Part shown: positions 1 to 64,000 of the stretch, one piece after another
Layout of the letters: each line of letters opens with the position of its first letter
Numbering within the stretch: position 1 is the first letter of the stretch
Sequence record: OQ174504.1
DNA: 64,000 nt
Origin: Escherichia phage REP5
Direction: 5' to 3' (one strand)
Program-made: the position numbers and the translations under genes
The notes under the pieces: model-generated
Databases searched by the model: none
What the model was told of the DNA's origin: nothing
What the model saw: only the letters and a program-made list of their open reading frames with translations

Positions 1-6
1 ATGTCT

Positions 7-81
7 GGTACAGGTGGAGGGAATTGAACCCATCGTCTTACTGATTAAGAGTCAGCCGCATAACCATTTTGCTACACCTGC
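7..81 (-). tRNA. tRNA, anticodon CUU by hand fold (Lys?)
   Basis: Reverse complement folds as cloverleaf: acceptor GCAGGTG/CACCTGT, T-arm GGTTCAATTCC, anticodon loop CUCUUAA, CCA encoded. Confidence 0.55.
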
Positions 82-88
82 ATTAATT

Positions 89-166
89 TGGTAGGAGACA
101 AGGGATTCGAACCCTCAAACATCTCGTTCTAAGCGAGATAGGTTTACCAATTACCGTCAATCTCCC
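89..166 (-). tRNA. tRNA, isotype unresolved (anticodon loop CUUAGAA, UAG?)
   Basis: Acceptor GGGAGAT/GTCTCCT, T-arm GAGGGTTCGAATCCCTT, CCA encoded; D-arm poorly paired by eye. Confidence 0.5.
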
Positions 167-421
167 ATTAAGTCTTTTTAGAGAACTTCTAAGAACCTAA
201 GCAACAAGGTTCCACAACAAGCTGTAATAACCTTAGAAGCCCTCTAAAAAGACCTAAAAAGGTCTTTGCATAGTCTTGTTTAATCCGGTGACTAGAACCT
301 TTGGAGAGCTTGATATTATCTCTTCTCCGTGACACCTACTAGGTGTTTTATCAATGTGTACAACAATACACGCGGTATACCAAAGCAACATCCGAATGAA
401 GCTTGGCTTTAAATCTTATTA

Positions 422-508
422 GGCGGTAAGTAAAGGAGTCGAACCCTCACCGTATCTCTACAGTGGCAACTGTTTTCAAGACAGTTTGGCTACCATTAGC
501 CGCTACCT
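422..508 (-). tRNA. tRNA with long variable arm, anticodon UGA (Ser?)
   Basis: Anticodon arm ACTGT-CUUGAAA-ACAGT resembles tRNA-Ser; T-loop TTCGACT; acceptor pairing imperfect. Confidence 0.5.
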
Positions 509-524
509 ACCCCTAATAAGACTT

Positions 525-607
525 TGGCATGGGACGGAGGAGTTGAACCCCTTTGAAACGGTGTTGGAAGCCGTTGCTCATGCCTTAGAGTCTTAACATC
601 GTCCCAT
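525..607 (-). tRNA. tRNA-like element, atypical anticodon arm (9-nt loop), isotype unresolved
   Basis: Acceptor ATGGGAC/GTCCCAT plus CCA, T-arm GGGGTTCAACTCC; stem AACGG/CCGTT encloses a 9-nt loop. Confidence 0.4.
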
Positions 608-749
608 ACTATAATTCGAAGCTTACCGTATTATCTCAACACTGTAAAGCCCCTTCTCAGATTATTTACATGTTCTGGAAAACATGAGATACAGACCACC
701 TCCCTACAGGAAGACCCGCTTAGGTCGTCTAAGTAATCTGCTAACTATT

Positions 750-826
750 TGGCACACCCTACAGGATTCGAACCTGTAACTCAATGATTAGAAGTCATTT
801 GCTCTGTCCAGTTGAACTAAGGGTGC
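750..826 (-). tRNA. tRNA-Arg (anticodon UCU)
   Basis: Acceptor GCACCCT/AGGGTGT, anticodon arm AATGA-CUUCUAA-TCATT, T-arm ACAGGTTCGAATCCTGT, CCA encoded. Confidence 0.6.
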
Positions 827-1073
827 ATTAATCTTTAAAGACTCTCTTAGAAAGCCCTTAAAGATGCCCACCTTATTAATCATACCGTGGGCTAGTACGC
901 CAAATTCTTTGATGAGGGATTGGAAGACCTCACTGGTGTTTAGCCTATCAAGCTACTGCCAGAAAAACATTGTCGTTTGCATTTATTTTAAATTTGCAAA
1001 ATAGACGCTACGCAACGAAAACTAAGGTTACTATAAAGTGGTCACATCTCAGTGTCAACAACTTTATTGAAAT

Positions 1074-1149
1074 TGGTACTGTGAGAAGGATTCGAACCTT
1101 CTGCCTTTCGGTTATCAGCCGAATGCACATCCATATGTGCTTTCACAGC
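1074..1149 (-). tRNA. tRNA-Ile (anticodon GAU)
   Basis: Acceptor GCTGTGA/TCACAGT, D-stem GCAC/GTGC, anticodon arm TTCGG-CUGAUAA-CCGAA, T-arm GAAGGTTCGAATCCTTC. Confidence 0.6.
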
Positions 1150-1151
1150 TT

Positions 1152-1229
1152 TGGAGGTTCAGATGGGAATCGAACCCACATTCATAGGGCTTATGAGACC
1201 CTTGCATTACCTTATCTGCGACTGAACCA
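1152..1229 (-). tRNA. tRNA with CAU anticodon (Met or Ile2)
   Basis: Acceptor GGTTCAG/CTGAACC, anticodon arm AGGGT-CUCAUAA-GCCCT with three G-C pairs, T-arm GTGGGTTCGATTCCCAT. Confidence 0.55.
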
Positions 1230-1232
1230 TTT

Positions 1233-1308
1233 TGGTAGAAGTGGAGGGATTCGAACCCATCGCCTGTCAGATTAAAAGTCTGCCGCATCACCATTCTGCT
1301 ACACTTCC
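1233..1308 (-). tRNA. tRNA-Lys (anticodon UUU)
   Basis: Acceptor GGAAGTG/CACTTCT, anticodon loop CUUUUAA, T-arm GGGTTCGAATCCC, CCA encoded. Confidence 0.55.
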
Positions 1309-1312
1309 ATTA

Positions 1313-1456
1313 AATTATCTTTGTAGATAAGCTACCCAGACTTGCTTAAGGTCTGTAGCGATGTGCCTTGTTGGGTTTAAATCTAGAATTTACCCTTTCA
1401 CCCTTTGTGGTCGCATACTCACAGGTAAGCTTAATAACTTATCTACAAAGATAATT
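1313..1456 (-). ncRNA. Candidate structured small RNA or processing element (19-bp inverted repeat enclosing 106 nt)
   Basis: aattatctttgtagataag at 1313-1331 is the exact reverse complement of 1438-1456; lies between tRNA genes. Confidence 0.3.
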
Positions 1457-1739
1457 ACCAGACCGTTGTTTATCATCTTAAGTGCTACCATTACACCAAC
1501 TCGACATCTGCCGAGTGAAGGAATCGAACCTTCACCTTTTCTTTACCGGAGAAATAGATTGTTTAAGTTTTGCTGTAAACGGTCTTCTGTAAATTTGTTG
1601 AGCCAGACCAAGTTTTAAATTTTTCAAAATTAAATTGGCTTGAAATTTTCATACGTTCTTGCTGTATTTGGTCTTCTGCTCCTTTAAAGAATACTCGTAA
1701 GAACTCTTTAAGGGAGGGGCTAAATAGCCCTCTCAAAAT

Positions 1740-1825
1740 TGGCGGCTACGATGAGACTTGAACTCACATCATCTCCCAATATCCTTTTACGTGGGAGTAT
1801 TTTAACCAAATTAAACTACATAACC
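1740..1825 (-). tRNA. tRNA-like element, 86 nt, anticodon arm unresolved
   Basis: Acceptor GGTTATG/CGTAGCC with G-U pairs, T-arm GTGAGTTCAAGTCTCAT, CCA encoded; central stem CTCCCA/TGGGAG encloses 11-nt loop. Confidence 0.4.
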
Positions 1826-1830
1826 TTTAT

Positions 1831-1918
1831 TGGTGTGCCGTGTAGGAGTCGAACCTACCGAGTCTCAATGACAAGGGATTTACAGTCCCCACCGCTACCA
1901 TCTACGGGATAACGACAC
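1831..1918 (-). tRNA. tRNA-Tyr (anticodon GUA), long variable arm
   Basis: Acceptor GTGTCGT/ACGGCAC, anticodon arm GGGGA-CUGUAAA-TCCCT, variable arm, T-arm TAGGTTCGACTCCTA, CCA encoded. Confidence 0.6.
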
Positions 1919-1929
1919 ATTTAAATTTG

Positions 1930-2003
1930 CGGTTAGTCAGGGATTCGAACCCTGTGCCATTCGCTTAACAGGCGACCGCACATACCTTATGTGCTTCCTA
2001 ACC
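1930..2003 (-). tRNA. tRNA-Asn (anticodon GUU)
   Basis: Acceptor GGTTAG/CTAACC, D-stem GCAC/GTGC, anticodon loop CUGUUAA, T-arm CAGGGTTCGAATCCCTG; CCA not encoded. Confidence 0.55.
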
Positions 2004-2087
2004 ATATTTAGTATTACCAGACCGTATCTTTCAATTTTTTCCGCTAAAAATTTGATAAGTGTTGCTGTAAACGGTCTTCTGTAAAAT

Positions 2088-2163
2088 TGGAGGCGGGTGC
2101 AGGAGTCGAACCTGCCGATACCATGCTAATGAGACATGTGAGACGCCCTTTCTCTATACCCGC
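2088..2163 (-). tRNA. tRNA with CAU anticodon (Met/fMet or Ile2), 1:72 mismatch
   Basis: Anticodon arm CATGT-CUCAUUA-GCATG, T-arm GCAGGTTCGACTCCTGC, acceptor GCGGGT/ACCCGC with unpaired first position. Confidence 0.5.
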
Positions 2164-2255
2164 AATTCTTAATGACCAGACCAAATCTCTTCTTTGTCCG
2201 ATTTACCTTCAGATGAATAAGATTAAGTTTGCTGTAATTGGTCTTCTGTCAAAAC

Positions 2256-2333
2256 TGGCGTTCCAGAAGGGATTTGAACCCTCAGATATCCACTTTGAAA
2301 GAGTGGTGACTATACCATTTTGTCTACTGGAAC
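2256..2333 (-). tRNA. tRNA-Glu (anticodon UUC)
   Basis: Acceptor GTTCCAG/CTGGAAC, anticodon arm CCACT-CUUUCAA-AGTGG, T-arm GAGGGTTCAAATCCCTT, CCA encoded. Confidence 0.6.
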
Positions 2334-2340
2334 ATTAATT

Positions 2341-2420
2341 TGGTCTCCGTTGAAGGATTTGAACCCTCGACCCCTTGCTCCCAAAGCAAGTGCTGCTAAA
2401 CCAAACTGAGCTAAACGGAG
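2341..2420 (-). tRNA. tRNA-Pro (anticodon UGG)
   Basis: Anticodon arm CTTGC-UUUGGGA-GCAAG, T-arm GAGGGTTCAAATCCTTC, acceptor CTCCGTT/AACGGAG, CCA encoded. Confidence 0.6.
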
Positions 2421-2585
2421 ATAAACTTTTCAAACTCTATGTAACCACTTTAACATTATTTTTTAGTGGTTGTCAAGAACTTTTTTAAAATATTTTTCAG
2501 TATCTTAGAAAAGCTCTCATTTCGTTTCTATGTAGAACATATTAAAGGGTATTAAACACATTGTCAATACCCTTTTTAAAACTTT

Positions 2586-4001
2586 TTACCAGATGTAACG
2601 GTCAATCGTTACTGCTTTGAGCATTACGCTGATTGGGTCAAACTTCTCACCACCAAGCAGAGCTTTTAAAGTGGCTGGAGAGAACCCTGATACCATTGCT
2701 ACACCGTTATCCTTAACAGATACTTCGCAAGTACCATTACGGTTTGCTAAGTACCAGAATACCAGTTGTGGCATCTCATATCCAGCTTTTTTGTACTTAC
2801 TCTGAATTGCTTCAAAGTTTGTACGACCGTTAGCTCCATCAACCTGATTGAACTCCATATCGGAGAAGATGATAAGCTTACTTGGCATATCTTTCTGAGT
2901 CAAGTTGTTTCTCTTACCTGTCTCAAGGATGCGGTCAAAAGCTGCTTGTAAGTTAGTTGAACCATATTCAACATGTCGCATCACCTGACGGTGACGGTTC
3001 TTTAAATCGCCACTCAGTTCGATGAAATGAGGGTTTGTTGAATAAACCATTAACTCGTTCTTAAAGCAACCTGTATTGCGTTCTGCTACATACAAGGCAA
3101 GTGATACACCAATATCAAGGGCAGTAATTGAGCCAAAATTCACCCAAGACATTGAACTTGAAACATCAGACATACATAGAATGTTTTCACCCTCTGCCAT
3201 CCAGTTTGGTAGTGCTTTCCACTGCTCATTAGCAACATCTGCATTACCATACTTAACAGATTTAATCACATCGTATGGATAAACAGCACCAGCGTTAATC
3301 TTAGTCTCACCCTTTGATAAGGACTCGATGTAAGCTTTGTAACGCTCTCCATCTTTACGGTTAAACAGTTTTTGGTAACGTGCAGCAGCAAGTGAAGGAA
3401 TCTTACTGTAGTCAATATTACCAAACTCATTAGCAGAGATTTTTTGCTCAACTGTATCAGATAGTGCAGACAATAGTGTGCGGTACTCTTTCTCACTCAA
3501 GTTGGCAAACTTGCAGAAACGTTTTACAAACTGCTTATGACGTGGTTTGACTCGTGGTAACCACTTAGCTGCTAAACCTGCTGTTGCAGGGTCTAGTAAA
3601 GCTGCTTCTAAATGTTTGAAGGCATCTGTCTCGAAACGAGTACCTACAAAGATTTTGAAGTCATCAAAACGACCAAGTTCTGCAATCTTATCCATAATGC
3701 GAAGAACCTGCGTAGGCTCTAAAACTTTATCTTCAATCGCTTGAAGTAAAACAGTTCGGAAAGCTTTACGCTCACCCATACCCTCTCGTACATCTCGCAT
3801 ATGCAGTAAAATACGAACTGCAACATCAACATCCTCATGCAAAGCTTTGTAGAACAAGTCTGGTAAGATTTCTACATTGCTACGGCTAGAACCAGCAGCT
3901 TTGTAAAAGTCCACAAGAGCAGACATTGATGAAGTATGGTTTACAGCACCATTTTCAGTTCGACCTGCATGAAGGTGCGCATGTTTAAATAACTCGCTCA
4001 T
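2586..4001 (-). CDS. vWA-domain protein with MIDAS-like motif (possibly Ro60/TROVE-like or DUF2828-like)
   Basis: 471 aa ORF; DVSSS metal-ion-site motif followed by vWA-like strands; helical N-terminal half; co-oriented with downstream tRNA cluster. Confidence 0.6.
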   Translation of the reverse strand: MSELFKHAHLHAGRTENGAVNHTSSMSALVDFYKAAGSSRSNVEILPDLFYKALHEDVDVAVRILLHMRDVREGMGERKAFRTVLLQAIEDKVLEPTQVLRIMDKIAELGRFDDFKIFVGTRFETDAFKHLEAALLDPATAGLAAKWLPRVKPRHKQFVKRFCKFANLSEKEYRTLLSALSDTVEQKISANEFGNIDYSKIPSLAAARYQKLFNRKDGERYKAYIESLSKGETKINAGAVYPYDVIKSVKYGNADVANEQWKALPNWMAEGENILCMSDVSSSMSWVNFGSITALDIGVSLALYVAERNTGCFKNELMVYSTNPHFIELSGDLKNRHRQVMRHVEYGSTNLQAAFDRILETGKRNNLTQKDMPSKLIIFSDMEFNQVDGANGRTNFEAIQSKYKKAGYEMPQLVFWYLANRNGTCEVSVKDNGVAMVSGFSPATLKALLGGEKFDPISVMLKAVTIDRYIW

Positions 4002-4081
4002 ATTTTACTCTCTTCTCTCATTGTTGTTTGATGTGACAGACTTTAGAGCAACTTTGTAGAGTCTGTCAACACCTTTTAAAA

Positions 4082-4453
4082 TTATTTTTTGAGAGTCGCT
4101 ACAGCAGAGAACGTTGGCTTGTTATCTGTCTGAGACTGACCACCATTATCAGGGGTCTTCTTAGTGTCTGCTGCAATCGCTTTCATCTCACCTGCTGAGT
4201 GAGTCATGATAGTTTTACCAGCCTCCATCATCGACTTCAGGTTTACATCGTCAGTCGTTAAACCGAACTCTGCAAGCTTATCAGCGTCCCTTGTAACAAT
4301 CGCCTCAAACAACTTTGCAGCAAACTCAGCAGAATTATCAATGGTCAGTTGAGCTTTTACGAGTGAGCTTTTGTTACGAGAGCCTTTTGGTCTTCCAGAT
4401 GGGTTTCCAGACTGGCCTTTTTTAAACTGGCCTTTGTTTGTTCTGTTTTTCAT
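4082..4453 (-). CDS. Hypothetical protein with GQSGNPSGRPKG N-terminal motif
   Basis: 123 aa ORF upstream of the vWA gene; basic N-terminus. Confidence 0.55.
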   Translation of the reverse strand: MKNRTNKGQFKKGQSGNPSGRPKGSRNKSSLVKAQLTIDNSAEFAAKLFEAIVTRDADKLAEFGLTTDDVNLKSMMEAGKTIMTHSAGEMKAIAADTKKTPDNGGQSQTDNKPTFSAVATLKK

Positions 4454-4845
4454 TGGTATGCCTCTTATAAGACCTCTTAAAAGGCTTTTAAGATAAAAGA
4501 TAGATATCCAGAAAGATATCTGTTTAAATAGCCTTTTTAGAGGAACCTTTTAAGTAATCTTCTAAGTATTTATAAGCCTACACCTTGTCAAGTACCTTGT
4601 CAACAACTTTTTTAACTTGCAATAGTTCTTGACTTGTTGTATGGATTACTGTACCATCTTACTTAAAGCTGTAGGTCTGCCTTGTTCTACAAAGGAGACT
4701 TAATGAGAAAATCAAATAAACCGAAGAAAGGTAAGAATACCAATCACTGTAAGGAATCAAAAAGGGTAGAATTAATCTACTATTCGTCCTCTGAAATTGG
4801 TCTGTACCTGTTCTTTCAAAATTACAGAAGACAAGAGGATTATCT

Positions 4846-5079
4846 ATGTGTAGTTCCCAATTAGAAATCGCAGATATTATAGATTTATATCAAACTGCAA
4901 AGAGTCATGGCTATATAACCTCAATTGGAAAGAATAGTCACTATGATGCTTTGACTGGAATGTATTTCAGGGCAATGGCTCAATCTAGTGAACAACACTT
5001 AATGGTTTCTTCCAGTGAGTTTACTTCGTTTCTCTATTGCAGCAAAATTATAAACCGCAGGAGAACTGAAAAATGTTAA
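4846..5079 (+). CDS. Hypothetical protein
   Basis: 77 aa ORF with AGAGGA Shine-Dalgarno upstream; first gene of plus-strand block. Confidence 0.4.
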   Translation: MCSSQLEIADIIDLYQTAKSHGYITSIGKNSHYDALTGMYFRAMAQSSEQHLMVSSSEFTSFLYCSKIINRRRTEKC

Positions 5080-5663
5080 CAGTAAGTTTTAATTACAATA
5101 GTGATGGCTCTGTATCAATTAATTCACCATATGCAAATGACCTACTTAAAGAGTTAGTAAACCAGTGTGAAAGAGGTCTTCACTATGTTCAAAATTCTTT
5201 TAAACAGAAAACTATTGCTAATAACTTGATGCGTGTAACAGTGACGACATCGAATCCAAATTATGATATTGATAGTGGAAGCCCTTACTCTTTAGTGGCT
5301 CTTGGAGAGCTAAATCAACTTAAACTTGTATGCCACGACTCAGAAACATTTCTTAAGGTATTTTCCAACCTTATCCATAATAATAAGTACAGCTACGTTG
5401 ATGGTAGTGTAAACTTCTATCCAGCAAACTATACATGCTTGTTGATTGATAATATGGGAAGTGGCAGGATTGAACCTACAGAAATTTCATTTGATGTGAA
5501 CTCTAGTCCAGATGCAGAAACAGGTAAGAACTTTGATATGAGTTACGCATTGTCACTCAGTAAGAAATCCGAGTTCATTGATTATGTCAATGGATTTGGT
5601 TTTAAGTTTGATGAGAGTATGAATCTTAAAAAACTTAAGAACCTACTTAAGACTAAAGCTTAA
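5073..5663 (+). CDS. Hypothetical protein
   Basis: 196 aa ORF, SD caggaga upstream. Confidence 0.6.
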   Translation: MLTVSFNYNSDGSVSINSPYANDLLKELVNQCERGLHYVQNSFKQKTIANNLMRVTVTTSNPNYDIDSGSPYSLVALGELNQLKLVCHDSETFLKVFSNLIHNNKYSYVDGSVNFYPANYTCLLIDNMGSGRIEPTEISFDVNSSPDAETGKNFDMSYALSLSKKSEFIDYVNGFGFKFDESMNLKKLKNLLKTKA

Positions 5664-5855
5664 GTGTGAATAGGGGCTGATGCCCCTTTAATTATTTATA
5701 AGCACACCCTATAAAGGTAAAAGTGTAAAAGACTTTATTGCTCCCACAACTACACATCAATTCCGTGAAATAGTGAAGTGCGTCATTGTTGGTGATGTGT
5801 CCCACTATATAAAGTTTATTTTGAGATTAAACGCACATTTAGAGGATAAAAAGAA

Positions 5856-6737
5856 ATGATTAAAGCAAAGACTTACCCAGACTTCAAAGAGTTTGTAAAA
5901 GGTTTTGTTGCAAATGTAAAGGCTGGTAAGAGATATGATTTTAGAACATATCAAGAGGCTATTTTACCGCTTACCTATAGCTCGTATTGGCCTGAAGCTG
6001 ATATTGCAGAAGTTAAGAAGTTTGACTATAAACCAGACTATAAAGTTCCATTTAGTGATGAGTTGCTTTACAGCATTGGTGCTCAAATGAGAACTTCTGA
6101 CTTCTTCATGGACTTACAATATGCAATTATCAATGGTAAAGACGTTGATACAGTTTATTGTGAATGGCTGGCAAGAGTTAAACCATTCTCAATGTTGAAT
6201 GCTAAGTTGAAGGATGCTGTCAAGACACCAGAAATCACTCAGCAACCAACCAATCAAACAGTAAATGAAGGTGGTACACTTACCCTAAGCATTATTGCAA
6301 CCAATGCAACTGGGTATCAATGGAAGAAAGATGGTTCTGACATTCCTTCGGCTACAGAAGCTACCTATAGCAAGTCTGGCGCACTGCCAGCAGATGCAGG
6401 TTCATACACTTGCGTTGTAACAGGTGCAGGTGGTTCTGTCACTTCCAACCCTGCAACAGTTACTGTGAACGCACTTCCAGTAATCACTCAACAGCCAACC
6501 AATCAAGAAATCAATGAAGGTGAGACCTTAACGCTGAATGTTGTGGCAACAGGTGCAACAGGTTACCAGTGGAAGAAAGGTGAGGAAGACATCCTCAATG
6601 CAACCTCTGCAACTTACACCAAAGAAGGTGCAACTGCTGCTGATTCAGGAAGCTACACCTGTGTAGTTACTGGTGCAGGTGGTTCTGTAACATCTAACGC
6701 AGCAACAGTTACAGTTAATCCAGTAGGAGGGGCATAA
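5856..6737 (+). CDS. Protein with two tandem Ig-like domains at C-terminus
   Basis: 293 aa; two near-identical ~80 aa repeats (ITQQPTNQ..GSYTCVVTGAGGSVTSN..TVTVN); stop overlaps lysozyme start (TAATG). Confidence 0.7.
   Translation: MIKAKTYPDFKEFVKGFVANVKAGKRYDFRTYQEAILPLTYSSYWPEADIAEVKKFDYKPDYKVPFSDELLYSIGAQMRTSDFFMDLQYAIINGKDVDTVYCEWLARVKPFSMLNAKLKDAVKTPEITQQPTNQTVNEGGTLTLSIIATNATGYQWKKDGSDIPSATEATYSKSGALPADAGSYTCVVTGAGGSVTSNPATVTVNALPVITQQPTNQEINEGETLTLNVVATGATGYQWKKGEEDILNATSATYTKEGATAADSGSYTCVVTGAGGSVTSNAATVTVNPVGGA
6237..6722 (+). repeat. Tandem 243-bp coding repeat (two Ig-like domain copies)
   Basis: Direct nucleotide and peptide repeat 6237-6479 / 6480-6722. Confidence 0.7.
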
Positions 6738-7201
6738 TGCAACTCTCAAGAAAAGGTTTAGAAGCTATTAAGTTCTTTGAAGGCATTAAGCTAGAGGCTT
6801 ACGAAGACTCTGCCGGAATCCCAACAATCGGGTATGGTACAATCCGTATTGACGGAAAACCTGTTAAGATGGGTATGAAGATTACCGCTGAACAAGCTGA
6901 ACAGTATCTTCTTGCAGATGTTGAAAAGTTCGTTGCAGCAGTGAACAAAGCCATCAAGGTTCCAACTTCTCAGAATGAGTTTGATGCACTTGTAAGTGAA
7001 ACATACAACATTGGTATCACAGCTATGCAGGACTCTACATTTATCAAGCGCCACAATGCTGGTAATAAGGTCGGTTGTGCAGAAGCTATGCAGTGGTGGA
7101 ACAAGGTTACAGTAAAAGGTAAGAAGGTCACTTCAAACGGCCTGAAAAACAGACGTAGAATGGAAGCTGACATTTATCTTGACAGTGTATATCCAAAGTA
7201 A
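6737..7201 (+). CDS. Lysozyme (T4 e-type, GH24) endolysin
   Basis: 154 aa; EAYEDSAGIPTIGYGT catalytic region typical of T4-type lysozyme. Confidence 0.8.
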   Translation: MQLSRKGLEAIKFFEGIKLEAYEDSAGIPTIGYGTIRIDGKPVKMGMKITAEQAEQYLLADVEKFVAAVNKAIKVPTSQNEFDALVSETYNIGITAMQDSTFIKRHNAGNKVGCAEAMQWWNKVTVKGKKVTSNGLKNRRRMEADIYLDSVYPK

Positions 7202-7206
7202 TATCT

Positions 7207-7236
7207 TCATAGGCTCCTTCGGGAGCCTTTTTTATT
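7207..7236 (+). terminator. Rho-independent terminator
   Basis: Hairpin aggctccttcgggagcct followed by T-run. Confidence 0.6.
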
Positions 7237-7252
7237 TTCTAAGGAGAAAACT

Positions 7253-7651
7253 ATGAAACTTTGGGCTAGTGACTTTGGAACTTTTAAGTACACTCGTAAT
7301 GGCTCGCTTGTACGCATTGTCGGAAACAATGTGGTTTCAAGAGGTGACAAGGTATATACACGGTTTACTGTAGAGCTTGTTGAGCTGTCGCCTATTGAGT
7401 CTGTGAACAATGGACTCTTCAAGTTTGAGACTTACAATGTCAATGAACATGGACAATTCAACCCTCTTGGTGAAAGTGGACTTGATATTATTTCAGAACA
7501 CCCATTGACAAAAGAGCAACTTGCAAGTTATTATAAAACTGTTCTTGAAAGGCAGTTAGCAACACATGAACAAGAAGCTAACTATCATTTACAACATTGT
7601 GAAGCTTTAAGAGCAAAAATCGAACAAGCAGAGAGAGGTTTTTATGAATAA
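7253..7651 (+). CDS. Hypothetical protein
   Basis: 132 aa ORF, SD aaggagaaaa upstream. Confidence 0.6.
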   Translation: MKLWASDFGTFKYTRNGSLVRIVGNNVVSRGDKVYTRFTVELVELSPIESVNNGLFKFETYNVNEHGQFNPLGESGLDIISEHPLTKEQLASYYKTVLERQLATHEQEANYHLQHCEALRAKIEQAERGFYE

Positions 7652-8039
7652 TAGCAGTCATATCCACGTTAAAGTTGATGTCAGTCGTTACAGTGAAAAT
7701 GAAGAATTAGACCTGCAAGATGCTCTTCTCTTTGAGAAGAATGGCAATCTGCATTTGCATTTTGAAGGTACAAACACATATCTCCACAGATGCCGAGATG
7801 ATGCCGATGGTTGTCCTGTTTTTGCTTGGTACAATTTAGAGTTTCCTCTTTATGCAATCCATTATCCAGATGGTGGAGAAGACTGGACAACTCAATCAAT
7901 CTTTGATGAGCTTAATGGTGTTCCAGTTGAGCAAGAAGAGCGAGAGCCTGTTGAACTTACCTTCACCTTTATCAAAGAAGAGAAAGTAGGTGACTTGTCA
8001 GTAACTGAAGCAATTCAAGTCTCACAGGTGATTCGTTAA
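7644..8039 (+). CDS. Hypothetical protein
   Basis: 131 aa ORF overlapping upstream stop. Confidence 0.6.
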   Translation: MNNSSHIHVKVDVSRYSENEELDLQDALLFEKNGNLHLHFEGTNTYLHRCRDDADGCPVFAWYNLEFPLYAIHYPDGGEDWTTQSIFDELNGVPVEQEEREPVELTFTFIKEEKVGDLSVTEAIQVSQVIR

Positions 8040-8332
8040 TGAGTAAAGTACAGGTTATTTTCCCTATTTGTGACTTCTCACTAGAGCGTGAACTTGACCT
8101 GTACGAAGAAATTACTGACGAAATCATCTGGTCTGTTGTAGAAGAGGCTATCAAGAAACTGTATGGTGGCCTCTTAAATCCATCAAGTAAAAAGCTCACT
8201 ACTAAGCAAGTAGCTGATACGTACACTTCATATGATGCCTACAACAAGCCTTTTGAGAACACCTGCTTTGACCTTATGGTAGGTAATAATAAAGTCAACT
8301 ATTTCTTCGTCAGAGAGTTTAACGATGAGTAA
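8039..8332 (+). CDS. Hypothetical protein
   Basis: 97 aa ORF, start overlaps previous stop. Confidence 0.55.
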   Translation: MSKVQVIFPICDFSLERELDLYEEITDEIIWSVVEEAIKKLYGGLLNPSSKKLTTKQVADTYTSYDAYNKPFENTCFDLMVGNNKVNYFFVREFNDE

Positions 8333-8669
8333 GCTCCATGTCACAGTTTACAAAAACTTCTCAGATATTAAAGAGTCTTTAACAAATAAGCTTGACATGC
8401 AACGGAAAAGACTCTTTTTAATGTACGATATCGACAACTACGACCATCCTAAAGAGTTTAACTACAAAGATGGTACAAAGGTTGTTGAATTTGAAGATTC
8501 TGTAACGGTGTATGTCAAGTATGACTTACCAGCGAAGTATATAGGGATGTTAGAGTATTACATATTCAAACATACAGGTATGCGTGGTGAATCTGTCAAG
8601 ATATCTTCTATAGAAGTTTTTGAGAAACCTAACACCCAACTTAAAAAGTATTTAATGAGGAAACTGTAA
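8325..8669 (+). CDS. Hypothetical protein
   Basis: 114 aa ORF. Confidence 0.55.
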   Translation: MSKLHVTVYKNFSDIKESLTNKLDMQRKRLFLMYDIDNYDHPKEFNYKDGTKVVEFEDSVTVYVKYDLPAKYIGMLEYYIFKHTGMRGESVKISSIEVFEKPNTQLKKYLMRKL

Positions 8670-9250
8670 TGTCCGAAGAGCAACAGAATATCACTCCACA
8701 AGTAACACTGGTACAGCATTTTGGAAACATTGAAGGGTGTATTGCACTTTTTCAGCCAAGTATTAACTCTCCCGCAAAAGTTTGTAAGTTGACTATGAAT
8801 GTCAACAATATCAGTGTTTGTCTTGTTGATGAAGTTCAGTACTTCAAGTTCAATGACAGAGAAGTTGATGCAGCTTTGTTGAAGTATCGTGCAAATCTCG
8901 AAAAAGACATTGACCACAAAGAGCTTGTAACACTGTTTGGTGACCTTCACAAGCTTCTTGAAAAGGTTATGAAGCGTACATACTACATGAACAACGGTTC
9001 AATTATCACCACTTTGATTTCACCATGTATTTCAGAGCCAATTTTAACTGATGATGGTGGCTACTACGTGGTAGCATCAGCAGACTCTGATTGGTGGATG
9101 AAGAACACAGCACTTAAAACTGTGATTGAGGCTATCCGTGAACACATACCTTCATTCAGCCCGTGGAAAGGCAAAAGTGATGATTTCATTGCACTATTGA
9201 GTGAAGAGAGTAACAAGCGCAGTGCATTGCTGCCTAAAAAATACTCTTGA
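8669..9250 (+). CDS. Hypothetical protein
   Basis: 193 aa ORF, start overlaps previous stop. Confidence 0.6.
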   Translation: MSEEQQNITPQVTLVQHFGNIEGCIALFQPSINSPAKVCKLTMNVNNISVCLVDEVQYFKFNDREVDAALLKYRANLEKDIDHKELVTLFGDLHKLLEKVMKRTYYMNNGSIITTLISPCISEPILTDDGGYYVVASADSDWWMKNTALKTVIEAIREHIPSFSPWKGKSDDFIALLSEESNKRSALLPKKYS

Positions 9251-9333
9251 CCGAGTATACAACACTGGTTATGATGGGAGCTATCGAGAGGTAGTTCCCT
9301 TTTTAGTTTCTAGATAAGAGACATGGTAAAAGA

Positions 9334-9552
9334 ATGAAAAAACTAACTACAGTTGAAGATTACTACAAACTGTCCCTGTTAGAACAGTATCGTAGGAGCC
9401 AGAATATCAGAAAATGCTATGGTAAACACGCTGAAGGTGACTTTTACCGTTGCTACGATGCAGATTTAAAAGGTGTAACACCTAGAGGGAAAGTCCTGCA
9501 AAGACTTGTTGACCTTGAGTGGAACAAACGATTGAGAGGGGTTGGGAAATGA
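9334..9552 (+). CDS. Hypothetical protein
   Basis: 72 aa ORF. Confidence 0.45.
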   Translation: MKKLTTVEDYYKLSLLEQYRRSQNIRKCYGKHAEGDFYRCYDADLKGVTPRGKVLQRLVDLEWNKRLRGVGK

Positions 9553-10052
9553 TTTACGAAGAAAGATACAAGATAGATTATCAGAAGACTGGTCATCACA
9601 CTTCACTAAGAGTAACCAAACCAAATGGGGATACTGGTATCATAGCACATTTTGGTGGTGATTATTGGTACGGCACAGGTTGCTTTGAAGGCTACACTCA
9701 AGAATACTTAAAAGCTTTCTACAGAGACTTTACAAATGACTACAACAGGGTTGTTGAAGAGAAGAATAAGTGCATTAAGCATGAATACCATGCCAGAGGT
9801 TGTCTGAATATTGTTATGATACTGGTTTTCTTCTTAGCAACATTACTAGCCGTATCAGCAATCAGCTACATAGCTCAAGACTTGACCATTACACAGATTA
9901 CTGCAAAGGTACATGATGTTTGGTACTTGTATGCTGTTCCTTTAGCTGGTATCATCATCTCACTAATGAGGTTCAGAGTTCATAAGAAACGACTTAAGGA
10001 CTCTGAGGTTAAACTTGAAGAGGTAAGTAAAGAATGCAACCTACAATTATAG
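9519..10052 (+). CDS. Hypothetical membrane protein
   Basis: 177 aa ORF with two hydrophobic C-terminal segments; true start may be internal. Confidence 0.55.
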   Translation: MEQTIERGWEMIYEERYKIDYQKTGHHTSLRVTKPNGDTGIIAHFGGDYWYGTGCFEGYTQEYLKAFYRDFTNDYNRVVEEKNKCIKHEYHARGCLNIVMILVFFLATLLAVSAISYIAQDLTITQITAKVHDVWYLYAVPLAGIIISLMRFRVHKKRLKDSEVKLEEVSKECNLQL

Positions 10053-10128
10053 CTGTATGTGTTCGTTTTGCAATCGCTGAAATGATTAACAAGGCAATCT
10101 TAAAAGATGCCTATGGAGAGACTAAGTA

Positions 10129-10353
10129 ATGATTAAGACACCTGTACCAATTTTTGGATTTCCTTCTATAGAAGAGTTTAAAGTTTATCTTGACAAAAAC
10201 TTCTACAATGAGCAGCCTGTTACTCTGCTGAAGAGTGACTTATCAGAGCTTCTTGATATGGTTATCAAGGCAACTCCTGAGAAGGAGCCTGAACAGAAAG
10301 CTGAGAAGAAGACCAGTAAGAAATCTGATAAGAAGACTGAAAAGTCTGAGTAA
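10129..10353 (+). CDS. Hypothetical protein, lysine-rich C-terminus
   Basis: 74 aa ORF. Confidence 0.5.
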   Translation: MIKTPVPIFGFPSIEEFKVYLDKNFYNEQPVTLLKSDLSELLDMVIKATPEKEPEQKAEKKTSKKSDKKTEKSE

Positions 10354-10406
10354 GAACTTGAGGGGTTACTTGATAGCCCCTTTGTAGAAACTTAGAAGGT
10401 AGCGAA

Positions 10407-10835
10407 ATGAAAGAGCATGTAGGTAAAGAGCTTGACATTGTAGATGCAAAGACACAGAGATATATAACTACTGTTAAGTTTCTTGGAATTAGTGATATGA
10501 GTGATTTTTATCCTCTCCACTGCATAGTGCTAGACAAATTTGAGGTTTGTGGTATTAATTTTAATGAGGATAACTTTATAAGCTTTGATAAGGACGGTTT
10601 CTGGCGTGGTAAGAACCACCCTCAAGCAAATGATTTTGATATGCGTCTAGTGATACCACAAAAAGGTAACCAACAAAACGTAAAAGATATCCTTGTAGAA
10701 GCCTATGCAGAAGGTATAATAGATGTTGTGAATGATGTTGAAAAAGCTTTAAAACTCATCATGCCACATTTAGAATCTGGAAAGCTGACTTTAGAGATGC
10801 TTAATAGGGTTATTCGGAGAGCTTATGAAAATTAA
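10407..10835 (+). CDS. Hypothetical protein
   Basis: 142 aa ORF. Confidence 0.6.
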   Translation: MKEHVGKELDIVDAKTQRYITTVKFLGISDMSDFYPLHCIVLDKFEVCGINFNEDNFISFDKDGFWRGKNHPQANDFDMRLVIPQKGNQQNVKDILVEAYAEGIIDVVNDVEKALKLIMPHLESGKLTLEMLNRVIRRAYEN

Positions 10836-11364
10836 AGAAGTTGAAGGTAACTATCTAGTCCTTGATTGGAGTGATGTTCAAGAAGCACTCTCCAAAGAGA
10901 GTCTTAGCATACTAGAGCAACTTATCTTCTCAGTACGGCATATCAGAGAAGTTAAAAATGGTAAAGAGCCACTTGAAGGAATCTTTGTAGAGAAGTCTTA
11001 TCCGTTCTATGAAGACACCTTGCAGAAAGTTAAAATGTACTTTAAACAGAAGAACCGTAAAGTGGTCACTATGGTATCTCTTGGTGGACAGAGTATGTCT
11101 GTGATGGAAGATATCAACCCTAAGAGACCGAGTAAAGGCGTTTGTATAAAAATCACAGGACATGAAGAGTATATCTCAGTGGATGACTTTAGTGCATTCT
11201 GTAATGGGTCTTGTGTCTTTAATGGTTTTCACTATGATATCCGAGTATACCCAATCAAGGGAGATGATATCATGATGCAGGTATTCGATAACAACAATGG
11301 ATTCACTCATTTTTATCAGACAACCAAGTCATCACTGAAGACAGTTCTGGAAACACTGATTTAA
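10825..11364 (+). CDS. Hypothetical protein
   Basis: 179 aa ORF, last gene of plus block. Confidence 0.6.
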   Translation: MKIKEVEGNYLVLDWSDVQEALSKESLSILEQLIFSVRHIREVKNGKEPLEGIFVEKSYPFYEDTLQKVKMYFKQKNRKVVTMVSLGGQSMSVMEDINPKRPSKGVCIKITGHEEYISVDDFSAFCNGSCVFNGFHYDIRVYPIKGDDIMMQVFDNNNGFTHFYQTTKSSLKTVLETLI

Positions 11365-11370
11365 AATATC

Positions 11371-11400
11371 TTAAGAGCCTCCTTAATTGGGGGCTTTTTA
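11371..11400 (+). terminator. Rho-independent terminator
   Basis: Hairpin agcctcc..gggggct followed by ttttt. Confidence 0.5.
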
Positions 11401-11459
11401 TTGAGTAAAATTTACGAAATTTATATTTTTTATAAAATTTTATCGGTTGTCCCAACCTC

Positions 11460-12640
11460 TGGGTCACCATCATATGTGAATAAAAATATCTATCCTTCTT
11501 AACAACCTTCTTAATCTTACTCTCTATATATAGTTATATAGTACTATATAGTATCTTAGTATCTATCTAGTGGTCTTAATAGCCCTCTGTATAAGCCTTC
11601 TAACAAGCCCTCTAACAATCCTTCTAAACACTCTTCTAACAAGCCTTCTTAACAACCTATACAATCACCTTAACCATCTCTCTATACCCTCTTAGAAGCT
11701 CCTATACACCTCTTAATCTCTAGGTTACCTGTGTTACTTAACAGTAACCCATTATGTCAGCTATGTTACCCTCTATAGGTGTTCACTAGGTATTACTAAG
11801 CCTCTATATAGACTGTTTTAACAAACTTAACAGGAATATCTTTACAGACCTTATCTCACAAGGTCTAACACGGTACTAACAAGGTATCTTATAAGCCTGT
11901 TTATGCCTGTATTTTTAAAAGACTGTCTAGGTAATTATTCAGAATTTTAAAATTTTTATAAAATAGGACTATCAAGTCATTTTTTAGGGTCTTTGAAGGA
12001 ACTCAAAAATATCTGTAGAAGATGTATATCTGCTTGGTAGCCCTTAACAGCTCCCTTACAAGTACTTTGCAAAATTTTAAAATATCCTTAACAATCTCTT
12101 AACAACTCTCTCAAGCTTTTAACATCTCTTTAGAGGTCTTAACAGATTCTTAACAGAACTAACAAGGCTGTAACAAGTTCTTAACAGTCAATACATGGTC
12201 TTTACAGAGTCTTAACAGATGACTAACAAGAGCTAACAAGTTAATTTTTAAGAGTTATTTTGTTAAGATAATTAACAAGTTCCTAACAAGTGTTTAATCT
12301 TTTTAACAAGCTATTAACATGGTCACTATCTCTGGTCTTATCGTTCCCTTTCTTTCTTAGTGATTCTCTAAACATACCTCTTAAAAGCCCTCTATAGCTC
12401 TTTGTAAGCTCTTTTAAGCCTCTTCCTAGTAATTACACCCCAACTATACAGACACCTATTTATAAGGCTTTACAGGAGCTTTAAAGGCTATGTCAAAGAC
12501 TCTTACAAGGCTTTTACATGATTTTAACAGAGATTTAACAAGGGGCTAACAAGTCTCTAACAAGTGCCTTAAAAGCATAACTATGTAGGGATTGTTAAGA
12601 AATTGTTAAGAAAATGTTAAGGGGGCTAGCATTTACGTAA
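11460..12640. repeat. Non-coding array of dispersed short repeats, consensus YTAACARG (more than 25 copies)
   Basis: No ORF of 60 aa or more; cttaacag / ctaacaag recurs every 10-40 bp on the plus strand; AT-rich. Confidence 0.7.
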
Positions 12641-13020
12641 CTTTTAAGCTACTTCAAAGTAACTTTATAGCCCCTATAACATACTTTTAAGACACTATCA
12701 AGCCCTTTTTAATAGTTCACAAGATAGCTAACGAGATGATAAAGCTTACACCCTTATAAGGTTCTTTTAAGGCTCTAGAAAGCTCTATAAAGGGCTTTTT
12801 AAAGGGAGTTAATGCAATCCCTTAAGTTGGGTTGATAAGGCTGTTATAGGGCTTTATAGAGCGTTTAAATGGTTGCCCTTCCCTTTCGGGTTATGGGCTT
12901 ATATTTAAGTTGATTTGATAAAAGGCTATAGGGTAGACTATAGAGTTATTGCTTTTTAAGGTCTGATAAGATTCTGGAAAGGAAAGGGAAAGGGTTGTAT
13001 AAGGGATTTGATAAGACGTA

Positions 13021-13045
13021 AAAAAGCCCCTATGAGGGGCTGTAT
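13021..13045 (-). terminator. Rho-independent terminator of minus-strand block
   Basis: Hairpin agcccctcataggggct followed by T-run on minus strand. Confidence 0.5.
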
Positions 13046-13059
13046 AAAGGTATCTGGGG

Positions 13060-13329
13060 CTATTTAGCCCCGTTGCGTCGATTAGTTAGTGCCTTCTTTG
13101 TCGTAGTACAGGGAGACAATTTTTCTCCCCAATAGTGATAAGTATAACCATCCTTGAGAACTTCTTGTTTTGTTTCCTCCCAGAACTTTTCTGAAGGATT
13201 ATAGCCTTTGATAGTCTGACTGATAAGACCTTTCACCATTTCAAAGGCGTTATCAGTTCCTACAATGTCAAATTTAACATCCAGAGAGGAAAAACCGAAC
13301 TCGTTAGCAGTAGCGCGGATAGTTGCCAT
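13060..13329 (-). CDS. Hypothetical protein
   Basis: 89 aa ORF preceded by conserved cassette and RBS TAGGAGA. Confidence 0.6.
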   Translation of the reverse strand: MATIRATANEFGFSSLDVKFDIVGTDNAFEMVKGLISQTIKGYNPSEKFWEETKQEVLKDGYTYHYWGEKLSPCTTTKKALTNRRNGAK

Positions 13330-13397
13330 TTTTGAATCTCCTAGTTTAAGGGTTTTACTTAGTGGGGAAGGTCATTCCCTCCCCGTTGATTGACAAT
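13330..13397 (-). promoter_or_regulatory. Type A regulatory cassette (stem-loop plus conserved RBS)
   Basis: ctcctagtttaagg..ggggaaggtcattccctcccc hairpin immediately 5' of the start codon. Confidence 0.5.
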
Positions 13398-13928
13398 TTA
13401 CAGATTTTTGATTGTCTCGTCAATATCTTTTTCAATATCTTTTAAAGTTTTTTCTAAGTTCTTGATATTGAAAGATAAGCCTTCTCCCAGTGTCTTAGAG
13501 TAACCACTAGGACGTGAGTTATATAATTCGATTTCTTCCACTTCGAAGAGACTAACCAACTCACCGCTTACACTGTAAGCCATAGAAACAGTATTTACAG
13601 GGGCTTTATAGAACTTGTTTAAGGTCTTGATAGAACGCTCATAAGCCATTTTATAACCATTTAAAAGGTTTTTAACATGATTACGAACGTTTTTACACTC
13701 ATCTAAGTAAAGCCCTAAAAACATCGGGAGAAGTTCCGCGACAGCTTGCATAAAGTGAGAGACTACAACAGTAGAAACATTACGACGATGAACGTAATAA
13801 GCCCCGTTTTCTGATTTGGTGATGGTTGCAAAGTGTACACCATTGCAGAGAAATTCGTATGTGTCTTTTACAGGTTTAGACATTACAGCATTTGAACGAA
13901 TGAAGTTGATAGCTTTGAACTTGTTCAT
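13398..13928 (-). CDS. Hypothetical protein
   Basis: 176 aa ORF. Confidence 0.6.
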   Translation of the reverse strand: MNKFKAINFIRSNAVMSKPVKDTYEFLCNGVHFATITKSENGAYYVHRRNVSTVVVSHFMQAVAELLPMFLGLYLDECKNVRNHVKNLLNGYKMAYERSIKTLNKFYKAPVNTVSMAYSVSGELVSLFEVEEIELYNSRPSGYSKTLGEGLSFNIKNLEKTLKDIEKDIDETIKNL

Positions 13929-14000
13929 TTTTGAATCTCCTAGTTTAAGGATTTTATTCAGTGGGGAAGGTCATTCCCTCCCCGTTGATTAGTAATTTAC
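13929..14000 (-). promoter_or_regulatory. Type A regulatory cassette
   Basis: Near-identical copy of the 13330 cassette. Confidence 0.5.
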
Positions 14001-14152
14001 TTGTTTTGATATCTGATTGCAAGCAATTTTTTAAGTTTATCTTTAAAGAAATCTTTTAAGTGAATCCCTTTAAGATAAACCCCCTCGAACAAAGTTACCA
14101 ATGTCAAGAGGGATTGTCAACACTTTTTTAGAAGTTTTTTGTAAGTTCTTGA

Positions 14153-14494
14153 TTAGCTTATAAATATTTTTTCAGGTTTTACGTAGCTGATACGTTGATT
14201 TTTTAGCAGGTCATCCCAGATTAGCGCGGCAATATGAGAATAGCCGGATTCACGTAGAAGCTTCATTGCTTTACATCTCGTTTCAAAGCGGGTTGCATAG
14301 TGCTCACTATTTAAAACCGTTTTAATCCCTTCGTTGTCTGTATGGATAATCTGCATCACTTGGAAGGGGCTTGCTTCCTCGCCTTTATTCCATTGCTCAA
14401 AGTATTTTAGGCACTGCATAGGTGTCATCTTGTCGCTTACTTGGGTTGACCAAGATGAATCCGGTTTATTGGTAATTACAGTTACGTGAGCCAT
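14153..14494 (-). CDS. Hypothetical protein
   Basis: ORF; start chosen at MAHVTV directly after the cassette RBS (longest ORF extends to 14539). Confidence 0.55.
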   Translation of the reverse strand: MAHVTVITNKPDSSWSTQVSDKMTPMQCLKYFEQWNKGEEASPFQVMQIIHTDNEGIKTVLNSEHYATRFETRCKAMKLLRESGYSHIAALIWDDLLKNQRISYVKPEKIFIS

Positions 14495-14575
14495 TTTAGA
14501 ATCTCCTAGTTTAAGGGTTTTATGTAGTGGGGGGGTCATTACCTCCAGTTGATTAGTAATTTACAGATTTTTATC
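14495..14575 (-). promoter_or_regulatory. Type A regulatory cassette (variant)
   Basis: Same cassette with altered stem. Confidence 0.45.
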
Positions 14576-14583
14576 CGGCTTGT

Positions 14584-14817
14584 CTAGTCTTTTTCTATGA
14601 TAATTTCATCTTGTCCGTCAACACTGTCAAAATAAACGCCGTCGCTGTCTTCTGTCTTAAAGTAACACTGAATGTCATCACTGGCGGGGTAGTCTTGTCT
14701 TGCTATCTGGCAAACCTGAATGGCATTTTCTTTACTCCCTGTAAACTCCCCAAGCTCTTCGAAATCACATGAATGGCCATTACAAATAGAAAGGATGAGG
14801 TAAACGGTTGTAAGCAT
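14584..14817 (-). CDS. Hypothetical protein, Cys-containing hydrophobic N-terminus
   Basis: 77 aa ORF. Confidence 0.5.
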   Translation of the reverse strand: MLTTVYLILSICNGHSCDFEELGEFTGSKENAIQVCQIARQDYPASDDIQCYFKTEDSDGVYFDSVDGQDEIIIEKD

Positions 14818-14883
14818 GATTAAAGCCCCCTAAAAGCCCCTACAAGGGGCTGAATAGTGTTTATAAGGTGATTGCATAGGTTT

Positions 14884-15426
14884 TTATAAAAAGCTCTTTA
14901 AATCCTCTTCTGCGATGTTTCCCGTTAGTGTGTCCATGATGTCACAAAAAACCTGAATGCTGTCCGACTGCTGAACACTTTTAGCAAGTAGTTCTAATGT
15001 CTCATCAAGATAATTCATATTTGGGTTATCCAATGAAGGGAGACAAAAAGGCGAAAACATCGCATTAAACTCAGTTACGTAAACCTTTTTAATCCAATTT
15101 AAATCGAAGTATTCCGTAAAACTTGCCACGTTCGCCATATTATCACAAGAATAATCATCATTTAACTCATCTTCTGGAATATCAAGTTCCAAGATAACAA
15201 TATTTTGGGTTTTCATCTGGAAAGCTGCGGTGATGGCGGCATTGCCCAGAGCTTGCTGGATACCTTCAGAGATTATCTCTTCCTCATCGTCGCCATAGAT
15301 TTTATTTTCTGGATAAACGTAAAAATTCCCATCCATATCCGAACAATTCCATGCACCTGATGGCTTATCACCGTTATTAATCAGGTTGCAGAAGTTTTCT
15401 TGAGTAGTACCGTGAAAGCATTTCAT
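14884..15426 (-). CDS. Hypothetical acidic protein
   Basis: 180 aa ORF rich in D/E. Confidence 0.6.
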   Translation of the reverse strand: MKCFHGTTQENFCNLINNGDKPSGAWNCSDMDGNFYVYPENKIYGDDEEEIISEGIQQALGNAAITAAFQMKTQNIVILELDIPEDELNDDYSCDNMANVASFTEYFDLNWIKKVYVTEFNAMFSPFCLPSLDNPNMNYLDETLELLAKSVQQSDSIQVFCDIMDTLTGNIAEEDLKSFL

Positions 15427-15513
15427 TTTTGAATCTCCTAGTTTAAGGATTTAGTGGTAAAGCTCTTTATCTGGGGTTTACTTTATCGAACTATAAACCC
15501 CTTGTAAAGTACT
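15427..15513 (-). promoter_or_regulatory. Type B regulatory cassette (promoter-like TTTACA/TAAAGT, AAAGTACTTT palindrome, stem-loop, RBS)
   Basis: Stem GGGGTTTA/TAAACCCC here versus GGGGCTTA/TAAGCCCC in other copies (compensatory change). Confidence 0.5.
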
Positions 15514-15717
15514 TTATTTGTTATTTTTGACAACTTTTAAAACTGCACGGTAACCTAAGCAATACGAATCACCGAAGAGAGACCGACCCATGAAGGAGTC
15601 CTCTGTAATATCTTTCGCCGTGACGGTTTTTTCTACGCCGTGAAAGAGAACTACATCACCAACTTTAATATCTTTGATGTGCGTTGTTTCAATGGTTAAA
15701 CCGTTAATAATAGCCAT
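15514..15717 (-). CDS. Hypothetical protein
   Basis: 67 aa ORF. Confidence 0.5.
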   Translation of the reverse strand: MAIINGLTIETTHIKDIKVGDVVLFHGVEKTVTAKDITEDSFMGRSLFGDSYCLGYRAVLKVVKNNK

Positions 15718-15790
15718 TTTTGAATCTCCTAGTTTAAGGGTTTTTATTTAGTGGGGAAGTCATTTCCTCCCCGTTGATGTGTAATTTAAT
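15718..15790 (-). promoter_or_regulatory. Type A regulatory cassette
   Basis: Hairpin ggggaagtcatttcctcccc plus conserved RBS. Confidence 0.5.
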
Positions 15791-15819
15791 CTATCTAAAA
15801 ACCAGTGTCAAGAAAATTT

Positions 15820-16224
15820 TTAAAGTTCTGCATAAATTGCATCGCAGATATTACGGAAATCGTGATTTGGCAAATTACGCTGCAACCAAGTGGCGAAAAA
15901 GTCAGCGATTGCATAATTAGCATCATACTCAACGGATAGCCATACTTTCACGGCGAATCTAAACATTTTTAAATCAAGCTCTTTATTCATTACCTTAGAT
16001 TTGCCCAACATGTCGGCCATTTCGTATTGTGCACCGTCTAGCGTGATACCTGCTGCAACGTCAGCCAGTGAGTTTTTTACGCTTTCAACGTCTAAGATAA
16101 CACTTTGAATCTTCCCAATAATGTTGTGCAATGTTTCATCTGGTGCTGATGACGTAATAACATTAATCCGGTTAACGGTCAAACGTGCTTTTAAGATTGA
16201 TAATTCACGGTTATTAATAGCCAT
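15820..16224 (-). CDS. Hypothetical protein
   Basis: 134 aa ORF. Confidence 0.6.
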   Translation of the reverse strand: MAINNRELSILKARLTVNRINVITSSAPDETLHNIIGKIQSVILDVESVKNSLADVAAGITLDGAQYEMADMLGKSKVMNKELDLKMFRFAVKVWLSVEYDANYAIADFFATWLQRNLPNHDFRNICDAIYAEL

Positions 16225-16309
16225 TTTTGAATCTCCAATTTAGGATTTAGTGGTAAAGCTCTTTATCTGTGGATTAAGGTAACAACTTTTAAACCCCTTG
16301 TAAAGTACT
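16225..16309 (-). promoter_or_regulatory. Type B regulatory cassette
   Basis: Copy of type B unit. Confidence 0.45.
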
Positions 16310-16582
16310 TTACACTAAATGCAGCTTTTTACCTTTTACCATGATGTAACTTGATGCGCTATTGCTGTAAACATCCTGATAAATTCTGCGCAAACGTCCT
16401 TCGTAGTATACTTTCCAACTAGTTGGAATCTTTTTACCGTATCCGGTAGCAGTTTTTTGGAATCCTGCAAGTTGCCAATCCAAAATATGCTGTTCAGCTT
16501 GTAAATCCTCGAAGTGCATTACACCGTTCACGTAGTGGCGTAGGGTTACGTTTAAGGTGCGACCGTTGTTAGTAGTATGCAT
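16310..16582 (-). CDS. Hypothetical protein
   Basis: 90 aa ORF. Confidence 0.55.
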   Translation of the reverse strand: MHTTNNGRTLNVTLRHYVNGVMHFEDLQAEQHILDWQLAGFQKTATGYGKKIPTSWKVYYEGRLRRIYQDVYSNSASSYIMVKGKKLHLV

Positions 16583-16660
16583 TTTGAATCTCCTAGTTTA
16601 AGAGCTTTATGTAGTGGGAGGTGATGACCTCCCGTTGATTAGTAATTTACTTGTTTTTAA
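16583..16660 (-). promoter_or_regulatory. Type A regulatory cassette (compensatory stem variant)
   Basis: Hairpin gggaggtgatgacctccc replaces ggggaagg..ccctcccc, preserving pairing. Confidence 0.5.
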
Positions 16661-16668
16661 AATCAAAA

Positions 16669-17001
16669 TCAAGAAAAATTTTTTCGTTTGTTCAGTTCTT
16701 GAACAATTACAGCGTAGTAGTCTTTTAAGTCACTGATATTTAAAGCATTTATCAGGGAATTATAATCATCGACTAACTGAAAATCCTCTTTGAAGATGTC
16801 ACTAATCTGGTAGGTTTTCGCTTTAAATCTGAAGCTCATTTCTAGCCGCTTTATTTGCTCATCACTGAGGCGCCCTAGAAAGCTTTCTACAAGGTTATTG
16901 CTAACCTGCTGTGTGATTGCCTTACTTGCCAGATTATAGGCTTTATATGCCTTATATAGTGCCAGAATGGCTATGATTGCGGTGATGCCAGTCATTAGCA
17001 T
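16669..17001 (-). CDS. Hypothetical membrane-anchored protein
   Basis: 110 aa ORF with N-terminal hydrophobic helix. Confidence 0.55.
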   Translation of the reverse strand: MLMTGITAIIAILALYKAYKAYNLASKAITQQVSNNLVESFLGRLSDEQIKRLEMSFRFKAKTYQISDIFKEDFQLVDDYNSLINALNISDLKDYYAVIVQELNKRKNFS

Positions 17002-17291
17002 GGTGTTACCTCTTTTTGTGAGATTTTGCCATTTACAGTTATCTCATAGGATTCTAATAAGTCACTTTTAGACTTTACTGGACTTTTAAAAGTATTATCG
17101 TAAATATTGACTTGCAATACAGGTTTTTTATACTCCCTGCAACTATTCCATAAACAAATCACTACACGACGGCCTTTTATTTTGCCGTGTAACCATTCCA
17201 TAACATCATGATTATTTCTTGATGTTTCAATGAAATCAATTTTGTTGAGTAACTTGCTTAGATTTTCACGGACTTTATTTGATAATTTCAT
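16995..17291 (-). CDS. Hypothetical protein
   Basis: 98 aa ORF. Confidence 0.55.
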   Translation of the reverse strand: MKLSNKVRENLSKLLNKIDFIETSRNNHDVMEWLHGKIKGRRVVICLWNSCREYKKPVLQVNIYDNTFKSPVKSKSDLLESYEITVNGKISQKEVTPC

Positions 17292-17379
17292 TTTAGAATC
17301 TCCAGTTTAGGATTTAGTGGTAAAGCTCTTTATCTGGGGCTTAAGATATCAGCTTTTAAGCCCCCTGTAAAGTACTTTA
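17292..17379 (-). promoter_or_regulatory. Type B regulatory cassette
   Basis: Stem GGGGCTTAA/TTAAGCCCC. Confidence 0.5.
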
Positions 17380-17637
17380 TCAGATTAAATTGCCAGTTAA
17401 TGATAAGTGCATTTTATAGCCTTGCTTAGTGAATACGTTCACTTTACCGAGTGTTTCCACACCTTTAAAAAGGTTGTTTGAACTATGTTTTAAGATTAAA
17501 CGTTTATCAACCTTTACGCCCCATCTTACAGCAGATTTTTTCCCGTTGTCAATCACTTTCCCGCATAACTTTTTAGCCATAACGCGAGCGTCATCACGAG
17601 TTTTTGCAGAAATTACAACGTTTTTGATAATAGCCAT
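17380..17637 (-). CDS. Hypothetical protein
   Basis: 85 aa ORF. Confidence 0.55.
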   Translation of the reverse strand: MAIIKNVVISAKTRDDARVMAKKLCGKVIDNGKKSAVRWGVKVDKRLILKHSSNNLFKGVETLGKVNVFTKQGYKMHLSLTGNLI

Positions 17638-17725
17638 TTTTGAATCTCCAATTTAGGATTTAGTGGTAAAGCTCTTTATCTGGGGCTTACTTTATCGAAC
17701 TATAAGCCCCTTGTAAAGTACTTTA
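17638..17725 (-). promoter_or_regulatory. Type B regulatory cassette
   Basis: Copy of type B unit. Confidence 0.5.
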
Positions 17726-18106
17726 TTAGTTAATTTTGAAAATTGTCACATAACCATCACTGCCGATTATTTGAGACACTCCAGCTTTTTCCACTTGATA
17801 GCCCATATTTTCAAGATGATAAACAGCATCATCGTAACCATATGCGCCGCCCTGATAACGTCTCTTATTGCATTTTATCAGGTTTTTACCACGTCCAGCA
17901 AGCGCATTCAGTACGGCTTTTTCACTTGAAAGAGTACCGTCTAACATGGTTGCCGTGTAATGGTTAATCCTGTTACCATTTACGTCATATTTAAAATTGA
18001 ATGCGTGAACAACAATCAATTTGCCGTTAAATTTTTCATCAAGTGACTTCTCCAGTGCGTTGCGGAAGTTGTCTTTGTTGATGAATTTCGGTGCACGATA
18101 AGCCAT
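17726..18106 (-). CDS. Hypothetical protein
   Basis: 126 aa ORF. Confidence 0.6.
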   Translation of the reverse strand: MAYRAPKFINKDNFRNALEKSLDEKFNGKLIVVHAFNFKYDVNGNRINHYTATMLDGTLSSEKAVLNALAGRGKNLIKCNKRRYQGGAYGYDDAVYHLENMGYQVEKAGVSQIIGSDGYVTIFKIN

Positions 18107-18195
18107 TTTTGAATCTCCTAGTTTAAGGTTAGTTAATAAAGCTCTTTATCTGGGGCTTAAGATACCAACTTTTAAGCCCCCTGTAAAGTACTTTA
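18107..18195 (-). promoter_or_regulatory. Type B regulatory cassette
   Basis: Copy of type B unit. Confidence 0.5.
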
Positions 18196-18402
18196 TTAGA
18201 TTTCGTAGTAGTAAACTGCTGTCTGTCTTATGTGCTTTCTTGTGATTCTCGTAAGGTAGCAATTAGAATTTATAGCCGTTTCTACATGGTTGCAATAGTC
18301 AGTTTCTGATATCCTAGTCCATACGTCACAAATTTTCATGTAGAAACGTTTTACATCTGTATCAACGTTGGTTGTAACCATCAATTCACGGCAGTAAGTC
18401 AT
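18196..18402 (-). CDS. Hypothetical protein
   Basis: 68 aa ORF, first gene after promoter at 18453-18481. Confidence 0.5.
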   Translation of the reverse strand: MTYCRELMVTTNVDTDVKRFYMKICDVWTRISETDYCNHVETAINSNCYLTRITRKHIRQTAVYYYEI

Positions 18403-18452
18403 TTTTCAGTTCTCCAGTTTAGGAAGTGGGCTTGTCGCCCCGTCTGATGCAG

Positions 18453-18481
18453 ATACTATAAAAACCCGTTCAAGGAGTCAA
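18453..18481 (-). promoter_or_regulatory. Sigma70-like promoter (-35 TTGACT, 17 bp spacer, -10 TAGTAT)
   Basis: Read on minus strand: TTGACTccttgaacgggtttttaTAGTAT, AT-rich upstream. Confidence 0.5.
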
Positions 18482-18653
18482 TAAAAATTTTAAAAATATT
18501 TTTGGCAAAAATGTAATGAAACGGGCGCACGCGACTACCACAAAACAGAACTACAATCAAGAATTATTTTTCAATCCGCTACAAATTTTTATGTTGACTT
18601 TTCTTTTCAGATGTGGTAGCCTCGTGAGAAATGGCGACATCCCCACCTACACC

Positions 18654-18841
18654 CACCTACCTGCACAATTCTAAAATGATTTTTCTTGCCCGACCTGATT
18701 TTTATCTGCACGTTTTGAAAATGAAAAAGCTCTTTGGAGATTACCTGCACAGTTTGAAAATGAATTTTCTCTTTGGAGTTCAAAATTCTCTCTACAGATT
18801 TCTCTATAGAAATCTACCTGCACAATCCTGAAATGAAAAAG
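18654..18841. repeat. Four direct repeats of about 22 bp (consensus TACCTGCACARTTYTRAAAATGA), iteron-like
   Basis: Copies at about 18654, 18704, 18745 and 18815 in a non-coding interval upstream of the promoter. Confidence 0.6.
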
Positions 18842-18909
18842 CCCTCCTTACCTGAAAAATTTACCAGATAAGAAAGGCTTAACCTATTGTGAATATCCTA
18901 CAGAGTTTC

Positions 18910-19695
18910 TTAGTTATTTGCGTCTAAGAAGGTAACTTCTGGTGAAGAGAAGATTGCCCCAATATCCTCATCAGTTCTTGCATAGATGTAGGCATCTGCA
19001 TCACTGCCAAATGTTACTGCAATCCTGTGATTGCTCTTCGACAGGTGGGTAACTAGAGCGTTACTTAGAGACATCTTTTCAACCGGAGGGTTACTTTGAT
19101 GTACCTTACCTTTTCTTCGTCTGAAGAGGGTAACTGCATTATCTGAGAACACTGCTACGCCTGCAAAGTATTCTGGTTCACAGTAGTTCTTCCAACCTGA
19201 GTGTAACTCATTATACATTTTTGCTTCATAGACATACAGATAAACATCTACACTCTTCATTGCCTGATTAATGATAACTGTGACAGCTTGAGGGTCAAGT
19301 CCACCGATACCTGCGCCAATCATAGGTAACCCAACTTTCTTCAACTGATTAACTTCACAGTATCTGTTAAGTTGCTTCAAAGATGACTCTAAAGCACTGT
19401 AACGGGCATCTTTACCAGTCTTAAGCTGAGTGTAAAGATTAGCTATACGACCTTGTTTTAAACGCGCTACAGAGAAATTACCTAGTAAATTTTCACAGGG
19501 TTTGTGGCCTATACCACCTGCATACAGATAAACTTCTGTATCGGTCTCATATGCTTTTGGGTAAAGTTTAGAAATCTTAGCAGCGATACCTGCACCCATT
19601 AAGTTCATACAGTTGCAACCGTGACCAATGATATCAAACTTACCCTTATCAAATGCGGAGAAGATATCCCCATTGATGATTTTTACAATACCCAT
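18910..19695 (-). CDS. Macro-domain protein (ADP-ribose binding/processing) with C-terminal extension
   Basis: 261 aa; INGDIF..DIIGHGCNCMNLMGAGIA and GLPMIGAGIGGLDP resemble macro-domain glycine-rich motifs. Confidence 0.6.
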   Translation of the reverse strand: MGIVKIINGDIFSAFDKGKFDIIGHGCNCMNLMGAGIAAKISKLYPKAYETDTEVYLYAGGIGHKPCENLLGNFSVARLKQGRIANLYTQLKTGKDARYSALESSLKQLNRYCEVNQLKKVGLPMIGAGIGGLDPQAVTVIINQAMKSVDVYLYVYEAKMYNELHSGWKNYCEPEYFAGVAVFSDNAVTLFRRRKGKVHQSNPPVEKMSLSNALVTHLSKSNHRIAVTFGSDADAYIYARTDEDIGAIFSSPEVTFLDANN

Positions 19696-19896
19696 TTAGC
19701 ATCTCTCCCAAGATTCTTTATCTTCTGAAGGTTTTACACGTTGCCCTTCGTGGTCTACCCAGATACATCCACAACCTTCACAAATTACTGGCATTGCATA
19801 GCCAGCTTTAAAGTCATCTTCAGTGATAAGACCTTTTAAGTCACCTGTATCACGTCCGAACATTTCAATAGAACAGTCTTTGCAGAAGTCAGCCAT
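19696..19896 (-). CDS. Small Cys-rich zinc-binding protein
   Basis: 66 aa; CxxC..CEGCGC. Confidence 0.5.
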   Translation of the reverse strand: MADFCKDCSIEMFGRDTGDLKGLITEDDFKAGYAMPVICEGCGCIWVDHEGQRVKPSEDKESWERC

Positions 19897-19908
19897 ATAA
19901 TATATACC

Positions 19909-20136
19909 TTATAGTTCAGTTTCTCGTAATTCTTTACCTTCATCATAGAAGCATTTATAGAATGTGTCTATAGAGATTCTGGCAAAGGTAAGGTCTTCAA
20001 AGTATTCTTCTGGAGTTATCCCTGTAAAGCTAAAACTACCGAGACTGTAAAATGGTATCACTGTGTCGTGACTCACGAAAACACATGCTGACGTGACTTC
20101 TCCAGTATCTTTGTCAATTACCTCTAGAGCTTTCAT
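19909..20136 (-). CDS. Hypothetical protein
   Basis: 75 aa ORF. Confidence 0.45.
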   Translation of the reverse strand: MKALEVIDKDTGEVTSACVFVSHDTVIPFYSLGSFSFTGITPEEYFEDLTFARISIDTFYKCFYDEGKELRETEL

Positions 20137-20437
20137 AGCTTACCTTTTCGGTTAGTTCATATAAATCAACATGCTCAATACTGTCAATGTTGATATCAAT
20201 CTTTTTGAAACGCTCCATCACTTCGTTGTCAGTCATCCATATCAGACACCAATGATTCTGGATGGATTCTTCAAGAAGGTCAACACAATCTTTAAAGGTT
20301 TTTGTATCACTTCTTGTCCCTACTACTGCGATTGTTCCATATAGCCACTTACCATTGCCATAGGTTACCTGTGCTACACCAACTTCTTTATCGTTCTCAT
20401 AGTAAACGGCTACAAAGTCTCTTCCATTAATCTGCAT
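20114..20437 (-). CDS. Hypothetical protein
   Basis: 107 aa ORF. Confidence 0.5.
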   Translation of the reverse strand: MQINGRDFVAVYYENDKEVGVAQVTYGNGKWLYGTIAVVGTRSDTKTFKDCVDLLEESIQNHWCLIWMTDNEVMERFKKIDINIDSIEHVDLYELTEKVSYESSRGN

Positions 20438-20439
20438 AG

Positions 20440-20709
20440 TTACTTCCTCGTTTTTAGAACTGCTAAGATTTCTTTAGAGTCTGGTAAGAACCATGTGTAG
20501 TGATTCTCTTTGATTTCTGGATGAGTGTCAACCTTTATTTTGCACTCTTTACCAACATGCTTAAGCTGTGCTGTGACACCTTGCATAAAGATATGACACA
20601 TCACATTATCCATAACGGTTGGTGAAAAATCAAACCGCATATAAGTTTCTTTTGGTCGTGGTAGCAGTAAGTACCCTTCTACATAGAAAGTGTCTTCATT
20701 CTCTGTCAT
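20440..20709 (-). CDS. Hypothetical protein
   Basis: 89 aa ORF. Confidence 0.5.
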   Translation of the reverse strand: MTENEDTFYVEGYLLLPRPKETYMRFDFSPTVMDNVMCHIFMQGVTAQLKHVGKECKIKVDTHPEIKENHYTWFLPDSKEILAVLKTRK

Positions 20710-20975
20710 TGCTGTTTGTTTCCTAATAAAATCATATCAATAAGGTTATTAGCTTTGATTGTGCACTGGTAAAAACCATCACGATAAAACTCAAGGGCTG
20801 CTGCTACATCACTGCCTGTGCTCCCTTTGATAGTATACCGTGATTCTTCTTGAGTGTACTTATCACTCTCACTTACTTGGGAGTTTTTGAATGTACTGTT
20901 CACTTTGTTCGTTGAACACCCTGACATAATTATCAGTAACACAAACATTATAAAATTCTGGCTTAGTTTTTTCAT
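20706..20975 (-). CDS. Lipoprotein, candidate outer-membrane spanin (Rz1-like)
   Basis: Signal peptide with lipobox LIIMSGC; overlaps 3' end of upstream gene in a different frame. Confidence 0.5.
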   Translation of the reverse strand: MKKLSQNFIMFVLLIIMSGCSTNKVNSTFKNSQVSESDKYTQEESRYTIKGSTGSDVAAALEFYRDGFYQCTIKANNLIDMILLGNKQQ

Positions 20976-21216
20976 ATGTTAGTACCTCTTTTGTATGCTT
21001 ATTCTTAGCAAGCACATCTTTCAAATCATTTTTGTAATTGGTGCTCAGTGTGACTAAACCTTCCTGATAAGCATCTTTAGCAACACTTATTAGCTTCTCA
21101 TTATTTAGCTCAGCTTCAGCAACTTGATAGTCTCTGTAAGAGTATCCTCCCCAGACACCTGCTCCAACTAAGAAAACAATTATGAAAGTAGCTTGACAAA
21201 ACTCTTTAAATGTCAT
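20869..21216 (-). CDS. Candidate inner-membrane spanin (Rz-like)
   Basis: 115 aa; N-terminal transmembrane helix then charged periplasmic region; overlaps the lipoprotein gene. Confidence 0.5.
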   Translation of the reverse strand: MTFKEFCQATFIIVFLVGAGVWGGYSYRDYQVAEAELNNEKLISVAKDAYQEGLVTLSTNYKNDLKDVLAKNKHTKEVLTYEKTKPEFYNVCVTDNYVRVFNEQSEQYIQKLPSK

Positions 21217-21233
21217 TTAACAATCTCCTGAAA

Positions 21234-21258
21234 TGAAAAAAGGCTCCCGAAGGAGCCT
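21234..21258 (-). terminator. Rho-independent terminator
   Basis: Hairpin aggctccttcgggagcct plus T-run on minus strand. Confidence 0.55.
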
Positions 21259-21263
21259 GTGTA

Positions 21264-22076
21264 TTATTCTTGACTGTAATAGTTGACAAGTGAAATCGCT
21301 TGATTCATCAACAACTTATCAGCCTGTGCTCCGCGACCAGCTTGTAATGCCAGTTGGTATACCTCTGTAACATATTTGTTAGACATACCTTCACAGTAGT
21401 CATTATAGTCTTCCCAAAAGGAAAATGCAGCATCACCATATAGGCGTAGTGTAATTAACATTGCTGCACGAATCCCAGAAGAATATTTCCGTTTTGCGTT
21501 TACTACACCTTTAAGCTGTACTTCAAGAGAATCAATTTGTTCCAGCTCATTTTTAAAGTCGTTAAGATATTTAACTGTTTCAGTGTTAGATACTTGTTGT
21601 ACACCGTAGTATGCAGCAACATACTTAATAGCAGTTGCCCAAGATGCTTTCATCAGTTCTGACTCTGGGTTGAAAGAAATCATCTTCATATTTCCGTAAT
21701 AAACTTCTGAAGGTTTTTCTCTTGCTAACTCAGAGTCAAAATGAGTGTACAAATCTGTGACATCCAATATGGAGTTCACATGGTATATAACTACAATCAA
21801 GTTTTCTGGTCGTGTCAGGTTACCAACTTTCCATGCCTCTCGACGTGAGTGCCCATCAATGATGAACAGTGAACTGCCGAACTTAGCCACATGGACTACT
21901 GTTTGGTCTGGTGATACGTCACCATTAAGGTGTTTACTTTTCAGACGCTTAAGTGTATTTCGTTGACGAGGGTTTTCTTTGTAACGTTTTTCATTAAGAA
22001 AATCCTCGACACTGATAATCTTAGTGTGAATTTTAACAACCTTGCCATTCAGTGCTACATTGATGCTGTTTGCCAT
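21264..22076 (-). CDS. ParB/sulfiredoxin-like domain protein
   Basis: 270 aa; IIDGHSRREAW resembles the ParB-like nuclease domain motif. Confidence 0.5.
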   Translation of the reverse strand: MANSINVALNGKVVKIHTKIISVEDFLNEKRYKENPRQRNTLKRLKSKHLNGDVSPDQTVVHVAKFGSSLFIIDGHSRREAWKVGNLTRPENLIVVIYHVNSILDVTDLYTHFDSELAREKPSEVYYGNMKMISFNPESELMKASWATAIKYVAAYYGVQQVSNTETVKYLNDFKNELEQIDSLEVQLKGVVNAKRKYSSGIRAAMLITLRLYGDAAFSFWEDYNDYCEGMSNKYVTEVYQLALQAGRGAQADKLLMNQAISLVNYYSQE

Positions 22077-22087
22077 AACTTGATACC

Positions 22088-22972
22088 TTAGTTGTGGATA
22101 ATTACTTCGTTAATATCTTTGCTTCTCTGTGCATGTATTGTGTATGAATGGCTAACCTCTGTCAAGTTAAAATTTTCAGGAATTAGTTTTGCCCATCCAT
22201 CCCACTGAGAGTTTGACATCAAAACTTTAGAGCCTAACTCCCCCCAAGAAATCATATCTTCGCATAATTTTACAGACATCTCAATGTCAAACTTTGCACC
22301 ATATTTCTGGTTGGTGTTGATATACGGGGGGTCACAGTAAATAACTGTGCCTTCTCCATGTTTTATGTCAACCCTGTCATAAGGTTCACTGCTAAGTATT
22401 ACCCTCTCATCAGTGATAAAACTGTAGAACGCGGATAGTGATTCTTTAGTTTTTGTGAAGAAAATCTCTTCTTCCAGTAAATACCCACAAGGTGTTGCAT
22501 AGTGACCTTTCATCTCTTTAGTAGTCTGCCATACACCACCAAAACTTAGTTTTTGAAGGAAAAACTGTCTGGCGTAGTACCTGTAGTCATATGCTCCCTC
22601 TTCACCAAGCAAAAGAAGTTCCTCTCTTACACTGTAATACATTTTATAGCGTAGACGGTTATGACGCTGGCCTTTCACGGCATACTCTTCCTGCATAGGT
22701 AAGGCTAAGTACCTCTTTGACAAGTACTCAAATTCTTCCATGAAGTTCTCATAGTCATCTCTGAAAGTTGTGTAAAGACCTATAATATGTTTATTTATCT
22801 CATTAATAAACACTTTTGCCTCTGGATATCTGTTATAAGCCCATATAGCTACTGAACCACCACCTGAAAACAGGTCATAGAAGTTTGTACAGTTGTCTGG
22901 AAAGACACCTAAACGCTCATACTCTTTTAATATTCTTGTTTTACCACCAAGATATTTGAACATCGGCTTCAT
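22088..22972 (-). CDS. dam: DNA adenine methyltransferase (Dam family)
   Basis: 294 aa; YLGGK N-terminus, FSGGGS SAM motif, DPPY catalytic motif. Confidence 0.8.
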   Translation of the reverse strand: MKPMFKYLGGKTRILKEYERLGVFPDNCTNFYDLFSGGGSVAIWAYNRYPEAKVFINEINKHIIGLYTTFRDDYENFMEEFEYLSKRYLALPMQEEYAVKGQRHNRLRYKMYYSVREELLLLGEEGAYDYRYYARQFFLQKLSFGGVWQTTKEMKGHYATPCGYLLEEEIFFTKTKESLSAFYSFITDERVILSSEPYDRVDIKHGEGTVIYCDPPYINTNQKYGAKFDIEMSVKLCEDMISWGELGSKVLMSNSQWDGWAKLIPENFNLTEVSHSYTIHAQRSKDINEVIIHN

Positions 22973-22990
22973 TAATACTCCTTGAAATTT

Positions 22991-23012
22991 AAAAAGGCTC
23001 CCGAAGGAGCCT
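22991..23012 (-). terminator. Rho-independent terminator
   Basis: Hairpin ggctcccgaaggagcc with flanking A/T runs. Confidence 0.5.
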
Positions 23013-23023
23013 GTATCTTAACC

Positions 23024-23488
23024 TTAACCGAGGACTTTAGCAAGGATATTCGCAGCCATCGAAGAAGCTTTTGCAGCAGCAACTACGCCAGCTTTGACAG
23101 TGCTATCCTTAATAGCAGATACCGTTGCAGCATCAGTAAAGAGATAAGTGATTGTTTTAGAACCACTTGTAAAGGAAAGCATAAGAGTAGTTTCCAGATT
23201 GAAAGAGCGATACGGAGCACCTTCTTTAACGATACCTTCAGCACCTAACTCTGAAGCCTTACCCATATCATAGATAGTCATCAGGTTTTCTTTGTGTGCA
23301 GTCGTTGAACCAGCACCTTTTACGTGTTTTTTAACATTCAACAATGCACGATATTCACGAATGCTGCCATCAGCTTTTACATTAACAGCACGGAAGATTT
23401 TACCCTCAAAGTTGCTCTTGATAATGTTACGAACTACTTCAGATTTGTTTTCCGTAACGTCCAGTGCTACCGTAATGATATTGTTCAT
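23024..23488 (-). CDS. Hypothetical protein
   Basis: 154 aa ORF. Confidence 0.6.
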   Translation of the reverse strand: MNNIITVALDVTENKSEVVRNIIKSNFEGKIFRAVNVKADGSIREYRALLNVKKHVKGAGSTTAHKENLMTIYDMGKASELGAEGIVKEGAPYRSFNLETTLMLSFTSGSKTITYLFTDAATVSAIKDSTVKAGVVAAAKASSMAANILAKVLG

Positions 23489-23497
23489 AAGTTTCTC

Positions 23498-24193
23498 TCA
23501 ATGTTTAACTAACATGGTTTTGATGTGTGGAAGGATTCTGTTAACCTTCTGAACATTCTTCTCTGTATCTTCTATAAAACATACTATATTAAAGTAAGGA
23601 AGAATGCAAGACTGAATCATCCTAACCTTTAAACTTTCTGCACTTAGGGAATTTGTTCCAAAGCCACGCATAAAAAGCAAGTAATCATGCTCTATATTGT
23701 GTCTTAAAAACATCTCAGTAGGTATTCTCTGAGTCTCACCTCTTGCTGTCAAGAACCCAACGGCTGCATGATTTGCAATTGCATCAATGATGTGGAAAAC
23801 ATATGTTGGTTTTGCTCTTACAGCATCAAGTAAGTTGGTGTACTGTGAAAATGACCCATCAGTCAACTCTGCTGAGTAAGCTTCGTGATTAAAATATGTT
23901 AGAACACCATCAATATCTGCTAGGATAAGATTTCCTTTCTCTACAAGGTCTTTATTGACTATGACTAGGCTATCACGTCTTACACCTATGGCTTTCCCAG
24001 TCTCTTTATCGACAACATTCACAATTGGCTCCGGTGTGTGGAACTCTTCGAGTGAACATACAACTTCTCTTGCAGTGTCTTCAAAATCCCTACACTGTTC
24101 TGGAGTCCATACACAGGAATCAAGACCTAACTCATGAGGATGTAAGTCGTAAGCATGACACAGTACTTCATCAGACTTTTTTAATTTTTTCAT
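23498..24193 (-). CDS. HAD-like hydrolase domain protein (possible nucleotidase/phosphatase)
   Basis: 231 aa; LILADIDGVLT resembles HAD motif I. Confidence 0.5.
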   Translation of the reverse strand: MKKLKKSDEVLCHAYDLHPHELGLDSCVWTPEQCRDFEDTAREVVCSLEEFHTPEPIVNVVDKETGKAIGVRRDSLVIVNKDLVEKGNLILADIDGVLTYFNHEAYSAELTDGSFSQYTNLLDAVRAKPTYVFHIIDAIANHAAVGFLTARGETQRIPTEMFLRHNIEHDYLLFMRGFGTNSLSAESLKVRMIQSCILPYFNIVCFIEDTEKNVQKVNRILPHIKTMLVKH

Positions 24194-24719
24194 GGTTTAC
24201 CTTAGAAATGTTTGTTGCAAATTCACATTGAGCAATGACTTTCATGTTGTTATAGACATCTTGAGAATATTTCTTAGCTTTAGGGATTTTGTACGAATAC
24301 CCAGCATTATATGATGCTAAAACTTTTTGTAAAGTCTTCTTTGACTTTGGCTGACCATGCACCTTTGTCCAAAACTCAAGCTCTTTGTGAGTTTCCTTCG
24401 CAGCATAATCAAAGTCTCTTAAGAGTTTCTTTTTAGCCACATTAGGGCTAATTTTGTTACGCTTTACAACAGTCTTCAAGTGATTCTGGAAAATACCATA
24501 ATCATGTGTCTTTTTATTCTCTACCTTCAGACCTAACTCTGACTCTTGTAAGGCTATAGCAGCTAGAGTGATACCCCAACCTTTACCCATGTTGTTCTCA
24601 CCATACTGGTAAGCTTTTAACATGTTTACTTTTTGGCTAATTGATAGCTCTGGGCAGTCAACTGCATAAGATAAGTGTGCTGTAAACATTAAGCACAAAC
24701 CTAGAATCAATTTCTTCAT
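24171..24719 (-). CDS. Secreted lytic transglycosylase-like protein
   Basis: 182 aa; signal peptide; ALQESELG, YGIFQ and SYNAGYS resemble SLT-domain motifs. Confidence 0.6.
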   Translation of the reverse strand: MKKLILGLCLMFTAHLSYAVDCPELSISQKVNMLKAYQYGENNMGKGWGITLAAIALQESELGLKVENKKTHDYGIFQNHLKTVVKRNKISPNVAKKKLLRDFDYAAKETHKELEFWTKVHGQPKSKKTLQKVLASYNAGYSYKIPKAKKYSQDVYNNMKVIAQCEFATNISKVNHEKIKKV

Positions 24720-24780
24720 TGGTTCTCCTGTTTAGTTTATCGTGACAACAATTATACAGCACTCTGCACAAAATACAAAT

Positions 24781-24802
24781 AAAAAAGGCCGCCGAAGCAG
24801 CC
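24781..24802 (-). terminator. Terminator-like hairpin
   Basis: ggccgccgaagcagcc hairpin flanked by A and T runs. Confidence 0.45.
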
Positions 24803-24819
24803 TTTTAAGAAATTACTTA

Positions 24820-25929
24820 TTAGATTTCACGTTTACGCTGAGAGATAAGTTCACCAGCAGTGCCAACGATGACATGCAAAGCTTCAGTCTTGCCATCCCA
24901 TGCTTTCAGTACTTTACGTTGATTATCAACGATTGCTGCAACTTCATAACGAGACGAGCGCATCTTCATATCGTTGTAATCAGTTGGTACGGATACAACG
25001 TCTCGTGGATGGACACGAACCTTCAGAATTGTATCACCTGAGAAGTAACGAACATAATCCCAAGCACCAACGTGAAGACCTTGAGAGCAAGTCACGTTAC
25101 GGTTATTATCAACCATCCAACGTGGCATTTCTACAATGTTACCCAAATCATTAGGTACTTTGCAGGTGCGGGAGTCAACCAGCTTGCCTTCACGAGTAGA
25201 GACTTTCTTCCAACCAATGATGTAGCCTTCTTCATCAATTTCAACATCAAGGTGAGATATGAATCCCCAAAGTTGTTCTACAGAATCTTTAGATGGGTTT
25301 TCCATCAGTTTTTCGAAGAACATTACAAGTCGTTCAAAACCTTTATCACCAGTCTTCATCATGTGAAGTATACGGTCAACCAGAGTAGAACGCATCTCAA
25401 CAGCACCGTAGAATAGCTTATCACCTTTGATTGTGATAGCTCCCTGCGTGAAGTTTTCGATAGACTTACGAATGTTCATCAGTTCAAAGGCTTTCTTGAA
25501 CTCACCTTTCACAACATGAACTACAATCTCTTGATAGTTCGGATGAGTAGACTCAACAATTTCAGATTCTGAACCGTAAGTCATAATTACAGAGTCACCA
25601 GTAATCATGTACTCAATCTTGTCATCTTTCTGCATAGCTTCGTGCAGTTTATTTACTGGAGCTTTCTGTACAGAATCTTTAACAACCTTTTCAACTGGTT
25701 TGTCAGCTTTCTTTTTAAAGGTCTTAGCAACTTGCTTCAAAGTCTTCGTAGCTGGTGTAGAAGTTACCTTCTTATTCCCTTTTAATGTTGCTTCATGACG
25801 CTCTACAGCACGACCGACTGAACGGGTTGAAGTATTAAATTTCTGTGCAATAGCTGTTTTAGTCAGCTTACCTTCTTTAACCAGTTTGTAAATTTCTGCG
25901 TCAATCTGTGCTTTAGTTTTAGTAGTCAT
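24820..25929 (-). CDS. rIIB: rIIB-like protein
   Basis: 369 aa, immediately downstream of the rIIA-like gene; assignment by position and size. Confidence 0.5.
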   Translation of the reverse strand: MTTKTKAQIDAEIYKLVKEGKLTKTAIAQKFNTSTRSVGRAVERHEATLKGNKKVTSTPATKTLKQVAKTFKKKADKPVEKVVKDSVQKAPVNKLHEAMQKDDKIEYMITGDSVIMTYGSESEIVESTHPNYQEIVVHVVKGEFKKAFELMNIRKSIENFTQGAITIKGDKLFYGAVEMRSTLVDRILHMMKTGDKGFERLVMFFEKLMENPSKDSVEQLWGFISHLDVEIDEEGYIIGWKKVSTREGKLVDSRTCKVPNDLGNIVEMPRWMVDNNRNVTCSQGLHVGAWDYVRYFSGDTILKVRVHPRDVVSVPTDYNDMKMRSSRYEVAAIVDNQRKVLKAWDGKTEALHVIVGTAGELISQRKREI

Positions 25930-26008
25930 CTTATTACTCTCTCTTGTTAGTTAATAAATCATTTTGTGAGGATATTCTAAGGGGCTTTGAAGCCCCTTGT
26001 CAAACACT

Positions 26009-28375
26009 TTAATCGTAAATTGTAGTCCCTTCTGGAACACACTTCACATCAAAGCCCAAGAACTTGCTCACTTCGATGGGTGACACTTTATTCCAATCTA
26101 AATGAGAAAGCAAGAAGTTTTCTTGTTTTCTTTTTGAAAGATAGTTTGTCACCTTAATAACCATACGGTCACCAGCTTTTTTGATTTTCTTGTACAGCTT
26201 TGTATCGTTGTCAAGGCATTCTTTCAAAGTTTGCAACCTGCTAACAGTGTAAGTGTATGCAAACGGTGCAGCAACGTATTGGATTTTACCAAACATTGCC
26301 TCAACAGCATCTTCATTACCTTCTAAGAAGATAGTTTTATTTGTGTCTCGTGAATAGCAATAACCACGAGAAATCTTCCTGTTATTGAACGTAAAGTTTC
26401 TGGCAATAATCCAATTGCTTGTAAGGTCAAGGACACCATTCATATAGATACGTGTCATATACCTGTTATGGTTAATCCAGTGAACATCAGTTAAGCTGTC
26501 GTTCAAGAGCTTCTCATCTACTTCAATCCAGTCTTCTGGTATCTTTTTCCAATTTGCTTTTCGGAAAACATATACTGTCTTTCCAATGACATTGGCAACT
26601 GACTTAGCTACATCTTCTGGAGATGAGCAAAAACATTCGCCATCAACTGTGTCGCCTACTGCCTTAATATAAAGCTGAGGCTCTTCAATCGTATCTAAGT
26701 CTTCTGACACCTCTTTGTATGAAGCTACACCTTCTGCTGGAACAGCTTTCCAAAGTTTTACAACACCTCTTACAGCTTCTTTACGCTGATAATGATGTTC
26801 ATTATCAGACATCTTAACAATCTTTAACAAGCTTTTATCAAGTTTGTGCAGATTGATTAAGTCGTCTAACTCTTTCTCTGTAGAGAATACAAAGACAATA
26901 CCATTATATCTGTGAAACATACTCGACTCACTGGCATAGTCTCGACATGCACCACGCAAGATTTGATTGCGTCCTACAGTCTTCTCAGTACCGTTTTTAT
27001 TGCGACGGTCATTGATAACAAACAAAAACTGTTCAATTTGGCTTTTGCGCATTGCACCAAAGATATTGAACATACTTGCCTCTTGAGTGTAGGAAAGTGA
27101 TGTTGCACGAATCTTACTCTCTAAAGAGTTGAACTTGACATAAGCAACTGGGTCATAAAGATAATCTACTTTAGGGATGTTGTTTCCGTTCCTATCAACC
27201 TTAATATTACCTTTACCGTCACGTTCATAAATGACTGAGCCGTCTTCTGCGTAGATAATTCCACGACGAATGTTTAGTAATTCTTCTTCCAGAGAATCAA
27301 GCTTAACACCTCCCCACTCTAACTTTGGACACACAGCATTAAACATCTCTCGTGAGTTCAAACGTAACTCAGCATAAGCCTGTGCAGCATCCATGAGTGT
27401 AGGTTGACTGTTAACTTTCTTGATAACATCCTTTGTAATTGCTTCAGTTATCTTTTTAGTAGCCTCGATGATAACATTTTTTGTCGTGTCATTCATCTGC
27501 AATGCTTCACGAGAAGCTGCAATAGCAACTGAACCAATAGGCATGTAGATGTTTACAAGGTCTACGCTCCTACGGAAAAACTCTGGCAAGACTTTGAAGA
27601 AATCATCACCAAGTAACGCTTCCATGTTAACTGGATAGGCAATATTACCCATCACCACATTGAATTCTGTCCTGTTACTACTAGAGCGCCAGCTTTGCTT
27701 ATGAATCATGGCATCATAAACACCTTCTTCACGGGCAATGACATTCATATCTGCTAATACATCATCGTATACAATGTTGCTTTCTGGTTTTACAGTGAAG
27801 TATGAGTATACGTTACCAGCTTCTTCAAAGAACTTTGAAATACGGTGGTCAGCAACTGCTACACGTACAGCTAAACCATTAGGCTCTTTTGTTGGGTTAG
27901 TGGTCAGCTTAGTTACTTGAGGGATACCATTCTCAAGATAAACAGAGTACTTGTTAACAACACCATCAACATAGCTAGACACTGTGAATGACTGAGCAAT
28001 TGCAAATGGAGATTTTGAACCAATACCCATTGCACCAATGTAGTCATTAGAGTCATTCTTCGTAGAAGCCCCGTAATTTAGATACAAACTCATAACTTTA
28101 TCATGAGTCAATCCAGTTCCAAAATCACGAACTTCGAAGTAAGGCTCAAAACGAGTAGGTAAATGCACATGGAATGGGATGTTCTCTTTTCCAGCTTCTT
28201 TCTGAGCATCTACTGCGTTACATGACAGTTCACGAATAACTGCCCTTTCTTTAAAGGTATACACACCAGAACTCAAAAGGCTGAACATTTCAGGTGTCAT
28301 TGTAATCTGTGCTTGAGACGTCTCTAAAGAAGTTGAACTCTTAATCACTTCTGCGTGGTTGTTTACCATGCGCAT
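26009..28375 (-). CDS. rIIA: rIIA-like protein with GHKL ATPase domain
   Basis: 788 aa; ELSCNAVDA, VRDFGTGL, GAMGIGSKSPF match GHKL ATPase boxes. Confidence 0.75.
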   Translation of the reverse strand: MRMVNNHAEVIKSSTSLETSQAQITMTPEMFSLLSSGVYTFKERAVIRELSCNAVDAQKEAGKENIPFHVHLPTRFEPYFEVRDFGTGLTHDKVMSLYLNYGASTKNDSNDYIGAMGIGSKSPFAIAQSFTVSSYVDGVVNKYSVYLENGIPQVTKLTTNPTKEPNGLAVRVAVADHRISKFFEEAGNVYSYFTVKPESNIVYDDVLADMNVIAREEGVYDAMIHKQSWRSSSNRTEFNVVMGNIAYPVNMEALLGDDFFKVLPEFFRRSVDLVNIYMPIGSVAIAASREALQMNDTTKNVIIEATKKITEAITKDVIKKVNSQPTLMDAAQAYAELRLNSREMFNAVCPKLEWGGVKLDSLEEELLNIRRGIIYAEDGSVIYERDGKGNIKVDRNGNNIPKVDYLYDPVAYVKFNSLESKIRATSLSYTQEASMFNIFGAMRKSQIEQFLFVINDRRNKNGTEKTVGRNQILRGACRDYASESSMFHRYNGIVFVFSTEKELDDLINLHKLDKSLLKIVKMSDNEHHYQRKEAVRGVVKLWKAVPAEGVASYKEVSEDLDTIEEPQLYIKAVGDTVDGECFCSSPEDVAKSVANVIGKTVYVFRKANWKKIPEDWIEVDEKLLNDSLTDVHWINHNRYMTRIYMNGVLDLTSNWIIARNFTFNNRKISRGYCYSRDTNKTIFLEGNEDAVEAMFGKIQYVAAPFAYTYTVSRLQTLKECLDNDTKLYKKIKKAGDRMVIKVTNYLSKRKQENFLLSHLDWNKVSPIEVSKFLGFDVKCVPEGTTIYD

Positions 28376-28404
28376 AATACTTTCCTCTTAGTTTACTGTT
28401 AAAT

Positions 28405-28578
28405 TACTTATTAAACATTTTACCAGAACCACCACAAATAGGGCAACAACCTGCTCTTGTATACCCTTCTCCGTTACAGTAGTCACACTTTTTGTGTTCT
28501 GCAAAGTACTTACAAAGAAGGCAAACAAATATTGCTACACTACCAAGTGACAGTAAAATTTCTATCCAATATGCTTGC
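28405..28578 (-). CDS. Small membrane-anchored zinc-ribbon protein
   Basis: 57 aa ORF not in supplied track; hydrophobic helix then CDYC..CPICGGSG. Confidence 0.3.
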
Positions 28579-28897
28579 ATGACTCACCTCTCATGTTTTT
28601 GTAAAGGATAAAGCTTCTGTCATGAACGATACTTGTAGATACTGCAAAGTTACTTTCAAGCATCTGTTTATTTGGATTGTAGAAGCTTTCTTTGAACTCG
28701 TCAAGTGCAAATTGGTGATTGTCTGGAAGACCTTTTACACAGACCTTTATTGTGATTGCTGCTGCAATCTTACCAGTCAGTTCTTCTTTAGCCGCTACTA
28801 AAATTTTGTTAAGGAACTTATGACCATCTTCAGGCTTCTTGATGTTCTCCCAACGTTCTTCTAAGACAATGTTGATGTTCATCTCTTTGATTTTCAT
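28562..28897 (-). CDS. Hypothetical protein
   Basis: 111 aa ORF. Confidence 0.55.
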   Translation of the reverse strand: MKIKEMNINIVLEERWENIKKPEDGHKFLNKILVAAKEELTGKIAAAITIKVCVKGLPDNHQFALDEFKESFYNPNKQMLESNFAVSTSIVHDRSFILYKNMRGESCKHIG

Positions 28898-28913
28898 AGT
28901 TTTCTCCAGAAAT

Positions 28914-28935
28914 TAAAAAGGCTCCCGTAGGAGCC
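28914..28935 (-). terminator. Rho-independent terminator
   Basis: Hairpin ggctcctacgggagcc plus T-run on minus strand. Confidence 0.55.
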
Positions 28936-28950
28936 TCTTATCATATACTT

Positions 28951-30732
28951 TTAAAGCTGCTTGTCAATATTATTTCGAATATCACCAAGAGTTGTGTAGC
29001 CGAACTGCTCAGAGTCGCTAAAGACTAGACGTAAAGCACAAGCTGGATGTTCAAGTGCATCTGCAAAGCTCTGGAACCCATAGCCATCTACAGCTTTCAG
29101 ATTTTCACCATCCCACATAGGTGCTACACCACCAAAAGCAGACTTCTTAACACCGCTATCTGTTTTAGGGTCTTTTGCAAGCATAATCTCTTTACCACCA
29201 ATGCTTGCAAGAGTTGCTTTGACAGCAAATGCAAAGGTATCACGAGTCATGTACTGGTAAGTGTAAGAACCCACACCAAACACTACGTTAGAGCTTGCAA
29301 AACCCATTTCATACAAACGCTTCAGGATTTCGTTTGCACGTTCCAACGTGATAGAGTCACCATAAATAAGGCCAATGTGTTCATCCAGTACCTTAAAACC
29401 TTTAGAGTTGATAGTCCCTCCAAAGATGTTATACAAGGTCTTAATAGCCCCATCAATCTCTGCTACAGGACGTGTTACAACGTTTGCAGAACCAACCATA
29501 TAAGCGTTTTTCAACATCACTGTATCAGCAACTTCAAAGTCTTCTCTGTCAACAACCATTTCGTAGCCTTCTGACAGTAGCCATCCAGCAATACCATAAT
29601 TGATGTTTTCAAGCTTCATGTTCAGGACGGTGCTCAGCATTGTATCACTAGCTTCCAGCTTGCTAAGATGTTCGTAATAAGCCTTTTTAGCACACTCTAA
29701 ATGGATTGCTTTGTATCCTGTGACAATATGTACAGGGTCTCCAGAGTCAGGACGAATTACCAGTTTACCATCACGTTCCATAATCTCTTTACGGAGTTCT
29801 GGTAATATAACTGATACAGTTCTCCAGAAGTTATAAGTATCTGAAACAACACTTGCAATACCAGTTGGGTAAGTTTCTGTTAAGAAACGACGGAAGGTTT
29901 GTAACTCACCTTTAAAACGTCTTTCTTCTTCAATCAACTCATTACCACCTTCCCAAGCAATGTTTGCACACATTACAGAGTGTTCAGTGGCTGGTACAGA
30001 GCTACCAATATCAGAGATTGGGTAGGACTGTCCATAGATTCGTTTAGCCGTGTATACAGCAGGGAAGCTATCAGTCCCTTTAAAGCTGGTTAAGTGACCT
30101 ACAGCATTAAATGCGTCATCAGTAAAGCCAGACATACCACGCATAGCAAAGTCATGGCACTGATAAGGCAAATGTAAGTCATTGTCACAAGTAAGGTCAG
30201 ACCACTTCTTACAAATACGTTTGTAGTGCAATGCAATAGTTGCAATGGTACAAGCCTTCCAAATCTCAGCAGAGAAAGCATCTTCCAGATAACCTGCTAC
30301 CCAATGGAAACCTGAAACAGTGTTCTGGAAGACAATCATTGGTACACGCATCGGAACAACTGTACCTTCTTCTACAGCGTATACTTCAACTGGTAGATAA
30401 CCTAAGTCGTGAAGTGCTTCCCAATGCTCTCGACCGATAGCATCTTTACCTAGAACACCATTCATGACTTCTAAGATTTCGTCAACGGCTTCTTTTTTAT
30501 CACGTTCAAAGAAAGTGGCGTTCCAGTGGTCTATCAAGTAATCTTTAACAAAACGTTGAATACCAAAAGCTACTACACCGTCAATTGCTAAAGGACTGTT
30601 AAACCATTTATCACTACGTGGTGTCAGGTTCAACATAAGATATTGCGTAGCATCTGGATACTGATATATATGTGATGCCTTGTAAGCATCTGCATTAAGA
30701 CCTGCTGGTACTGCATAAAGTGATTTAGTCAT
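28951..30732 (-). CDS. nadV: Nicotinamide phosphoribosyltransferase (NAMPT/NadV)
   Basis: 593 aa; N-terminal DAYKASHIYQYP matches the NAMPT signature. Confidence 0.85.
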   Translation of the reverse strand: MTKSLYAVPAGLNADAYKASHIYQYPDATQYLMLNLTPRSDKWFNSPLAIDGVVAFGIQRFVKDYLIDHWNATFFERDKKEAVDEILEVMNGVLGKDAIGREHWEALHDLGYLPVEVYAVEEGTVVPMRVPMIVFQNTVSGFHWVAGYLEDAFSAEIWKACTIATIALHYKRICKKWSDLTCDNDLHLPYQCHDFAMRGMSGFTDDAFNAVGHLTSFKGTDSFPAVYTAKRIYGQSYPISDIGSSVPATEHSVMCANIAWEGGNELIEEERRFKGELQTFRRFLTETYPTGIASVVSDTYNFWRTVSVILPELRKEIMERDGKLVIRPDSGDPVHIVTGYKAIHLECAKKAYYEHLSKLEASDTMLSTVLNMKLENINYGIAGWLLSEGYEMVVDREDFEVADTVMLKNAYMVGSANVVTRPVAEIDGAIKTLYNIFGGTINSKGFKVLDEHIGLIYGDSITLERANEILKRLYEMGFASSNVVFGVGSYTYQYMTRDTFAFAVKATLASIGGKEIMLAKDPKTDSGVKKSAFGGVAPMWDGENLKAVDGYGFQSFADALEHPACALRLVFSDSEQFGYTTLGDIRNNIDKQL

Positions 30733-30777
30733 CTTTTAATCTCTCTCAAAATGGGGCTTTTAAGCCCCTATAAACTT

Positions 30778-31677
30778 TCAATCAAGGTTTGCTACAGTAA
30801 CTTGACTATAATGTGTTAAGCTACGGTCTTTAGCTTCTCCTAAAGAGTTTGTAGTGTAGATGTGGTCAATACCATTGTCAAGTAAGTTTTCAACACCTTT
30901 AGAGAAAATACCATGAGTTACATAGAGTTCCACACGTTTTGCACCTGCTTCACGTAGGTGTTTAGCTGCCTCTACGAAGGTTCGACCACCATCACAGATA
31001 TCATCAAGAATCATAACAGTTTTATCTGTCAAATCAACATCATCAAGGATTCGCATACCAGTAATTTCACCAGTCTTAAGGTTACGTACTTTAGACATTG
31101 TGATATATGGTTTATCCACCTCTTTAGCAGTCTCTGCAATCTTCTTAGAAGCACCTGCATCTGGGGCTACTAAGTAATCAACCAGTGGGTCATTTGCATA
31201 GTGGACTGCAATTTCCTTTTGAGAAATACTCTGGAAGCAGTTAAACAGGTTATCTGATACATAACTGTGAGGGTCAACGGCACAGACTGCATCAAAACCC
31301 ATTGCATTAACCTGTTGTGCAAACACTTTCAAAGCTGCTGCATCACCTTTAAACATGTGACGGTCATAACGTGCATTTGGCAAATAGTAAAAGATAGCAG
31401 TCTTCATAGCAAACTTATGAGGTACTAAATCATCAATTGCCTCTTTAGCAAGTGCCACAGCAAATAATGTGTCCTTGTCATAACCTTTCACAATCATAAT
31501 CACATTGTTGATAGACGATGCTGCATAAGCAGTAAAATCAACAAGCTCTTGTGAAAAATGTCCACCAATCTCACCAGAAGGGAATTGGATGATGTTAAAC
31601 TCTTCTTCATGAGTTCCTTTAGTCGGTGAATGAACTGTAACACGGATAGATGTTTTCATAGTTTCTCTCTTAGTCAA
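30778..31677 (-). CDS. prs: Ribose-phosphate pyrophosphokinase (PRPP synthetase)
   Basis: 299 aa; VMILDDICDGGRT PRPP-binding motif, FPSGEI N-terminal motif. Confidence 0.75.
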   Translation of the reverse strand: MTKRETMKTSIRVTVHSPTKGTHEEEFNIIQFPSGEIGGHFSQELVDFTAYAASSINNVIMIVKGYDKDTLFAVALAKEAIDDLVPHKFAMKTAIFYYLPNARYDRHMFKGDAAALKVFAQQVNAMGFDAVCAVDPHSYVSDNLFNCFQSISQKEIAVHYANDPLVDYLVAPDAGASKKIAETAKEVDKPYITMSKVRNLKTGEITGMRILDDVDLTDKTVMILDDICDGGRTFVEAAKHLREAGAKRVELYVTHGIFSKGVENLLDNGIDHIYTTNSLGEAKDRSLTHYSQVTVANLD

Positions 31678-31948
31678 AAGTTACGTTTGTTACTGCCATT
31701 GCAGATTTGCATTTTGCAGGGTCTACAACGTGATAAAGTACACTACAGTTACCTGTGCTGTCTGGTACAGGCTTTACCCATTGATGCTTTATAGTTGGCT
31801 CTCCTAAGTCTTTGTAAGAACCATCTGTAAAGTTGTTTACCATCTCAAGTGCAATTGGTTCTGGAACATGACCACGTATCATGTACATTTCACAACCATT
31901 ACCGCCTTCACTGACTAATGGTAAAATCTCCCACTTCTCTTTAGCCAT
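31670..31948 (-). CDS. Hypothetical protein
   Basis: 92 aa ORF. Confidence 0.55.
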   Translation of the reverse strand: MAKEKWEILPLVSEGGNGCEMYMIRGHVPEPIALEMVNNFTDGSYKDLGEPTIKHQWVKPVPDSTGNCSVLYHVVDPAKCKSAMAVTNVTFD

Positions 31949-32456
31949 TGTAAGTTGCCCTATAAACTGTCTCGAACTTCAACAGGAGAGATATTGCCAA
32001 ATCTGTATAGTTGTTGTCAAGCACATCTGGCATATTATTTTTGATATATTTCTCTTGTTCTTCATAGGTCATCTTAGGGATACTTAGGAGGCTATCCCCT
32101 TGCTTCTGGTTATCAAGTTTAGTCTGAATAAACCAGTTTGCACAGTGATGCTCACCACCCTTTGTAACAGGTTTGTAGTGGCCTAATGTGAAGGATTGAC
32201 TACCTGTGTATCTGCAAAGTTTATTGAGTACCGTAATGGTGTTCTTCACAACAAAACATTCATACAGGTTGTCTATGGTGTAGTGTGGGTAATATCGGAA
32301 TAGTGCTCTTTCACGAGTACTCTCACGATTCCAGAGAACCATATGATTAGAGTTAGAAGGGTCGTATTGGTGGGAGTCAATGAACTCTTGACGTTCCTCA
32401 AAGCTAAGTCTTAACACTGACATTGCAGCAGAACGTTTTAGGTTTGACAGATACAT
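31941..32456 (-). CDS. Hypothetical protein
   Basis: 171 aa ORF. Confidence 0.55.
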   Translation of the reverse strand: MYLSNLKRSAAMSVLRLSFEERQEFIDSHQYDPSNSNHMVLWNRESTRERALFRYYPHYTIDNLYECFVVKNTITVLNKLCRYTGSQSFTLGHYKPVTKGGEHHCANWFIQTKLDNQKQGDSLLSIPKMTYEEQEKYIKNNMPDVLDNNYTDLAISLLLKFETVYRATYNG

Positions 32457-32507
32457 TTTATCTCCAAAATAAAAAGGGAACCTTTACAGTTCCCCTATAG
32501 TATCTGT

Positions 32508-32828
32508 TTACTGAGCTACTTTCAAGATACTTGTGAATGAAATCTCACTCTCATCCATAAACTCTTTTGCTTCTCCAGTAACTTTTACAAAGTTATCTAG
32601 GCAGATAATCTTCTTATCTTTCTTGCTGTAGGTTAGCTTAACCTTTTCAATATCTTTCTTAGAGCTTTCCTCTCCATTGAAGAGTTTTACAGCCTCTTTG
32701 AATGGTAGATATGAGCCGTCATTATCACTAATGAACCCTGTGCCACAATAGTAGTAGTTATACTCTTTAGCCATAAACTTGCACAGTACGAAAATCTGTA
32801 ATTTACGAGTGTTATAAACTTTGCTCAT
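32508..32828 (-). CDS. Hypothetical protein
   Basis: 106 aa ORF. Confidence 0.55.
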   Translation of the reverse strand: MSKVYNTRKLQIFVLCKFMAKEYNYYYCGTGFISDNDGSYLPFKEAVKLFNGEESSKKDIEKVKLTYSKKDKKIICLDNFVKVTGEAKEFMDESEISFTSILKVAQ

Positions 32829-32830
32829 GA

Positions 32831-33088
32831 TTATTTAGCCTTCTTGTTACGTTTACGGTTACGAGCTTTCTTAGCTGCTCGTTTAATAGCTGCTGCACCA
32901 GACGGACGGTGGGCTTGTTTCTTACCACCTTTGCCACGGCCTACATAGATACTTTTCATAATCTCATTAGCCAGCTTCTCATCCATCTTAAAGTTCTGCA
33001 TAAGATGAGTCACATCAACACCAGTGAGCATACCTAGTGATGCCAGTGCTGCTTTTACTTTTGATTTAAAACTGTTCCAGAGTCCCAT
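32831..33088 (-). CDS. Hypothetical protein with basic C-terminus
   Basis: 85 aa ORF. Confidence 0.5.
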   Translation of the reverse strand: MGLWNSFKSKVKAALASLGMLTGVDVTHLMQNFKMDEKLANEIMKSIYVGRGKGGKKQAHRPSGAAAIKRAAKKARNRKRNKKAK

Positions 33089-33360
33089 TTCGTATCTCTC
33101 TCAATCTTTTCACAAAATGTTTTAAGTTCTTCTTCAGTGACACCAACAATACTATCACCGACGTTTAAATTTGTTTTGTAGAATATTGTGTAATGGCCTT
33201 TGCCAACAACTTCGAATGTTCCAGCTTTCTCAATCTCTGCTAAAGCTTCCATTCCAACATTACCGAAGAGTGAGTTTGTATACTTTTTCCACTCATCGAG
33301 GAGTTCGGTCTTAACCTTATAAGTGCCTAACAAAGCACTGTTAAAAGAGATAATCATCAT
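33055..33360 (-). CDS. Hypothetical protein
   Basis: ORF trimmed to internal Met after the nrdG stop; longest ORF overlaps nrdG. Confidence 0.4.
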   Translation of the reverse strand: MMIISFNSALLGTYKVKTELLDEWKKYTNSLFGNVGMEALAEIEKAGTFEVVGKGHYTIFYKTNLNVGDSIVGVTEEELKTFCEKIERDTKWDSGTVLNQK

Positions 33361-33394
33361 CTCACCCTTTCCGTAGCCAATTTTACGACGAGAT

Positions 33395-33880
33395 TTACTC
33401 TGCTCGCCACTGACAATCACCTTGCCACCCATACTCTTTTCTCCAGAGGTTTTGGTTATCAGAACCACGATATGGTTTAACTGTTGGTTTAGATGAATCA
33501 TACTTACCATCAATCACCACGTCAACATATTTCATTACATCTAGGTGAATTTTTTCGTGTAACTGAAAACCTGTCCAGAGCCATATAGTCTTCTCTGGGT
33601 AAACAGTTTTAACACGTTTGCATATGTCTGTAACCTCTTGAATATTTCTATCATCCAGAGGTTCTCCACCAAGTATTGACAAACCACTGACAGCATTATC
33701 ACCCATTAGCTGGATGATTCCGTAGAGGTTTGCATAAGTGAACACTTTACCAGCATTAAACTTCCAAGACTCCCTGTTAAAGCAACCTTCACAGTGATGT
33801 TTACAGCCAGCTACGAAGAGGCTTACACGAACCCCTTCACCATTAGCTGTGTCAAATGGTCTAATCTCCATGTAATTCAT
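33395..33880 (-). CDS. nrdG: Anaerobic ribonucleotide reductase activating protein (radical SAM)
   Basis: 161 aa; CKHHCEGCFN radical SAM cluster motif. Confidence 0.8.
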   Translation of the reverse strand: MNYMEIRPFDTANGEGVRVSLFVAGCKHHCEGCFNRESWKFNAGKVFTYANLYGIIQLMGDNAVSGLSILGGEPLDDRNIQEVTDICKRVKTVYPEKTIWLWTGFQLHEKIHLDVMKYVDVVIDGKYDSSKPTVKPYRGSDNQNLWRKEYGWQGDCQWRAE

Positions 33881-33889
33881 CTAGTTACC

Positions 33890-34189
33890 TCACCAATACA
33901 TATAAGTGTTCTTAGCGGCTTTCTTTGGAGACTTGCTATCAATGTCAAAGTCTTCATCTAAGAAGGATGTCTTAGAAAGCTGCCTGATTTGTGTTCTTGT
34001 AAGACGTTTAGTAGCCTTCTTAATCTCTCTACAAGGCTGACTTGTGAAGTCGTAAGAGCCACCTTTTCTGGACATCATATCAGAGTGGTAGTAGACCTCT
34101 GAAGCATTTTCTCTGTTACGTACCTCATTTCTCCACTCATAGAGTCCATGAACGTTCTTTAAACCTTTTCTTCGAATTGTTTTACTCAT
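33890..34189 (-). CDS. Hypothetical protein
   Basis: 99 aa ORF. Confidence 0.5.
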   Translation of the reverse strand: MSKTIRRKGLKNVHGLYEWRNEVRNRENASEVYYHSDMMSRKGGSYDFTSQPCREIKKATKRLTRTQIRQLSKTSFLDEDFDIDSKSPKKAAKNTYMYW

Positions 34190-34581
34190 TCAAACACCAC
34201 CTGACAAGGAACCTGTTTAGTAATAAATTCTTCACAGTGTTCTTTAATGAAGTTTTGTAATGGTACACAGTCTTGTGCACAAGTCATTAGCATAATGTAC
34301 TCTGGATTCATAATATTTTCAAGACTGTAGAAGACAACATCGTTAGATAGTTCATGACCGTCTTCTTCAGACCAAGTTCCAGTGACTACAGCTAATTTGT
34401 CAAGCAATTCATTAGGTAATGCTACACCATCTTCTACAGAATCACTTAGAACATTGTCACTGATGTACAATGTGAAGACCGTGTGGAATGTTGAGTACCT
34501 TACGTGATTCTTTTCGCAAGAGCCACACTCTGAGGCGTAATCTTTAAGCCACTCTAACTGTTTTTGGTTTAACTTCATCAT
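34186..34581 (-). CDS. Hypothetical protein
   Basis: 131 aa ORF. Confidence 0.55.
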   Translation of the reverse strand: MMKLNQKQLEWLKDYASECGSCEKNHVRYSTFHTVFTLYISDNVLSDSVEDGVALPNELLDKLAVVTGTWSEEDGHELSNDVVFYSLENIMNPEYIMLMTCAQDCVPLQNFIKEHCEEFITKQVPCQVVFE

Positions 34582-34793
34582 AATTTCACCTTAGTTGGTA
34601 ATGCACTGAATGCTATAGCTAACCCTAAAAATGGTTTGAAACATGACCATAAATCCATCTGACCATGATATGAGAAACTCCATTGTGGGTCTGAAAAACC
34701 CCATACCATAATGCTAACCCCAAAGAAGAAGACTGTTATATGTAGTATGGGTATCAATACTTTTAAGAGTGTTGTCATTGTTAATTCCACCAT
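34578..34793 (-). CDS. Small membrane protein
   Basis: 71 aa, hydrophobic. Confidence 0.45.
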   Translation of the reverse strand: MVELTMTTLLKVLIPILHITVFFFGVSIMVWGFSDPQWSFSYHGQMDLWSCFKPFLGLAIAFSALPTKVKL

Positions 34794-35167
34794 ATAGTTT
34801 TACCATTATCACATGTGTAAAGATACTCTACAGAAGTTTGTGGGACAAGTATAGTGGTGCTACCACTAAGTACACTCACAAAATGAGTAACCTCACGATG
34901 CTGATGAGTTTTTACACAATTGTTTGCCTCCATCCATATCACAGTTTTGTATGAATAGAATACCGCCAAGACACAAAGTGTAATAACTCCAACTATCATG
35001 GCAAACTCAGGCAAAAAATCTGACTGTATGATGTCTCTAAATCGCATTATTCCAAGAATAAATAAGATTATCAGACATACAATCCCACAAACTGCTACAT
35101 AAAGCCACAAGTCCATAATGTAACTCCAAATAAAAAGGTGATGTAAGCCTATCAAGACCCACATCAC
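34781..35167 (-). CDS. Membrane protein
   Basis: 128 aa, multiple hydrophobic segments. Confidence 0.5.
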   Translation of the reverse strand: MMWVLIGLHHLFIWSYIMDLWLYVAVCGIVCLIILFILGIMRFRDIIQSDFLPEFAMIVGVITLCVLAVFYSYKTVIWMEANNCVKTHQHREVTHFVSVLSGSTTILVPQTSVEYLYTCDNGKTIWWN

Positions 35168-35178
35168 CTTGTCAAGTT

Positions 35179-36045
35179 TTACATAGAAACCCTATCCTTA
35201 ATTTCTGCCATCTTAGCGTCATTCATTCGAGACTGACCTTTAATTTTTGTGAATGACAAGTACCCACACACCCTGTTAATCACAGAGATATCATGTGAAT
35301 GGCAAACCTCACATTCTTCAACATCAGCCTTTGGTCTGTGACCACAATGTTCACAGATTGCTAAGTCAAAGTTAAGTCCTTGATAAAAACCTTTCAACAT
35401 CCCTCTTGTAATACAACTTTTAAGTGCTGATAAGTTTTCTGGATTAGCTACCCTTACATACTGGATTCTTCCGCCTCTACAGATATGGAAGAAGGGTTCT
35501 TCTAAGTCCTGCTTCTCAAATGGTGTAATATCTGCTGCAACATTCATATGGAAACTGTTTGTAAAGTATTCCTTATCAGAAACACCTTTGATAACACCAA
35601 ACATATCTCTGAACTGTTTTAGCTGAGTCCCACAAAGTGATTCTGCTGGAGTGCCATAGACTGCATATAAGAAACCGTCTTCATTTTTAAACTCTTCAGT
35701 TTTCATGTTGATGTATTCCAGAACATCGTATGCAAAACTACAGCTTCCAACTTCATGAAGTCGTTTACCTTCAGCAAGAACAGATAGCTCATCAAGCGCA
35801 GTAACCCCAAAAGAAGCTGTGAAGGACTTCACAATATCCCAACCAACCCTGTCAGTAGGCTTCTTAGTTCCTTTATACAGACCACCTTGTGTAAATGCAA
35901 GAGGGTTAGAACTTGCTGGCATATTAGCAATCATTTCGTAACGTTTCTTGTGGAAGTTGCGAATCATCTCTAGGTACTTATCAAGCTCTTTCCAGAAATC
36001 TAAACCATTCTCTTTAGAGTACTGGTAAATCATTGGCAAGTTCAA
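35179..36045 (-). CDS. nrdD: Anaerobic ribonucleoside-triphosphate reductase, C-terminal exon
   Basis: Zn ribbon CEHCGHRP..CEVCH and glycyl-radical motif RVCGYL; true exon start lies upstream of the first Met. Confidence 0.75.
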   Translation of the reverse strand: MNLPMIYQYSKENGLDFWKELDKYLEMIRNFHKKRYEMIANMPASSNPLAFTQGGLYKGTKKPTDRVGWDIVKSFTASFGVTALDELSVLAEGKRLHEVGSCSFAYDVLEYINMKTEEFKNEDGFLYAVYGTPAESLCGTQLKQFRDMFGVIKGVSDKEYFTNSFHMNVAADITPFEKQDLEEPFFHICRGGRIQYVRVANPENLSALKSCITRGMLKGFYQGLNFDLAICEHCGHRPKADVEECEVCHSHDISVINRVCGYLSFTKIKGQSRMNDAKMAEIKDRVSM

Positions 36046-36439
36046 AGATACAGCACCAATGTTGGCACGACCTACATAAAACTCTTCACCATATTCGTTA
36101 TGGTATGGTGATAAAAATGCTCTACACTTGTTGTTCAGGTAAGTTCGCTAAGCTTACCCCGCTTTATTCAAGCTGCTTACTGTCGCCAGTAAGTCCAGAC
36201 TATATCTTCTACTTATTTCTAAGTAGCGTACCATTTCGAGTCGCTTGACCCTACACCGCTACATTCATCACGGTTAGTCGTTCGGCATTTAGATGTATTC
36301 AAACTCATATTCGAAGTTATTTGGCATGTAAGACCCCTATGTTGTATAGTTTCTTACATCGTACATCATTTAGCACAGGATTGTCTACATCTGTAGAGTT
36401 TCCCTGTTTAGGCACGTTTTAGATGAGCTATAGAGCTTG
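36046..36439 (-). other. Putative group I intron in nrdD (boundaries approximate)
   Basis: About 394 nt between the two nrdD ORFs; on minus strand P-like CAGGGAAAC, Q-like AATCCTGTGC, R-like GAACGACTAAC and S-like GATATAGTC occur in canonical order. Confidence 0.5.
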
Positions 36440-37639
36440 TTAACCCATCGGCGAAATAACCTTGCCAGAACGCTCAAAAGCTTCTGCTACAGCACCATGA
36501 CCAGATACACTTAAGAAGTCTGGATACATTGCTTTAGAACAACACTCAATAGCTTTACTGTACAGGTGGCCTTGACAGATATTCTCATTGTGTCTCTTCT
36601 GGTCATAAATATAAACCAGTTTAGGGAATACAACAGGCTTCTTGCTCTTACCTTGTCCATTCATACGAACATCTAGGAGAGTACTTGCAATCATGTATTG
36701 CAGTCGGTTGTCTTCATTAGACATGTCTGAGTCAAGTAACCCAAATGTCAAAGTTGTGAATGCAAAATCCCCACGACTACAAGGTACAGTATTTAGTTTC
36801 ATTTCAAGTGACTGGAAACCTTGAGTTAGCTCAATCTGTAGCTGCTCCATGACATAATTGTGGTGATGTTCTTTAGGAATACCATAAGATGCTGCTTTCT
36901 CAGCATGATAGCGTAGAGACTTCTTAGCATACGGTACAAGTACCTTATCAATCTCTGCTAAAGTAAAGCCACCAAATTGCTGTGCAGTTGCTGAAAGTAC
37001 TACGTCACCAATAACCTGTAAGGCTGATAGTACAGATTTAGGTTCACAGTATTCAATGCCAGACATTTCAAAGCCACCTTTCAGTACTTTACCAATGTCA
37101 AACAGGCAACAGTTGATACCACCAAAAATTAGGTCTCTTAAATCATGGATATAGATAAACCCTTTTTCAATGGCTTCCAATTCCTCTGGTGTTAAATGGT
37201 ACTGTTTAAAGATTTCTTTAGTCAGGTAACCACGGATAATTGAACCTTTCGTAGAAATTAAACTGCTGTCAAAGTTAGCATTTTCACGGTCACCTAAGAA
37301 GAGTGTATCTTTAGTCTTCTGGTAGAGTTCATCCCAGTTTTGAGCAACCTCTTTACGGTAATTTCTATATGTTGAGTAAGACTCATAAATCTCGTGATTG
37401 ACTTCTGCCAAAGCACCCTCAACAATACTGTGAATATCATTTACTGAAACGAGTAAATTATTCTGCTTAGTAGATTTTACCAGAATCCTCATAAATGCTG
37501 ACTCAAGAGCTTGAGTAACATCTGGTGGAAGCTCTTTATAACCAACTCTGTTAGCTGACTTTGTGACTGCTGCTAAAACTTTTTTGATATCAGGTTCTTC
37601 AAGTGAGCCATTCTTTTTAATAATCTGTACTTTGTTCAT
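36440..37639 (-). CDS. nrdD: Anaerobic ribonucleoside-triphosphate reductase, N-terminal exon
   Basis: 399 aa ORF with ATP-cone-like N-terminus; continues into 35179-36045 after the intervening sequence. Confidence 0.75.
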   Translation of the reverse strand: MNKVQIIKKNGSLEEPDIKKVLAAVTKSANRVGYKELPPDVTQALESAFMRILVKSTKQNNLLVSVNDIHSIVEGALAEVNHEIYESYSTYRNYRKEVAQNWDELYQKTKDTLFLGDRENANFDSSLISTKGSIIRGYLTKEIFKQYHLTPEELEAIEKGFIYIHDLRDLIFGGINCCLFDIGKVLKGGFEMSGIEYCEPKSVLSALQVIGDVVLSATAQQFGGFTLAEIDKVLVPYAKKSLRYHAEKAASYGIPKEHHHNYVMEQLQIELTQGFQSLEMKLNTVPCSRGDFAFTTLTFGLLDSDMSNEDNRLQYMIASTLLDVRMNGQGKSKKPVVFPKLVYIYDQKRHNENICQGHLYSKAIECCSKAMYPDFLSVSGHGAVAEAFERSGKVISPMG

Positions 37640-37658
37640 TATTGCCCCTTTACATGCT

Positions 37659-37680
37659 AAAAAGGTCTCCGAAGAGACCC
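37659..37680 (-). terminator. Rho-independent terminator
   Basis: Hairpin gggtctcttcggagacc plus T-run on minus strand. Confidence 0.5.
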
Positions 37681-37687
37681 TTTCATT

Positions 37688-37894
37688 TTAAATCTTTTTA
37701 GAAAACTTCGCAAAGAGTTCTCTTAGTTTTTCAGTGATGCCAAGATGTATCTCTAGGATTTCAAATATAACCCATAGTAACATGACTCCAAACAACAAAC
37801 CTTGTTTAAAGTCAGTAAATAGGTTAGCAATAAGCATACCAATTACAATAACTGGTGCATCAATAACCAAACCTTCCCAAAGGCGTTTAAGCAT
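37688..37894 (-). CDS. Small membrane protein
   Basis: 68 aa with two hydrophobic helices. Confidence 0.5.
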   Translation of the reverse strand: MLKRLWEGLVIDAPVIVIGMLIANLFTDFKQGLLFGVMLLWVIFEILEIHLGITEKLRELFAKFSKKI

Positions 37895-38129
37895 TATTCA
37901 CCTCTGCCATAAAATTCTGTAGCGTCCCAACAGGTTTTAGGTTTTGTCCATCAGTTTTCATGATGAATGGCATCTGACGAACTGGCATCTGTGCAATGTC
38001 CATTAGTTCCGATAGCTCATAGTCCTGCCCTAACATTCTCACAACATGGTCAATACCACGAGCTTTTGCAAAATTCTTTGCAGTCTCACACTGAGGGCAT
38101 CCAGTTTTGGAGTAAATTACATAAGTCAT
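37887..38129 (-). CDS. Glutaredoxin/NrdH-like redoxin
   Basis: 80 aa; CPQC active site. Confidence 0.75.
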   Translation of the reverse strand: MTYVIYSKTGCPQCETAKNFAKARGIDHVVRMLGQDYELSELMDIAQMPVRQMPFIMKTDGQNLKPVGTLQNFMAEVNNA

Positions 38130-39202
38130 TAAGGAACCTCTAAAAATCCACTATTCAAATCATCTACAACAGTATTCAATAGGTACGCACCGTTCTGTTG
38201 CTCCTGATTAGCATTCTGCTCTTTATCAATTTCCATCTTCTTAATCATGTACTTCAAAGGTGGTTCTTTAGGAGCTACAAAATCTCTGGGAATGCCAAAC
38301 ATATCATACAGTGGGGCAGCATTATAGTAAACCCACTCATGAAGAAGCTTTGTATTTAAGCCAACTACAGCACGTCCTTCGGAGAAGATATAATACGACC
38401 ATTTCTCTTCACTTTCAACTACTTCATCCAAGATTACTTTAATCTCTGGAAGAATTTGTTGAAAAGCTTTCTGCCACTCATCATCTCTCAAAGTTTCTTT
38501 TAAAACTTCAATATCAATTTTAGTGTGGAGGATTTCATCAAGCATAATCTTCTGCACAGCTTGAGCAATACCCTGAAATTTATCTTGAGCATCAAGTGCA
38601 AAAGTACATGCAAAGGATGCCATAAAAGATATACCTTCCAGTGCAGTCACTGCAAATAGACCTTTCAGAATCACTTTATGGAAGTGTAAAGGGTCTTTGT
38701 CCAGAAGTGAATCACGGACATAACTCAGACGGTAGTTTATACCTTCATCCAGTAATTCTTCAAGAACACGATTCACAGTTTTTAATCGGTCTTGCACAGC
38801 AACATTCTGGTTAATCTCATCTAAGATTGTTTCAGGGTTTTTAATACATTGCCTTACAATCTCTGAGTAAGTAAGAGCATGTAGGTTTTCAATCTCAGAC
38901 TGCTTCATGATTGCAGTTGCATAAATGTCATCAGAGATAAAGGGTGCAAAGGCAAATGCCAAGCTCTTAGCAACTTGAGTATCTGCTTCCCACTGCCACT
39001 TAAGAATCTCAAGCATTACACCTGACATTGATGCTGGGACACTCTCAAAATCAAGACGTGATTGTTCAAAAGGGAACTCATCTTCTGACCAGTCTTGTGC
39101 TTTTTGTTGTTTATAAAGTTCAAAGATTTTTGGGTAGTGTTTATTAAGTGAGTCAAAAGTTTTTCTCTCACCACCTAAAAAGATTGGGTGCTGGTTAATC
39201 AT
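38129..39202 (-). CDS. nrdB: Ribonucleotide reductase small subunit (class Ia)
   Basis: 357 aa ferritin-like ORF adjacent to nrdA. Confidence 0.8.
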   Translation of the reverse strand: MINQHPIFLGGERKTFDSLNKHYPKIFELYKQQKAQDWSEDEFPFEQSRLDFESVPASMSGVMLEILKWQWEADTQVAKSLAFAFAPFISDDIYATAIMKQSEIENLHALTYSEIVRQCIKNPETILDEINQNVAVQDRLKTVNRVLEELLDEGINYRLSYVRDSLLDKDPLHFHKVILKGLFAVTALEGISFMASFACTFALDAQDKFQGIAQAVQKIMLDEILHTKIDIEVLKETLRDDEWQKAFQQILPEIKVILDEVVESEEKWSYYIFSEGRAVVGLNTKLLHEWVYYNAAPLYDMFGIPRDFVAPKEPPLKYMIKKMEIDKEQNANQEQQNGAYLLNTVVDDLNSGFLEVP

Positions 39203-39456
39203 AGCGTGATTTCTCCTTTCTTTATCATTTCTAAGGCTTGTTTTCTGTCTAAAACTTCCCAGTTTTCTTTGTTAAACATCTCATAAGGTCTTGCGTAGAT
39301 TTTACCATCTGCTGTAGAGATGTAAGAGGCTCCAGTGACCCATAAATCATCATTCTGCTTTATCATGATACCTGTGCTGCTCACATAGTACAATGTTTTG
39401 CGGGGTTTGTAGAGCAAGTATATTGGTCGCTCATGTTTTTCTATTAAATCTTTCAT
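39199..39456 (-). CDS. Hypothetical protein
   Basis: Start chosen at MKDLIEK after the nrdA stop, with GGAGAGA RBS. Confidence 0.4.
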   Translation of the reverse strand: MKDLIEKHERPIYLLYKPRKTLYYVSSTGIMIKQNDDLWVTGASYISTADGKIYARPYEMFNKENWEVLDRKQALEMIKKGEITL

Positions 39457-39511
39457 GGTCTCTCCAAAGTTATTTTTAGAGGGTCTTTTACGACCCTCAT
39501 AGTTGTTAAAA

Positions 39512-41746
39512 CTAAACACCACAACCCTCGCAATAAGCATCTTGCAGTGCAGATTTACCTACACCAATGCGACTGTTAAGGTAGTACATGGTTTTCATAC
39601 CTACCGAGTTGGCATAAATCATGTACTTCAAAGCTTGAGCCAATGATACCTTCTTAGACTTTGCGTAGTCAACATAGAAATCTGAAGAGATAGCTTGACC
39701 AGTGAACTTTTGAACAATTGCATAACAATCAATCAGGTCAAAGGTGTCAATACCCCAAGCAATTTCATATACATACTTTAACTCTTCATAATCTGGAACA
39801 ATAAACAGTACGTTACCAGTTGCAGACTTTTTAGTTAGAATAAAGTCACGGATTGGATACAAGCCATTTGTCGTATTAGTTGCCAGTGAAGAACTCTCAT
39901 TAGGCATATAAGCTTCTAATACAGAGTTTCGGATTCCACCATTTTCTTTGATACGTTGTGCTAAGTCATCCCAATCATATCGTAGTTTTGCATCATGCTT
40001 TTCATCAATCTTCTTATTGGCTGTCTTTGGAGGAACCCAGCCTTCAGGATACTTAGTGAACTTCATATACTCAGGTACACCACGTTCTTTAGCAAGTCTC
40101 AAAGAAGCTTCGTGTAAGTAGTAAGAGTGCATTTCAGCAAGCTCATGAAGCTTCGTCTTACCTGCTCTTGAAGAATAGTTCACGTAGTTCTTCGCAAGGT
40201 AATGAGCCACATTTGTAAGGCCAATCCCAACAGAACGACGCTTCTGAACATGGTTACGCATCGACGGATACGGATAATCCATAAGGTCAATAACGGAGTC
40301 AACCATTGCAAGAGCATAATAAGCCACGTCAGCGTATTCATCTTCTGAAATTCTCCCTGCAACCAAACTAGCTAGGAAGCAAAGAGCCACCTCACCATCC
40401 TCTTTCACAGCATCGTCTCTGTAAAGGTCTGTCTCTTTCTCAAAACCATACACTGGCAATACAATTTCCATACAAAGATTTGACATCTTCAATGGTTCTT
40501 TAAATGGTGTATGTGTGTTTGCATTGTTAGTGAAGAATGGATACACACGACCTGTAGCATAACGCTGTTGAATAAACAGCTTAGCAATTTCACGAGCCTT
40601 TACCCGTCTGTGCTTAACACCTGAATGTACTGCGTGACCAACTGCCATAGCAAACTCATCAGCAGATGCTGTGTAGAACATGTCATAGAGTTTTGGTGCA
40701 TCTTTGTAAGAGAATAGCAACCAATCTGTATCATACTGGACACACTGCCAGAAATAATCGTTTGTGCCGAATGAGTAGTCCATCTCATTAATACGTTTAG
40801 AAGGAACCGTTGTAGGGTGCTTCAAACGCAGTAAGTCCTCAATCTGTGGGTCTAGAGCAGTGTAGAAGTTATTAGCTGAACCACCACGACTCTTCTGTTT
40901 ATTTGCCTCTACAGATGAACGTACAAGCTTGTAATAAGGTAGCTTACCCATGTGCTCAATAGTATTTTGACGGATACCATCACCAATAGTACGTGTCTCC
41001 ATCAGCATACCGATACCAGCTTGCTTTGTAGTCATATCATAAGCAACCTTTGCAGCAATACCGAGAGATTCAGCGGTATCATTCGCCTTAATCAAACAGC
41101 ATGACGCATAACCTGATTTAGTAGCTCTTAAACCGTTTAAATAAGGCGTAGGAGCGTTAATCTTCAGGTCAGATAGGTAAGTGTACAGCTTGATAACATC
41201 TTGCAGTCTACGGTGCTTTGGTTGCTTCTCAAAGGCTTTCATAGCCATACCCATAAACATAAATTGTGGTGACTCAAAAAGTCTTCCAGTTTTAATATCA
41301 CGGATACCATACTTGTCTCTGAACTGTTTCAATACTGCATAGCCGTAAGAGATATCTTTTGAGTGTACGATGTAACCTTGCAGATATTCAAGCTCTTCCT
41401 GTGAATAATCCATCTTCTCCCAAAGTCCTGCTCTCTCCATATTTTTAACGAAGGTAATCAGCGTAGGAACCTTAGTAAAGCCTCCAAAGGCTTCTTTGTA
41501 GATAATACCCAAAAGCAGTCGTCCAGCCATGTCTGAGTACTCTTGAGTTTGTTTATCAACACAAACATCAATCATGGCTTGGTGCATCTCTTTTGTAGTG
41601 CAACCCTCGTAGACACGCTTCATGGCTTCCATAGTGACTTCTGACCAGATAATTCCACGCTTGTCTGCCCATGATGCCCACTTATTCAGTCTTTCTGGGT
41701 CAAAGCTTACTACTGTACCGTTTGATTTTTTAATTGTCTTAATCAT
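39512..41746 (-). CDS. nrdA: Ribonucleotide reductase large subunit (class Ia)
   Basis: 744 aa; ATP-cone N-terminus, C-terminal CEGCG redox cysteines. Confidence 0.85.
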   Translation of the reverse strand: MIKTIKKSNGTVVSFDPERLNKWASWADKRGIIWSEVTMEAMKRVYEGCTTKEMHQAMIDVCVDKQTQEYSDMAGRLLLGIIYKEAFGGFTKVPTLITFVKNMERAGLWEKMDYSQEELEYLQGYIVHSKDISYGYAVLKQFRDKYGIRDIKTGRLFESPQFMFMGMAMKAFEKQPKHRRLQDVIKLYTYLSDLKINAPTPYLNGLRATKSGYASCCLIKANDTAESLGIAAKVAYDMTTKQAGIGMLMETRTIGDGIRQNTIEHMGKLPYYKLVRSSVEANKQKSRGGSANNFYTALDPQIEDLLRLKHPTTVPSKRINEMDYSFGTNDYFWQCVQYDTDWLLFSYKDAPKLYDMFYTASADEFAMAVGHAVHSGVKHRRVKAREIAKLFIQQRYATGRVYPFFTNNANTHTPFKEPLKMSNLCMEIVLPVYGFEKETDLYRDDAVKEDGEVALCFLASLVAGRISEDEYADVAYYALAMVDSVIDLMDYPYPSMRNHVQKRRSVGIGLTNVAHYLAKNYVNYSSRAGKTKLHELAEMHSYYLHEASLRLAKERGVPEYMKFTKYPEGWVPPKTANKKIDEKHDAKLRYDWDDLAQRIKENGGIRNSVLEAYMPNESSSLATNTTNGLYPIRDFILTKKSATGNVLFIVPDYEELKYVYEIAWGIDTFDLIDCYAIVQKFTGQAISSDFYVDYAKSKKVSLAQALKYMIYANSVGMKTMYYLNSRIGVGKSALQDAYCEGCGV

Positions 41747-41764
41747 TTTTAAATCCTACAGGTG

Positions 41765-41786
41765 AAAAGAGCCTCCGAAGAGGCTC
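41765..41786 (-). terminator. Rho-independent terminator
   Basis: Hairpin gagcctcttcggaggctc plus T-run on minus strand. Confidence 0.5.
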
Positions 41787-41792
41787 CCTAGT

Positions 41793-42131
41793 TTAAATCT
41801 TGAAAATTTGCTCATTCTGCCACATATCGTAAAACTTATCACTTACTTTTGTAACTGAAGAAGTGTGCATACAATTCAGGAAGAACCATGATGATGTATT
41901 ATTCTCCATAAGTGTTTCAAGTTTTTGTGTAACGTTCACATCCATGTCTGCAACAACGTAATTACCTCGCATCTTGCAAACAATTCTTCCAAACAAGATT
42001 GCACTTCTCCCTCTTCGGTCATCACAGTACATAACTGTGTCCCCGTGCTTAACATCTTGTCCGATACTATCAACACCTAATTTAGCACCTGAGATAATGT
42101 CATCATAAGATAGCTTTTTTGCTTTAGACAC
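41793..42131 (-). CDS. Hypothetical protein
   Basis: 112 aa ORF. Confidence 0.55.
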   Translation of the reverse strand: MSKAKKLSYDDIISGAKLGVDSIGQDVKHGDTVMYCDDRRGRSAILFGRIVCKMRGNYVVADMDVNVTQKLETLMENNTSSWFFLNCMHTSSVTKVSDKFYDMWQNEQIFKI

Positions 42132-42456
42132 GGTATTTCTCCAAGTTTCTTTTTAGATATAACCAACCGTAGTCAGTCCTTTCTACACCCATAAAGAGTG
42201 GAGCCATCACGACTTTACCAAAAGTATTCCTGTGTTGGCAGATTTCAAAGGAATACTCTTTCTCAATATCAATCCCATATTTGTACAGGACTGCTTTTAA
42301 AACTTGTTCATTATCCAGAAGTGTATCTGGAGTCTCACCATACTTCTCAAGTAACGGGTCATACATAAACACCGTCATAGAAATATTATAGTTTGAGAAG
42401 TGGCTCTTCTGAGCCACACCTTCTTTATTAATGTTCTGTGAATCCATTATAACCAA
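42124..42456 (-). CDS. Hypothetical protein
   Basis: 110 aa ORF. Confidence 0.55.
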   Translation of the reverse strand: MVIMDSQNINKEGVAQKSHFSNYNISMTVFMYDPLLEKYGETPDTLLDNEQVLKAVLYKYGIDIEKEYSFEICQHRNTFGKVVMAPLFMGVERTDYGWLYLKRNLEKYRV

Positions 42457-43183
42457 CCCCTTTTAACCAGCACTTCAGGTTATTAGCATCATAATTCAGT
42501 TTCGGGTATGAGGTTACATGGAACTGCTCACCATCATAGTAGACAATATCTGCAATCCATAGTCCATTCTCTTTACAGAAGTCTTTATCTGCTTTAGAGG
42601 TAATTGGATTAACTTCTACAAAACCATCTACACCCAAATCCTTTAAGCTACCTACAATACCTTTGCAGATAACGCATGTCTCAGATACTACCACAAAAAG
42701 TTCTTGGCTTTCAAGTTCTACAATGTATTCACCAAGCTGTACTTTAGGGAGATTTGATTGCTTCATAATCTTCCCATCGGCTGCACGAACAATCGCATAC
42801 CACTCTTTACCATCAACTACTGACATTCTGATAATACACTCTTGACCAGTACGCTTTTCAATGTCTGCAAGACGTTTTAAAGCTTCTTCATAGTCATCTG
42901 TGTACTTCAGGTCATTATTATGGCAAACAGCTTTCATAGCACCGTTATGGTCATGTTGTGACAGATAAATCAAACCGTCAAGAACATATTGCAAATCCGC
43001 CTGAGCATCCAGTGTCTCAATGGGGTCTTTCTCTTCAATTGCTTTTACAAGCTCTTTTGCTTCTTCAAGCATACACAGGGATTGAGATTTTAAAGATTCC
43101 CAATACTCATTACTGTAAGGTTGCTTTTGAGTGTTTCCACAACGAAGGTTCCAGTTTTTTACTGATTCTCTTGAGTTAAACAT
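42428..43183 (-). CDS. MazG-like nucleotide pyrophosphohydrolase domain protein
   Basis: 251 aa; N-terminal EEAKELVKAIEE..ETLDAQADLQYVLD resembles the MazG EExxE/D motif. Confidence 0.5.
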   Translation of the reverse strand: MFNSRESVKNWNLRCGNTQKQPYSNEYWESLKSQSLCMLEEAKELVKAIEEKDPIETLDAQADLQYVLDGLIYLSQHDHNGAMKAVCHNNDLKYTDDYEEALKRLADIEKRTGQECIIRMSVVDGKEWYAIVRAADGKIMKQSNLPKVQLGEYIVELESQELFVVVSETCVICKGIVGSLKDLGVDGFVEVNPITSKADKDFCKENGLWIADIVYYDGEQFHVTSYPKLNYDANNLKCWLKGVGYNGFTEH

Positions 43184-43422
43184 TCGGACTCCTTAAAATA
43201 TCTGTTAACTTTTAGCTCTCGTGTTTCAATATATTCTAGATGCTCACGTAGCTCTTGACGTTTAAGCATGAGGTGCTGCATTTGAGATTCAACAGCTTCA
43301 ACTTCTTTAATTATTGACTCTTTAGCATTTGCAAGGATGCGCTCAAGTTCCTCAATCTTGCTGTCAACTTTTGCTACATGACTCACAGCTTTACTTTTGT
43401 TAAACATTTTATTCTCTCTCAA
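43159..43422 (-). CDS. Hypothetical coiled-coil protein
   Basis: 87 aa ORF. Confidence 0.5.
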   Translation of the reverse strand: MRENKMFNKSKAVSHVAKVDSKIEELERILANAKESIIKEVEAVESQMQHLMLKRQELREHLEYIETRELKVNRYFKESECLTQENQ

Positions 43423-43428
43423 TAGTTA

Positions 43429-43926
43429 TCAAGCACAATTTGCTTTCATTACCTTATGGATTCTTTTTTCAGCATCTTCATAAGTTTCTTTAGTAATAAA
43501 CTTAATTGCTGCAATATTGGCATTGTAGAAGAGTCTGAGCTTCGAGTCAATCCTTTTTGTCATTACATCGAATTTATGTTGAAGGTTTGCTTCACCATAA
43601 ACTAGGCCACCTTTTGTGTAGTAGGTCTGAATAATGTAAAAGTCAAAAAATTCTTTTCCAAAGCTCTCAATATCTTTTTTAATATACTCAGAAGAAGTCT
43701 CATAAGTCATCCAATCACTCTCCTTAGTGACTACCTTCTTCCGAGTCTTGCCAGCAACTTTTCTTTTGGTCACACTATTAAGCTGTTTCTTTCCAATATA
43801 GTATTGTCCGGTTTTCTTACAGTGTACTAAATAGACAAAACCAAAATGTTTAGTGGGGTCAACTTCCCCACATAAAGATACCCAATGACCATAGGTAGGA
43901 CAATTACCAAAGCCTTTAATCTTCAT
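43429..43926 (-). CDS. GIY-YIG-like nuclease (possible free-standing homing endonuclease)
   Basis: 165 aa; FGFVYLVHCKKTGQYYIGKK resembles the GIY-YIG motif. Confidence 0.45.
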   Translation of the reverse strand: MKIKGFGNCPTYGHWVSLCGEVDPTKHFGFVYLVHCKKTGQYYIGKKQLNSVTKRKVAGKTRKKVVTKESDWMTYETSSEYIKKDIESFGKEFFDFYIIQTYYTKGGLVYGEANLQHKFDVMTKRIDSKLRLFYNANIAAIKFITKETYEDAEKRIHKVMKANCA

Positions 43927-44956
43927 TCATACACGGCTCCCAATTATATTTCTTAAAAGAGAAATTATCTTTCTTGTTTCTTTCCTGATAAGCTAAGAAA
44001 AAGTGTTGCTGCATTAACTCTAAAGGTGTTCTGGTAATTGTTTGACCATCCCATGATACATAAGTGTATGACTCTTTCTTAGCATAAAGTTCATAGATAG
44101 CATCAAGACACTCTTTATAAGTATTTTTACCTTCAAGGGCTTTCATTACAGCAACCTTACCAACGCCCTTTAAACCAAAATAATTATCAGCATTATCACC
44201 AGCCACAGCTTGGTAACAAAGAAATTTAAAACCTACCCCAACTGTCTTCTTAGCTTTTGGTGTCGATTTTATTGGACAATCCCAAATTTCACCAACGTTG
44301 TTATCAGCAATAAAAATCAAAGGCGACTTTTCATAGGTCATATCAATGCAGTAAGTACCTTCAGCTTGTCGAAGGTCTTTATCAATACTCATTAAGGCAG
44401 CCTTTTTACCCATCTTTTCAGCTTTAGCAATTACGATAGAGTCAGCTTCAAATCCATCAAGAATCAGCTTGAACTCTGGTCTTGACAGAAGATACTCACG
44501 ACAAGCAACTAAGTGTGTTGGTGTGACAGCATCTTTGCGGTTACCTTGATATTGGTGCTCAAGACCTTTAATGTCTTTATGTTTATGCACACCTTTCTCT
44601 GTTAAATAACCTACCCAAGTTCTTTCTTTACCAACAACCTTAAGCCATTCCTGAAGCACCTGTTGAGTAGCCATGATAGCTTCTTTTTCACTCTTAGCTT
44701 CTTTCCAAGTCTGTCTTTCCCATTCATCTTCATCAAATGTCAGGCCAAGTTCTTCCACAAGGATTCTCTGGTCTGCTAACCATCTTGCAGCATCTTTTGC
44801 ATTATCAAATGGTTCAGATTCTTCTGCTGTGAGTTTATTGACGTATTTATATTTTGCTTTCTCAACTACACAAGCACCTTTATAGGCAATACTGTCAGAG
44901 TCAATAAAGACATGTGTAACTGAATCGGGAAGTTTTGTTAATGTGTACTTCTCCAT
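43916..44956 (-). CDS. Flap endonuclease / 5'-3' exonuclease
   Basis: 346 aa; PIN-like acidic residues (FIDSDS, SIDKD) and H3TH motif AGDNADNYFGLKGVGKV. Confidence 0.8.
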   Translation of the reverse strand: MEKYTLTKLPDSVTHVFIDSDSIAYKGACVVEKAKYKYVNKLTAEESEPFDNAKDAARWLADQRILVEELGLTFDEDEWERQTWKEAKSEKEAIMATQQVLQEWLKVVGKERTWVGYLTEKGVHKHKDIKGLEHQYQGNRKDAVTPTHLVACREYLLSRPEFKLILDGFEADSIVIAKAEKMGKKAALMSIDKDLRQAEGTYCIDMTYEKSPLIFIADNNVGEIWDCPIKSTPKAKKTVGVGFKFLCYQAVAGDNADNYFGLKGVGKVAVMKALEGKNTYKECLDAIYELYAKKESYTYVSWDGQTITRTPLELMQQHFFLAYQERNKKDNFSFKKYNWEPCMNED

Positions 44957-45018
44957 TATGGCTCTCCATATGAAAAAGCCCCATACTAAGTACAGGGCTT
45001 TAAAGTAACTTTTAGAGA

Positions 45019-45876
45019 TTAGTCTTCTGTATCGAAGTCTTCATCTTCTTCGTCATCTGGGTCTGGCAAGTCTTCATCATCACCATCATCAGAATCGTTC
45101 GAAGGTTTGTGGTCTTTTGCGTCTTCTTCAGTGATTTCACCGTTATCTTCAACACCATCAAGACCAAGCATAGCCAGTTCATCTTCATCCAGTTCAGGTT
45201 CACCATTAGCACCGTTACCACCAGTGTAAGGTACAAGAGTATCAATGATAAACTGTTCCTGAATAGGTTTTGTCAGAACATTGTTCTCAAAAGTGTAGAA
45301 GTGAGTAGAAAGAATCACACTACCAAAAGAACCGTTACCAACTGCAATATCTGGATGAATTACATCATAGTTCTTGTCATCTTCATGTTTATCAGATGCT
45401 TGAGCTTTGATTTTCTTCATCGGCTGTTTAACAGCTACACGCTTACCATTTACTTCTTCAATCAGCATCACAGGGAATGACTGTTTAGCTGTCCATACAG
45501 CACCATCTTTATAAGCTGCTGCACGACTTACTTTCAAGATGTAGTAAGTGTCTGCTTCAAAAGGTGGTTTACAACCAAACTTCTCTTCGAAGTCGTCTGC
45601 ATCAACTGCTTCAGTAGTAACTTTATCCCATCCTTCTGGATTTTTCTTAGACTTAGTAAACTCTTTAAACAGTTTGTTACCGTCTTCTGCCAGAATTGAT
45701 ACGCTGTAGTTACAATCTTTTCCTGGGAATTTCTTATCAATAGACTTACCTTTTCCCGGACGTGGTGAAGTATTCAGGTAATAAAACCAGACATCTTTCA
45801 GCAGGTAACGCAGAGTTTGACGTTCAGTACCATTGTACTTCTCTACCGGAGCTTTCATTTTAACAACTTTAGACAT
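45019..45876 (-). CDS. Putative ssDNA-binding protein with acidic C-terminal tail
   Basis: 285 aa; last ~60 residues dominated by D/E ending DEDFDTED. Confidence 0.5.
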   Translation of the reverse strand: MSKVVKMKAPVEKYNGTERQTLRYLLKDVWFYYLNTSPRPGKGKSIDKKFPGKDCNYSVSILAEDGNKLFKEFTKSKKNPEGWDKVTTEAVDADDFEEKFGCKPPFEADTYYILKVSRAAAYKDGAVWTAKQSFPVMLIEEVNGKRVAVKQPMKKIKAQASDKHEDDKNYDVIHPDIAVGNGSFGSVILSTHFYTFENNVLTKPIQEQFIIDTLVPYTGGNGANGEPELDEDELAMLGLDGVEDNGEITEEDAKDHKPSNDSDDGDDEDLPDPDDEEDEDFDTED

Positions 45877-45946
45877 TATTTAAACCTCTATCTCAATTTA
45901 TGAAGAGTACCAATTCTAATTTGTTGATACTCTATTGTCAAACATT

Positions 45947-46097
45947 AATTACTGGAAGTTGTGCTTATCTTTAGAAGCTGCTTTACGTGCAGTTTTTCCA
46001 GTTCTTACACGTTTTTCTTCATAGTATTTTGCTGGTTTTCCAGCAGTGGCTTTTAAAGAGTCCCCAAAAACTTTTTCAAATGCTTTAGAGTGTTTCA
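45947..46097 (-). CDS. Small basic protein
   Basis: 49 aa ORF not in supplied track; GGAGA RBS 8 nt upstream. Confidence 0.35.
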
Positions 46098-46350
46098 TGA
46101 TATTCTCCGATATACTTGATATTCAAACACATTTTCTTTCATTATAAACAGCCAACCAATATTATGCTGAGGCAGTGTAATGATGACTGTAATCATACTT
46201 TGATGGAACTGTTGTTCTATTTCAACTTCTCCATCGCATTTCATGTGGAGCATTCTATAGAACCTATCAATCTTTGTCAAACACTCTTCATGAAATTTAT
46301 TTAAGCTTTTTTCTTCAAAGAAGGGTGTGAACCCCTCTCTTTTATAGCTA

Positions 46351-48342
46351 TCACTCAGTTTCGAACGGGCAGTCATCTGCATCCTCACTTAATACAGGTG
46401 GAATCGTTGAACTTTGACGCTGTTCTTCAGTATAGACTTCACCAGTCTCACGGTCAAACACTTCATCCTCATAATGAGGTAAAGAGTCATCATAATGGTC
46501 TTCAGCTTCACCAATACCAAACTGCTGGCGAATATTTTCTGCTGCACCATCAATATCAACACCACATCCAGAAGCTTTGATAAGACGTCCTGTATCTGGA
46601 TTGTACCAAGTATGACCAGCAATACCTGTTGACTTACCATGACGACGACACTTAGTTAACTTGATTTTTGTCAAGTTTTTCTTAACAGGGTCTGGGTCAA
46701 CCTTGTTACGCATTAACAGGATGTTATTCATAGAAATCTGGAAATACGCACCAGAACCTTTGATATCCTCTTCAGAGATGTCTCCACCTTCAGAGTTGGC
46801 TTTCTGACCACCTGCACTCTTACGAACGTGACATACGTTTACCTGTGCATACTGGTAGCGTTTGCAACGACGCAATAGCTCAGACAAGACTTCCTCTTCA
46901 TCCGTATCAGAACGTGACAGAGCCAACGTAATAGGGTCAAGAATAATAATCTTACAGTCTAAACTGTTAACAAGGTAGTCAACAAACTCTAGCAGGTTAT
47001 CTTGGTCAATTGCCCCTTGATGGTCAACGATATGGATACGACGACCTTTAGACAGTTCTGCATGTGCTCCTTTTAATTCATCCCAATCCCGTTCATCATA
47101 AGGAATCTCAGAAATCTGTTTACTCAGGTGGATTGCACAGAGCATCTCCATCAACTCTTCATAGGTATCTTCTACAGGAATTACACCGATATTATAGTCA
47201 GTTTCTTTCCAAGCTGAATAAATCATCTCACGAGTGTAAGCTGACTTACCTACTGAAGATGGTGCTGCAATAGTTGTAATCTCACCTAAACCATAACCAC
47301 CATAAGTCAGCCTGTTCAAATCTCCGAAAGACTCTGGGAAAGGAATCAATGGAATCTGACCACGATTCTTCATTGCCTCAAAACCGTCTGCAAAGTTCTT
47401 GATACCAGCAGGGCAGTAACGAGGTGCGTTATAGATACGCTGCTTGAATCCTTCCAGAACTGTATCTTTCTCTTTATAGAACTTTGTCCACCATTCATTA
47501 AGGTCTTTTACACCTTCTGGATACTGGAATAAACGAACCTTCTCAATCGGAAGGATACCAGCAGCCTCTTTGGTAGCTTTAGCACCTGCTTCATCGTTAT
47601 CAAAGCACAAGTAAATCTCATCAAATGATGTGATGTACTGATAGTTGTCTTTGATAGATTTAATGTTTGCACCTGATGGGACAGATACGTGACAGTAATT
47701 CTTACGACGAGACTTATCTTTAATCGCCAAAGAAGTCATATAGATTGCTGTCGCACATTCCATCTCACCTTCCCAGATGAATAGACGGTTACCACCTTCT
47801 GGAGCAATCCATGAACCGAACATTGCCAGTTCACCTTTAATGTCTCCAACACCACCAGAAAAGTCTTTTAACTTACCTCGTAGGTGCTCTTTTGGATGGT
47901 CTTCTGGGTAACGGTGACGAACACGGTAGCCAACATGCTCTAGCTTGCCATCTTCATTGCGTTTGTAAGTTGGGTAGAAATGCGCGTCAATTTCACCATC
48001 ACTGTCAATGTCGACCTTGATACCCAAACGCTCAAGAACTTTTGCAGGAATCTTCCTGCCCTTTAAGTCCATTGCTTCAAGGTTTTCTTTCACATCGTCT
48101 AAATCCATTCCACGGAAAGTACGGTTTTTATTGTCTGAACCAGTAGAATAAGTGCTCACGATTTGTCCTTTATCAAAATCCCACTCTGGGAAACCTTTGT
48201 TACAACTAAAGCAAGTCATTGAATAAGAGCCATCGTCATGATGATAGATTGAACCAGCATCTGATGAACCACAACGTGGACATGCGCAATGACCAACAAA
48301 CTGACCAGCCTCTTTCAATTTACGACCTTTAGACATTAGCAC
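46351..48342 (-). CDS. Bifunctional DNA primase-helicase (T7 gp4-like)
   Basis: 663 aa; N-terminal Zn ribbon CPRCGSSD..CFSCNKG, TOPRIM DNDEAG, Walker A APSSVGKS, Walker B IIILD. Confidence 0.8.
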   Translation of the reverse strand: MLMSKGRKLKEAGQFVGHCACPRCGSSDAGSIYHHDDGSYSMTCFSCNKGFPEWDFDKGQIVSTYSTGSDNKNRTFRGMDLDDVKENLEAMDLKGRKIPAKVLERLGIKVDIDSDGEIDAHFYPTYKRNEDGKLEHVGYRVRHRYPEDHPKEHLRGKLKDFSGGVGDIKGELAMFGSWIAPEGGNRLFIWEGEMECATAIYMTSLAIKDKSRRKNYCHVSVPSGANIKSIKDNYQYITSFDEIYLCFDNDEAGAKATKEAAGILPIEKVRLFQYPEGVKDLNEWWTKFYKEKDTVLEGFKQRIYNAPRYCPAGIKNFADGFEAMKNRGQIPLIPFPESFGDLNRLTYGGYGLGEITTIAAPSSVGKSAYTREMIYSAWKETDYNIGVIPVEDTYEELMEMLCAIHLSKQISEIPYDERDWDELKGAHAELSKGRRIHIVDHQGAIDQDNLLEFVDYLVNSLDCKIIILDPITLALSRSDTDEEEVLSELLRRCKRYQYAQVNVCHVRKSAGGQKANSEGGDISEEDIKGSGAYFQISMNNILLMRNKVDPDPVKKNLTKIKLTKCRRHGKSTGIAGHTWYNPDTGRLIKASGCGVDIDGAAENIRQQFGIGEAEDHYDDSLPHYEDEVFDRETGEVYTEEQRQSSTIPPVLSEDADDCPFETE

Positions 48343-48529
48343 CTCTTCGTTGTAGTTCTGCCTTCAATCCATTTTCAATCTTGTCCAGTTCATGAATTTC
48401 ATCTGCAATCTCTTTCCTTCGTGATTCAACTCTCTTAAGACGTTCAATCATTACCTCATTGGAAAGAGATGAGAGTTCCACTAAACGGTGGTCAATAACT
48501 TTAAAATTGTCTTTTACTCTCATCTTCAT
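48329..48529 (-). CDS. Hypothetical coiled-coil protein
   Basis: 66 aa ORF. Confidence 0.45.
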   Translation of the reverse strand: MKMRVKDNFKVIDHRLVELSSLSNEVMIERLKRVESRRKEIADEIHELDKIENGLKAELQRRGANV

Positions 48530-48537
48530 TCTCTCTT

Positions 48538-49281
48538 TTAAACTTTAATGATGGCTCTTAGCTTGTTCTCAAGGTCTGCAAGAGTACCATTATTATGAAT
48601 AATGTCACGCTCATATTTTGTAGAAATCCCATTTTCTGAAACATGTGATGAAACTTTGTCCACATTGTCTCTTTTTACTTCAATAGTTTGGTGTGCAAAT
48701 CTACTCAGCCATTCAGCTTCAGAGTCAAATCTTAAATCACTGATTAAGACAAAACCATATTGGTTTCTAAGTGAGCACATTTCATGGAATCTAACCATTC
48801 TTTTTTCAAGGTCTTTAGACCAGAACTTGTCGCCCATTACTTTACGGACAACTTCAGTACCCCAAATCTGTTGAATTTGTCTTGATGAGAATTTATACTT
48901 TTTACTAAACCCCAGACGTGTCAATAGAGTCGGTTTAGCAACCTTCTTAAGCTCCATGATTAATCGTCCGGTTAACTCTGACATAAGCTTGAAGTCCATA
49001 TGGTAACGTTCATCTCTGAAGGTGAACTCCATAGCTTCCGTAACTTTAAACATCAGTTCAGGATATGATAAGTCAAAAACCTGCGGAGTCTCTTTAGTTT
49101 CACCGTACAGGTCATTCCAAGTCAAGTCAAATATCTTTGATGCAGATAGTTTAAGGTTGTCTGCAAAGGCCATTACAGCAACATTGTAGCCATACTCATC
49201 CTCTAAGATGTTCTTCACAACAGAACATGAGGTATCTTTTCCAGAACGTGCCTTTCCAGTAAATGCAATAATATTACTCAT
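48538..49281 (-). CDS. Deoxynucleoside monophosphate kinase
   Basis: 247 aa; N-terminal IIAFTGKARSGKDT P-loop as in T4 gp1. Confidence 0.7.
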   Translation of the reverse strand: MSNIIAFTGKARSGKDTSCSVVKNILEDEYGYNVAVMAFADNLKLSASKIFDLTWNDLYGETKETPQVFDLSYPELMFKVTEAMEFTFRDERYHMDFKLMSELTGRLIMELKKVAKPTLLTRLGFSKKYKFSSRQIQQIWGTEVVRKVMGDKFWSKDLEKRMVRFHEMCSLRNQYGFVLISDLRFDSEAEWLSRFAHQTIEVKRDNVDKVSSHVSENGISTKYERDIIHNNGTLADLENKLRAIIKV

Positions 49282-49342
49282 TTTATCTCCCTTAATTACT
49301 AAAAAGCCCCCAACTAAGGAGGCTTGTAAGATTTATAAAGAC

Positions 49343-50143
49343 TTAGTGCAGTTGGTCAGCATACTCTTTTTCAGCCATAGCTGAGATTTGCTTCACAAAA
49401 TCATCACCGAAGTTAATGCGTAGCTTCTCTTCAATGATTGAAGCACCAATATTCACCAAAACATCATTGATTGCTTGCATACTAACGCCACCAGTCATTT
49501 CCTCAATGAACTCAATACTCACACCCATCATCTGTGACAGTTGGATTAGTGCAACGATATTCATCATCGTAGAGATAGCTGGAATCATCAGTGCAACTTT
49601 CACCTGAAGTGGTTCAATGTCAGCTACAGAGTCATTTTCAACAGCTTCTTCCAAAGATTCTTTAGTTTGCTGGATAATCTCTTTGATTCGTGGGTTTAAT
49701 TCTTCTACGCCCCAATCAAGTTTTTCATATCGTGAAAGTTTCTCTTCCATACGCTTCTCAAGAACAGCCATAACAGCACTCGTTGATGAGATAAGCGTAT
49801 CAATAATGAAATCAGTGTCCTTAGTCAGCAACAGTTCCTTATCTTCGTCTGACATCCTGATATAGTCATTCTTTTGCATTTCATAAAAAATGAACTCAGC
49901 AAGTGCATCAACACCAACCGCAATAGATGCCAGAGCAAGTGTAGTGTCTGTCAACATCATATTAACCTGTTCTGCAAAAGCACCGTTATCAGACTTGTCT
50001 TCAGGCAAGTTATAGCTTGCAGGCATAAACCGTTCTGTGTAGTTATTACCACGAAGAATCATAGCCATGCTTTCTACGGCATTGATTAAGAATGCTTCAT
50101 CAACACCTTTCTCTTCAAGCATCTTTTCTACATCGATATTCAT
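49343..50143 (-). CDS. Hypothetical acidic protein
   Basis: 266 aa ORF. Confidence 0.6.
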   Translation of the reverse strand: MNIDVEKMLEEKGVDEAFLINAVESMAMILRGNNYTERFMPASYNLPEDKSDNGAFAEQVNMMLTDTTLALASIAVGVDALAEFIFYEMQKNDYIRMSDEDKELLLTKDTDFIIDTLISSTSAVMAVLEKRMEEKLSRYEKLDWGVEELNPRIKEIIQQTKESLEEAVENDSVADIEPLQVKVALMIPAISTMMNIVALIQLSQMMGVSIEFIEEMTGGVSMQAINDVLVNIGASIIEEKLRINFGDDFVKQISAMAEKEYADQLH

Positions 50144-50144
50144 A

Positions 50145-50567
50145 TTATTTCTCTCTCAGTTGGTTAAGTTTCTTTCTAGAACATTTTAAGTTTTCTGATG
50201 AAGAAAAGTCAAGTGTCTTTTCAGAACGTGGATAGTAGTGTCTATCCCAAGAAGTTTCGACATCGTTAATCAGTGATGCTAGATTACACAGGTCTGTACC
50301 ACTTTGCAATCTCTTTTTAAGAGAATCTAGTAAAGCAACTGTGTCTTTGGCTTTACGTCTAGCTGTAGCAACATCTTTCATATGCTCAAAGACAGAGCAT
50401 TTTAAGTCATCTTCATAGTTTTCAGACAACTCTATTTCATGTTGTATATCAACCATTCTCCTGTGATGGTGAGCATATTCCCGTTGAGCAGCAATGTCAA
50501 GTTCTTCCAACTTCTGCAAAGCCCTAACAAAGTCAGCTATGTCTGGGTGAACAAACATTTTCTGCAT
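50145..50567 (-). CDS. Hypothetical protein
   Basis: 140 aa ORF, first gene of minus-strand block. Confidence 0.55.
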   Translation of the reverse strand: MQKMFVHPDIADFVRALQKLEELDIAAQREYAHHHRRMVDIQHEIELSENYEDDLKCSVFEHMKDVATARRKAKDTVALLDSLKKRLQSGTDLCNLASLINDVETSWDRHYYPRSEKTLDFSSSENLKCSRKKLNQLREK

Positions 50568-50824
50568 GTAAGCCTCTTTTAAGTAACTATTAAGTTTTAA
50601 TCTTTTATCTTAACGTATTCTATACGTTATACTTTAAAGCTTTTTAAAAGCTATTAAATAATCTTTTAAGAGTTTTAAAGTATCTGTATAGTTAAACTGT
50701 TAAGTAACCTTTTAAGTAAAAACCCACTTCGCAAAGATTAACACCTTGTCAAGTGCATTGTCAACTTGCTTTTTATAATTTTTTGCAGTAATGTATGAGG
50801 TTAATGATTTTAGAGGGAGTAAAA

Positions 50825-52967
50825 ATGGAAAACGTAGATTTTAAAAACTTACATTTAGTTGGTGATACAGAAACTGATGGTTTACTCCTTGAGTTCACTA
50901 AAGTGCACGTAATGGCTTTCGCAGACTATAAATCTGACGATGAAGAGCCACCTGTATGGGTCTTTACAGATGAGCCTATCCTCGGTCACAAGTACACTAA
51001 GTACATCAAGGGTGGTTTACGTGAAGGTGTTGAGTTTGCGTTAAAGGCAAAACGACTTTGCATCCATAACGGCCTCGGTTATGACTGGTGGGTTTTCAAT
51101 CACATTGCACCTGATTTATGGAACTTTGATAATCCAAAGTGTAAACCGTGGAGTAATTTCTTTCAGGATTCTCTTATCCAGTCTCGTGTTCAGTGGATGG
51201 ATAGACCAACTCCAAAGGGTTATAAAGGTGCTCATGGTTTGGCTGCATGGGGTGCTCGTGTTGGTGTTCGTAAACCAGAGATTGAACATTGGGGTGTGTG
51301 GAATGCAGAAATCTTCACTCGTGTTGTAGAAGATATCCGTATTAACGCCAAAACTAAACGGGCACTTGATAATGAATATCTCAAGCTTAAGAAGTGTGGC
51401 ATAGATACTTATGAAACCTACATGCGAGCTAAAGAAACATCTTTCTGGATGAGTCAACAAGCTATCAATGGCTGGAAAGCTGATAAAGAGCTTATGGAGT
51501 TCCATGTAAAGGAACTTGACAAGTTGACTAATGAGCTTGCTTCAGAAGTTGAACCACACCTTCCACCAACTATTAAGACCAAAGGTAAAGTCACTGGAGA
51601 AGAATTTGCAAAAGCTTGGAATGAGTATGTTGAAGCATTCGGTCATGCAGATGGACTGAAGAGGATTACCAAGTACCCTAAGACAAAGTATCGTCAGCAG
51701 GTACGTAATGGTGAGATGCAGACATATGAAATCAAGCCATTTGGTAAGCCAACTACAAAGATTTTTAACATTGAAAAAAGGAATTGCTATACACCAACCA
51801 ACTCTGTAACTGGTGAAGAGTACAAGGAAGGTTTTGTAGCAATGAAGGATGCTCGTGCAATTTGCAATGAGTTGAACGCAAAGATTGGTAAGAAATGCAA
51901 AGACTGGAAGCCAGTAAAAACAGTCAAAACTGTGAAGTACTATAACAGCCACGTTGTTAACCACTTTGAACTTGAGTCAAGTCGCTACACGGGTTTGATT
52001 GATGCACCATATACACCAATTGAGTTTGAAGTTTCTCGTATGACTCAGGTAGCAGTTGTTAAAGACTACTTGAAATCAGTTGGTTGGATTCCAGATGACT
52101 GGAACTACAAGAAAGACTCAGACGGTCGCCCTGTCAAAGTTTGTCGTTTCAAAGACAATAAAAAGATGATTACAAAGCATCCTAAGTGGCAGGAGATGGT
52201 AGAGCGGTGTGGTTTGAGCTATGTTGAGCATGAAGGTGTACAGTACATTGAGCATAACTGGTCTGTGAAGAAGTACACAGATTTGCTTGAGCCTTGCTTA
52301 ATCCGTACTTCACCAAAGCTTACTGAGTCATCTTATGATACGATTGAAGGTGAACTTGGACAGAAGATTGCTAAGTACTATACTTTGATGCACAGACGCA
52401 GAACTATTGAGAACTCAAAGGATGATGAAAAAGGTTGGTTGAACCAGATTCGTCCTGATGGTCGCCTTAGTGCTGGCGCAATGGTGTTTGGTACTTCAAC
52501 TGGACGCATGACACAATATGGCATTGTAAACGTACCGTCTGGTGCTGCTGTCTATGGAGCACCGATGAGGGAAGTGTGGATTTGCGAGGAAGGGACTAAT
52601 ATCGTTTCAGTTGACCAGAACTCAGCCCAGCTAGTTCTCCTTTGTAACTTTATGGGTGATAAAGAGTTCACTAAAGCGGTAACTGAAGGTAAAGAGTCAG
52701 TAGAATTTACTAAGCAAGATGATGGGAGATATTATTGCAAACATCTTGACAAGTATCTTAACCCAGAAACTGACAAGTATCTGCGTTATGATGCTGAAAA
52801 TGACCTCTATGAAGTCTACACAGGTACTGATGCACATACACTGAATAGTATTTACTTTGGTCTGAACAAGGAAGAAGATATTGTTCGTTGTAGGGAGACA
52901 CAGGATGAGGAACTTCTCCACGAGATTACAAAAGGTCGTAAGAAAGCCAAAAATGGCATTTATGCGT
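50825..52967 (+). CDS. Family A DNA polymerase, exon 1 (3' boundary approximate)
   Basis: Start at MENVDFKN after RBS gagggag; 3'-5' exonuclease motif VGDTETDGL; motif A-like VSVDQNSAQLVLL; motif B begins RKKAKNGIYA. Confidence 0.8.
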
Positions 52968-53235
52968 CAGTGGCGCATGTAAAACGTTGTGAATTGCTGG
53001 AAGCCTAAGTCTGAGAAGATACGGTAATCAGCAGCGAAGCCTCTTAAGAGGAACGTTCAGAGACTATCGAAAAGCATACTTAACGTATGAACTGAGTAGA
53101 GTAGGGTGGTAAGCTAATGACCATCCCCAAGTGCAACGGTAGCACCACTGCTACGTGATATAGTCCGACACTCCGTAGAAATGCGGAGAAGTTCATAAGA
53201 GAACTGGTACACCTTGCGAGTGTATTGACCAGATG
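52968..53235 (+). other. Group I intron in DNA polymerase gene (boundaries approximate)
   Basis: P-like AATTGCTGGAAG 52992-53003, Q-like AATCAGCAGC 53026-53035, R-like GTTCAGAGACTA 53055-53066, S-like GATATAGTCC 53157-53166; interrupts motif B. Confidence 0.65.
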
Positions 53236-53792
53236 TATTGTTCGGGGCTGGAGACGAGAAGTTTGCAAAAACTATCAAGGCATCATCTACGGAAGAAGGT
53301 GCATTGACTAAACAAACTTACTATATGCGTCTGCCAAAGATTAAGAAGTTACTTGATAGCTTAGAAGCCGATTTTAAGGCGTCTAAAAAGGCTCTGGAAG
53401 AGGTTTTTGGGAAGAATTCTTCAATTGCTAAAGGTGGTTATATCAGGGTCGCTGGAGCATGGATATGGTGCAAATCTCCACATAAACTGCTGAACTACCT
53501 TCTGATGAGTTCTGAAGCACAGATTCAGAATGAGGCCATCAACCTAGCAGCAAGAAAAGCCTGTGAAGATGGTCTGACAAAACTGAATGCTCGAAAACCA
53601 GCTATCGGAGCAAGGTTACTTCTGGCATATCACGATGAAAATAGTTGGGAATGCCCAGAGAATATGACACATGATATGAAAGCAATTGCTGACTGGATGT
53701 ATGGACAAGCTTCAAAAAACTTAGGTTTGAGGAAAGAAACACTTGTAACTGGTACAGCAAAGGTTGGTAAGAGCTGGTATGAGGTACACTGA
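53236..53792 (+). CDS. Family A DNA polymerase, exon 2
   Basis: Continues motif B (LFGAGDEKFAKTI) and carries motif C (LLAYHDEN). Confidence 0.8.
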
Positions 53793-53795
53793 TTG

Positions 53796-54329
53796 ATGGA
53801 TTTTATTTCACAAAAACGTTTAAAGGAGCTACTACACTATGACCCCGAAACAGGGGTCTTTACTTGGCTTCGTAGAGAAGGTAAATCAAGAGCTGTTAGT
53901 GTTTTTAACAGTAACTATGCAGGAAAGGTAGCAGGTAATGTTCAGACAGATTCAACTGGTCATAAACAGATTAGTATCTATTTTGACAAGAAAGCACATA
54001 AAGCACACAGACTCGCATGGCTTTATGTATATGGTAAGATGCCAAAAGGTATCATTGACCATATCAACGGAGACTCTCTTGACAACAGGATTGCAAACTT
54101 AAGGGAAGCAGATGACTTCCAAAGTGCTTGGAATAAAGGTAAACTAGCCACCAATAAATCTGGGTACAAGGGTGTAAGCCTTAAGAAGAAGTCTGGTAAG
54201 TGGGTCGCACAGATAAGTTATAAAGGTAAGAAGATGTTTTTAGGTTACCATGACACGCCTGAAGAAGCCCATAAAGCTTACTGTGAAGCTGCTATGAAAC
54301 TCCACGGAGAGTTTGCAAAACTAAGTTGA
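53796..54329 (+). CDS. HNH endonuclease with AP2 DNA-binding domain
   Basis: HINGDSLDNRIANLR HNH motif; GYKGVSLKKKSGKWVAQISYKGKKMFLGYHDTPEEAHKAY AP2-like. Confidence 0.75.
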   Translation: MDFISQKRLKELLHYDPETGVFTWLRREGKSRAVSVFNSNYAGKVAGNVQTDSTGHKQISIYFDKKAHKAHRLAWLYVYGKMPKGIIDHINGDSLDNRIANLREADDFQSAWNKGKLATNKSGYKGVSLKKKSGKWVAQISYKGKKMFLGYHDTPEEAHKAYCEAAMKLHGEFAKLS

Positions 54330-54380
54330 CAAGGTGCTCATGGAAGAGTACCTTATACTACATCTTGTATAGGAGGGCTT

Positions 54381-54590
54381 ATGAGCCACCGTGGAAGAAC
54401 CCATGCAGCGATGATGAAAGGTGCTTCAAAGGAAACCATCAAGAATCGTAAGCAGAAGTTGTTTGAGAGAATGAACAGGCTAATTGATAATTCATCTCTT
54501 TCAGGTTCTGAGAAGGTTTTCTTGAAAGGTAATCTGAAAAGCATTGCACAAGAGCTTATAGACATTGAATATTGGAGACATCAAAAATGA
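54381..54590 (+). CDS. Hypothetical protein
   Basis: 69 aa ORF. Confidence 0.5.
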   Translation: MSHRGRTHAAMMKGASKETIKNRKQKLFERMNRLIDNSSLSGSEKVFLKGNLKSIAQELIDIEYWRHQK

Positions 54591-54805
54591 CACTTGCAGA
54601 CGTTATTCAGCAACTTCATGATAACTGCTATACTCCAGAGCTGATTCAGGAGATGTGCATTGTAGTCATGCCTAGTAGGTTCGTAAAAACCTTTAACAGT
54701 GACACTTTAAGGTCTGCACACATTCTTATTGTTGAAGGTAAGATTGCAAAAGACCGTACAGGTGTTCTTAAGGGTGAACGTATTGATATCTTGGGATTGT
54801 TATGA
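54572..54805 (+). CDS. Hypothetical protein
   Basis: 77 aa ORF. Confidence 0.5.
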   Translation: METSKMTLADVIQQLHDNCYTPELIQEMCIVVMPSRFVKTFNSDTLRSAHILIVEGKIAKDRTGVLKGERIDILGLL

Positions 54806-54962
54806 ATAAGTTATATAGTCTCTGGGGAAGGATGGGTAAAGATTCTGACTGGAATCTGCTCAAAACAAATGTAAAAAGTAATGAGATAGCGTACTACAAA
54901 ATTCATTACTACAAAACTTTCAGAGAGCTTGAGTATCGTGAACAACAGACAGGAGAAGTATT

Positions 54963-55199
54963 ATGTGGAAATCAGTAATTGTGCTTGGTGTTATTTTTCT
55001 ATCTGGCTGCAACCCTTCTTATGAAGATAAAAATGCTTCTTATAGTCTCCCACCAGAGATGCAAGATTGTAAAGTCTATAAGCTGAATGGGGATGCAATA
55101 AGCACAGATATTGTTGTTGTAAGATGTCCAAACTCTCAAACGACAACATCTTATCGTTATGGTAAAAATAGTCAATCACACACTACTGTTATTGAGTGA
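54963..55199 (+). CDS. Small lipoprotein
   Basis: 78 aa; signal peptide with lipobox FLSGC. Confidence 0.55.
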   Translation: MWKSVIVLGVIFLSGCNPSYEDKNASYSLPPEMQDCKVYKLNGDAISTDIVVVRCPNSQTTTSYRYGKNSQSHTTVIE

Positions 55200-55417
55200 G
55201 GTTTTTCAAGATGCAAGTCTTAGTAAACTATATCTACCGTTATGATACTGTTCACTCCACTACAACCATAGCTCAACGTAACCCAATCGTACCGCGAGAA
55301 GGTGAATTGGTTCGCATTGAGGGTTGGACTTACACTGTGGAAAACATCATTCATAAGTTTGATGTTGCTGGTGATGTTCAAGTTATTGACGTAGAGATTG
55401 GTGGTAAGAGAAAATGA
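55196..55417 (+). CDS. Hypothetical protein
   Basis: 73 aa ORF. Confidence 0.5.
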   Translation: MRFFKMQVLVNYIYRYDTVHSTTTIAQRNPIVPREGELVRIEGWTYTVENIIHKFDVAGDVQVIDVEIGGKRK

Positions 55418-55605
55418 ACAAAGAAGATAAGCATAAAAATGCTGTACGAACTCCTGATGGGAAGATTCAATCATTCACCCTGACAGTTGGTGGAAAGCCA
55501 TTCCGTTGCCACTGCGGAGCAAACTGCTTTCATAAACCAGATAAAAATGACTTAGAGCTTTACGCATGTAATGCTTGCAATACTTGGTATCATTCAGAGG
55601 AATAA
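55414..55605 (+). CDS. Small zinc-finger protein
   Basis: 63 aa; CHCGANC..CNAC. Confidence 0.5.
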   Translation: MNKEDKHKNAVRTPDGKIQSFTLTVGGKPFRCHCGANCFHKPDKNDLELYACNACNTWYHSEE

Positions 55606-55606
55606 A

Positions 55607-56707
55607 ATGACAATTCTATACAAACAAAATAAAGATGGTTCTTTCAACGTCTGGTCATGTGCTGCTGTAGGTGACAAAGTTATTACAACCTACGGTAAAG
55701 AAAATGGCAAGATGATGTTTGAAGAGTATACAGCAGAACCTAAAAACATCGGTAAAAAGAATGAGCGTAACGCTGAACAGCAAGCTCTCTTTGAAGTTGC
55801 TGCTAAGTATAAAAAGCAAGTTGACCGTAAAGGTTATGCTTACACAAAAGAGTCTGCACAGAATACTGAAAAGGTAGGTGTACAGCTTGCTCATGATGCT
55901 GCAAAGGTTAGCCATGCAAAGTATCTGAAGTTCCCTGCTGATGCTCAACCAAAACTGGATGGTGTACGTTGTAGAATTTCAAGAGATGATGATTCAGTTA
56001 GCTTCACAGCTTATTCTCGTGAGAATACTGTTTACAACGTTCCAGCAGAACTAATCCCAGATTTGCTTTTGTTGCTTAAATTACACCCGCAAGTTGAAGA
56101 CTTTGATGGCGAGATTTATGCTCATGGTTGGGACTTAGAAGACATTGTGTCTATGATTAAGAATGCTGACAATCCAGAACGTCACCTTCTTAAATTCTAC
56201 TGGTATGATATCTGTGACAATTCAAAATCTTGGCCTGAGCGTCGTGAAGTTATTGATAACTCACCTATTGTTGAGCTTGGGGATACCTGTAGGGTTGTTC
56301 CTGTACAGACTATCCGTGTAAATTCTTGGGAAGAGTTTGATGAAGCTCATGATAAGTGGGTTGAAGCTAAGTTTGAAGGTGCAATGTACCGTTCAATCTC
56401 TGAAGACTCCTTCTATGAGTGTTGTCACCGTTCATACTTCTTGATTAAGCACAAGAAGATGCACACTGAAGAGTTTAAAGTGACTGGTGTAAAGACCGAT
56501 AAGCGTGGTCATGGTAAGTTCGTTGTAGAGACTCTTCCTAACGTCTTTGTAGATGTTTCATGGAAAACTACACACGAGAAGAAACAGTATCTTGCTGAAC
56601 ATCCTGAAGAGTTTATCGGGAAACCTTTAACTGTTCAGTTCCAGAAGATGACTCGTAAGGGTTCTTTACAGTTTCCTGTAGGGCTAGTTATTAGGGATTA
56701 TGAATAA
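55607..56707 (+). CDS. ATP-dependent DNA ligase
   Basis: Adenylation motif I KLDGVRC; start at MTILYKQ (longest ORF begins at 55571). Confidence 0.8.
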   Translation: MTILYKQNKDGSFNVWSCAAVGDKVITTYGKENGKMMFEEYTAEPKNIGKKNERNAEQQALFEVAAKYKKQVDRKGYAYTKESAQNTEKVGVQLAHDAAKVSHAKYLKFPADAQPKLDGVRCRISRDDDSVSFTAYSRENTVYNVPAELIPDLLLLLKLHPQVEDFDGEIYAHGWDLEDIVSMIKNADNPERHLLKFYWYDICDNSKSWPERREVIDNSPIVELGDTCRVVPVQTIRVNSWEEFDEAHDKWVEAKFEGAMYRSISEDSFYECCHRSYFLIKHKKMHTEEFKVTGVKTDKRGHGKFVVETLPNVFVDVSWKTTHEKKQYLAEHPEEFIGKPLTVQFQKMTRKGSLQFPVGLVIRDYE

Positions 56708-56710
56708 ACT

Positions 56711-56857
56711 ATGTTCAGTACAGTCATTCTGTTTATACTGGTTGTCTTTGTATTGTCATACGTTGCAAGTAAGCTTTTGGACACATCTTTTGCAATGGGT
56801 GTCTTGTTTACAATCTTTTGTTTCGTGACACATATAGCTATCAGAACTTTTTTATAA
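56711..56857 (+). CDS. Small two-helix membrane protein
   Basis: 48 aa ORF not in supplied track. Confidence 0.3.
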   Translation: MFSTVILFILVVFVLSYVASKLLDTSFAMGVLFTIFCFVTHIAIRTFL

Positions 56858-56924
56858 AAGTTGTTGACATAGAAAATTTGGTGAGTATACTGAGCAGCAT
56901 AAACCAACAGGTACTCACCAGCAT

Positions 56925-57853
<929 letters not shown>

Positions 57854-57855
57854 TT

Positions 57856-58296
57856 ATGAATACAAAAGCATTAGCAGCAAAGTTTAGTTACGGTGACACT
57901 GTATCACATTCTGAGATGGACACCTTCTTAGGTATTGTGAAGCCAACTTATCAAGGTGACATTGTTAAGTACGAAGATGAAATGAAGGCTTATGCGCTTA
58001 CACGTCTAAACCGACTTGAGAAGTTTATTGAGAAGCTTCTTAAAGAAGAGAAGATTTATCTGGTTGCTTCAATGGGTGTTGGTTATCGTGTGGTTGAACC
58101 TAAGCATCAAGCAACTATTGCAAAACGTAAAATGTCTGGTAAGATTGGTCGCGCTTTAAAGCAAGCCACTCAAGCAATTGAGAATGTGAACACTATGGCA
58201 CTTAGTCATCAAGAACGCTCACGACTGATTGAACAGCAAAACCATTTAGCTGCTATGAAAGCTAACATTAACAAGCAACGTAGAAAACCTTTCTAA
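57856..58296 (+). CDS. Hypothetical protein
   Basis: 146 aa ORF, coupled to upstream gene. Confidence 0.6.
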   Translation: MNTKALAAKFSYGDTVSHSEMDTFLGIVKPTYQGDIVKYEDEMKAYALTRLNRLEKFIEKLLKEEKIYLVASMGVGYRVVEPKHQATIAKRKMSGKIGRALKQATQAIENVNTMALSHQERSRLIEQQNHLAAMKANINKQRRKPF

Positions 58297-58302
58297 GTTG
58301 AC

Positions 58303-58330
58303 TAGGTAGCCTCTTAGGAGGCTCCTTTTT
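58303..58330 (+). terminator. Rho-independent terminator
   Basis: Hairpin tagcctcttaggaggct followed by ttttt. Confidence 0.55.
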
Positions 58331-58735
58331 AAAAGGTCTTTAAGAGGGTCTTTTAATGAGGTTTGGTATGGTCAGGTATGGTGTGGTGTTGTAAGGTTTG
58401 GTGCGGTCAGGTTAGGCTTGGTATGGGTAGTTAATCGGAGCTACATAAAAATCCGATTACATCACTTAAGAGTCTTCTAAGAGGGTTTTTAAGTGGTGTT
58501 TGGTAGGATAGAGTAAGGTAAGTTAAGGTAGGGTGAGGTCTGGTATGGTAAGGTAATGTATGGGTAGTTAGTCTCAGCTACATTAAAATGAGACTTACCT
58601 TTTTAAAAGGTCTTTTAAGAGGGTCTTTTAACAAGGTATTGTATGGTGTAGTTTGGTTAGGTATGGTTAGGTGTGGTAAGGTAAGGTAAGGTATGGAAGG
58701 ATGGCAGTAGCCTTATAAAAAATCTGCCAAATAAG
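58331..58735. repeat. GT-rich repeat array B (three units, each ending in a hairpin)
   Basis: Hairpins at about 58427-58458 (AATCGGA/TCCGATT), 58567-58600 (AGTCTCA/TGAGACT), 58697-58730 (GGCAG/CTGCC) with conserved A-rich loop. Confidence 0.65.
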
Positions 58736-58776
58736 CTATAAAATCTGTTGACAAGTCAGGTGTTATAGCTTATTTT
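58732..58776 (+). promoter_or_regulatory. Promoter-like element with flanking inverted repeat
   Basis: TTGACA at 58748-58753, 17 bp spacer, TATTTT; bracketed by ataagctata / tatagcttat. Confidence 0.45.
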
Positions 58777-58820
58777 TACACTCAATGTAATACAAAATTT
58801 AATATAACTTTGAGGTCATT

Positions 58821-59204
58821 ATGAAAAAGATTTTATTAGCTGCTGCAATGGTTATGGCAATGAATTTACCAGTCAATGCAACAGAACTTCCAAATGTGGA
58901 CTTATCGGGTGTTCCAGAAGACACTTGCCAGATTGTTAAAGGTGTTGCTCTATCTAATGGTGAGTTACTTAAACCAATCTCTGAAGAGTCTTTGACAGAG
59001 ATGACCGATAAGGTGACTGACTATCAGTATCGTGTTCTTGCAGAGTATTTCCTGCAATCTGCAAATATTAAAGAGAAGCACCATGATGATGTTGATGTAC
59101 AGGCTATGCTCAATCATCGTATCCAGTTTAAAGAAGATTTGATGCAAAAAGCTATGTATGGTGTTGAGTATTTCTTAGAAAACAGAAGCTGCACAGGTAT
59201 TTGA
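58821..59204 (+). CDS. Secreted/periplasmic protein
   Basis: 127 aa; N-terminal signal peptide MKKILLAAAMVMAMNLPVNA. Confidence 0.55.
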   Translation: MKKILLAAAMVMAMNLPVNATELPNVDLSGVPEDTCQIVKGVALSNGELLKPISEESLTEMTDKVTDYQYRVLAEYFLQSANIKEKHHDDVDVQAMLNHRIQFKEDLMQKAMYGVEYFLENRSCTGI

Positions 59205-59205
59205 T

Positions 59206-59418
59206 ATGGCTCTTAAAAAGTTACATCCCAGAAGCGGTTATGGTAAGATAATTGACGATACAGACGGCTTTACAGTCTTTACAGTTATCTGTCAAGATGA
59301 TTCACAGATTGAAAAGGCTCTTGATGATTATCTTAACGATGAACGTGAAAAGGTTAGGGCTACAAACATAGATTCATTGATTGACATTTCACGCAAACGG
59401 AAGAAGAAAGATGAATGA
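59206..59418 (+). CDS. Hypothetical protein
   Basis: 70 aa ORF. Confidence 0.5.
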   Translation: MALKKLHPRSGYGKIIDDTDGFTVFTVICQDDSQIEKALDDYLNDEREKVRATNIDSLIDISRKRKKKDE

Positions 59419-59710
59419 GGTTTTTGACCCTTATGCCCCACAAGATGATTGGGAGGCTGATAGAGAGGCTGAAATGGAGAGTTATATTTGTCCAATGGAT
59501 GTAGACGAAATGAGAGATTTCGTTGCACATCGTTTTAAGAGAGAGGTTAAATCCAGAGGTCTTTCTCAAGAGCAAGTTGCTAAAATTTGTGGTATCTCTC
59601 AGGCTCGTGTATCCAACATAATCCATCTCACTGGTAACGTCTCCCTTGAGTATATGTTGGAAGTGTGTGAAAAATTTGGTGTTAATTTCAATTTAAGGTT
59701 GGCAGATTAA
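59381..59710 (+). CDS. Helix-turn-helix DNA-binding protein
   Basis: 109 aa; C-terminal LSQEQVAKICGISQARVSNI resembles an XRE-type HTH. Confidence 0.55.
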   Translation: MTFHANGRRKMNEVFDPYAPQDDWEADREAEMESYICPMDVDEMRDFVAHRFKREVKSRGLSQEQVAKICGISQARVSNIIHLTGNVSLEYMLEVCEKFGVNFNLRLAD

Positions 59711-59711
59711 T

Positions 59712-60071
59712 ATGAAACGTGAAAACATTATCCACTCTGAAAACTTCGCATTAGGCTTTTATGGTGTACCTACTCACCTTGAAAAGTATTATGGTGTAAA
59801 GATTCTTTCCAATCTCATTATGGCTTACAAAGATGGTAAGATTAAGCATACTGAGAAGAAACGTGTCATGGGTTATATGGCTGTAGGTTCAGCAATCTCG
59901 AACATTAAGCTGGAAACAACTAGTAGTCAGATTGTGAAAGACCACTTCATCAAAGAGCTTTACCACAATCTTGATGGTGTAGATGTTCAGGCTGTTTGGT
60001 TGGATGTTGATGGTCACAACTACACAAGTTTCGTTTTCAAAAACGATGACATTAAGTGTCTGTTCCCATAA
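59712..60071 (+). CDS. Hypothetical protein
   Basis: 119 aa ORF. Confidence 0.55.
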   Translation: MKRENIIHSENFALGFYGVPTHLEKYYGVKILSNLIMAYKDGKIKHTEKKRVMGYMAVGSAISNIKLETTSSQIVKDHFIKELYHNLDGVDVQAVWLDVDGHNYTSFVFKNDDIKCLFP

Positions 60072-60084
60072 TAGGTGGTTAACG

Positions 60085-60600
60085 ATGATTGATATCTACT
60101 TACAAGATGCTCATGCAGATTTCCTTAAAGTGATGCTTAAAAAGTTTATGGCTTCACAGTATGAGAATGAAGCATCTTTTAAAATAGTTACATGTGGCGA
60201 CGAAGCTGGCTTTGTTGAGATTGAACATGAAGGTACTGGAAAGACTGTTTGTAAGCTACCTGATAGTATGTTCTCTAGCACGTTCTTAACAAAGACGAGT
60301 ATAAATGTTAAACTTGTTCCTCAGATTGAAACATACTCTGGTACAGATTACCCTAAAGGTTTTAAGTCATTGATGAAGTACTTCTTAGATGACTTTGTGA
60401 GTAATCTTCTGAGAGAGGTAAAAGAAAGCCGTACAGTGTTGACTGTAGAGAATATGGGAGGCACTATTAGAATTACTTCTGACTGCTTTGTTATGAGCCT
60501 CTTCGACTTCGTTCCTAAGAACTTTGATGGTATTCTGGATGAAGAAGATGACTGTGTAGACTTTATATTGGTTCTTGAGCCAGTTTTTGAGGTTAAATAA
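60085..60600 (+). CDS. Hypothetical protein
   Basis: Start at MIDIYLQ after RBS aggtgg (longest ORF begins at 59983). Confidence 0.55.
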   Translation: MIDIYLQDAHADFLKVMLKKFMASQYENEASFKIVTCGDEAGFVEIEHEGTGKTVCKLPDSMFSSTFLTKTSINVKLVPQIETYSGTDYPKGFKSLMKYFLDDFVSNLLREVKESRTVLTVENMGGTIRITSDCFVMSLFDFVPKNFDGILDEEDDCVDFILVLEPVFEVK

Positions 60601-60861
60601 ATGAAAATTGAACACTGCTATGAGTCTGATGGAACACCTATCCGATGTCCACATTGTGGGTGTACAGACTTACAAGGCGAGGTAAGTGAAATAGTCAACG
60701 GTCATATTGCTGAAGAAAGTACCCGATGCACAGGGTGTAATGAAATTATCGCTTTCTGGGCTTATGGTTCATACCAACCATCTCCACATTTTATCTACCA
60801 TCGTAGTAAAGTTGTGAAGAGTGTCATTAACTGGTTCATTAAGAAAGGGTTTACAAAATGA
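60601..60861 (+). CDS. Small zinc-ribbon protein
   Basis: 86 aa; CPHCGC..CTGC. Confidence 0.5.
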   Translation: MKIEHCYESDGTPIRCPHCGCTDLQGEVSEIVNGHIAEESTRCTGCNEIIAFWAYGSYQPSPHFIYHRSKVVKSVINWFIKKGFTK

Positions 60862-61403
60862 TTAAATTAATCTTTGCAAGTGGTGAAAATGGTGAGTTTG
60901 GTACTCCAACTGGTATGCCGTGGCCTCGACATAAACAGGACATGCAAGAGTTCAAGAGGCTCACTAAAGATAATTTAGTAGTTATGGGTAATGAGACTTT
61001 TAAGACTCTGGGTAGTAAACCATTACCAGAACGTACAAACCTCGTCTTAACGAACTCTGTTCCATATTTGGGTATAGACTTTGACAAAGACGATGTAATG
61101 TATGCTAAGGCTAGTAAAGAGTCCTTTGGAGCATTTTTGAAGTATCTTGATAGCTCTATTGATGAAGATGTCTTTGTAATTGGTGGTGCAGGTGTTCTTG
61201 TCGATGCTTTGCCGTATGCTGGTGTAGTTTTCCATACAGTTTTCCATAAAGTTACTGAAGAGGCCACTGTGTATTTACCTTTTGAAAACTTCTTCGATAA
61301 ACTGTATGATAACCGTGTATTTGCAAAGGTACAGTCAAAACCATCAGAGGATGGTAAAGCAACTTTTGAAATTTATGTTCCACAAGTAAAAGGGCACTTT
61401 TAA
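60858..61403 (+). CDS. Dihydrofolate reductase
   Basis: 181 aa; GMPWP, VVMGNETFKTLG, NLVLTNS resemble DHFR motifs. Confidence 0.7.
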   Translation: MIKLIFASGENGEFGTPTGMPWPRHKQDMQEFKRLTKDNLVVMGNETFKTLGSKPLPERTNLVLTNSVPYLGIDFDKDDVMYAKASKESFGAFLKYLDSSIDEDVFVIGGAGVLVDALPYAGVVFHTVFHKVTEEATVYLPFENFFDKLYDNRVFAKVQSKPSEDGKATFEIYVPQVKGHF

Positions 61404-61404
61404 T

Positions 61405-62304
61405 ATGTCACAAGCAGATTCAAGTTACAAAAATATCCTGAACCATGTTTTATCAGTTGGTGAACTGCGTACTACACGAACTGGAGATGTTATCTCTGCA
61501 TTTGCTCCACCTCAGTTTCGTTTTGATATGCGAACTGGTTTCCCACTCTTAACATCTAAACAGGTGTTTACACGGCAAGTTATTGGGGAAGCTTTATGGT
61601 TCCTGAATGGTGAGAATAAACTTGGCGAACTTCGTTACCGCACTTGGGGTGAAAATGATGGAGAGCGTTGGACAATATGGTCAGATGATTTTAAACGCTG
61701 GTTAAGTTCTAATTATTCTTCTGAACAAGATTGGTTAGAAGATGCAGGTGGAAGAATCTACGGGGTTCAGTGGAGAAACTTTGAAGGTCATAATGGTTGT
61801 GTTGTAGACCAGTTAGAGACCTTAGTAACGAAGATGAAGGGTGATATTACAGACCGCTACATGCTTGTTAATGCTTGGAATGCAGCAGATATTGCAGCAA
61901 ATTCAATGGCTTTAGCACCTTGTCATGTTCTGTTTCAGATTTATATCACTAACGAAGGTGAAGTAGATTTGCAATGGTATCAGCGTTCTGTAGACACCTT
62001 TTTAGGACTTCCATTTAACATTGCGTCTTATGGTTTTATTCTGGAAGTTCTTTGTAAGATGACTGGATATACTCCACGGTACTTGATAGGTGTCTTTGGA
62101 GATACTCAGATTTATCAGAATCATATGAAGCAGGTTTATGAACTGATGAACAATGAAGAGTTCCATGCACCAACTTTTGATATTGGTTTACCACTTAATA
62201 CTTTAAGTGACTTAAAACATCTCACTGCAAGTGATTTTATCGGTGGAATTAACAACTACCAACATGCAGGAAAGATTGAAGCACCTTTATCAGTAGGCAA
62301 GTAA
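61405..62304 (+). CDS. thyA: Thymidylate synthase
   Basis: 299 aa; active-site region ALAPCHVLFQIY; adjacent to DHFR. Confidence 0.85.
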   Translation: MSQADSSYKNILNHVLSVGELRTTRTGDVISAFAPPQFRFDMRTGFPLLTSKQVFTRQVIGEALWFLNGENKLGELRYRTWGENDGERWTIWSDDFKRWLSSNYSSEQDWLEDAGGRIYGVQWRNFEGHNGCVVDQLETLVTKMKGDITDRYMLVNAWNAADIAANSMALAPCHVLFQIYITNEGEVDLQWYQRSVDTFLGLPFNIASYGFILEVLCKMTGYTPRYLIGVFGDTQIYQNHMKQVYELMNNEEFHAPTFDIGLPLNTLSDLKHLTASDFIGGINNYQHAGKIEAPLSVGK

Positions 62305-62307
62305 AAC

Positions 62308-62335
62308 AAAAAAGGCTCCTTTTTACGGGAGCCTT
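62308..62335. terminator. Bidirectional terminator hairpin
   Basis: ggctcctttttacgggagcc flanked by A/T runs between convergent genes. Confidence 0.55.
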
Positions 62336-62340
62336 AAATT

Positions 62341-62712
62341 TTATTTTCCAGTATTCTTTGTGTTCTTTTCAGTAATAGCTTGCAAGGCTGATACCGATTG
62401 AGCCAGATTGTTCACACTGTCAGAGAATTTATCAAGAGTTTTAGTAAGTTTTGCATTCTCACCCTTAACATTCTCTAACTGAACTTTCTGGTTCTCCATC
62501 CCTAACTGAAGCAATCTCATGTCAGACTGTAAATCACGAATAGCTGAGTAATTAGATTTACTGTAATTATCTAGCTGCTGTAATTTTGTTGTGATAGACA
62601 CCTCTTGCTTACCATCCGAAACTTGCATGGTGGTATACATTCCAATAACACTAAAAATACCAACTACAATTGCACCAATATTATTTTTAAAAGCTTCCTC
62701 TAGCCACCTCAT
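62341..62712 (-). CDS. Membrane-anchored coiled-coil protein
   Basis: 123 aa; N-terminal hydrophobic helix. Confidence 0.5.
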   Translation of the reverse strand: MRWLEEAFKNNIGAIVVGIFSVIGMYTTMQVSDGKQEVSITTKLQQLDNYSKSNYSAIRDLQSDMRLLQLGMENQKVQLENVKGENAKLTKTLDKFSDSVNNLAQSVSALQAITEKNTKNTGK

Positions 62713-62907
62713 TTATTTCTCCCCCTTAAAAGCTTTTTCTAAGTTATCTACGAACTCATCATCAATAGGTGTGTCTGTTTTACTCGCAAGGTATCTTGCA
62801 AGCCTAAAGAACACTTTCTCAATCATGTATTCACTTAGAAGGGATAAAATAAGTTTCCAGAAGAAGCTACCTAGATTTTTTAGAAGAATTGCTAGGATTG
62901 TAGGCAT
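62713..62907 (-). CDS. Small membrane protein
   Basis: 64 aa ORF. Confidence 0.45.
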   Translation of the reverse strand: MPTILAILLKNLGSFFWKLILSLLSEYMIEKVFFRLARYLASKTDTPIDDEFVDNLEKAFKGEK

Positions 62908-62986
62908 TTAATCACCTCATCAGCCAAGATGGTGAGAATACCCATAAAGAATATTAACACCATCTTAACAATCAGTCAACAAGGGA

Positions 62987-64000
62987 TTAAGCAGTTCTTA
63001 CCCAAGCCATTAGCTTGTAGAACTGGTTAGTAACACTAAATGCTGAACCAGAACCTGTACCACCAGTGTTACCACTAACTGTGTGGCTGTGAGCACCAAT
63101 ACCTACAGAGTGGGAATGGTCACCAGCACCACTAGTACCAAAAGAGAAAGTATGACTGTGGTCCCCTGCTGCATTAGTATAACTCCCACCCGACCTGTAT
63201 GATACGGCATATGATGACATATTATCACCACCTCTACCAGTACCATTCCACGCCTCAATGTAGTGAGTGTGCCCACCATTTGTGCTAGTAGAACCACTAC
63301 CAGAGTGTGTGTGGCCACCAGTAGTATTAGTTCCCTTCGTACCATAATCAAAAGATGAAGTGGTAGCAGAGAAACTGTGAGTGTGTGATGGTAAGTTACC
63401 AACAGATAGCGTCACAGAATCTGAACCACCAGTTGTAGCAACATCTGAACCATTTGCTGCTGCAATTCTAATAGTTCTACCAACACCATTATTCAGGTAC
63501 GTCCAAGTTAACCCAGGAAGTGCTGTATTAGGGTTAACGTTACTGTTAAACCACGTTACAATACCTACTGGATAGATTTTATTAAGGTCTGTAGAGTCAC
63601 TAATTGCTGTTGCAATTTTCTGGTCAGTTTCAGCTTTAGTGTATGCACCAATCTCTGAAGGGGTTGGTTTTTGTGCTTCCGTGTAAACTTTAGACCAGTT
63701 AACTTCGAAGCCATAGGCATCTCTTGATGTCCTATACCACATCCCACCATTTTTGTACTCAAATCTTAATTGTGCAGATGGTGTGGAAGGACCAACCCCC
63801 ACATACATGTGAGACACAAGGAAAGAAGCCTCAGCAGTTTTGTTAACAACCTGATACAGACCTGTTTTTGCATTCCATGCAACACCATCACCATCCTTCT
63901 CAGAAGCTTTATCAGTGGTACTTGCAAGCATATACCTTGAGTCAGCGGTAGATTGTGTATAATATCTAGCATCTAAGTTAGAGAAGTCAGAAGGTTGAAC
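62987..64000 (-). CDS. Tail fibre protein, C-terminal part (gene continues beyond window)
   Basis: Frame open to the window edge; Gly/Ser/Thr-rich with repeated HxH motifs (SHTHS, GHTHS, DHSHT, AHSHT). Confidence 0.65.

Follow-up and report, generated by a model that had tools for sequence, protein, structure and literature searches.

The genes for a Dam-family methyltransferase and a ParB-like protein lie side by side in the genome of Escherichia phage REP5, which raises the question of whether their products act together on DNA and on which target. We explored this question in a stretch of 64,000 nucleotides (sequence record OQ174504.1; hereafter, the window). The phage is a Felixounavirus, that is, a lytic phage of the Felix O1-like type. 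The initial annotation had proposed that a Dam methyltransferase and a ParB/sulfiredoxin-like protein could form a DNA modification or anti-restriction module. Two minus-strand open reading frames were found at exactly the coordinates given there.

Anatomy and distribution of the cassette

The first gene of the pair (22088–22972, minus strand) encodes an orphan D12-class (Dam-family, alpha-type) N6-adenine DNA methyltransferase of 294 aa (PF02086, phrog_56). The second (21264–22076, minus strand) encodes a protein of 270 aa with a predicted ParB/Srx fold of the DndB/DpdB type (phrog_2615). The two genes are in different frames with an intergenic gap of 11 nt, and the AAGG Shine-Dalgarno sequence of the ParB-like gene overlaps the methyltransferase stop codon. 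The ParB-like gene had been described as the upstream one, but this holds only in plus-strand coordinates; the methyltransferase gene is transcribed first, followed by the ParB-like gene.

The pair forms an indel of 1754 bp, flanked on either side by a copy of one terminator hairpin. The upstream copy (22991–23014, minus strand; ACAGGCTCCTTCGGGAGCCTTTTT on the coding strand) was recognized as an intrinsic terminator by reading the sequence and by a terminator scan, and is located after the stop of the phrog_2267 gene and ahead of the ribosome-binding site of the methyltransferase (AAGGAG, 22978–22983). The downstream copy (21237–21260, minus strand), recognized in the same two ways, is located between the stop codon of the ParB-like gene and the ribosome-binding site of the i-spanin gene. 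A 46-nt direct repeat, D1, is found at 22983–23028 and 21229–21274, with a spacing of 1754. Among 254 related records that match the flanks, 13 carry the complete pair, and a single one carries only the methyltransferase. There are about 240 cassette-free relatives. Empty sites, such as that of vB_EcoM_E9, have a single terminator copy, and the i-spanin and phrog_2267 genes that flank the cassette are found in cassette-free phages as well.

The cassette begins 7 nt past the terminator, and the methyltransferase start codon is 18 nt past the T-run. Promoter-like matches were at chance level (16 versus 16.5 expected), so no cassette promoter can be claimed. Neither a parS-like palindrome nor an internal repeat could be found within the cassette. 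A type II restriction-modification system was considered and rejected, since the cassette consists only of the methyltransferase and ParB-like genes, with no cognate endonuclease. A plasmid search for close methyltransferase homologues beside a named restriction enzyme gave none with more than 26% identity.

The two genes can come apart in related phages. About 685 nt of the ParB-like gene are deleted in ESCO56, whose methyltransferase is intact and constrained; thus, the partner is not strictly required, although the same phage has a paralogous pair 2 kb away. FGS030 is a mosaic in which one allele of the methyltransferase is combined with the other allele of the ParB-like gene, which indicates that recombination can separate both genes.

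Family and target of the methyltransferase

The Dam-family motifs noticed at the outset are present in the methyltransferase: motif I (FSGGGS) at residues 35–40 and motif IV (DPPY) at residues 214–217, in the order of the alpha class. PF02086 (MethyltransfD12) matched the protein over profile positions 1–253 of 253 (E = 2.2e-23; 83.7 bits against a cut-off of 22), and matches were also obtained with phrog_56 (E = 9e-53), PADLOC MTase_II (E = 1.4e-30) and DpnM 2dpm (E = 6e-8). Because profile and fold matches back them, the motifs are far above chance. Both motifs are identical in the two methyltransferase alleles, and the methyltransferase is under purifying selection, with a dN/dS of 0.09–0.12 between these alleles. 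Judged from its sequence, the protein is a Dam-family (D12-class) enzyme whose catalytic motifs are intact.

The D12-class fold, with FxGxG and DPPY in alpha order, is shared with T4/T2 Dam, P1 Dam and the DpnM-like orphan phage Dams, which are likewise encoded by phages without a cognate endonuclease. However, the cassette enzyme is only about 25% identical to DpnM and T4 Dam, and its recognition hairpin is different.

A classical Dam would methylate GATC like the enzymes of E. coli, T4 and P1, and such a function would agree with the membership in PF02086 and with the NCBI-style annotation of related records as Dam-family methyltransferase. However, the count of GATC in the 64-kb window was 0, compared with 180 ± 12 expected, and GATC was also absent from all Felixounavirus loci examined and from the contigs with the closest homologous pairs. 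The enzyme is therefore unlikely to be a functional GATC Dam for the phage’s own DNA, and a test of the DpnI/MboI type would be uninformative. Moreover, the hosts are Dam-positive already. The scores of the methyltransferase were under the cut-offs for both TIGR00571 (99.4 against 114.85) and the E. coli Dam equivalog NF008152 (23.9 against 441). In the recognition-hairpin region (SFGGVWQTT...ATPCG, residues 143–163), a Gln takes the place of the Arg in the recognition hairpin of DpnM (FNGLYRVN), and the hairpin consensus of the cassette methyltransferase and its homologues is SFGG[VA]WQ[TS]T. We consider GATC methylation very improbable on these grounds, and the name Dam in its GATC sense does not suit the enzyme. 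Unlike the orphan phage Dams, the enzyme is carried by a GATC-free genome, and its target is probably a sequence other than GATC. Since the genomes of Felix O1-like phages are GATC-free, their “Dam” annotations are misleading.

Fold and family of the ParB-like protein

The DGHSRR motif that had suggested a ParB-like neighbour was confirmed at residues 74–79, together with NPRQR (residues 35–39) and FDSE (residues 113–116). DGHSRR is equivalent to ParB box II (PMC10164549). A profile search had been suggested as a check of the ParB-like protein, and it left the family unrecognized: there was no match in Pfam to E ≤ 10, either to the ParB clan or to PF02195, and none in NCBIfam or PADLOC to E ≤ 1. 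The best hit of the PDB profile search was a de novo designed protein (E = 0.17). The ParB-like assignment thus rests on the predicted fold, which did agree with ParB/Srx.

The structure model (pLDDT 95) has ParB/Srx structural matches. Its secondary structure is beta/alpha over residues 1–115, with the N-domain at about residues 30–115, and eleven helices at residues 122–269 make up an all-helical C-domain at about residues 120–270. DGHSRR is located at the end of a strand (residues 69–74) and the start of a helix (residues 76–84). In 63 family sequences, G75 and R78 show no variation, and the conservation of D74 and H76 is at least 90%; G75 and R78 are at the position of the GxxR phosphate-binding motif of ParB, at the strand-to-helix junction. 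Only D182 and F220 are near-invariant in the helical C-domain of the family. The ParB-like gene, too, is under purifying selection, with a dN/dS of 0.02. The model gives a predicted ParB/sulfiredoxin N-domain followed by a helical C-domain, which is the architecture of DndB and DpdB.

A single-sequence, word-indexed protein search returned only two clusters, and an exhaustive HMMER search revealed the family. It comprises about 500 clusters at 50% identity (phrog_2615, without annotation). Its longer members (P0020, P0056, P0135 and others) have no methyltransferase fusion and no extra Pfam domain; the sole extra domain among the longer members is a C-terminal HTH_23 in P0055.

Structure neighbours in BFVD outside the protein’s own family were annotated as DndB (E = 6e-5 to 9e-5) and GmrSD_N/DUF262 (E = 2e-4), and the partner is nearer to DndB/DpdB/DUF262-type proteins than to partition ParB. 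With canonical ParB/Spo0J it shares the N-terminal fold, an NPxQR-like motif and the GxxR arginine. However, the cassette belongs to a lytic phage and has no ParA partner, parS-like palindrome, or recognizable ParB HTH or C-terminal dimerisation domain. A canonical partition ParB was accordingly rejected: no ParA is found in the neighbourhood, no HTH_ParB Pfam match was obtained, and no palindromic repeat is present in or around the cassette.

DpdB, which belongs with DpdA to the 7-deazaguanine Dpd system, combines a ParB fold and a helical C-domain with a DGQQR motif, and its ATPase activity is needed for DNA modification by DpdA (PMC10164549). According to the model, the cassette protein would share both domains. 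However, the partner of DpdB is a transglycosylase and not a methyltransferase, its DGQQR motif differs from the DGH(S/T)R of the cassette, and the likeness is structural, with no demonstrable relationship at the sequence level. DndB and the DUF262/GmrS N-domains (BrxU, SspE, DndI) fall by structure search into one branch of the ParB/Srx superfamily with the cassette protein and are likewise associated with DNA modification. The cassette protein differs from them in having no PF14072 or PF03235 match, a DGH(S/T)R signature rather than DGQ(H/Q)R, and no fused nuclease; it is carried by a lytic phage, and the chemistry of its partner is methylation.

Recurrence of the pairing and the possible role of the partner

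Four pairs that have diverged to 35–40% identity retain the D12 partner, and the gene order flips among them. The identities of the ParB-like protein and the D12 methyltransferase are 40% and 38% at locus L072, where the order is flipped, 37.5% and 36% at L073, and 34% and 35% at L079, where the genes overlap by 8 nt. In addition, in unrelated groups of phages, ParB-like homologues adjoin DNA methyltransferases that belong to six families or more. PF01555 was found at position +1 of the ParB-like family in 13 IMG/VR loci, and at +1 to +3 in 8 of 32 lineages that are mutually only 30–53% identical; Syn19 also has a homologue beside PF01555. A second hot spot in Felixounavirus holds a homologue with a gamma-type type II methyltransferase, and further neighbours of the family are MT-A70, PF00145 and PF05869, as well as a Dam-family enzyme in Mydovirus. 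For the control positions (±3 and ±4), the list of the 25 commonest families contains no methyltransferase. About two thirds of the sampled family lineages have no adjacent methyltransferase, and such homologues sit among YqaJ, RecT, ERF, RusA, DNA polymerase and helicase genes.

As with DndB, DpdB and DUF262 proteins, the family is thus encoded beside a DNA-modifying enzyme in independent lineages. Because the pairing recurs in many unrelated phages, the two proteins probably cooperate in DNA modification. The suggestion that the genes form a two-gene module gained strong support, as the pair is gained and lost as a unit and is kept in relatives at 35–40% identity and with other methyltransferase families.

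Our tentative preference is for a methylation module that protects against restriction and whose second protein is an NTP-dependent accessory factor; the module is carried as a terminator-bounded accessory cassette. The methyltransferase would mark replicating phage DNA, so that host restriction is evaded. We infer that the ParB-like protein may bind a nucleotide triphosphate and DNA, and may assist or gate the methyltransferase on DNA; the anti-restriction role is plausible. Precedents would be DpdB, as a ParB-like ATPase needed by DpdA, and the phage ParB-methyltransferase fusions. In phages, ParB folds often occur as fusions with methyltransferases, N6_N4 among them, and their ligands are CTP, ATP or GTP (PMC12704722). 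Bas63, a cassette-free Felixounavirus, is highly sensitive to restriction-modification systems (PMC8594841).

The module would be a split-gene variant of these fusions, in which a ParB-CTPase fold is joined to a methyltransferase (PF02195 with PF01555, Methyltransf_23 or MT-A70; for example, the B. cereus prophage protein BCE_0392). Both arrangements place a ParB/Srx module and an N6-adenine methyltransferase on a mobile element, and both are suspected of an anti-defence role (PMC12704722, PMC5512222). However, the cassette has separate genes, and its ParB-like protein is PF02195-negative with a helical C-domain of its own. Its enzyme is of the D12 class, which is absent from the ParB-fused domains of the 2025 survey (PMC12704722). 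Some observations speak against the anti-restriction module, namely the large share of lineages without an adjacent methyltransferase, the partner-less methyltransferase of ESCO56, and the fact that no family member was found fused to a methyltransferase. The position of the cassette directly behind a terminator, with no detectable promoter of its own, also speaks against it.

DndB represses the dnd operon and restrains phosphorothioation. The partner might similarly be a DNA-binding regulator, possibly modulated by ATP, which limits or times methylation and gives no catalytic help. We regard this as rather unlikely, despite the DndB annotation (“DNA-sulfur modification-associated”) and the GmrSD_N/DUF262 annotation of the nearest BFVD neighbours beyond its own family, the architecture shared with DndB and DpdB (PMC10164549), the additional HTH of one family member and the persistence of the ESCO56 methyltransferase. 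However, no operator or promoter region is found in the window, where the start codon follows so closely on the terminator T-run, and there is no palindromic site. The order relative to the methyltransferase flips freely, and the covalent fusions favour a joint action on DNA over a control of transcription (PMC12704722). It is improbable, too, that the genes are independent neighbours of unrelated function (the ParB-like protein acting, for example, in recombination or replication), which were brought together by shared insertion hot spots. The many homologues amid recombination and replication genes with no methyltransferase near, and the FGS030 mosaic, would be expected in that case. However, the pairing outlasts divergence to 35–40% identity with both proteins in step and with flips in order, it involves no fewer than six methyltransferase families across phage groups that are unrelated, and the control positions gave no methyltransferase among the listed families.

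A nuclease partner is quite improbable. The ParB-like protein would here act as a nickase or DNase under NTP regulation and attack DNA without the cassette mark, from the host or from competing phages, in a restriction-modification-like or exclusion module. Nicking or DNase activity is reported for the BCE_0392 fusion, Osa and GmrS, as cited in PMC5512222, and loss of the partner with retention of the methyltransferase, as in ESCO56, is the tolerated direction for a toxin/protector pair. However, the family has no nuclease motif (no HNH, PD-(D/E)xK or SspE-type EHxxP), and the protein has no PADLOC match. Most family members have no adjacent methyltransferase and would be self-toxic under such a model, and Syn19 has a separate R.RsaI-like endonuclease beside its methyltransferase.

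The preferred reading, an anti-restriction module with an accessory partner, could be extended to the whole family, although we find the extension somewhat doubtful. The ParB-like family would then be a general, interchangeable, NTP-driven accessory factor beside any methyltransferase family (D12, N6_N4, gamma-type, MT-A70, C5), which loads these enzymes on replicating DNA or speeds them there, and the phage would thereby outrun restriction. As a corollary, the D12 subfamily with the SFGG[VA]WQ[TS]T hairpin could have evolved a new, non-GATC specificity in GATC-free phages.

Phage methyltransferases have ParB-fold domains among their most frequent partners, and the cassette offers the question of their role in a tractable form. 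Its proteins are separate, and the carriers REP7, tootiki and JLBYU28 grow on E. coli K-12. Natural controls exist in ESCO56 with the methyltransferase only, in about 240 relatives with neither gene, and in the paralogous second-site cassette. A fold and a context are now given to about 500 clusters of “hypothetical protein” without a Pfam model. If the accessory-factor reading is true, it would explain the frequent fusion of ParB to phage methyltransferases, and split ParB-methyltransferase anti-restriction modules would be a new functional class.

Two-gene cassette and its insertion site

The interval consists of exactly two minus-strand ORFs in the genome of a Felixounavirus, a Felix O1-like myophage. 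The first encodes a methyltransferase of 294 aa (22972-22088), with FSGGGS at residues 35-40 and DPPY at residues 214-217; the second encodes a ParB-like protein of 270 aa (22076-21264), with NPRQR at residues 35-39 and DGHSRR at residues 74-79. FSGGGS, DPPY and DGHSRR had been named in the initial annotation, which placed the ParB-like gene upstream. That order is reversed, the methyltransferase gene being the first by direction of transcription. The genes are separated by 11 nt, and an AAGG overlaps the methyltransferase stop codon. The region is 99.4% identical to that of Escherichia phage REP7. Downstream lie genes for an Rz-like i-spanin and an o-spanin, and upstream a phrog_2267 hypothetical gene, polynucleotide kinase, a phrog_600 protein, rIIB and rIIA. 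The window also encodes a 261-aa Macro-domain protein (18910-19695, minus strand; PF01661, E = 7e-8; phrog_335 'phosphatase'), whose counterpart in phage ESCO56 is annotated as an O-acetyl-ADP-ribose deacetylase; the protein may counteract defence or signalling based on ADP-ribosylation.

The cassette flanks matched 254 phage records, and the pair was found in 13 of them. ESCO56 carries the methyltransferase alone, and all remaining records, such as vB_EcoM_E9, have neither gene. A direct repeat (24 nt exact, 46 nt at 85%), its two copies spaced by 1754 bp, flanks the insert. Read on the coding strand it forms an intrinsic terminator, GGCTCC-TTCG-GGAGCC and then a T-run, and it is present in a single copy at empty sites. 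The 16-nt hairpin of this terminator, GGCTCCTTCGGGAGCC, occurs four times in the window against an expectation of zero, at 7212-7227 on the plus strand and at 21242-21257, 22996-23011 and 28920-28935 (one mismatch) on the minus strand. The repeated terminators could be recombination points for gain and loss of cassettes. No convincing cassette promoter was found, promoter-like matches being at chance level, and 7 nt lie between the terminator T-run and the start of the methyltransferase RBS.

In ESCO56 (locus L003), an intact methyltransferase gene stands beside a ParB-like remnant (3218-3371) that keeps 14 nt from the start of the gene and 116 nt from its end, about 685 nt having been deleted internally. 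Because both ends of the gene are kept, the loss is a secondary internal deletion; about 33 nt align to both sides of its junction. Records MG065664.1 and MG065668.1, which bear the names 'Campylobacter phage A132' and 'A126', are 97% identical to the Felixounavirus region, cassette included; these names probably stem from mislabelling or contamination and not from a Campylobacter host.

Between the window and phage ESCO45, the ParB-like gene has 73 nucleotide differences and 7 amino-acid changes (dN/dS 0.02). Two methyltransferase alleles differ at 14% of nucleotides (dN/dS 0.09-0.12), and their residues 128-165 and catalytic motifs are unchanged. By these low ratios both genes are functional and constrained. 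Salmonella phage FGS030 (locus L077, 764-2472) is a mosaic in which the two genes come from different alleles: against the window, the methyltransferase gene is of the divergent type (13.9% of nucleotides differ) and the ParB-like gene is nearly identical (1.6%). This implies that recombination broke the pair at the 11-nt junction or close to it.

Methyltransferase family and GATC absence

Profile searches clearly assigned the methyltransferase to the D12/Dam family, with matches to PF02086 (D12 class, E = 2e-23, whole model covered), phrog_56 (E = 9e-53) and PADLOC MTase_II (E = 1e-30); its motif order is that of the alpha class. Its sequence is that of a diverged member. It scored 99.4 against TIGR00571 'dam' (cut-off 114.85) and far below the cut-off for the E. 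coli Dam equivalog (23.9 against 441). Identity to DpnM and T4 Dam is about 25%, the best relatives beyond Felixounavirus are cyanophage and Mydovirus enzymes (28-30%), and a plasmid search gave no match above 26%. FNGLYRVN, a segment of the DpnM recognition hairpin, aligns with SFGGVWQTT, in which Gln replaces the DpnM Arg; SFGG[VA]WQ[TS]T is common to the closest homologues.

The window contains no GATC, whereas 180 ± 12 were expected from dinucleotide-preserving shuffles and 221 from a Markov estimate. GATC was also missing from Felixounavirus loci with and without the cassette, from Erwinia phage phiEa21-4 and from short metagenomic contigs bearing the closest homologous pairs, and its count was zero in every Ounavirinae locus examined. 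Its absence from Felixounavirus was known earlier from VpaE1 and Alf5 (PMC4690856, PMC5477317). The window also lacks CTGCAG, CAGCTG, GGTACC and CCATGG, and CCGG is depleted (14 against 38 expected). Because the phage offers no GATC substrate and its hosts are already Dam-positive, the target is most likely a sequence other than GATC. Thus 'Dam', as used in the initial annotation, holds only as a family name, and a classical GATC Dam is very improbable.

ParB-like protein family and predicted fold

The ParB-like protein had no match in Pfam (E ≤ 10), NCBIfam, PADLOC or PDB profiles, so that the profile search proposed for it gave nothing. It falls in phrog_2615, annotated as of unknown function. 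An exhaustive HMMER search (E ≤ 1e-3) gave 501 representatives of 50%-identity clusters, none of which has a name or a Pfam domain. A 63-sequence alignment shows G75 and R78 to be invariant and R39, D74, H76, W82, P90, L109, Y110, D182 and F220 to be conserved in 90% or more; the family consensus is DNPxQR ... KLDGHTR ... FDNxxAxE. One contig (L071) has tandem, mutually adjacent paralogues at 61-888 and 949-1902; the second (317 aa) contains LLDGHSRRYAW, and the contig is too short to show any nearby methyltransferase.

The ParB/sulfiredoxin-like identity is supported by the predicted fold. The AlphaFold2 model (pLDDT 95.2, pTM 0.84) has a beta/alpha N-domain and a predicted all-helical C-domain (residues 122-269). 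Foldseek against the PDB ranked ParB-CDP (6sdk, probability 0.98), M. xanthus ParB, PadC and sulfiredoxin at the top, and DGHSRR lies at a strand-to-helix junction, the position of the ParB GxxR phosphate-binding motif. The confident model and these matches support assignment to the ParB/Srx superfamily. A canonical partition ParB was rejected, there being no ParA, parS-like repeat or HTH_ParB match.

Recurrent pairing and its interpretation

The closest homologous pairs diverge in step, on three contigs that all lack GATC: P0004 on L072 (ParB-like 40%, D12 methyltransferase 38% identity; order flipped), P0005 on L073 (37.5% and 36%; same order) and P0006 on L079 (34% and 35%; flipped, 8-nt overlap). 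Other methyltransferase families adjoin more distant members. Some Felixounaviruses, among them GEP101, ESCO56 and IME338, have a terminator-bracketed cassette at another hot spot, located between rIIB and the phrog_600 gene, in which a gamma-type type II methyltransferase precedes a ParB-like paralogue 26% identical to the window protein. In GEP101 (L004, 1888-3981) the order is terminator, methyltransferase (299 aa), paralogue (279 aa), 77-aa ORF, terminator; the equivalent empty site of the window (24720-24819) has a single terminator (24783-24806, minus strand). Cyanophage Syn19 has an R.RsaI-like gene, a PF01555 methyltransferase and a ParB-like gene in that order, in the Mydovirus phages Ro1 and Mydo the Dam-family gene is directly preceded upstream by a distant member of the family, and in one metagenomic phage MT-A70 follows the ParB-like gene.

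Neighbourhoods were analyzed in 43 IMG/VR loci, representing 32 lineages at 60% identity. A PF01555 methyltransferase was the +1 neighbour in 13 loci, and it lay at +1 to +3 in 8 lineages that share only 30-53% identity; two further loci had a methyltransferase of the C5 or PF05869 type within two genes. At control positions ±3 and ±4, the 25 commonest families listed included no methyltransferase. Roughly two thirds of the lineages lack a methyltransferase neighbour and lie among recombination and replication genes, and no fused version was found in the family. An SF2 helicase (ResIII plus Helicase_C, about 455 aa) is usually at -1 in PF01555-type loci. The resulting block of helicase, ParB-like gene and PF01555 methyltransferase occurs in several divergent uncultured phage lineages (L032, L046, L054-L060, L062, L064, L065, L068), and this version of the module may include the helicase as its third component.

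The methyltransferase and ParB-fold genes are thus a conserved, co-inherited pair, a cassette in which both are under purifying selection. A functional link between them is quite probable, and coincidental proximity is improbable. On the leading but tentative reading, the cassette would be an anti-restriction methylation module, in which the ParB-like protein may bind NTP and DNA and, as a partner of the methyltransferase, assist or gate it. In phages, ParB-CTPase folds often occur in fusions with DNA methyltransferases, and they bind CTP, ATP or GTP (PMC12704722). DpdB, which shares the architecture of the ParB-like protein, is an ATPase that DpdA needs for DNA modification (PMC10164549), and a Felixounavirus that lacks the cassette shows high sensitivity to restriction-modification systems (PMC8594841).

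Fold matches among viral models outside the family include DndB-annotated, GmrSD_N/DUF262 and 'ParB/Sulfiredoxin' proteins. Phosphorothioation is regulated by DndB, and a DndB-like controller is an unlikely identity for the ParB-like protein. Some ParB-fold proteins nick DNA (PMC5512222); an NTP-regulated nuclease, making the pair a restriction-modification-like module, is likewise improbable.

The ParB-methyltransferase association is a known theme. What appears undescribed is the Pfam-less ParB-like family, its pairing as a separate gene with methyltransferases of at least six families, the presence of a terminator-bounded cassette at two hot spots in Felixounavirus, and a Dam-family enzyme in GATC-free genomes. 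The main value of the cassette is as a tractable system in which to ask what ParB folds do for phage methyltransferases.

Follow-up and report, generated by a model that had tools for sequence, protein, structure and literature searches.

A Vs.1-family lytic transglycosylase-like gene with a predicted export signal in the rII-pseT region of Escherichia phage REP5

The gene and its surroundings

In this work, we characterized a gene for a lytic transglycosylase (LT)-like protein of Escherichia phage REP5 (sequence record OQ174504.1), within a stretch of 64,000 nucleotides that is referred to here as the window. The gene is located on the minus strand at 24171..24719, with its ATG at 24719 and its stop codon at 24171-24173 in the ORF listing, and it codes for a precursor of 182 amino acids; an earlier, sequence-only reading of the same DNA had given exactly these coordinates. 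Its identification is based on the ORF listing together with matches to PHROG 600 and Pfam SLT and a BLASTP alignment with T2 Vs.1. A Shine-Dalgarno sequence, AGGAG, is present at 24725-24729 (minus strand), 5 nt upstream of the ATG. Approximately 30 nt upstream of the start codon, a sigma70-like promoter candidate was read from the sequence (TTGTAT-N16-TATAAT; 24751..24778, minus strand), with a perfect -10 and a weak -35 element (3/6). Phage ASO1A carries a promoter annotation at this site; since the candidate scored under the cutoff of the consensus scan, it is weak evidence. Antisense ORFs on the plus strand (24025-24231, 24192-24314, and 24311-24436) are short and unsupported, and were rejected.

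A terminator scan placed an intrinsic terminator (24783..24806, minus strand) between rIIB and the LT gene, at a site that is also annotated as a terminator in ASO1A. It consists of a 10-bp GC-rich stem, a UUCG-type loop and a U-run, and its RNA fold of -14.7 kcal/mol (z -4.0) was matched in stability by none of 200 shuffled sequences. The LT gene, which begins past this terminator, appears to be the first of a short unit of three genes. The next gene, at 23498..24193 (minus strand), encodes a PseT-like polynucleotide kinase/phosphatase (PNK) according to the ORF list and the annotations of relatives, and its first 23 nt overlap the end of the LT gene. The third, ORF154 (154 aa; 23024-23488, minus strand; ORF list), is followed by an intrinsic terminator at 22995-23012 (minus strand; terminator scan) that closes the unit. 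Relatives at 37-44% identity also keep the LT gene next to the PNK gene. We considered and rejected a functional link between the LT protein and the PseT kinase, because Ounavirinae-like phages conserve this arrangement but T4-like phages do not, and no mechanism is apparent.

Besides the PseT kinase gene, the neighbours of the LT gene include rIIA, rIIB, a Dam methylase gene and spanin genes, all in a lytic phage genome. The i-spanin gene (20869-21216, minus strand) overlaps that of an o-spanin with the lipobox MSGC (20706-20975, minus strand); both were identified from the ORF list and the annotations of HMD-P8, JLBYU28, and SUSP1, and neither had a Pfam match. The pair (20706..21216) lies 3 kb downstream of the LT gene on the same strand. 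An endolysin, a GH24 T4-type lysozyme of 154 aa with no signal sequence, is encoded on the plus strand at 6737..7201 (Pfam, ORF list); it matches Phage_lysozyme (PF00959) with an E-value of ~1.1e-40 and is annotated as endolysin in HMD-P8. The two genes are 17 kb apart, in keeping with the earlier description of the LT gene as lying far from the lysozyme.

Family membership, catalytic motifs, and fold

The LT gene is real, correctly read and already known; it is not new because it is a relative of the long-known T4 gene vs.1. The PHROG 600 profile matched residues 1-170 of the 182 with an E-value of 1.2e-57, T4 vs.1 is also assigned to phrog_600, and BLASTP aligned the protein with T2 Vs.1 over its full length (31% identity, E 5e-16). 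The features of PHROG 600 proteins, as seen in 166 members, are present, namely a single domain, a length of ~160-200 aa and an N-terminal hydrophobic segment predicted to serve as an export signal. Using tblastn, we found a family member in 2,124 phage records; the carriers are large virulent phages of Gram-negative bacteria, and the protein of Salmonella phage FSL SP-107 is 100% identical to that of REP5. A profile search returned 1,270 cluster representatives at 50% identity, and all contexts of distant homologs that were examined were phage genomes. On these sequence comparisons, the PHROG 600 match and the wide tblastn distribution rule out a chance ORF. Within the window, no second copy (paralog) of the family was found. 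NCBIfam offered no meaningful model, its sole match being a spurious one to ArpU (E 0.009). Orthologs include Felix O1 gp3 and SUSP1 AVU07_agp083 (mapping from the supplement of PMC11879866).

The SLT similarity of Vs.1 was published by 2006. That comparative-genomics remark was the only literature found on vs.1 function, and no paper was found on Felixounavirus and lytic transglycosylases. In GenBank, relatives already carry names such as "lytic transglycosylase domain-containing protein" and "putative lysin," and for this window the annotation is correct but routine and of little consequence. Among large virulent phages of Gram-negative bacteria, T4 included, few accessory genes are as widespread as those of this family. 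Several records name the gene "endoribonuclease" or "RegB," which is a mislabelling. The sequence-only reading did not see the membership in PHROG 600 or the Vs.1 counterpart.

All four motifs of family-1 LTs are present. Motif I (E-S) contains Glu59 (codon GAG at 24543..24545, minus strand), the predicted catalytic acid/base on the strength of its sequence context, its alignment and its invariance in 166/166 sequences. In the model, Glu59 lies in L-Q-E-S (LQESELG) at the C-terminal end of helix 48-60, before a beta-hairpin, and in alignments it falls in the region of the catalytic Glu of both EtgA and goose lysozyme. The following position is Ser in 160 of the 166 sequences and Thr in the rest. 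Motif II (G75-I-F-Q78) has its Gly in 157 of 166 and Gln in 92, with His in 65. Y137 and G140 of motif III (S136-Y137-N138-A-G140) and Y151 of motif IV are, like E59, invariant throughout, and N138 is conserved in 94%. The sequences compared reach down to under 30% identity. The SLT-like catalytic motifs noticed in the sequence-only reading are borne out. Against the LT protein alone, Pfam SLT (PF01464) scored 19.4 bits (E 7.9e-4; gathering score 21.3), and it matched all 19 members of alignment A2 (E <= 0.01; best 8.2e-12). A phmmer search with the single LT protein gave no match among PDB chains, and profiles were needed; by sequence profile, EtgA was the best PDB match (E 2.2e-6). The AF2 model is single-domain and shows a lysozyme-like GH23 fold.

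Predicted export, cysteines, and comparison with known enzymes

Heuristic n/h/c analysis predicts a Sec signal peptide, MKKLILGLCLMFTAHLSYA, at codons 1-19 (24663..24719, minus strand) with cleavage after A19; both the peptide and the cleavage site come from a home-made heuristic. The n-region is MKK (+2), the h-region LILGLCLMFTAHL has a mean Kyte-Doolittle value of 2.58 over its best 10 aa, and the c-region S-Y-A has small residues at -3 and -1, giving the predicted cleavage A19|V20. By the same heuristic, a tripartite N-terminus was found in 19/19 diverse homologs and in 157 of the 166 members of the family; the remaining nine resemble truncated gene calls. The architecture is kept across homologs, whereas the N-terminal sequence diverges. 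In the AF2 model, residues 1-19 have a pLDDT below 50. The signal peptide proposed in the sequence-only reading was thus recovered, and the protein is predicted to be periplasmic. A lipoprotein reading, with Cys9 in L-G-L-C, was rejected since Leu occupies -1, the hydrophobic stretch before it counts just five residues, and conservation of Cys9 is limited to close relatives. SAR endolysins carry an N-terminal transmembrane domain of ~18-20 residues that is weakly hydrophobic, rich in Gly, Ala, and Ser, and lacks a signal-peptidase site. That assignment was also rejected, because in the heuristic analysis the h-region is only ~13 residues long, rich in Leu, Ile, and Phe, and followed by S-Y-A|V.

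The predicted mature protein comprises residues 20-182 (163 aa, 18.65 kDa, pI 9.7; 24174..24662, minus strand). An N-terminal helix carries the invariant Q29, the GH23/SLT core spans ~residues 48-167, and residues 171-182 form a disordered tail whose coding DNA overlaps the 5' end of the PNK gene. Cys22 and Cys165 probably constitute a disulfide pair. Among the 166 members, 79 have both cysteines, 71 have neither and 16 have one only (Fisher 1e-28, phylogeny not corrected for). Such paired gain and loss fits an oxidising compartment.

T4/T2 Vs.1 (UniProt P13311) shares with the LT protein PHROG 600, size (181-182 aa), an N-terminal signal-like segment and the E-S / G-x-F-Q / S-Y-N-x-G / Y motifs, and in T4 as in REP5 the gene is found in a pre-late accessory block. 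In contrast, T4-type proteins lack the Cys22/Cys165 pair and D73 and have a longer loop after the first helix, and T4 vs.1 lies between regB and vs (regB/vs/tk) rather than between rIIB and pseT as in Felix O1-like phages. EtgA of EPEC and the IagB, IpgF, and VirB1 LTs likewise consist of a small SLT domain that is predicted, by the heuristic, to be Sec-exported. However, these enzymes are encoded in type III/IV secretion or flagellar gene clusters and work with them, whereas the LT gene has lytic phage genes for neighbours; the LT protein is not known to dock to a secretion apparatus, and no partner such as the EscI rod protein is known for it. Identity with EtgA is only ~19%, the N-terminal helix with Q29 is extra, and the putative disulfide pair, present in about half of the LT family, is a further difference. 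Compared with the bacterial family-1 LTs Slt70, MltC, MltD, MltE, and MltF (PF01464, GH23), the LT protein has no lipid anchor, no superhelical or ABC-type accessory domains and no LysM. It is the catalytic domain alone, phage-encoded and divergent in sequence, as reflected in its borderline Pfam match and in the lack of a phmmer match among PDB chains.

Timing, proposed role, and alternatives

The sequence-only reading had assigned the gene to an early block, which agrees with data from relatives. T4 vs.1 gives an early RNA and a middle protein. In Felix O1, RT-PCR found that ORF 3, equated here with gp3 through gene order, reached its peak at 25 min, compared with 60 min for late genes. Along with the candidate promoter after the rIIB terminator, these observations suggest pre-late timing for the LT gene. 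Mass spectrometry of the Felix O1 virion, a relative's proteome of 17 proteins, did not include gp3. In a knockdown screen, T4 vs.1 was classed as Semi-Fit, with a borderline score, and the SUSP1 ortholog agp083 as Not Fit, i.e., without a fitness defect.

We consider it probable that the LT protein is a periplasmic, accessory peptidoglycan-cleaving enzyme that works from inside the infected cell before lysis. The precursor would be exported by the host Sec system and cut after Ala19 by signal peptidase I, releasing a basic, soluble enzyme of 18.6 kDa into the infected cell's periplasm; there, the Cys22-Cys165 disulfide would probably form. As a minimal GH23 / family-1 lytic transglycosylase, it would use Glu59, at the helix end and facing the substrate groove, as its single acid/base catalyst and would cleave the MurNAc-beta-1,4-GlcNAc bond of host peptidoglycan, most likely yielding 1,6-anhydroMurNAc. 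Transcription of its unit would precede that of late genes, so that the enzyme would act from inside on the wall of the producing cell, minutes before holin and endolysin. It would serve an accessory function and not be the lysin, and may, like the small exported "space-making" transglycosylases of secretion systems such as EtgA, loosen the sacculus or open it locally. By analogy with these enzymes, we infer both the loosening of the wall before lysis and the biological purpose of the protein. The effect on phage yield in laboratory culture would be small. The link between Felix O1 gp3, T4 Vs.1, and the "space-making" EtgA is a specific hypothesis that could be tested at little cost. Of the roles put forward in the sequence-only reading, peptidoglycan remodelling during infection is favoured. 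Assistance to DNA entry is disfavoured, since export through Sec would remove the protein from the cytoplasm, the site of virion assembly, and gp3 is not among the Felix O1 virion proteins.

The chemistry is probably that of a lytic transglycosylase. As a somewhat unlikely alternative, with location and role unchanged, the enzyme would be a hydrolase (muramidase) like goose-type lysozyme. The best PDB matches in Foldseek were g-type lysozymes, which are hydrolases, and a GH23 chitinase, goose lysozymes came second in the PDB profile search, and D73 in the beta-hairpin aligns with EtgA Asp60, the residue mutated in PDB entry 4xp8 ("EtgA D60N mutant"); a muramidase mechanism is therefore kept as a rival. 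The auxiliary Asp residues of goose-type lysozymes are not conserved in the phage LT family, and these lysozymes are eukaryotic secreted defence enzymes with a different biology. Very little probability attaches to a loss of catalysis, in which the protein would be a periplasmic peptidoglycan-binding factor, an inhibitor-titrating factor such as a decoy for host lysozyme/LT inhibitors (e.g., Ivy, MliC or PliG), or a superinfection blocker. The catalytic Glu and the substrate-groove motifs are strictly invariant even at such low sequence identity, as expected if purifying selection maintains an active enzyme. It is barely conceivable that the protein is a virion-associated, wall-piercing enzyme that aids genome delivery like T4 gp5, T7 gp16, and PRD1 P7. 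SLT and lysozyme domains are common in phage tail or internal proteins, and PRD1 P7, T7 gp16, and tape-measure-linked LT domains were among the weaker structural matches. T7 gp16, PRD1 P7, phiKZ gp144/gp181, and T4 gp5 are also phage-encoded proteins with GH23/lysozyme-like catalytic domains, but these virion proteins and endolysins are assembled in the cytoplasm or depend on holin and have no signal peptide, whereas the LT protein carries a predicted cleavable export signal. Moreover, it is a single-domain protein of 18 kDa with no structural-protein module, its gene sits within the rII-pseT block with apparently pre-late expression, its homolog gp3, unlike virion-borne SLT proteins, is not on the Felix O1 virion list, and the cryo-EM paper on Bas63 (Felixounavirus) names a transglycosylase only for a Gram-positive bacteriocin.

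Another alternative, which we regard as unlikely, is a second, Sec-delivered endolysin that causes or times lysis directly, either independently of holin or as a periplasmic back-up to the GH24 enzyme; in the latter variant, the protein would accumulate in the periplasm and be unleashed upon membrane depolarisation. Exported endolysins exist in other phages, examples being Lys44 of Oenococcus phage fOg44 and the SAR endolysins. The "putative lysin" label in several GenBank records points the same way, as do the spanin genes 3 kb downstream on the same strand and the SUSP1 ortholog, which adjoins a PNK-hyp-spanins arrangement, and Nolan et al. (2006) proposed "some role in cell lysis" for vs.1. 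Nevertheless, T4 vs.1 is expressed pre-late, as apparently is its Felix O1 counterpart, a canonical GH24 endolysin is already encoded at 6737-7201, the knockdown of the SUSP1 ortholog brought no fitness defect, and the h-region, short and followed by an AXA-type site, resembles an ordinary signal rather than a SAR anchor. T4 gene e mutants do not lyse despite an intact vs.1. The T4 homolog therefore cannot replace the endolysin. Identity as a canonical, holin-dependent endolysin was rejected in view of the predicted signal peptide, the pre-late homologs and the separate GH24 endolysin.

An accessory periplasmic enzyme is thus the preferred reading, and the family would pair a predicted export signal with an apparently intact catalytic site, placing it in the periplasm long before lysis. 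A broader proposal, to which we attach considerable doubt, is that exported LTs of the Vs.1 type constitute a conserved, phage-specific pre-lysis step in which the sacculus is opened from the periplasmic side early in infection; it is equally doubtful that such a step spans T4-like, Felix O1-like, Vi1-like, and some jumbo phages. If it exists, its purpose could be the threading of spanin bridges or holin-antiholin sensing through the wall, or alternatively an altered superinfection response or a blunted envelope-based host defence. Any of these purposes would explain both the semi-fit phenotype of T4 vs.1 and the retention of the gene in more than 2,000 sequenced phages.

The gene and its setting

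The window belongs to a Felix O1-like myovirus of the genus Felixounavirus, and a 5-kb piece around the gene under study shares 96.6% identity with Escherichia phage REP7 and 95% with Salmonella phage HMD-P8. The gene, which encodes an SLT-domain protein and is called the LT gene here, is a 182-codon ORF on the minus strand that runs from an ATG at 24719 to 24171, with AGGAG five bases 5' of the start codon; its product reads MKKLILGLCLMFTAHLSYAVDCPELSISQK...LQESELG...DYGIFQ...SYNAGY...KYSQDV. The ORF is beyond chance: PHROG 600 matches the full length of the protein (E 1.2e-57), tblastn found homologs in 2,124 of 50,697 phage records, and an identical copy (100%) occurs in Salmonella phage FSL SP-107. 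Short ORFs antisense to the gene, on the plus strand, were without support. It is the only copy of its family in the window and lies in the order typical of the genus, namely rIIA, rIIB, LT gene, the gene of a PseT-like polynucleotide kinase/phosphatase (PNK; 23498-24193, minus strand), a 154-aa ORF (23024-23488, minus strand), Dam methylase, a 270-aa ORF, i-spanin and o-spanin.

What looks like a variable cassette spans 21264-22972 and consists of the Dam-type N6-adenine methylase gene (22088-22972, minus strand; Pfam MethyltransfD12, E 2e-23) and the adjoining 270-aa ORF (21264-22076, minus strand; without a Pfam match). Both are present in REP7, HMD-P8 and SP116. ASO1A, REP6, SUSP1 and the FSL SP phages lack them and have the spanins directly after the 154-aa ORF; megablast matches of phages without the cassette begin only at query position 975. 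Two records labeled as Campylobacter phages A132 and A126 with host C. jejuni (MG065664 and MG065668) showed 94.6% megablast identity to the window over 5 kb and are probably mislabeled or contaminant sequences.

Predicted export signal, catalytic motifs and fold

A signal peptide and SLT-like motifs had been noticed from the sequence alone, and both hold up. Scored by our own heuristic on the classical n-, h- and c-region features, the N-terminus comprises an n-region MKK of charge +2, a 13-residue h-region (LILGLCLMFTAHL; mean Kyte-Doolittle 2.58 over its best 10 residues) and a c-region S-Y-A with small residues at -3 and -1, so that cleavage is predicted between A19 and V20. The predicted mature protein has 163 residues, a mass of 18.65 kDa and a pI of 9.7. 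The same tripartite N-terminus, in unrelated sequence, was found in all 19 diverse aligned homologs and in 157 of 166 family members, and in the other nine the called start seems to lie within the signal. In the AlphaFold model, residues 1-19 have pLDDT under 50 and the body of the protein has values over 90. Reading the N-terminus as that of a lipoprotein (Cys9 in LGLC) or as a SAR anchor gave a poor fit. An extracytoplasmic location is independently supported, since two cysteines, Cys22 shortly past the predicted cleavage and Cys165 within the final helix, co-occur in the manner of a putative disulfide: 79 of the 166 members have both, 71 neither and 16 only one (Fisher p 1e-28, uncorrected for shared ancestry).

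Pfam SLT (PF01464) matched residues 51-148 at E 7.9e-4 and 19.4 bits, just under its gathering score of 21.3, and it matched 19 of 19 diverse family members with a best E of 8.2e-12. Across the 166 sequences, Glu59, Tyr137, Gly140 and Tyr151 are invariant, residue 60 is always Ser or Thr, and Gly63 and Gln29 each occur in 98% and Asn138 in 94%. The conserved residues correspond to the E-S, G-x-x-Q, (A/S)-Y-N-x-G and Tyr motifs, which by the established scheme define family-1 lytic transglycosylases. An N-terminal helix ahead of the Pfam SLT core carries Gln29 (codon 24633-24635, minus strand; 163/166) and Gly40 (145/166), a family-specific signature outside the canonical motifs that may serve packing or substrate contact.

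Fold comparison gave values of 13.2 for MltF, 11.9 for Pseudomonas Slt, 11.6 for both Slt70 and MltC, 11.5 for goose-type lysozyme, 10.9 for MltE and 10.1 for EtgA. The best Foldseek matches, at modest E-values, were g-type lysozymes, a GH23 chitinase and EtgA, and the neighbors among predicted viral structures were other small phage 'SLT domain' proteins (TM ~0.7). Among solved proteins, EtgA, which cleaves peptidoglycan for the type III secretion system of EPEC, is the closest by sequence profile, with E 6.9e-4 from one family alignment and 2.2e-6 from a second one of 19 diverse members.

Relationship to T4 Vs.1

T4 Vs.1 has its Felix O1 counterpart in the LT protein, a relationship that the sequence-only reading could not see, and the LT gene, already known and annotated, belongs with the exported phage SLT enzymes of Vs.1/PHROG 600. 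Nolan et al. (2006) had noted that Vs.1 resembles SLT and proposed that vs.1 contributes in some way to lysis. At 30-37% identity, tblastn matched vs.1 of T4, T2 and RB-type phages, as well as homologs in Ackermannviridae and in Aeromonas, Vibrio, Acinetobacter, Klebsiella and Pseudoalteromonas phages. T2 Vs.1 aligns over its full length (E 5e-16), with the same motifs and its own signal-like N-terminus (MRKALLAGLLAISMMAHS). The CRISPRi-ART annotation table places T4 vs.1 and SUSP1 AVU07_agp083 in PHROG 600 with 'unknown function' and equates the latter with Felix01p003 (PMC11879866). An exhaustive profile search found 1,270 representatives (50% identity) at E <= 1e-3 and 604 at E <= 1e-10, nearly all of 160-200 residues and matching from the N-terminus onward.

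In GenBank, the Felixounavirus gene goes by 'lytic transglycosylase domain-containing protein', 'putative lysin' or 'hypothetical protein', and in some records, wrongly, by 'endoribonuclease'. The labels 'endoribonuclease', 'RegB' or 'site-specific RNA endonuclease' lie over a Vs.1/LT homolog in, for example, MN850587 (mistaenkt), OL964736 (selz), MT074478 (moki) and ON782582 (ECP52). In T4-like phages some such labels may belong to the neighboring regB gene; in the Felixounavirus mistaenkt the label on the ortholog itself is evidently a transferred error.

All distant homologs that were looked up lie within phage genomes, one of them on a divergent Felix O1-like contig, in the shared gene order NAPRTase-rIIA-rIIB-x-SLT-PNK. 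On a metagenomic phage contig (ENA ERZ21849166 contig_2694; genes 1729-2325, 4989-5921 and 6001-6579), a Vs.1-like SLT gene comes directly after a Gad2 (anti-Gabija) homolog, with a Mom-like gene and PNKP nearby, an accessory neighborhood rich in counter-defense. Another Vs.1-like gene (6001-6582) is found in Campylobacter coli assembly GCA_053226485.1 (contig ACBEZJ010000004.1, 214,766 bp), 1.4 kb from a gene with a Chimallin_Phikzvirus domain; since chimallin, the nucleus-shell protein, is encoded there, this 'bacterial' contig looks like a nucleus-forming jumbo phage genome.

Expression and probable role

A strong intrinsic terminator (24783-24806, minus strand; -14.7 kcal/mol, z -4.0) lies directly 3' of the rIIB stop and is followed by TTGTAT-N16-TATAAT, a site with a perfect -10 and a weak -35 that is an annotated promoter in phage ASO1A and falls under the consensus-scan threshold in the window. 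Since the start of PNK overlaps the LT gene by 23 nt and the next terminator (22995-23012) comes only after the 154-aa ORF, these three genes form a transcription unit. In Felix O1, ORF 3 belonged by RT-PCR to the genes that peak at 25 min, and the structural genes peaked at 60 min; ORF 3 is the LT ortholog by order, because gene 1 is rIIA in the Felix O1 paper. T4 vs.1 is classed as 'early RNA, middle protein', so Vs.1 is made. Direct timing data come from these two relatives, and pre-late expression would be expected in REP5 itself. Genome-wide translational knockdown scored T4 vs.1 as 'Semi-Fit' (0.81, p 0.099) and the SUSP1 ortholog as 'Not Fit' (1.02, p 0.28), which means that phage growth in the laboratory depends on the gene weakly or not at all. 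Among the 17 proteins of the Felix O1 virion proteome, gp3 is missing.

From the sequence, fold, family membership and gene position documented here, we infer the chemistry and purpose of the LT protein, most likely those of a Sec-exported periplasmic transglycosylase. The precursor would be exported by Sec, cleaved after Ala19 and oxidized, and in the periplasm of the infected cell it would be a family-1 lytic transglycosylase in minimal form, catalyzing through Glu59 and loosening or locally opening the host sacculus from within before holin-endolysin lysis. Such an enzyme would resemble the 'space-making' transglycosylases, small and exported, that serve secretion systems; the nearest one with a solved structure is EtgA. 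The LT protein does not itself belong to that group, since it has no link to a secretion apparatus. A potentially rewarding question is why so many large virulent phages, T4 included, export a wall-cutting enzyme long before lysis.

The main alternative is that the LT protein is a second, Sec-delivered lysin. However, T4 endolysin (gene e) mutants fail to lyse though vs.1 is intact, and pre-late timing and the SUSP1 knockdown without phenotype also argue against it. Accessory wall loosening is the preferred reading because the protein, judging by its relatives, is pre-late, dispensable for laboratory plaque formation and not part of the virion. The export signal and the Felix O1 virion proteome both run counter to the other role that had been suggested, aid to DNA entry; otherwise the sequence-only reading was essentially right. 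The invariance of the active-site residues argues against a non-catalytic role. Muramidase chemistry is possible, as GH23 includes both lytic transglycosylases and muramidases. Asp73 aligns with EtgA Asp60; the aligned Asp lies 18 residues past the catalytic Glu in EtgA and 14 past it in the LT protein. This position holds Asp in just 34% of family members and Ser or Ala in those of T4 type. Glu59 is therefore the only universally conserved carboxylate, which favors, without proving, a single-acid lytic-transglycosylase mechanism over a muramidase.

The gene is, as had been claimed, separate and distant from the lysozyme. The endolysin, a 154-aa T4-type lysozyme without a signal sequence (6737-7201, plus strand; Pfam Phage_lysozyme, E 1e-40), is encoded 17 kb away on the opposite strand, and the two spanin genes share the strand of the LT gene, 3 kb downstream of it; in SUSP1, without the Dam cassette, the order is LT-PNK-hyp-i-spanin-o-spanin. 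A Pfam search with a 131-aa ORF (7644-8039, plus strand) returned nothing at E <= 0.01. Its HMD-P8 counterpart, equated by position with an indel offset allowed, is annotated 'D-alanyl-D-alanine carboxypeptidase', which looks unsupported; thus, a third wall-active enzyme at this site is probably absent from the window. A 293-aa ORF (5856-6737, plus strand) ends exactly at the endolysin gene start and contains two tandem repeats of ~85 aa (ITQQPTNQ...GYQWKK...GSYTCVVTGAGGSVTSN.ATVTVN) that look like Ig-like domains. Its HMD-P8 annotation is 'tail protein / immunoglobulin domain-containing protein', and according to the Felix O1 paper tail protein gp36 adjoins lysin gp35, distant from the other morphogenesis genes.

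Follow-up and report, generated by a model that had tools for sequence, protein, structure and literature searches.

The closest described relative of the locus reported here is the gene pair 79-80 of phage Bas63, on which Osterman et al. (bioRxiv 10.1101/2024.02.11.579819) defined NAD+ reconstitution pathway 1 (NARP1). Their starting point for Bas63 was the same expectation that Pfam raises for our locus, namely a PRPP synthetase (Prs) next to a nicotinamide phosphoribosyltransferase (NAMPT), and their data refuted it. The purified 'Prs' of SPbetaL1 failed to act as a PRPP synthetase and instead pyrophosphorylated ADP-ribose, defining it as an ADP-ribose pyrophosphate synthetase (Adps). The 'NAMPT' enzyme combined the resulting ADPR-PP with nicotinamide to give NAD+ directly, favouring ADPR-PP over PRPP, and when the two substrates were offered jointly this nicotinamide ADP-ribose transferase (Namat) yielded NAD+ only. 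In infected cells ADPR-PP (m/z 720.010) was detected only with Bas63 genes 79-80. Their deletion sensitised the phage approximately 20-fold to SIR2-HerA and deepened NAD+ depletion, and Bas63 remained able to overcome SIR2-HerA when the host was without pncC and nadR. The same study reported that 97% of Adps-clade genes adjoin a Namat gene, and that true phage Nampts form a separate clade and are accompanied by an NMN adenylyltransferase (NMNAT).

Rescue from NAD+-depleting defences (SIR2-HerA, Thoeris I, DSR1/2 and SEFIR) has been published using deletions in Bas63 and FADO and a knock-in in SBSphiJ. With PRPP in vitro, appreciable NMN-forming activity of Namat remains. The in vitro biochemistry comes from the SPbetaL1, ICP1 and DyoEdafos homologues, because Bas63 Adps purified poorly, and these proteins are only 31–46% identical to the enzymes studied here.

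The gene pair and its setting

The ORF list of the window (the whole 64,000-nt stretch of DNA analysed) contains a Prs-like and a NAMPT-like gene as minus-strand neighbours, separated by 45 nt (Table 1). The window matches Escherichia phage REP6, a member of Felixounavirus, at approximately 99.5–100% identity, with 100% over the region of the pair; mapping between the two also revealed an extra segment of 1.7 kb and a shift in offset. The operon is set in a nucleotide-metabolism block that includes nrdA, nrdB, nrdD, nrdG, dNMP kinase, thymidylate synthase and DHFR. Its immediate neighbours (ORFs of 92, 171, 111, 58 and 106 aa) gave no RyR/RyDEP or Macro domain hit. The 92-aa protein is restricted to Felixounavirus-like phages, and the 171-aa protein is found in rV5-like and Erwinia phages too.

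Table 1. Coordinates of the operon features and of the Macro-domain gene in the window
Feature	Position	Strand	Basis or remark
Macro-domain gene, annotated only 'phosphatase'	18910-19695		~100-residue C-terminal extension
Intrinsic terminator closing the operon, 12 nt past the namat stop codon	28916..28939	-	10-bp stem, 5 GC pairs, T-run
namat, NAMPT-like nicotinamide ADP-ribose transferase, 593 aa (NARP1 gene 2)	28951..30732	-	ORF, Bas63_0080 orthology
Namat selectivity-clamp helix motif GSYTYQYMTRD (aa 488-498; Y490, Y494)	29239..29271	-	Alignment
Namat inserted alpha/beta subdomain, 84 residues (aa ~340-423)	29464..29715	-	Not in the crystallised SPbetaL1 enzyme
Namat selectivity-clamp loop RSDKWFNSPLAID (aa 39-51), with K42-W43	30580..30618	-	Same sequence in Bas63
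Conserved hairpin GGGGCU-UAAA-AGCCCC in the 45-nt adps-namat spacer	30753..30768	-	Sequence and fold
adps, Prs-like ADP-ribose pyrophosphate synthetase, 293 aa (operon gene 1)	30778..31659	-	ORF, ATG and RBS, Bas63_0079 orthology
Adps PP loop C222-D-G-G-R-T227 (ICP1 C215-DGAAS-S220), D219-D220 just before	30979..30996	-	Alignment
Adps Lys190, catalytic beta-hairpin lysine (ICP1 K185, SPbetaL1 K162)	31090..31092	-	Alignment, residue mapping
Highly divergent adps 5' module, first ~90 codons	31382..31651	-	DNA identity profile against Bas63

The Prs-like gene almost certainly begins at the ATG at 31659 (293 aa), and not at the TTG of the ORF 30778..31677 (299 aa). This ATG matches the annotation of both REP6 and Bas63, a ribosome binding site (GAGAGA) lies 5–10 nt upstream of it, and the stop codon of the preceding gene is at 31670. 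The spacer hairpin folds with a dG of -14.3 kcal/mol (z = -2.4), and AUUUUG and then the namat ribosome binding site (GAGAGAG) lie on its 3' side. Its stem is kept in Bas63 with one change in the loop, and the terminator sequence shows no difference from that of Bas63.

Family membership and conserved residues of the two enzymes

An earlier note on this DNA had described the pair as adjacent NAMPT and PRPP synthetase genes. Profile searches bear this out at the level of the two families, though not for the enzyme activities as named. The NAMPT-like ORF matches Pfam PF04095 (E 2e-34) together with PF18127, as well as PHROG 448 (E 5e-201), and reaches 469 bits against the NCBIfam model PRK09198 (cutoff 405). 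This model cannot tell Namat from Nampt, so that passing its cutoff is no argument against Namat. The protein is 97% identical to Bas63_0080, and its REP6 counterpart (OQ174505_00093) is recorded in the supplement of Osterman et al. as an 'Adps-associated' Namat. By sequence, the top match among solved structures is SPbetaL1 Namat (9W5W/9W5X, 433 bits, compared to 146 bits for mammalian NAMPT). The same entries are the top fold match of our predicted structure (target-normalised TM 0.95), which is a confident model (pLDDT 92.4). The protein is 43–46% identical to the Namats of SPbetaL1 and ICP1 that have been assayed, compared to approximately 27% to the KVP40-type Nampt of phi-ST2.

The catalytic core of Namat is intact, with D15, Y17, F195, R198, D221, H251, R327 and D329 corresponding to D13, Y15, F189, R192, D215, H245, R306 and D308 of the SPbetaL1 enzyme. 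At the site of the clamp helix, genuine Nampts read GGGLLQQLDRD (phi-ST2), GAQTYQRNTRD (H. ducreyi NadV) and GGALLQKVDRD (Xanthomonas), and the aromatic clamp residues are missing from all three of those compared. For the clamp loop, Lan et al. described that a Lys at loop position 3 leaves the fourth residue to stack on the adenine, with Bas63 as their example; judging from its residues, the K42-W43 loop fits this Lys-type adenine-stacking clamp. The folded 84-residue insertion of Namat is previously undescribed.

The Prs-like ORF (30778..31677) matches TIGR01251 at 127.5 bits (cutoff 113) and PHROG 619 (E 2e-98). For both ORFs, matches of this strength lie well outside what chance would give. 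TIGR01251, a broad subfamily, is the only ribose-phosphate diphosphokinase model that Adps passes, and the Prs equivalog models all score far under their cutoffs, the best being NF002095 (107 bits, cutoff 296). In pairwise comparison the Adps of ICP1 and Chloris score 123–125 bits, compared to 67 bits for E. coli Prs. Adps is 79% identical to Bas63_0079 over 293/293 aa, and the REP6 protein OQ174505_00094 is an Adps homologue in the supplement of Osterman et al., with Namat association given as 'Yes'. The PDB copy that we searched was without solved Adps structures, the top sequence match being Sulfolobus Prs (71 bits), and the assignment to Adps therefore draws on the sequence alignment with the ICP1 and SPbetaL1 enzymes.

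This alignment retains the catalytic beta-hairpin lysine, whose substitution in the homologues (K185A in ICP1, K162A in SPbetaL1) abolished activity. The PP loop follows the ICP1 pattern, while E. coli Prs reads IDTGGT at this position, and the acceptor-site residues R97, H131, D167, D219, D220 and D223 are kept, equivalent to ICP1 R87, H121, D161, D212, D213 and D216. Among the aromatic contacts, F26 (ICP1 F18) and F228 (ICP1 F221) are kept; the ICP1 adenine contact F92 is replaced by M102, and the ATP-lid residue F223 by E230. Bas63 is substituted alike, and SPbetaL1 Adps likewise departs from ICP1 at aromatic contact positions. Adps has 293 aa compared to 315 aa in E. coli Prs, and the alignment stops 21 residues short of the Prs C-terminus, in line with a missing C-terminal alpha11-alpha12 PRPS module.

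Judged from the nucleotide comparison with Bas63, the 5' end of adps is sharply mosaic. DNA identity is 57–61% in the divergent module, ~96% just upstream and >90% farther downstream, and protein identity rises from 62% (aa 1-90) through 76% (aa 91-180) to 96% (aa 181-293). About 155 phage records retain the REP6-type Adps allele at no less than 90% identity. We infer that this allele, with its diverged N-terminal third, shares the activity of the tested homologues.

The probable NARP1 assignment and the alternative readings

The pair is very probably NARP1, the two-gene NAD+ reconstitution pathway 1, of a Felixounavirus. For this locus the assignment is based on gene structure, orthology to tested genes and conserved catalytic and specificity residues; the reactions and the counter-defence phenotype are taken from published work on orthologues and homologues. 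A host defence NADase (of the SIR2, TIR or SEFIR type) would cleave NAD+ to ADP-ribose and nicotinamide. Adps would then transfer the pyrophosphate of ATP to the terminal ribose of ADP-ribose, releasing AMP and ADPR-PP, and Namat would replace the pyrophosphate of ADPR-PP with nicotinamide to restore NAD+ in a single step. Such a pathway would proceed without PRPP, NMN or NMNAT. The proposal in the earlier note that the module rebuilds NAD+ against NAD+-depleting defences agrees with the published NARP1 of the orthologous Bas63 genes, and by analogy probably holds here.

The note had also recognised no NMNAT in the window, and the genome search that it suggested extends this result to the whole of REP6. 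The annotations of REP6 and Bas63 include no NMNAT or Nudix gene, and tblastn searches of the window and the complete REP6 genome with E. coli NadR and NadD as queries returned best E values of 3–7, revealing no NMNAT and no NadR similarity of the kind expected for the NadR-like bifunctional enzyme that, with a PnuC-like transporter, makes up NARP3. Considering the identity to Bas63 (79% for Adps, 97% for Namat) and the Namat-specific adenine clamp, the lack of an NMNAT therefore leaves no gap, as a pathway that has no NMN intermediate does not need one. Two other genes were considered and dismissed. The annotated 'NAD synthetase' (43429-43926) is in fact a GIY-YIG domain of the SegE type (Pfam E 9e-28), which makes its PHROG label misleading and the gene unrelated to NAD, and no NAD+ connection was found for the MazG-like pyrophosphatase (42428-43183).

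The Pfam, NCBIfam and PHROG names (PRK09198 and TIGR01251 standing for ordinary phosphoribosyltransferase and Prs) suggest a different pathway, in which a genuine PRPP synthetase and Nampt make NMN, and either the host NadR/PncC route or an unrecognised phage NMNAT completes NAD+. This would equal a NARP2-like route without its last enzyme, and we regard it as very unlikely. First, the orthologous Bas63 operon functions without host pncC and nadR, SPbetaL1 Adps does not perform the PRPP-synthetase reaction, and Namat given both pyrophosphorylated substrates makes NAD+ only. Second, the window Namat has the adenine clamp that genuine Nampts are without, and its identities place it with the Namats, apart from the NMNAT-paired clade of true phage Nampts. 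Lastly, the REP6 genome yielded no NMNAT. The conversion of nicotinamide to NMN with PRPP, as the earlier note had it, is thus contradicted by the data of Osterman et al. on the orthologous Bas63 genes. Its suggestion that the last step is host-supplied or encoded elsewhere loses its object, since NARP1 has no NMN step and Bas63 is independent of pncC and nadR. A minor NMN route may nonetheless accompany NARP1, because Namat forms NMN from PRPP in vitro.

The position of the operon within a nucleotide-metabolism block could instead point to a general supply module, in which the Prs-like enzyme raises PRPP for purine and pyrimidine synthesis and the link to NAD+ defence is incidental. We give this reading still less weight: the adjacency of Adps-clade genes to Namat (97%) ties both functions together, the Adps homologue makes no PRPP, and the window protein falls far under the Prs equivalog thresholds and is missing the PRPS regulatory C-terminal module. 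That this phage carries the pair as decayed or inactive remnants is hardly credible: the Adps N-terminal third has diverged strongly from the Bas63 allele that was tested (38% of the first 90 residues differ), but both reading frames are full length and intact, all catalytic residues tested are kept, the allele recurs across the phage records noted above, and the Namat model folds with confidence.

Under the NARP1 assignment, the Macro-domain gene (Table 1) raises a further question. It is the sole one found, and lies 9.3 kb, about 17 genes, downstream of the operon. Its product shares 27% identity (E 1e-14) with the Macro protein that Vibrio phage Chloris encodes inside its operon, and the family is also present in T4-like phages without NARP1. 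It is conceivable, if rather unlikely, that Felixounaviruses run a split NARP1-AP, in which the distal Macro protein would dephosphorylate ADPR-1''-phosphate, an aRES-type defence product, and thereby supply Adps and Namat in trans. Such a split arrangement would have escaped the published Macro survey, which reached only two genes out from NARP1 operons. The same arms race may have left its marks in the 84-residue insertion of Namat and in the sharply replaced N-terminal module of Adps.

NARP1 is an important counter-defence by which phages undo NAD+ depletion by SIR2, TIR, SEFIR and DSR-type immune systems, and its two reactions were first described in 2024. The present operon is already known, the REP6 proteins being listed in the supplementary tables of the discovery paper. 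With the genes catalogued and a near-identical Bas63 operon as the founding example, this instance adds no new biology. Its practical value is one of annotation caution: Pfam, NCBIfam and PHROG labels still say "PRPP synthetase + NAMPT", a wording that naturally suggests the wrong pathway and invites a hunt for a missing NMNAT that does not exist.

Comparison with known systems

The operon most resembles the NARP1 of Bas63/JohannRWettstein (genes 79-80), likewise a Felixounavirus operon that has the nrdG block on one side and rIIA on the other. The two operons agree in the order and the lengths of their genes (882 and 1782 nt), in the hairpin-bearing 45-nt spacer and in the terminator. Likeness extends to Namat at 97%, clamp loop and helix included, and to the C-terminal 113 residues of Adps at 96%. 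The first ~90 adps codons, in contrast, represent a different allele (57–61% DNA, 62% protein identity), and only Bas63 has an extra 345-nt gene, bas63_0081, right after the terminator.

The two-enzyme logic is common to the NARP1 systems of SPbetaL1 (Namat structures 9W5X and 9W5W) and ICP1 (Adps structures), as are all mapped Namat catalytic and clamp-helix residues and the Adps lysine and acceptor Asp, His and Arg residues. Unlike these systems, to which identity is 31–46%, the window Namat carries the 84-residue insertion. Its clamp loop is four residues longer, with K42-W43 instead of R40, and the PP loop reads CDGGRT in the window, CDGAAS in ICP1 and SSFGGT in SPbetaL1. NARP1-AP, described for Vibrio phage Gary, a relative of Chloris (Adps-Adpp-Namat; bioRxiv 10.64898/2026.01.28.702374), has the same Adps and Namat core, whereas the window operon has no Macro-domain phosphatase gene within two genes.

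NARP2 of Vibrio phage KVP40 (Nampt and a bifunctional Nmnat) also employs a NAMPT-fold enzyme and nicotinamide to counter NAD+ depletion. The KVP40 route, however, passes through PRPP and NMN and requires Nmnat, whereas in the window the NAMPT-fold enzyme is paired with Adps. With cellular Prs and Nampt/NadV the pair shares its folds and the order of chemistry, in which the pyrophosphoryl group of ATP is transferred to a ribose C1 hydroxyl and nicotinamide then displaces pyrophosphate. Unlike cellular Prs, the window Adps is without the regulatory and filament module, and unlike the cellular pair, its acceptor would be ADP-ribose rather than ribose-5-phosphate and the product of the two enzymes NAD+ rather than NMN.

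The NAMPT-like and Prs-like genes as a NARP1 pair

The adjacent NAMPT-like and Prs-like genes proposed by the earlier note were confirmed as open reading frames with the corresponding family matches (see table). The NAMPT-like product matches Pfam PF04095 (E 2e-34) and PF18127, NCBIfam PRK09198 (469 bits, cutoff 405) and PHROG 448 (E 5e-201), while the Prs-like product matches TIGR01251 (127.5 bits, cutoff 113) and PHROG 619 (E 2e-98). The latter falls far under the cutoff of every Prs equivalog model (e.g. 107 versus 296 bits), and is therefore a divergent member of the Prs family. Its ATG is preceded by a GAGAGA ribosome-binding site, does not overlap the stop of the upstream gene at 31670, and is the start annotated in related records.

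The pair is an already known feature, present in 257 phage records. Osterman et al. (bioRxiv 10.1101/2024.02.11.579819) studied its counterpart, genes 79-80 of the Felixounavirus Bas63, starting from the same Pfam-based expectation of NMN synthesis from PRPP, which was then overturned. With the operon deleted, Bas63 became ~20-fold more sensitive to SIR2-HerA and NAD+ loss was deeper; host pncC and nadR were dispensable for rescue, and ADPR-PP (m/z 720.010) built up only with the operon present. The purified SpbetaL1 'Prs' homologue pyrophosphorylates ADP-ribose and lacks PRPP synthetase activity, and the 'NAMPT' homologue converts ADPR-PP and nicotinamide to NAD+, which was its only product when given PRPP and ADPR-PP together. 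Those authors coined the names Adps and Namat for the two enzymes and NARP1 for the pathway, and their supplementary tables list the proteins of phage REP6 as Adps (OQ174505_00094) and 'Adps-associated' Namat (OQ174505_00093). Judging from the published Bas63 deletion, the earlier idea that the module counters NAD+-depleting defences would be right. The mechanism attached to it, running from PRPP through NMN to a missing NMNAT, is wrong, as the orthologues work via ADPR-PP. For the window's particular Adps allele, we infer activity.

Features of the NARP1 region and of two distal segments
Feature	Position	Strand	Remarks
Macro-domain protein, annotated 'phosphatase'	18910-19695	minus	261 aa; N-terminal PF01661 (E 7e-8); ~100-residue C-terminal extension
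270-aa protein	21264-22076		in extra 1.7-kb segment; without Pfam match
D12-class (Dam-like) N6-adenine DNA methyltransferase	22088-22972		in extra 1.7-kb segment; Pfam E 2e-23
namat (NAMPT-like)	28951..30732	minus	593 aa
Spacer hairpin	30753-30768	minus	GGGGCU-UAAA-AGCCCC, then AUUUUG; GC-rich; within 45-nt adps-namat spacer; stem identical in Bas63
adps (Prs-like), as called	30778..31677	minus	start almost certainly ATG at 31659, giving 293 aa
92-aa protein	31670-31948	minus	function not assigned; Felixounavirus-like phages only
171-aa protein	31941-32456	minus	function not assigned; homologues also in rV5-like and Erwinia phages
Terminator	32474-32496	minus	upstream of 171-aa and 92-aa genes

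Residues and structure of Adps and Namat

Mapped onto ICP1 positions as numbered by Liu et al. (PMC13586617), Adps keeps K190 (K185 in ICP1), R97, H131, D167, D219, D220, D223, F26 and F228, with CDGGRT as its PP loop. In the alignment it ends 21 residues short of E. coli Prs, which fits the family-defining loss of alpha11-alpha12. Two ICP1 contacts are replaced (F92 by M102, F223 by E230), both changes being common to Bas63. Pairwise scores were 100-125 bits against Adps proteins versus 67 bits against E. coli Prs.

The adps gene exists as two alleles among Felixounaviruses, with about 155 phage records of REP6 type (90% or more) and about 93 of Bas63 type (60-80%). Its 5' end shows a sharp mosaic boundary: relative to Bas63, ~96% DNA identity gives way to 57-61% exactly across the initial 270 nt (~90 codons; 31382-31651, minus), with a return to >90% beyond. 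Namat, in contrast, is 95-99% identical among the phage records.

For Namat, the residue numbers given by Lan et al. (PMC12774641) were used; the present alignment reproduces them exactly. The aligned catalytic core is intact (D15, Y17, F195, R198, D221, H251, R327, D329), and the clamp loop carries K42-W43, as in Bas63. The clamp helix reads GSYTYQYMTRD (aa 488-498), from which genuine Nampts deviate: GGGLLQQLDRD in phi-ST2 (KVP40-like), GAQTYQRNTRD in H. ducreyi NadV and GGALLQKVDRD in Xanthomonas. Among solved structures, sequence comparison puts the Namat entries 9W5W/9W5X first (433 bits), ahead of NadV (356 bits), Xanthomonas Nampt (176) and mammalian NAMPT (146). A confident AlphaFold model (pLDDT 92.4, pTM 0.90) gave the same ranking by fold, with a target-normalised TM of 0.95 to 9W5X.

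Residues ~340-423 of Namat make up an 84-residue insertion; the number of extra residues at this site varies among Namats from 0 to about 80. The insertion is predicted to form an ordered alpha/beta subdomain (pLDDT 92-96 within the full model, 92.9 alone) and does not feature in the discussion of Lan et al. Separately, many homologues of ~496 aa with 46-48% identity are encoded on Enterobacteriaceae chromosomes (Klebsiella, Cronobacter, Phytobacter, Kosakonia) and labelled nicotinate phosphoribosyltransferase. Those aligned contain the Namat-type motif GS[FY]TYQYNTRD, so these homologues may belong to the bacterial NARP1 Namats that Lan et al. reported.

NMNAT and the genomic surroundings

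The earlier note had suggested that an NMNAT supplied by the host or encoded elsewhere might carry out the last step. None is annotated in the REP6 or Bas63 genomes, and NadR and NadD queries returned only noise; for this pair NMNAT is neither there nor needed. A gene annotated 'NAD synthetase' in REP6 (PHROG 447; window 43429-43926, minus) was rejected as a candidate: it encodes a SegE-type GIY-YIG endonuclease domain (Pfam PF19835, E 9e-28), and its label is misleading, with no relation to NAD+.

The 171-aa and 92-aa genes, situated between the upstream terminator and adps, have an 8-nt overlap and may share a transcript with NARP1. Over the adps-namat region the window agrees at 100% with the Felixounavirus REP6 (Escherichia phage; OQ174505), which also matches window positions 1-21260 (99.94%) and 22974-64000 (99.54%). 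Because the intervening extra 1.7 kb (21261-22973) is absent from REP6 and 99.8% identical to its sibling REP7, the window phage is a REP6/REP7-like mosaic.

The distal Macro-domain protein is 27% identical (E 1e-14) to that of Vibrio phage Chloris, which is embedded between Adps and Namat in the NARP1-AP architecture. In NARP1-AP the Macro-domain protein, Adpp, converts the aRES product ADPR-1''-phosphate to ADP-ribose (bioRxiv 10.64898/2026.01.28.702374); that survey covered only the two nearest genes on each flank of an operon, and Felixounavirus is absent from its tables. The window's protein might assist NARP1 in trans by dephosphorylating ADPR-1''-phosphate, a link that is only hypothetical because T4-like phages without NARP1 also have this Macro family.

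Comparison with the Bas63 operon

Bas63 differs in having a 345-nt hypothetical gene, bas63_0081 (Bas63 25508-25852), directly after the namat terminator, where the window has none (~28904). At the protein level, Namat is 97% and Adps 79% identical. The two operons have genes of equal length (882 and 1782 nt), a spacer of 45 nt in each case and an identical terminator 3' of namat. The spacer hairpin is likewise conserved, and might be an attenuator or a processing/stability element that sets the Adps:Namat ratio.

Follow-up and report, generated by a model that had tools for sequence, protein, structure and literature searches.

The window analysed here is a stretch of 64,000 nucleotides from Escherichia phage REP5 (OQ174504.1). 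By sequence, the window belongs to Felixounavirus: its nrdD region (35100-37700, minus strand) shows 100% identity to that of Escherichia phage REP6 along the 2,601 bases searched, and many genomes of Felixounavirus, the Felix O1-like myoviruses that infect E. coli and Salmonella, match it at 95-97%. The neighbours of nrdD are the nucleotide-metabolism genes expected at this locus, namely nrdB, a glutaredoxin-like ORF and nrdG. Elsewhere in the window, 11 clustered tRNA genes identified with Rfam (9-2420, minus strand) are likewise as expected for a Felix O1-like genome. The genes and ORFs of the nrdD locus are as follows:

38129-39202: nrdB
37887-38129: glutaredoxin-like ORF
37639..36440, minus strand: ORF of 399 aa, N-terminal half of NrdD
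36045..35179, minus strand: ORF of 288 aa, C-terminal half of NrdD
33395-33880: nrdG

The two NrdD halves do lie in separate ORFs about 394 nt apart (gap 36046-36439), as the first-pass annotation had described. The upstream ORF carries an ATP-cone and matches positions 1-250 of the Pfam NRDD profile, and the downstream ORF matches positions 284-560 and holds the Gly_radical domain with the expected RVCGYL glycyl-radical motif. A promoter and terminator scan of 35000-38200 had a single useful result, a terminator-like hairpin just past nrdD (35170-35135); promoter-like sites in this interval were no commoner than in shuffled sequence (7 vs 8.7). A plus-strand ORF of 71 aa (36033-36248) runs antisense to the ribozyme core described below and to the start of exon 2, and is assumed to be fortuitous. 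The interval between nrdD and nrdG holds four small minus-strand ORFs in the window (33890-35167; 128, 71, 131 and 99 aa) and a single free-standing homing endonuclease gene in phage Si3 (L003 locus 3456-4013). Here, too, the nrd cluster is variable in association with an endonuclease gene.

The boundaries of the interruption were set from intron-less alleles, the P1 and P10 pairings and the terminal G. The joined exons were used as a 400-nt query against the phage collection; many Felixounaviruses matched it in one piece, and the intron-carrying genomes broke exactly at base 200/201. Intron-less Felixounavirus alleles read continuously CCGATGGGT|TGTAGAGC at the junction, and the intron-less phage adrianh reads CCGATGGGT|TGTAGAGCC. 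Joining the window in silico at 36443|36126 yields a CDS of 2,145 nt encoding 714 aa, the length also found for the uninterrupted nrdD CDSs of KhF2, PK6, Z31 and fBSPA4, and over the junction the product is identical to the intron-less alleles. The joined product is a contiguous, in-frame NrdD that is colinear with T4 NrdD (1H78: ..VPVSPMGCRSFLSVW..) and with 9D3X, and it aligns to both without a gap over the junction (..KVISPMG|CRAFLSPY..). The intron-less alleles, the length of the joined CDS and the gap-free alignment therefore place the intron at 36442..36127, with a length of 316 nt. Because the intron and exon 2 both begin with T, the junction is ambiguous by one base, and this ambiguity was resolved by the group I rule of a U before the 5' splice site and a G ending the intron. 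Since the exons join in frame, the outcome named beforehand as speaking against an intron, exons that cannot be joined, did not arise. The resulting gene structure is:

36443..37639, minus strand: nrdD exon 1, 399 codons, with PF03477 ATP-cone and PF13597 positions 1-250; end set by intron-less alleles
36127..36442, minus strand: group I intron, IA2-like, 316 nt, without an endonuclease ORF; from RF00028, helix model, covariation and allele break point
35179..36126, minus strand: nrdD exon 2, 315 codons plus stop, including RVCGYL

Exon 1 ends in ...CCG AUG GGU (..SPMG). The intron opens with UAA, the in-frame stop of exon 1 and the TAA that closes the first ORF, and ends in ...CAACAAG, with the terminal G (omega-G) at 36127; homologues end in ..AAUG or ..GAUG before the Cys codon. 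Exon 2 starts with UGU AGA GCA (Cys-Arg-Ala), its first codon specifying the catalytic cysteine, the equivalent of Cys290 in the T4 protein. The earlier equation of the intervening sequence with the ORF gap, 36046-36439, consequently gave the wrong bounds: the gap takes in 81 nt of exon 2 (36126..36046), which encode CRAFLSPYHNEYGEEFYVGRANIGAVS and include the catalytic cysteine. This segment was missed because the listed ORF begins at the first TTG, and the frame of that ORF is open upstream as far as 36126.

A structure-based intron search of the whole 64-kb window returned a match to RF00028 (Intron_gpI) on the minus strand at 36176-36557, far from what chance would give (E = 8.5e-11). Its score of 53.6 bits exceeds the gathering score of 50 by just 3.6 bits, and the P1/P2 part of the model was misplaced. 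The coordinates of this match were rejected as intron ends, P1/P2 having been forced into exon 1 and the model having stopped at P9. The alignment shows canonical J3/4-P4-P5, P6, J6/7-P7 (..CGAACGACUA), P3', P8, J8/7-P7' (AAGAUAUAGUCU) and P9. All four of the P-, Q-, R- and S-like elements previously read on the minus strand could be placed, in canonical order, in P4, J6/7-P7 and J8/7-P7. The helix model, all on the minus strand, is:

36423..36448: P1, exon AUGGGU (36448-36443) with guide GCUCAU (36428-36423)
36429..36433: P10 half of the guide, CUAUA, with the first five bases of exon 2, UGUAG (36126-36122), read from the sequence
36416-36411 with 36232-36227: P3, 5' strand CGUGCC with 3' strand GGUACG
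36407-36403 with 36379-36375: P4, ACAGG/CCUGU; its 5' strand (36407-36403) is element P and its 3' strand (36379-36375) element Q
36397-36393 with 36388-36384: P5, UCUAC/GUAGA
36285..36374: P6, GC/GC, with an extension made of P6a GAUGUA/UACAUC, P6b AUGUAAGA/UCUUACAU and P6c CUAU/AUAG
about 36285-36275: element R, J6/7 and P7 5' strand
36279-36275 with 36202-36198: P7, GACUA/UAGUC, in a pseudoknot with P3
in 36198..36279, between P7 and the P3 3' strand: P7.1 ACCG/CGGU and P7.2 GGGUC/GACUC
36226-36221 with 36214-36209: P8, CUACUU/AAGUAG
about 36209-36198: element S, J8/7 and P7 3' strand
36193-36176: P9, CUUACUG/CAGUAAG, with GNRA loop GCGA
36173-36161: P9.1, GCUU/AAGC
36159-36137: P9.2, GGGUAAG/CUUACCU

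All canonical group I helices can be drawn, P2 being absent from the model. An unconstrained minimum free energy (MFE) fold of the precursor regains 65 of the 71 nested model pairs, and the MFE of the intron has a z of -3.1 against mononucleotide shuffles. P1 places a U36443·G36428 wobble at the 5' splice site and holds the in-frame UAA in its loop. It is identical in six homologues, and in T4 (AUGAGU/GCUCAU) a G·U pair is changed to A-U. The P10 guide bases directly abut the P1 guide, and P10 is weakly kept in the relatives (A13b and nepoznato pair at 2 of the first 4 positions). The extra P7.1 and P7.2 between P7 and the P3 3' strand are an IA2 trait, and the intron is best described as IA2-like, the choice of IA2 over another IA subclass following its likeness to the T4 introns and not a formal classifier.

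Related introns outside the genus were found by blastn with the intron as query, and seven cores were aligned (the window, RPN213, Krischvirus phiS, Vequintavirus 'A13b', Phapecoctavirus nepoznato, Vibrio phage F97 and T4 sunY). The structure was taken from the window sequence, P6 inserts (in T4, the I-TevII region) were trimmed by hand, and columns were hand-chosen. Standard pairs fill 98.3% of the 360 cells, and 18 of the 52 pairs are changed on both sides. None of 500 column shuffles equalled the observed alignment, and all five measures exceeded every shuffle. In controls with the 3' partner slid by 1-3 columns, pairing was 33-41%, a comparison in which the origin of the structure and the hand trimming favour the observed structure somewhat. 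MAFFT misaligned the P5, P8 and P9.1 loops, so only in-register stems were scored and the rest were tabulated by hand, with helix strings placed by eye. Compensatory changes occur in P3, P4, P5, P7.1 (3 pairs), P8, P9 (3 pairs) and P9.2 (4 pairs); P6 and P7 are invariant and therefore uninformative, and in P7.1 a single cell, that of F97, is non-canonical. The core fold from P3 to P9.2, including P7.1 and P7.2, is thus supported by covariation.

No homing endonuclease gene is present in the window intron, whose longest ORF has 29 codons and in which a 12-codon HNH remnant is left. In pSJ21, Si3 and many other phages, the intron is 742 nt long and carries an ORF of 154 aa in P6 that matches PF13392 (HNH_3). 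The insertion site and ribozyme of these HNH-containing copies (pSJ21, Si3, UAB_Phi87, JH2, Mushroom) are as in the window, and outside the ORF the window differs from pSJ21 by just two substitutions, in P6b/P6c, and an ambiguous deletion junction. The window intron and the HNH-containing Felixounavirus introns are evidently one element, reduced in the window to 316 nt by an in-frame deletion of 426 nt. The trace of the gene is:

36289..36327, minus strand: HNH gene remnant, 12 codons, AUG CCA AA|U AAC UUC GAA UAU GAG UUU GAA UAC AUC UAA

In this remnant the start and first codons are fused in frame to the last 9 codons, with the deletion junction near 36320. Together, the two substitutions destroy the Shine-Dalgarno sequence (AGGAG to GGGGU) and turn a G·A mismatch in P6b into a G-C pair. 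In the HNH-containing copies (L002 locus 1840-1890, against window 36326-36359), the P6b/P6c hairpin encloses the AGGAG and the AUG of the endonuclease gene. This arrangement resembles that of the T4 td intron, where RNA structure masks the translation of I-TevI.

Loss of the ORF is not confined to the window. Salmonella phage RPN213 (OL800606.1, L007) has an ORF-less intron of 292 nt with a different deletion, which takes P6b and the HNH start and leaves ..GGTGTAAAAGAGCATAATAAC, the HNH 3' end, retaining more of the end of the ORF than the window does. Because the two deletions differ, the ORF has been lost at least twice; among the intron-carrying records sampled, 3 of 12 are ORF-less. A tentative suggestion is that these independent, clean deletions, and with them the changes tightening P6b, were favoured by selection for an intron that only splices, once the population of target sites had become saturated. 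The ORF also affects detection: Rfam gives no gathering-score match on an HNH-containing relative (L002) because the 426-nt ORF splits the core, and Rfam screening therefore overlooks most copies of the nrdD intron.

The site is polymorphic for the presence of the intron. Roughly 236 Felixounavirus-type records match the exon junction, and about 93 of them hold at least 80% of the intron. The type phage, Felix O1, has been reported to be intron-free (PMC3185647), which is consistent with a presence/absence polymorphism at the nrdD site and means that this phage provides no experimental anchor for the intron. Four intron-containing and five intron-less alleles were compared over ±480 nt around the junction. 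Among the 154 polymorphic sites in this interval, the fixed intron-linked differences are solely those at +12 and +48 of exon 2, with +9 and +39 nearly fixed. The changes at +9 and +12 are synonymous (GCA TTT vs GCC TTC, Ala-Phe in both). In this small sample of four against five, the pattern at +12 and +48 is compatible with a short tract of co-conversion, or with selection for targets that resist cleavage. A further allele is seen in Salmonella phage ST11 (L008, MF370225.1 74727-75720), which reads ..CCGATGGGTTAATTTTTATC.. at the intron site (locus ~495-510). There the intron is absent, exon 2 is without GTAGAGC (net 6 nt fewer), an in-frame TAA is present and the catalytic Cys-Arg-Ala is lost. 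ST11 may have lost the intron imprecisely, which would have turned nrdD into a pseudogene, or its sequence may be misassembled at this point.

Introns at the same site were also found outside the genus. In Krischvirus phiS, Vequintavirus 'A13b', Phapecoctavirus nepoznato and Vibrio phage F97, the intron directly precedes the catalytic Cys codon (..MG|CRSFL..), as in the window. All four share with the window a common P1 (AUGGGU/GCUCAU) and have 71-79% core identity to it, although the NrdD proteins that host them are only ~23-35% identical to that of the window. Each has an HNH ORF in P6 that is homologous to the HNH ORF of the window's relatives, and all those examined keep the ORF. In these phages (L009/L013, L014, L015 and L011, respectively), the HNH ORF extends through the P6 3' strand and J6/7 into P7 (..YEMPND*), its stop codon being formed by the P7 strand (..GAA AUG CCU AAC GAC UAA/UAG), so that coding sequence and catalytic core overlap. 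Across the five phage lineages, the HNH ORFs are homologues with 39-53% identity, all placed in one and the same P6 loop; the ribozyme and the ORF therefore appear to have travelled together, and the ORF-less state of the window is a derived one. Furthermore, IMG/VR was scanned for exact matches to the P7-P7.1-P7.2 signature. Of the 53 obtained, about 20 have a terminal G and an NrdD Cys codon within 90-160 nt downstream (ten Felixounavirus-like and about ten from divergent, uncultured phages). The nrdD-intron element is thus found at the catalytic Cys codon in at least five phage lineages. The record MG065677.1, 'Campylobacter phage A13b' (L012/L014), and about a dozen similar ones carry a Campylobacter label and are classified as Vequintavirus (rV5-like coliphages), and the host label of these A13b-type records looks doubtful.

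The parallel with the T4 nrdD intron drawn in the first-pass annotation holds for the gene, the subgroup, the guide and the core, and fails for the position, the endonuclease family and the location of the endonuclease gene. The T4 nrdD (sunY) intron and the window intron share one host gene and one architecture (no P2, P7.1/P7.2, a GNRA-capped P9), their cores are ~71% identical, and their P9.2 loops are related (AAGUAGCGAA in T4 sunY, CUUAGCGAA in the window). Their guides are identical (GCUCAU), and the exon targets with which these pair, AUGAGU in T4 and AUGGGU in the window, differ by one base. The T4 site, however, lies ~110 codons upstream of the window site, after ..AFQAYE, and the two were rejected as the same insertion, as SPMGCRSFL is unbroken in T4. 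With its 1,033 nt, the T4 intron carries the GIY-YIG gene of I-TevII 3' of P9, in contrast to the 316-nt, ORF-less window intron, whose relatives hold their HNH gene in P6. What the two introns have in common is therefore their kind and their ancestry, but not their position. That a single intron lineage took the two nrdD positions by RNA-guided transposition, with reverse splicing into an ectopic site, and not by endonuclease homing, is a tentative idea to which we give a minor chance. On this view, the endonuclease genes, which differ in family and in their location within the intron, would suggest that the ribozyme moved first and gained endonuclease genes independently.

The nrdD intron had been described as the second in the window, and another RF00028 match indeed splits the DNA polymerase gene (52905-53188, plus strand, 59.2 bits, from the Rfam scan of the window). 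The polymerase intron is presumably the first one meant. Its position, determined by hand, is:

50795-52967, plus strand: upstream flank in the DNA polymerase gene
52968-53235, plus strand: polymerase intron, 268 nt, no ORF
53236-53792, plus strand: downstream flank in the DNA polymerase gene

This family-A DNA polymerase intron has a P1 of AUGCGU/GCGCAU and a terminal G at 53235. The joined exons read ..AKNGIYA|LLFGAGDEK.., which matches in length the motif B region of T7 DNA polymerase (AKTFIYGFLYGAGDEK). A free-standing ORF of 178 aa with HNH_3 and AP2 (53793-54329, plus strand) starts at the base after the polymerase stop. It is probably a homing endonuclease and could act in trans to mobilise either the ORF-less intron of the polymerase gene or the 3' end of that gene.

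Taken together, we regard it as highly likely that nrdD is interrupted by a group I intron with in-frame junctions, and that this intron descends from a mobile, HNH-carrying one and has lost the ORF. Transcription of nrdD would give a single pre-mRNA in which the guide GCUCAU pairs with the end of exon 1, AUGGGU; the P1 so formed would put a U·G pair where cleavage takes place. The attack after U36443 would then come from an external guanosine that P7 binds. The adjacent CUAUA would hold exon 2 through P10, and the terminal G at 36127 would take the place of the guanosine. Exon ligation is predicted to produce ..CCG AUG GGU|UGU AGA GCA.. (junction CCGATGGGT|TGTAGAGCA), and hence the 714-aa NrdD with the catalytic cysteine codon as the first of exon 2. 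On unspliced RNA, the UAA at the intron start may halt ribosomes ahead of the ribozyme core. The ancestor of the intron, with its 154-aa HNH (HNH_3) gene in the P6 loop, would have spread into intron-less nrdD by cleavage and repair. With that gene removed by the 426-nt in-frame deletion, the intron should still be able to splice, but it cannot home alone.

The deletion of the endonuclease gene also shows an element in decay, and the intron could be group I by descent only, no longer splicing after the P6 deletion and leaving nrdD inactive. The stop codon in ST11 adds to this, as nrdD may be dispensable under laboratory conditions. We consider such a dead intron or pseudogene quite improbable. 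The deletion is limited to the peripheral P6 extension, with P6, P6a and all core helices intact and 98-100% identical to those of endonuclease-containing versions. P6b is in fact better paired than in the HNH-containing version (G-C vs G·A), and T4 sunY has just a short hairpin at P6. Both exons have kept an open frame and their full length, with 95-97% identity to relatives. A precedent for a phage ribonucleotide reductase (RNR) intron that splices with a crippled HNH gene is the T4 nrdB intron, which carries a truncated I-TevIII gene (intact in RB3) and still splices although a deletion has crippled that HNH gene (PMC2988022, PMC1865063); it lies in another gene and at another site, and its relic ORF is larger than that of the window.

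The published annotation suggests a different reading, in which nothing is spliced and two polypeptides (399 aa and ~284-288 aa) assemble after translation. GenBank records carry two separate CDSs: nrdD is annotated as two fragments in REP6, pSJ21, Si3, RPN213 and ST11 and, by product name, in most of the ~90 intron-carrying records, and the feature tables of those five phages contain no intron feature. Genome papers speak of a gene divided by a homing endonuclease and do not propose an intron; for nrdD of some Felix O1-like phages, this is the description given by Bardina et al. 2016 (PMC4837284) and in work cited there. A functional split RNR exists in Aeromonas phage Aeh1, whose NrdA is split by mobE, according to the passages of PMC3653736 and PMC7344957 that cite it. 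This arrangement was rejected for the window, as two pieces with their own starts fail to cover the whole of NrdD, and we hold it to be highly improbable. The 27 codons at 36126-36046, which contain the catalytic Cys and the CRxFL..GRxNxG finger-loop and have no start codon, would be lost from both polypeptides. In REP6 (L001, OQ174505.1), for instance, the second nrdD CDS is annotated from the ATG at 36033 (MIYQY..) and is without 31 codons, the catalytic cysteine among them. Neither a complete, covarying group I core nor the base-exact restoration of the intron-less allele would be needed without splicing. Finally, although RNR genes often host inteins (PMC3653736), an intein or other protein-level intervening sequence has practically no chance and is ruled out by the reading frames, since the interval opens with a TAA in frame, every frame contains stops, the longest ORF has 29 codons, and the match is to an RNA family, not a protein family.

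Against this background, the nrdD intron of the window is an unannotated example of an otherwise very well known kind of element. No paper calling the nrdD interruption a group I intron was found in the Felix O1, Felixounavirus and Ounavirinae literature, in a search with most subscription journals outside its reach, and the literature search likewise found no report of splicing for any Felixounavirus. The current understanding of group I introns is left unchanged by this intron. For the phages themselves, recognising it gives back one intact 714-aa NrdD in place of two annotated fragments. Moreover, a single genus presents a series from the life cycle of a homing endonuclease, with the empty site, the HNH-containing intron, two ORF-less forms and one apparently imprecise loss.
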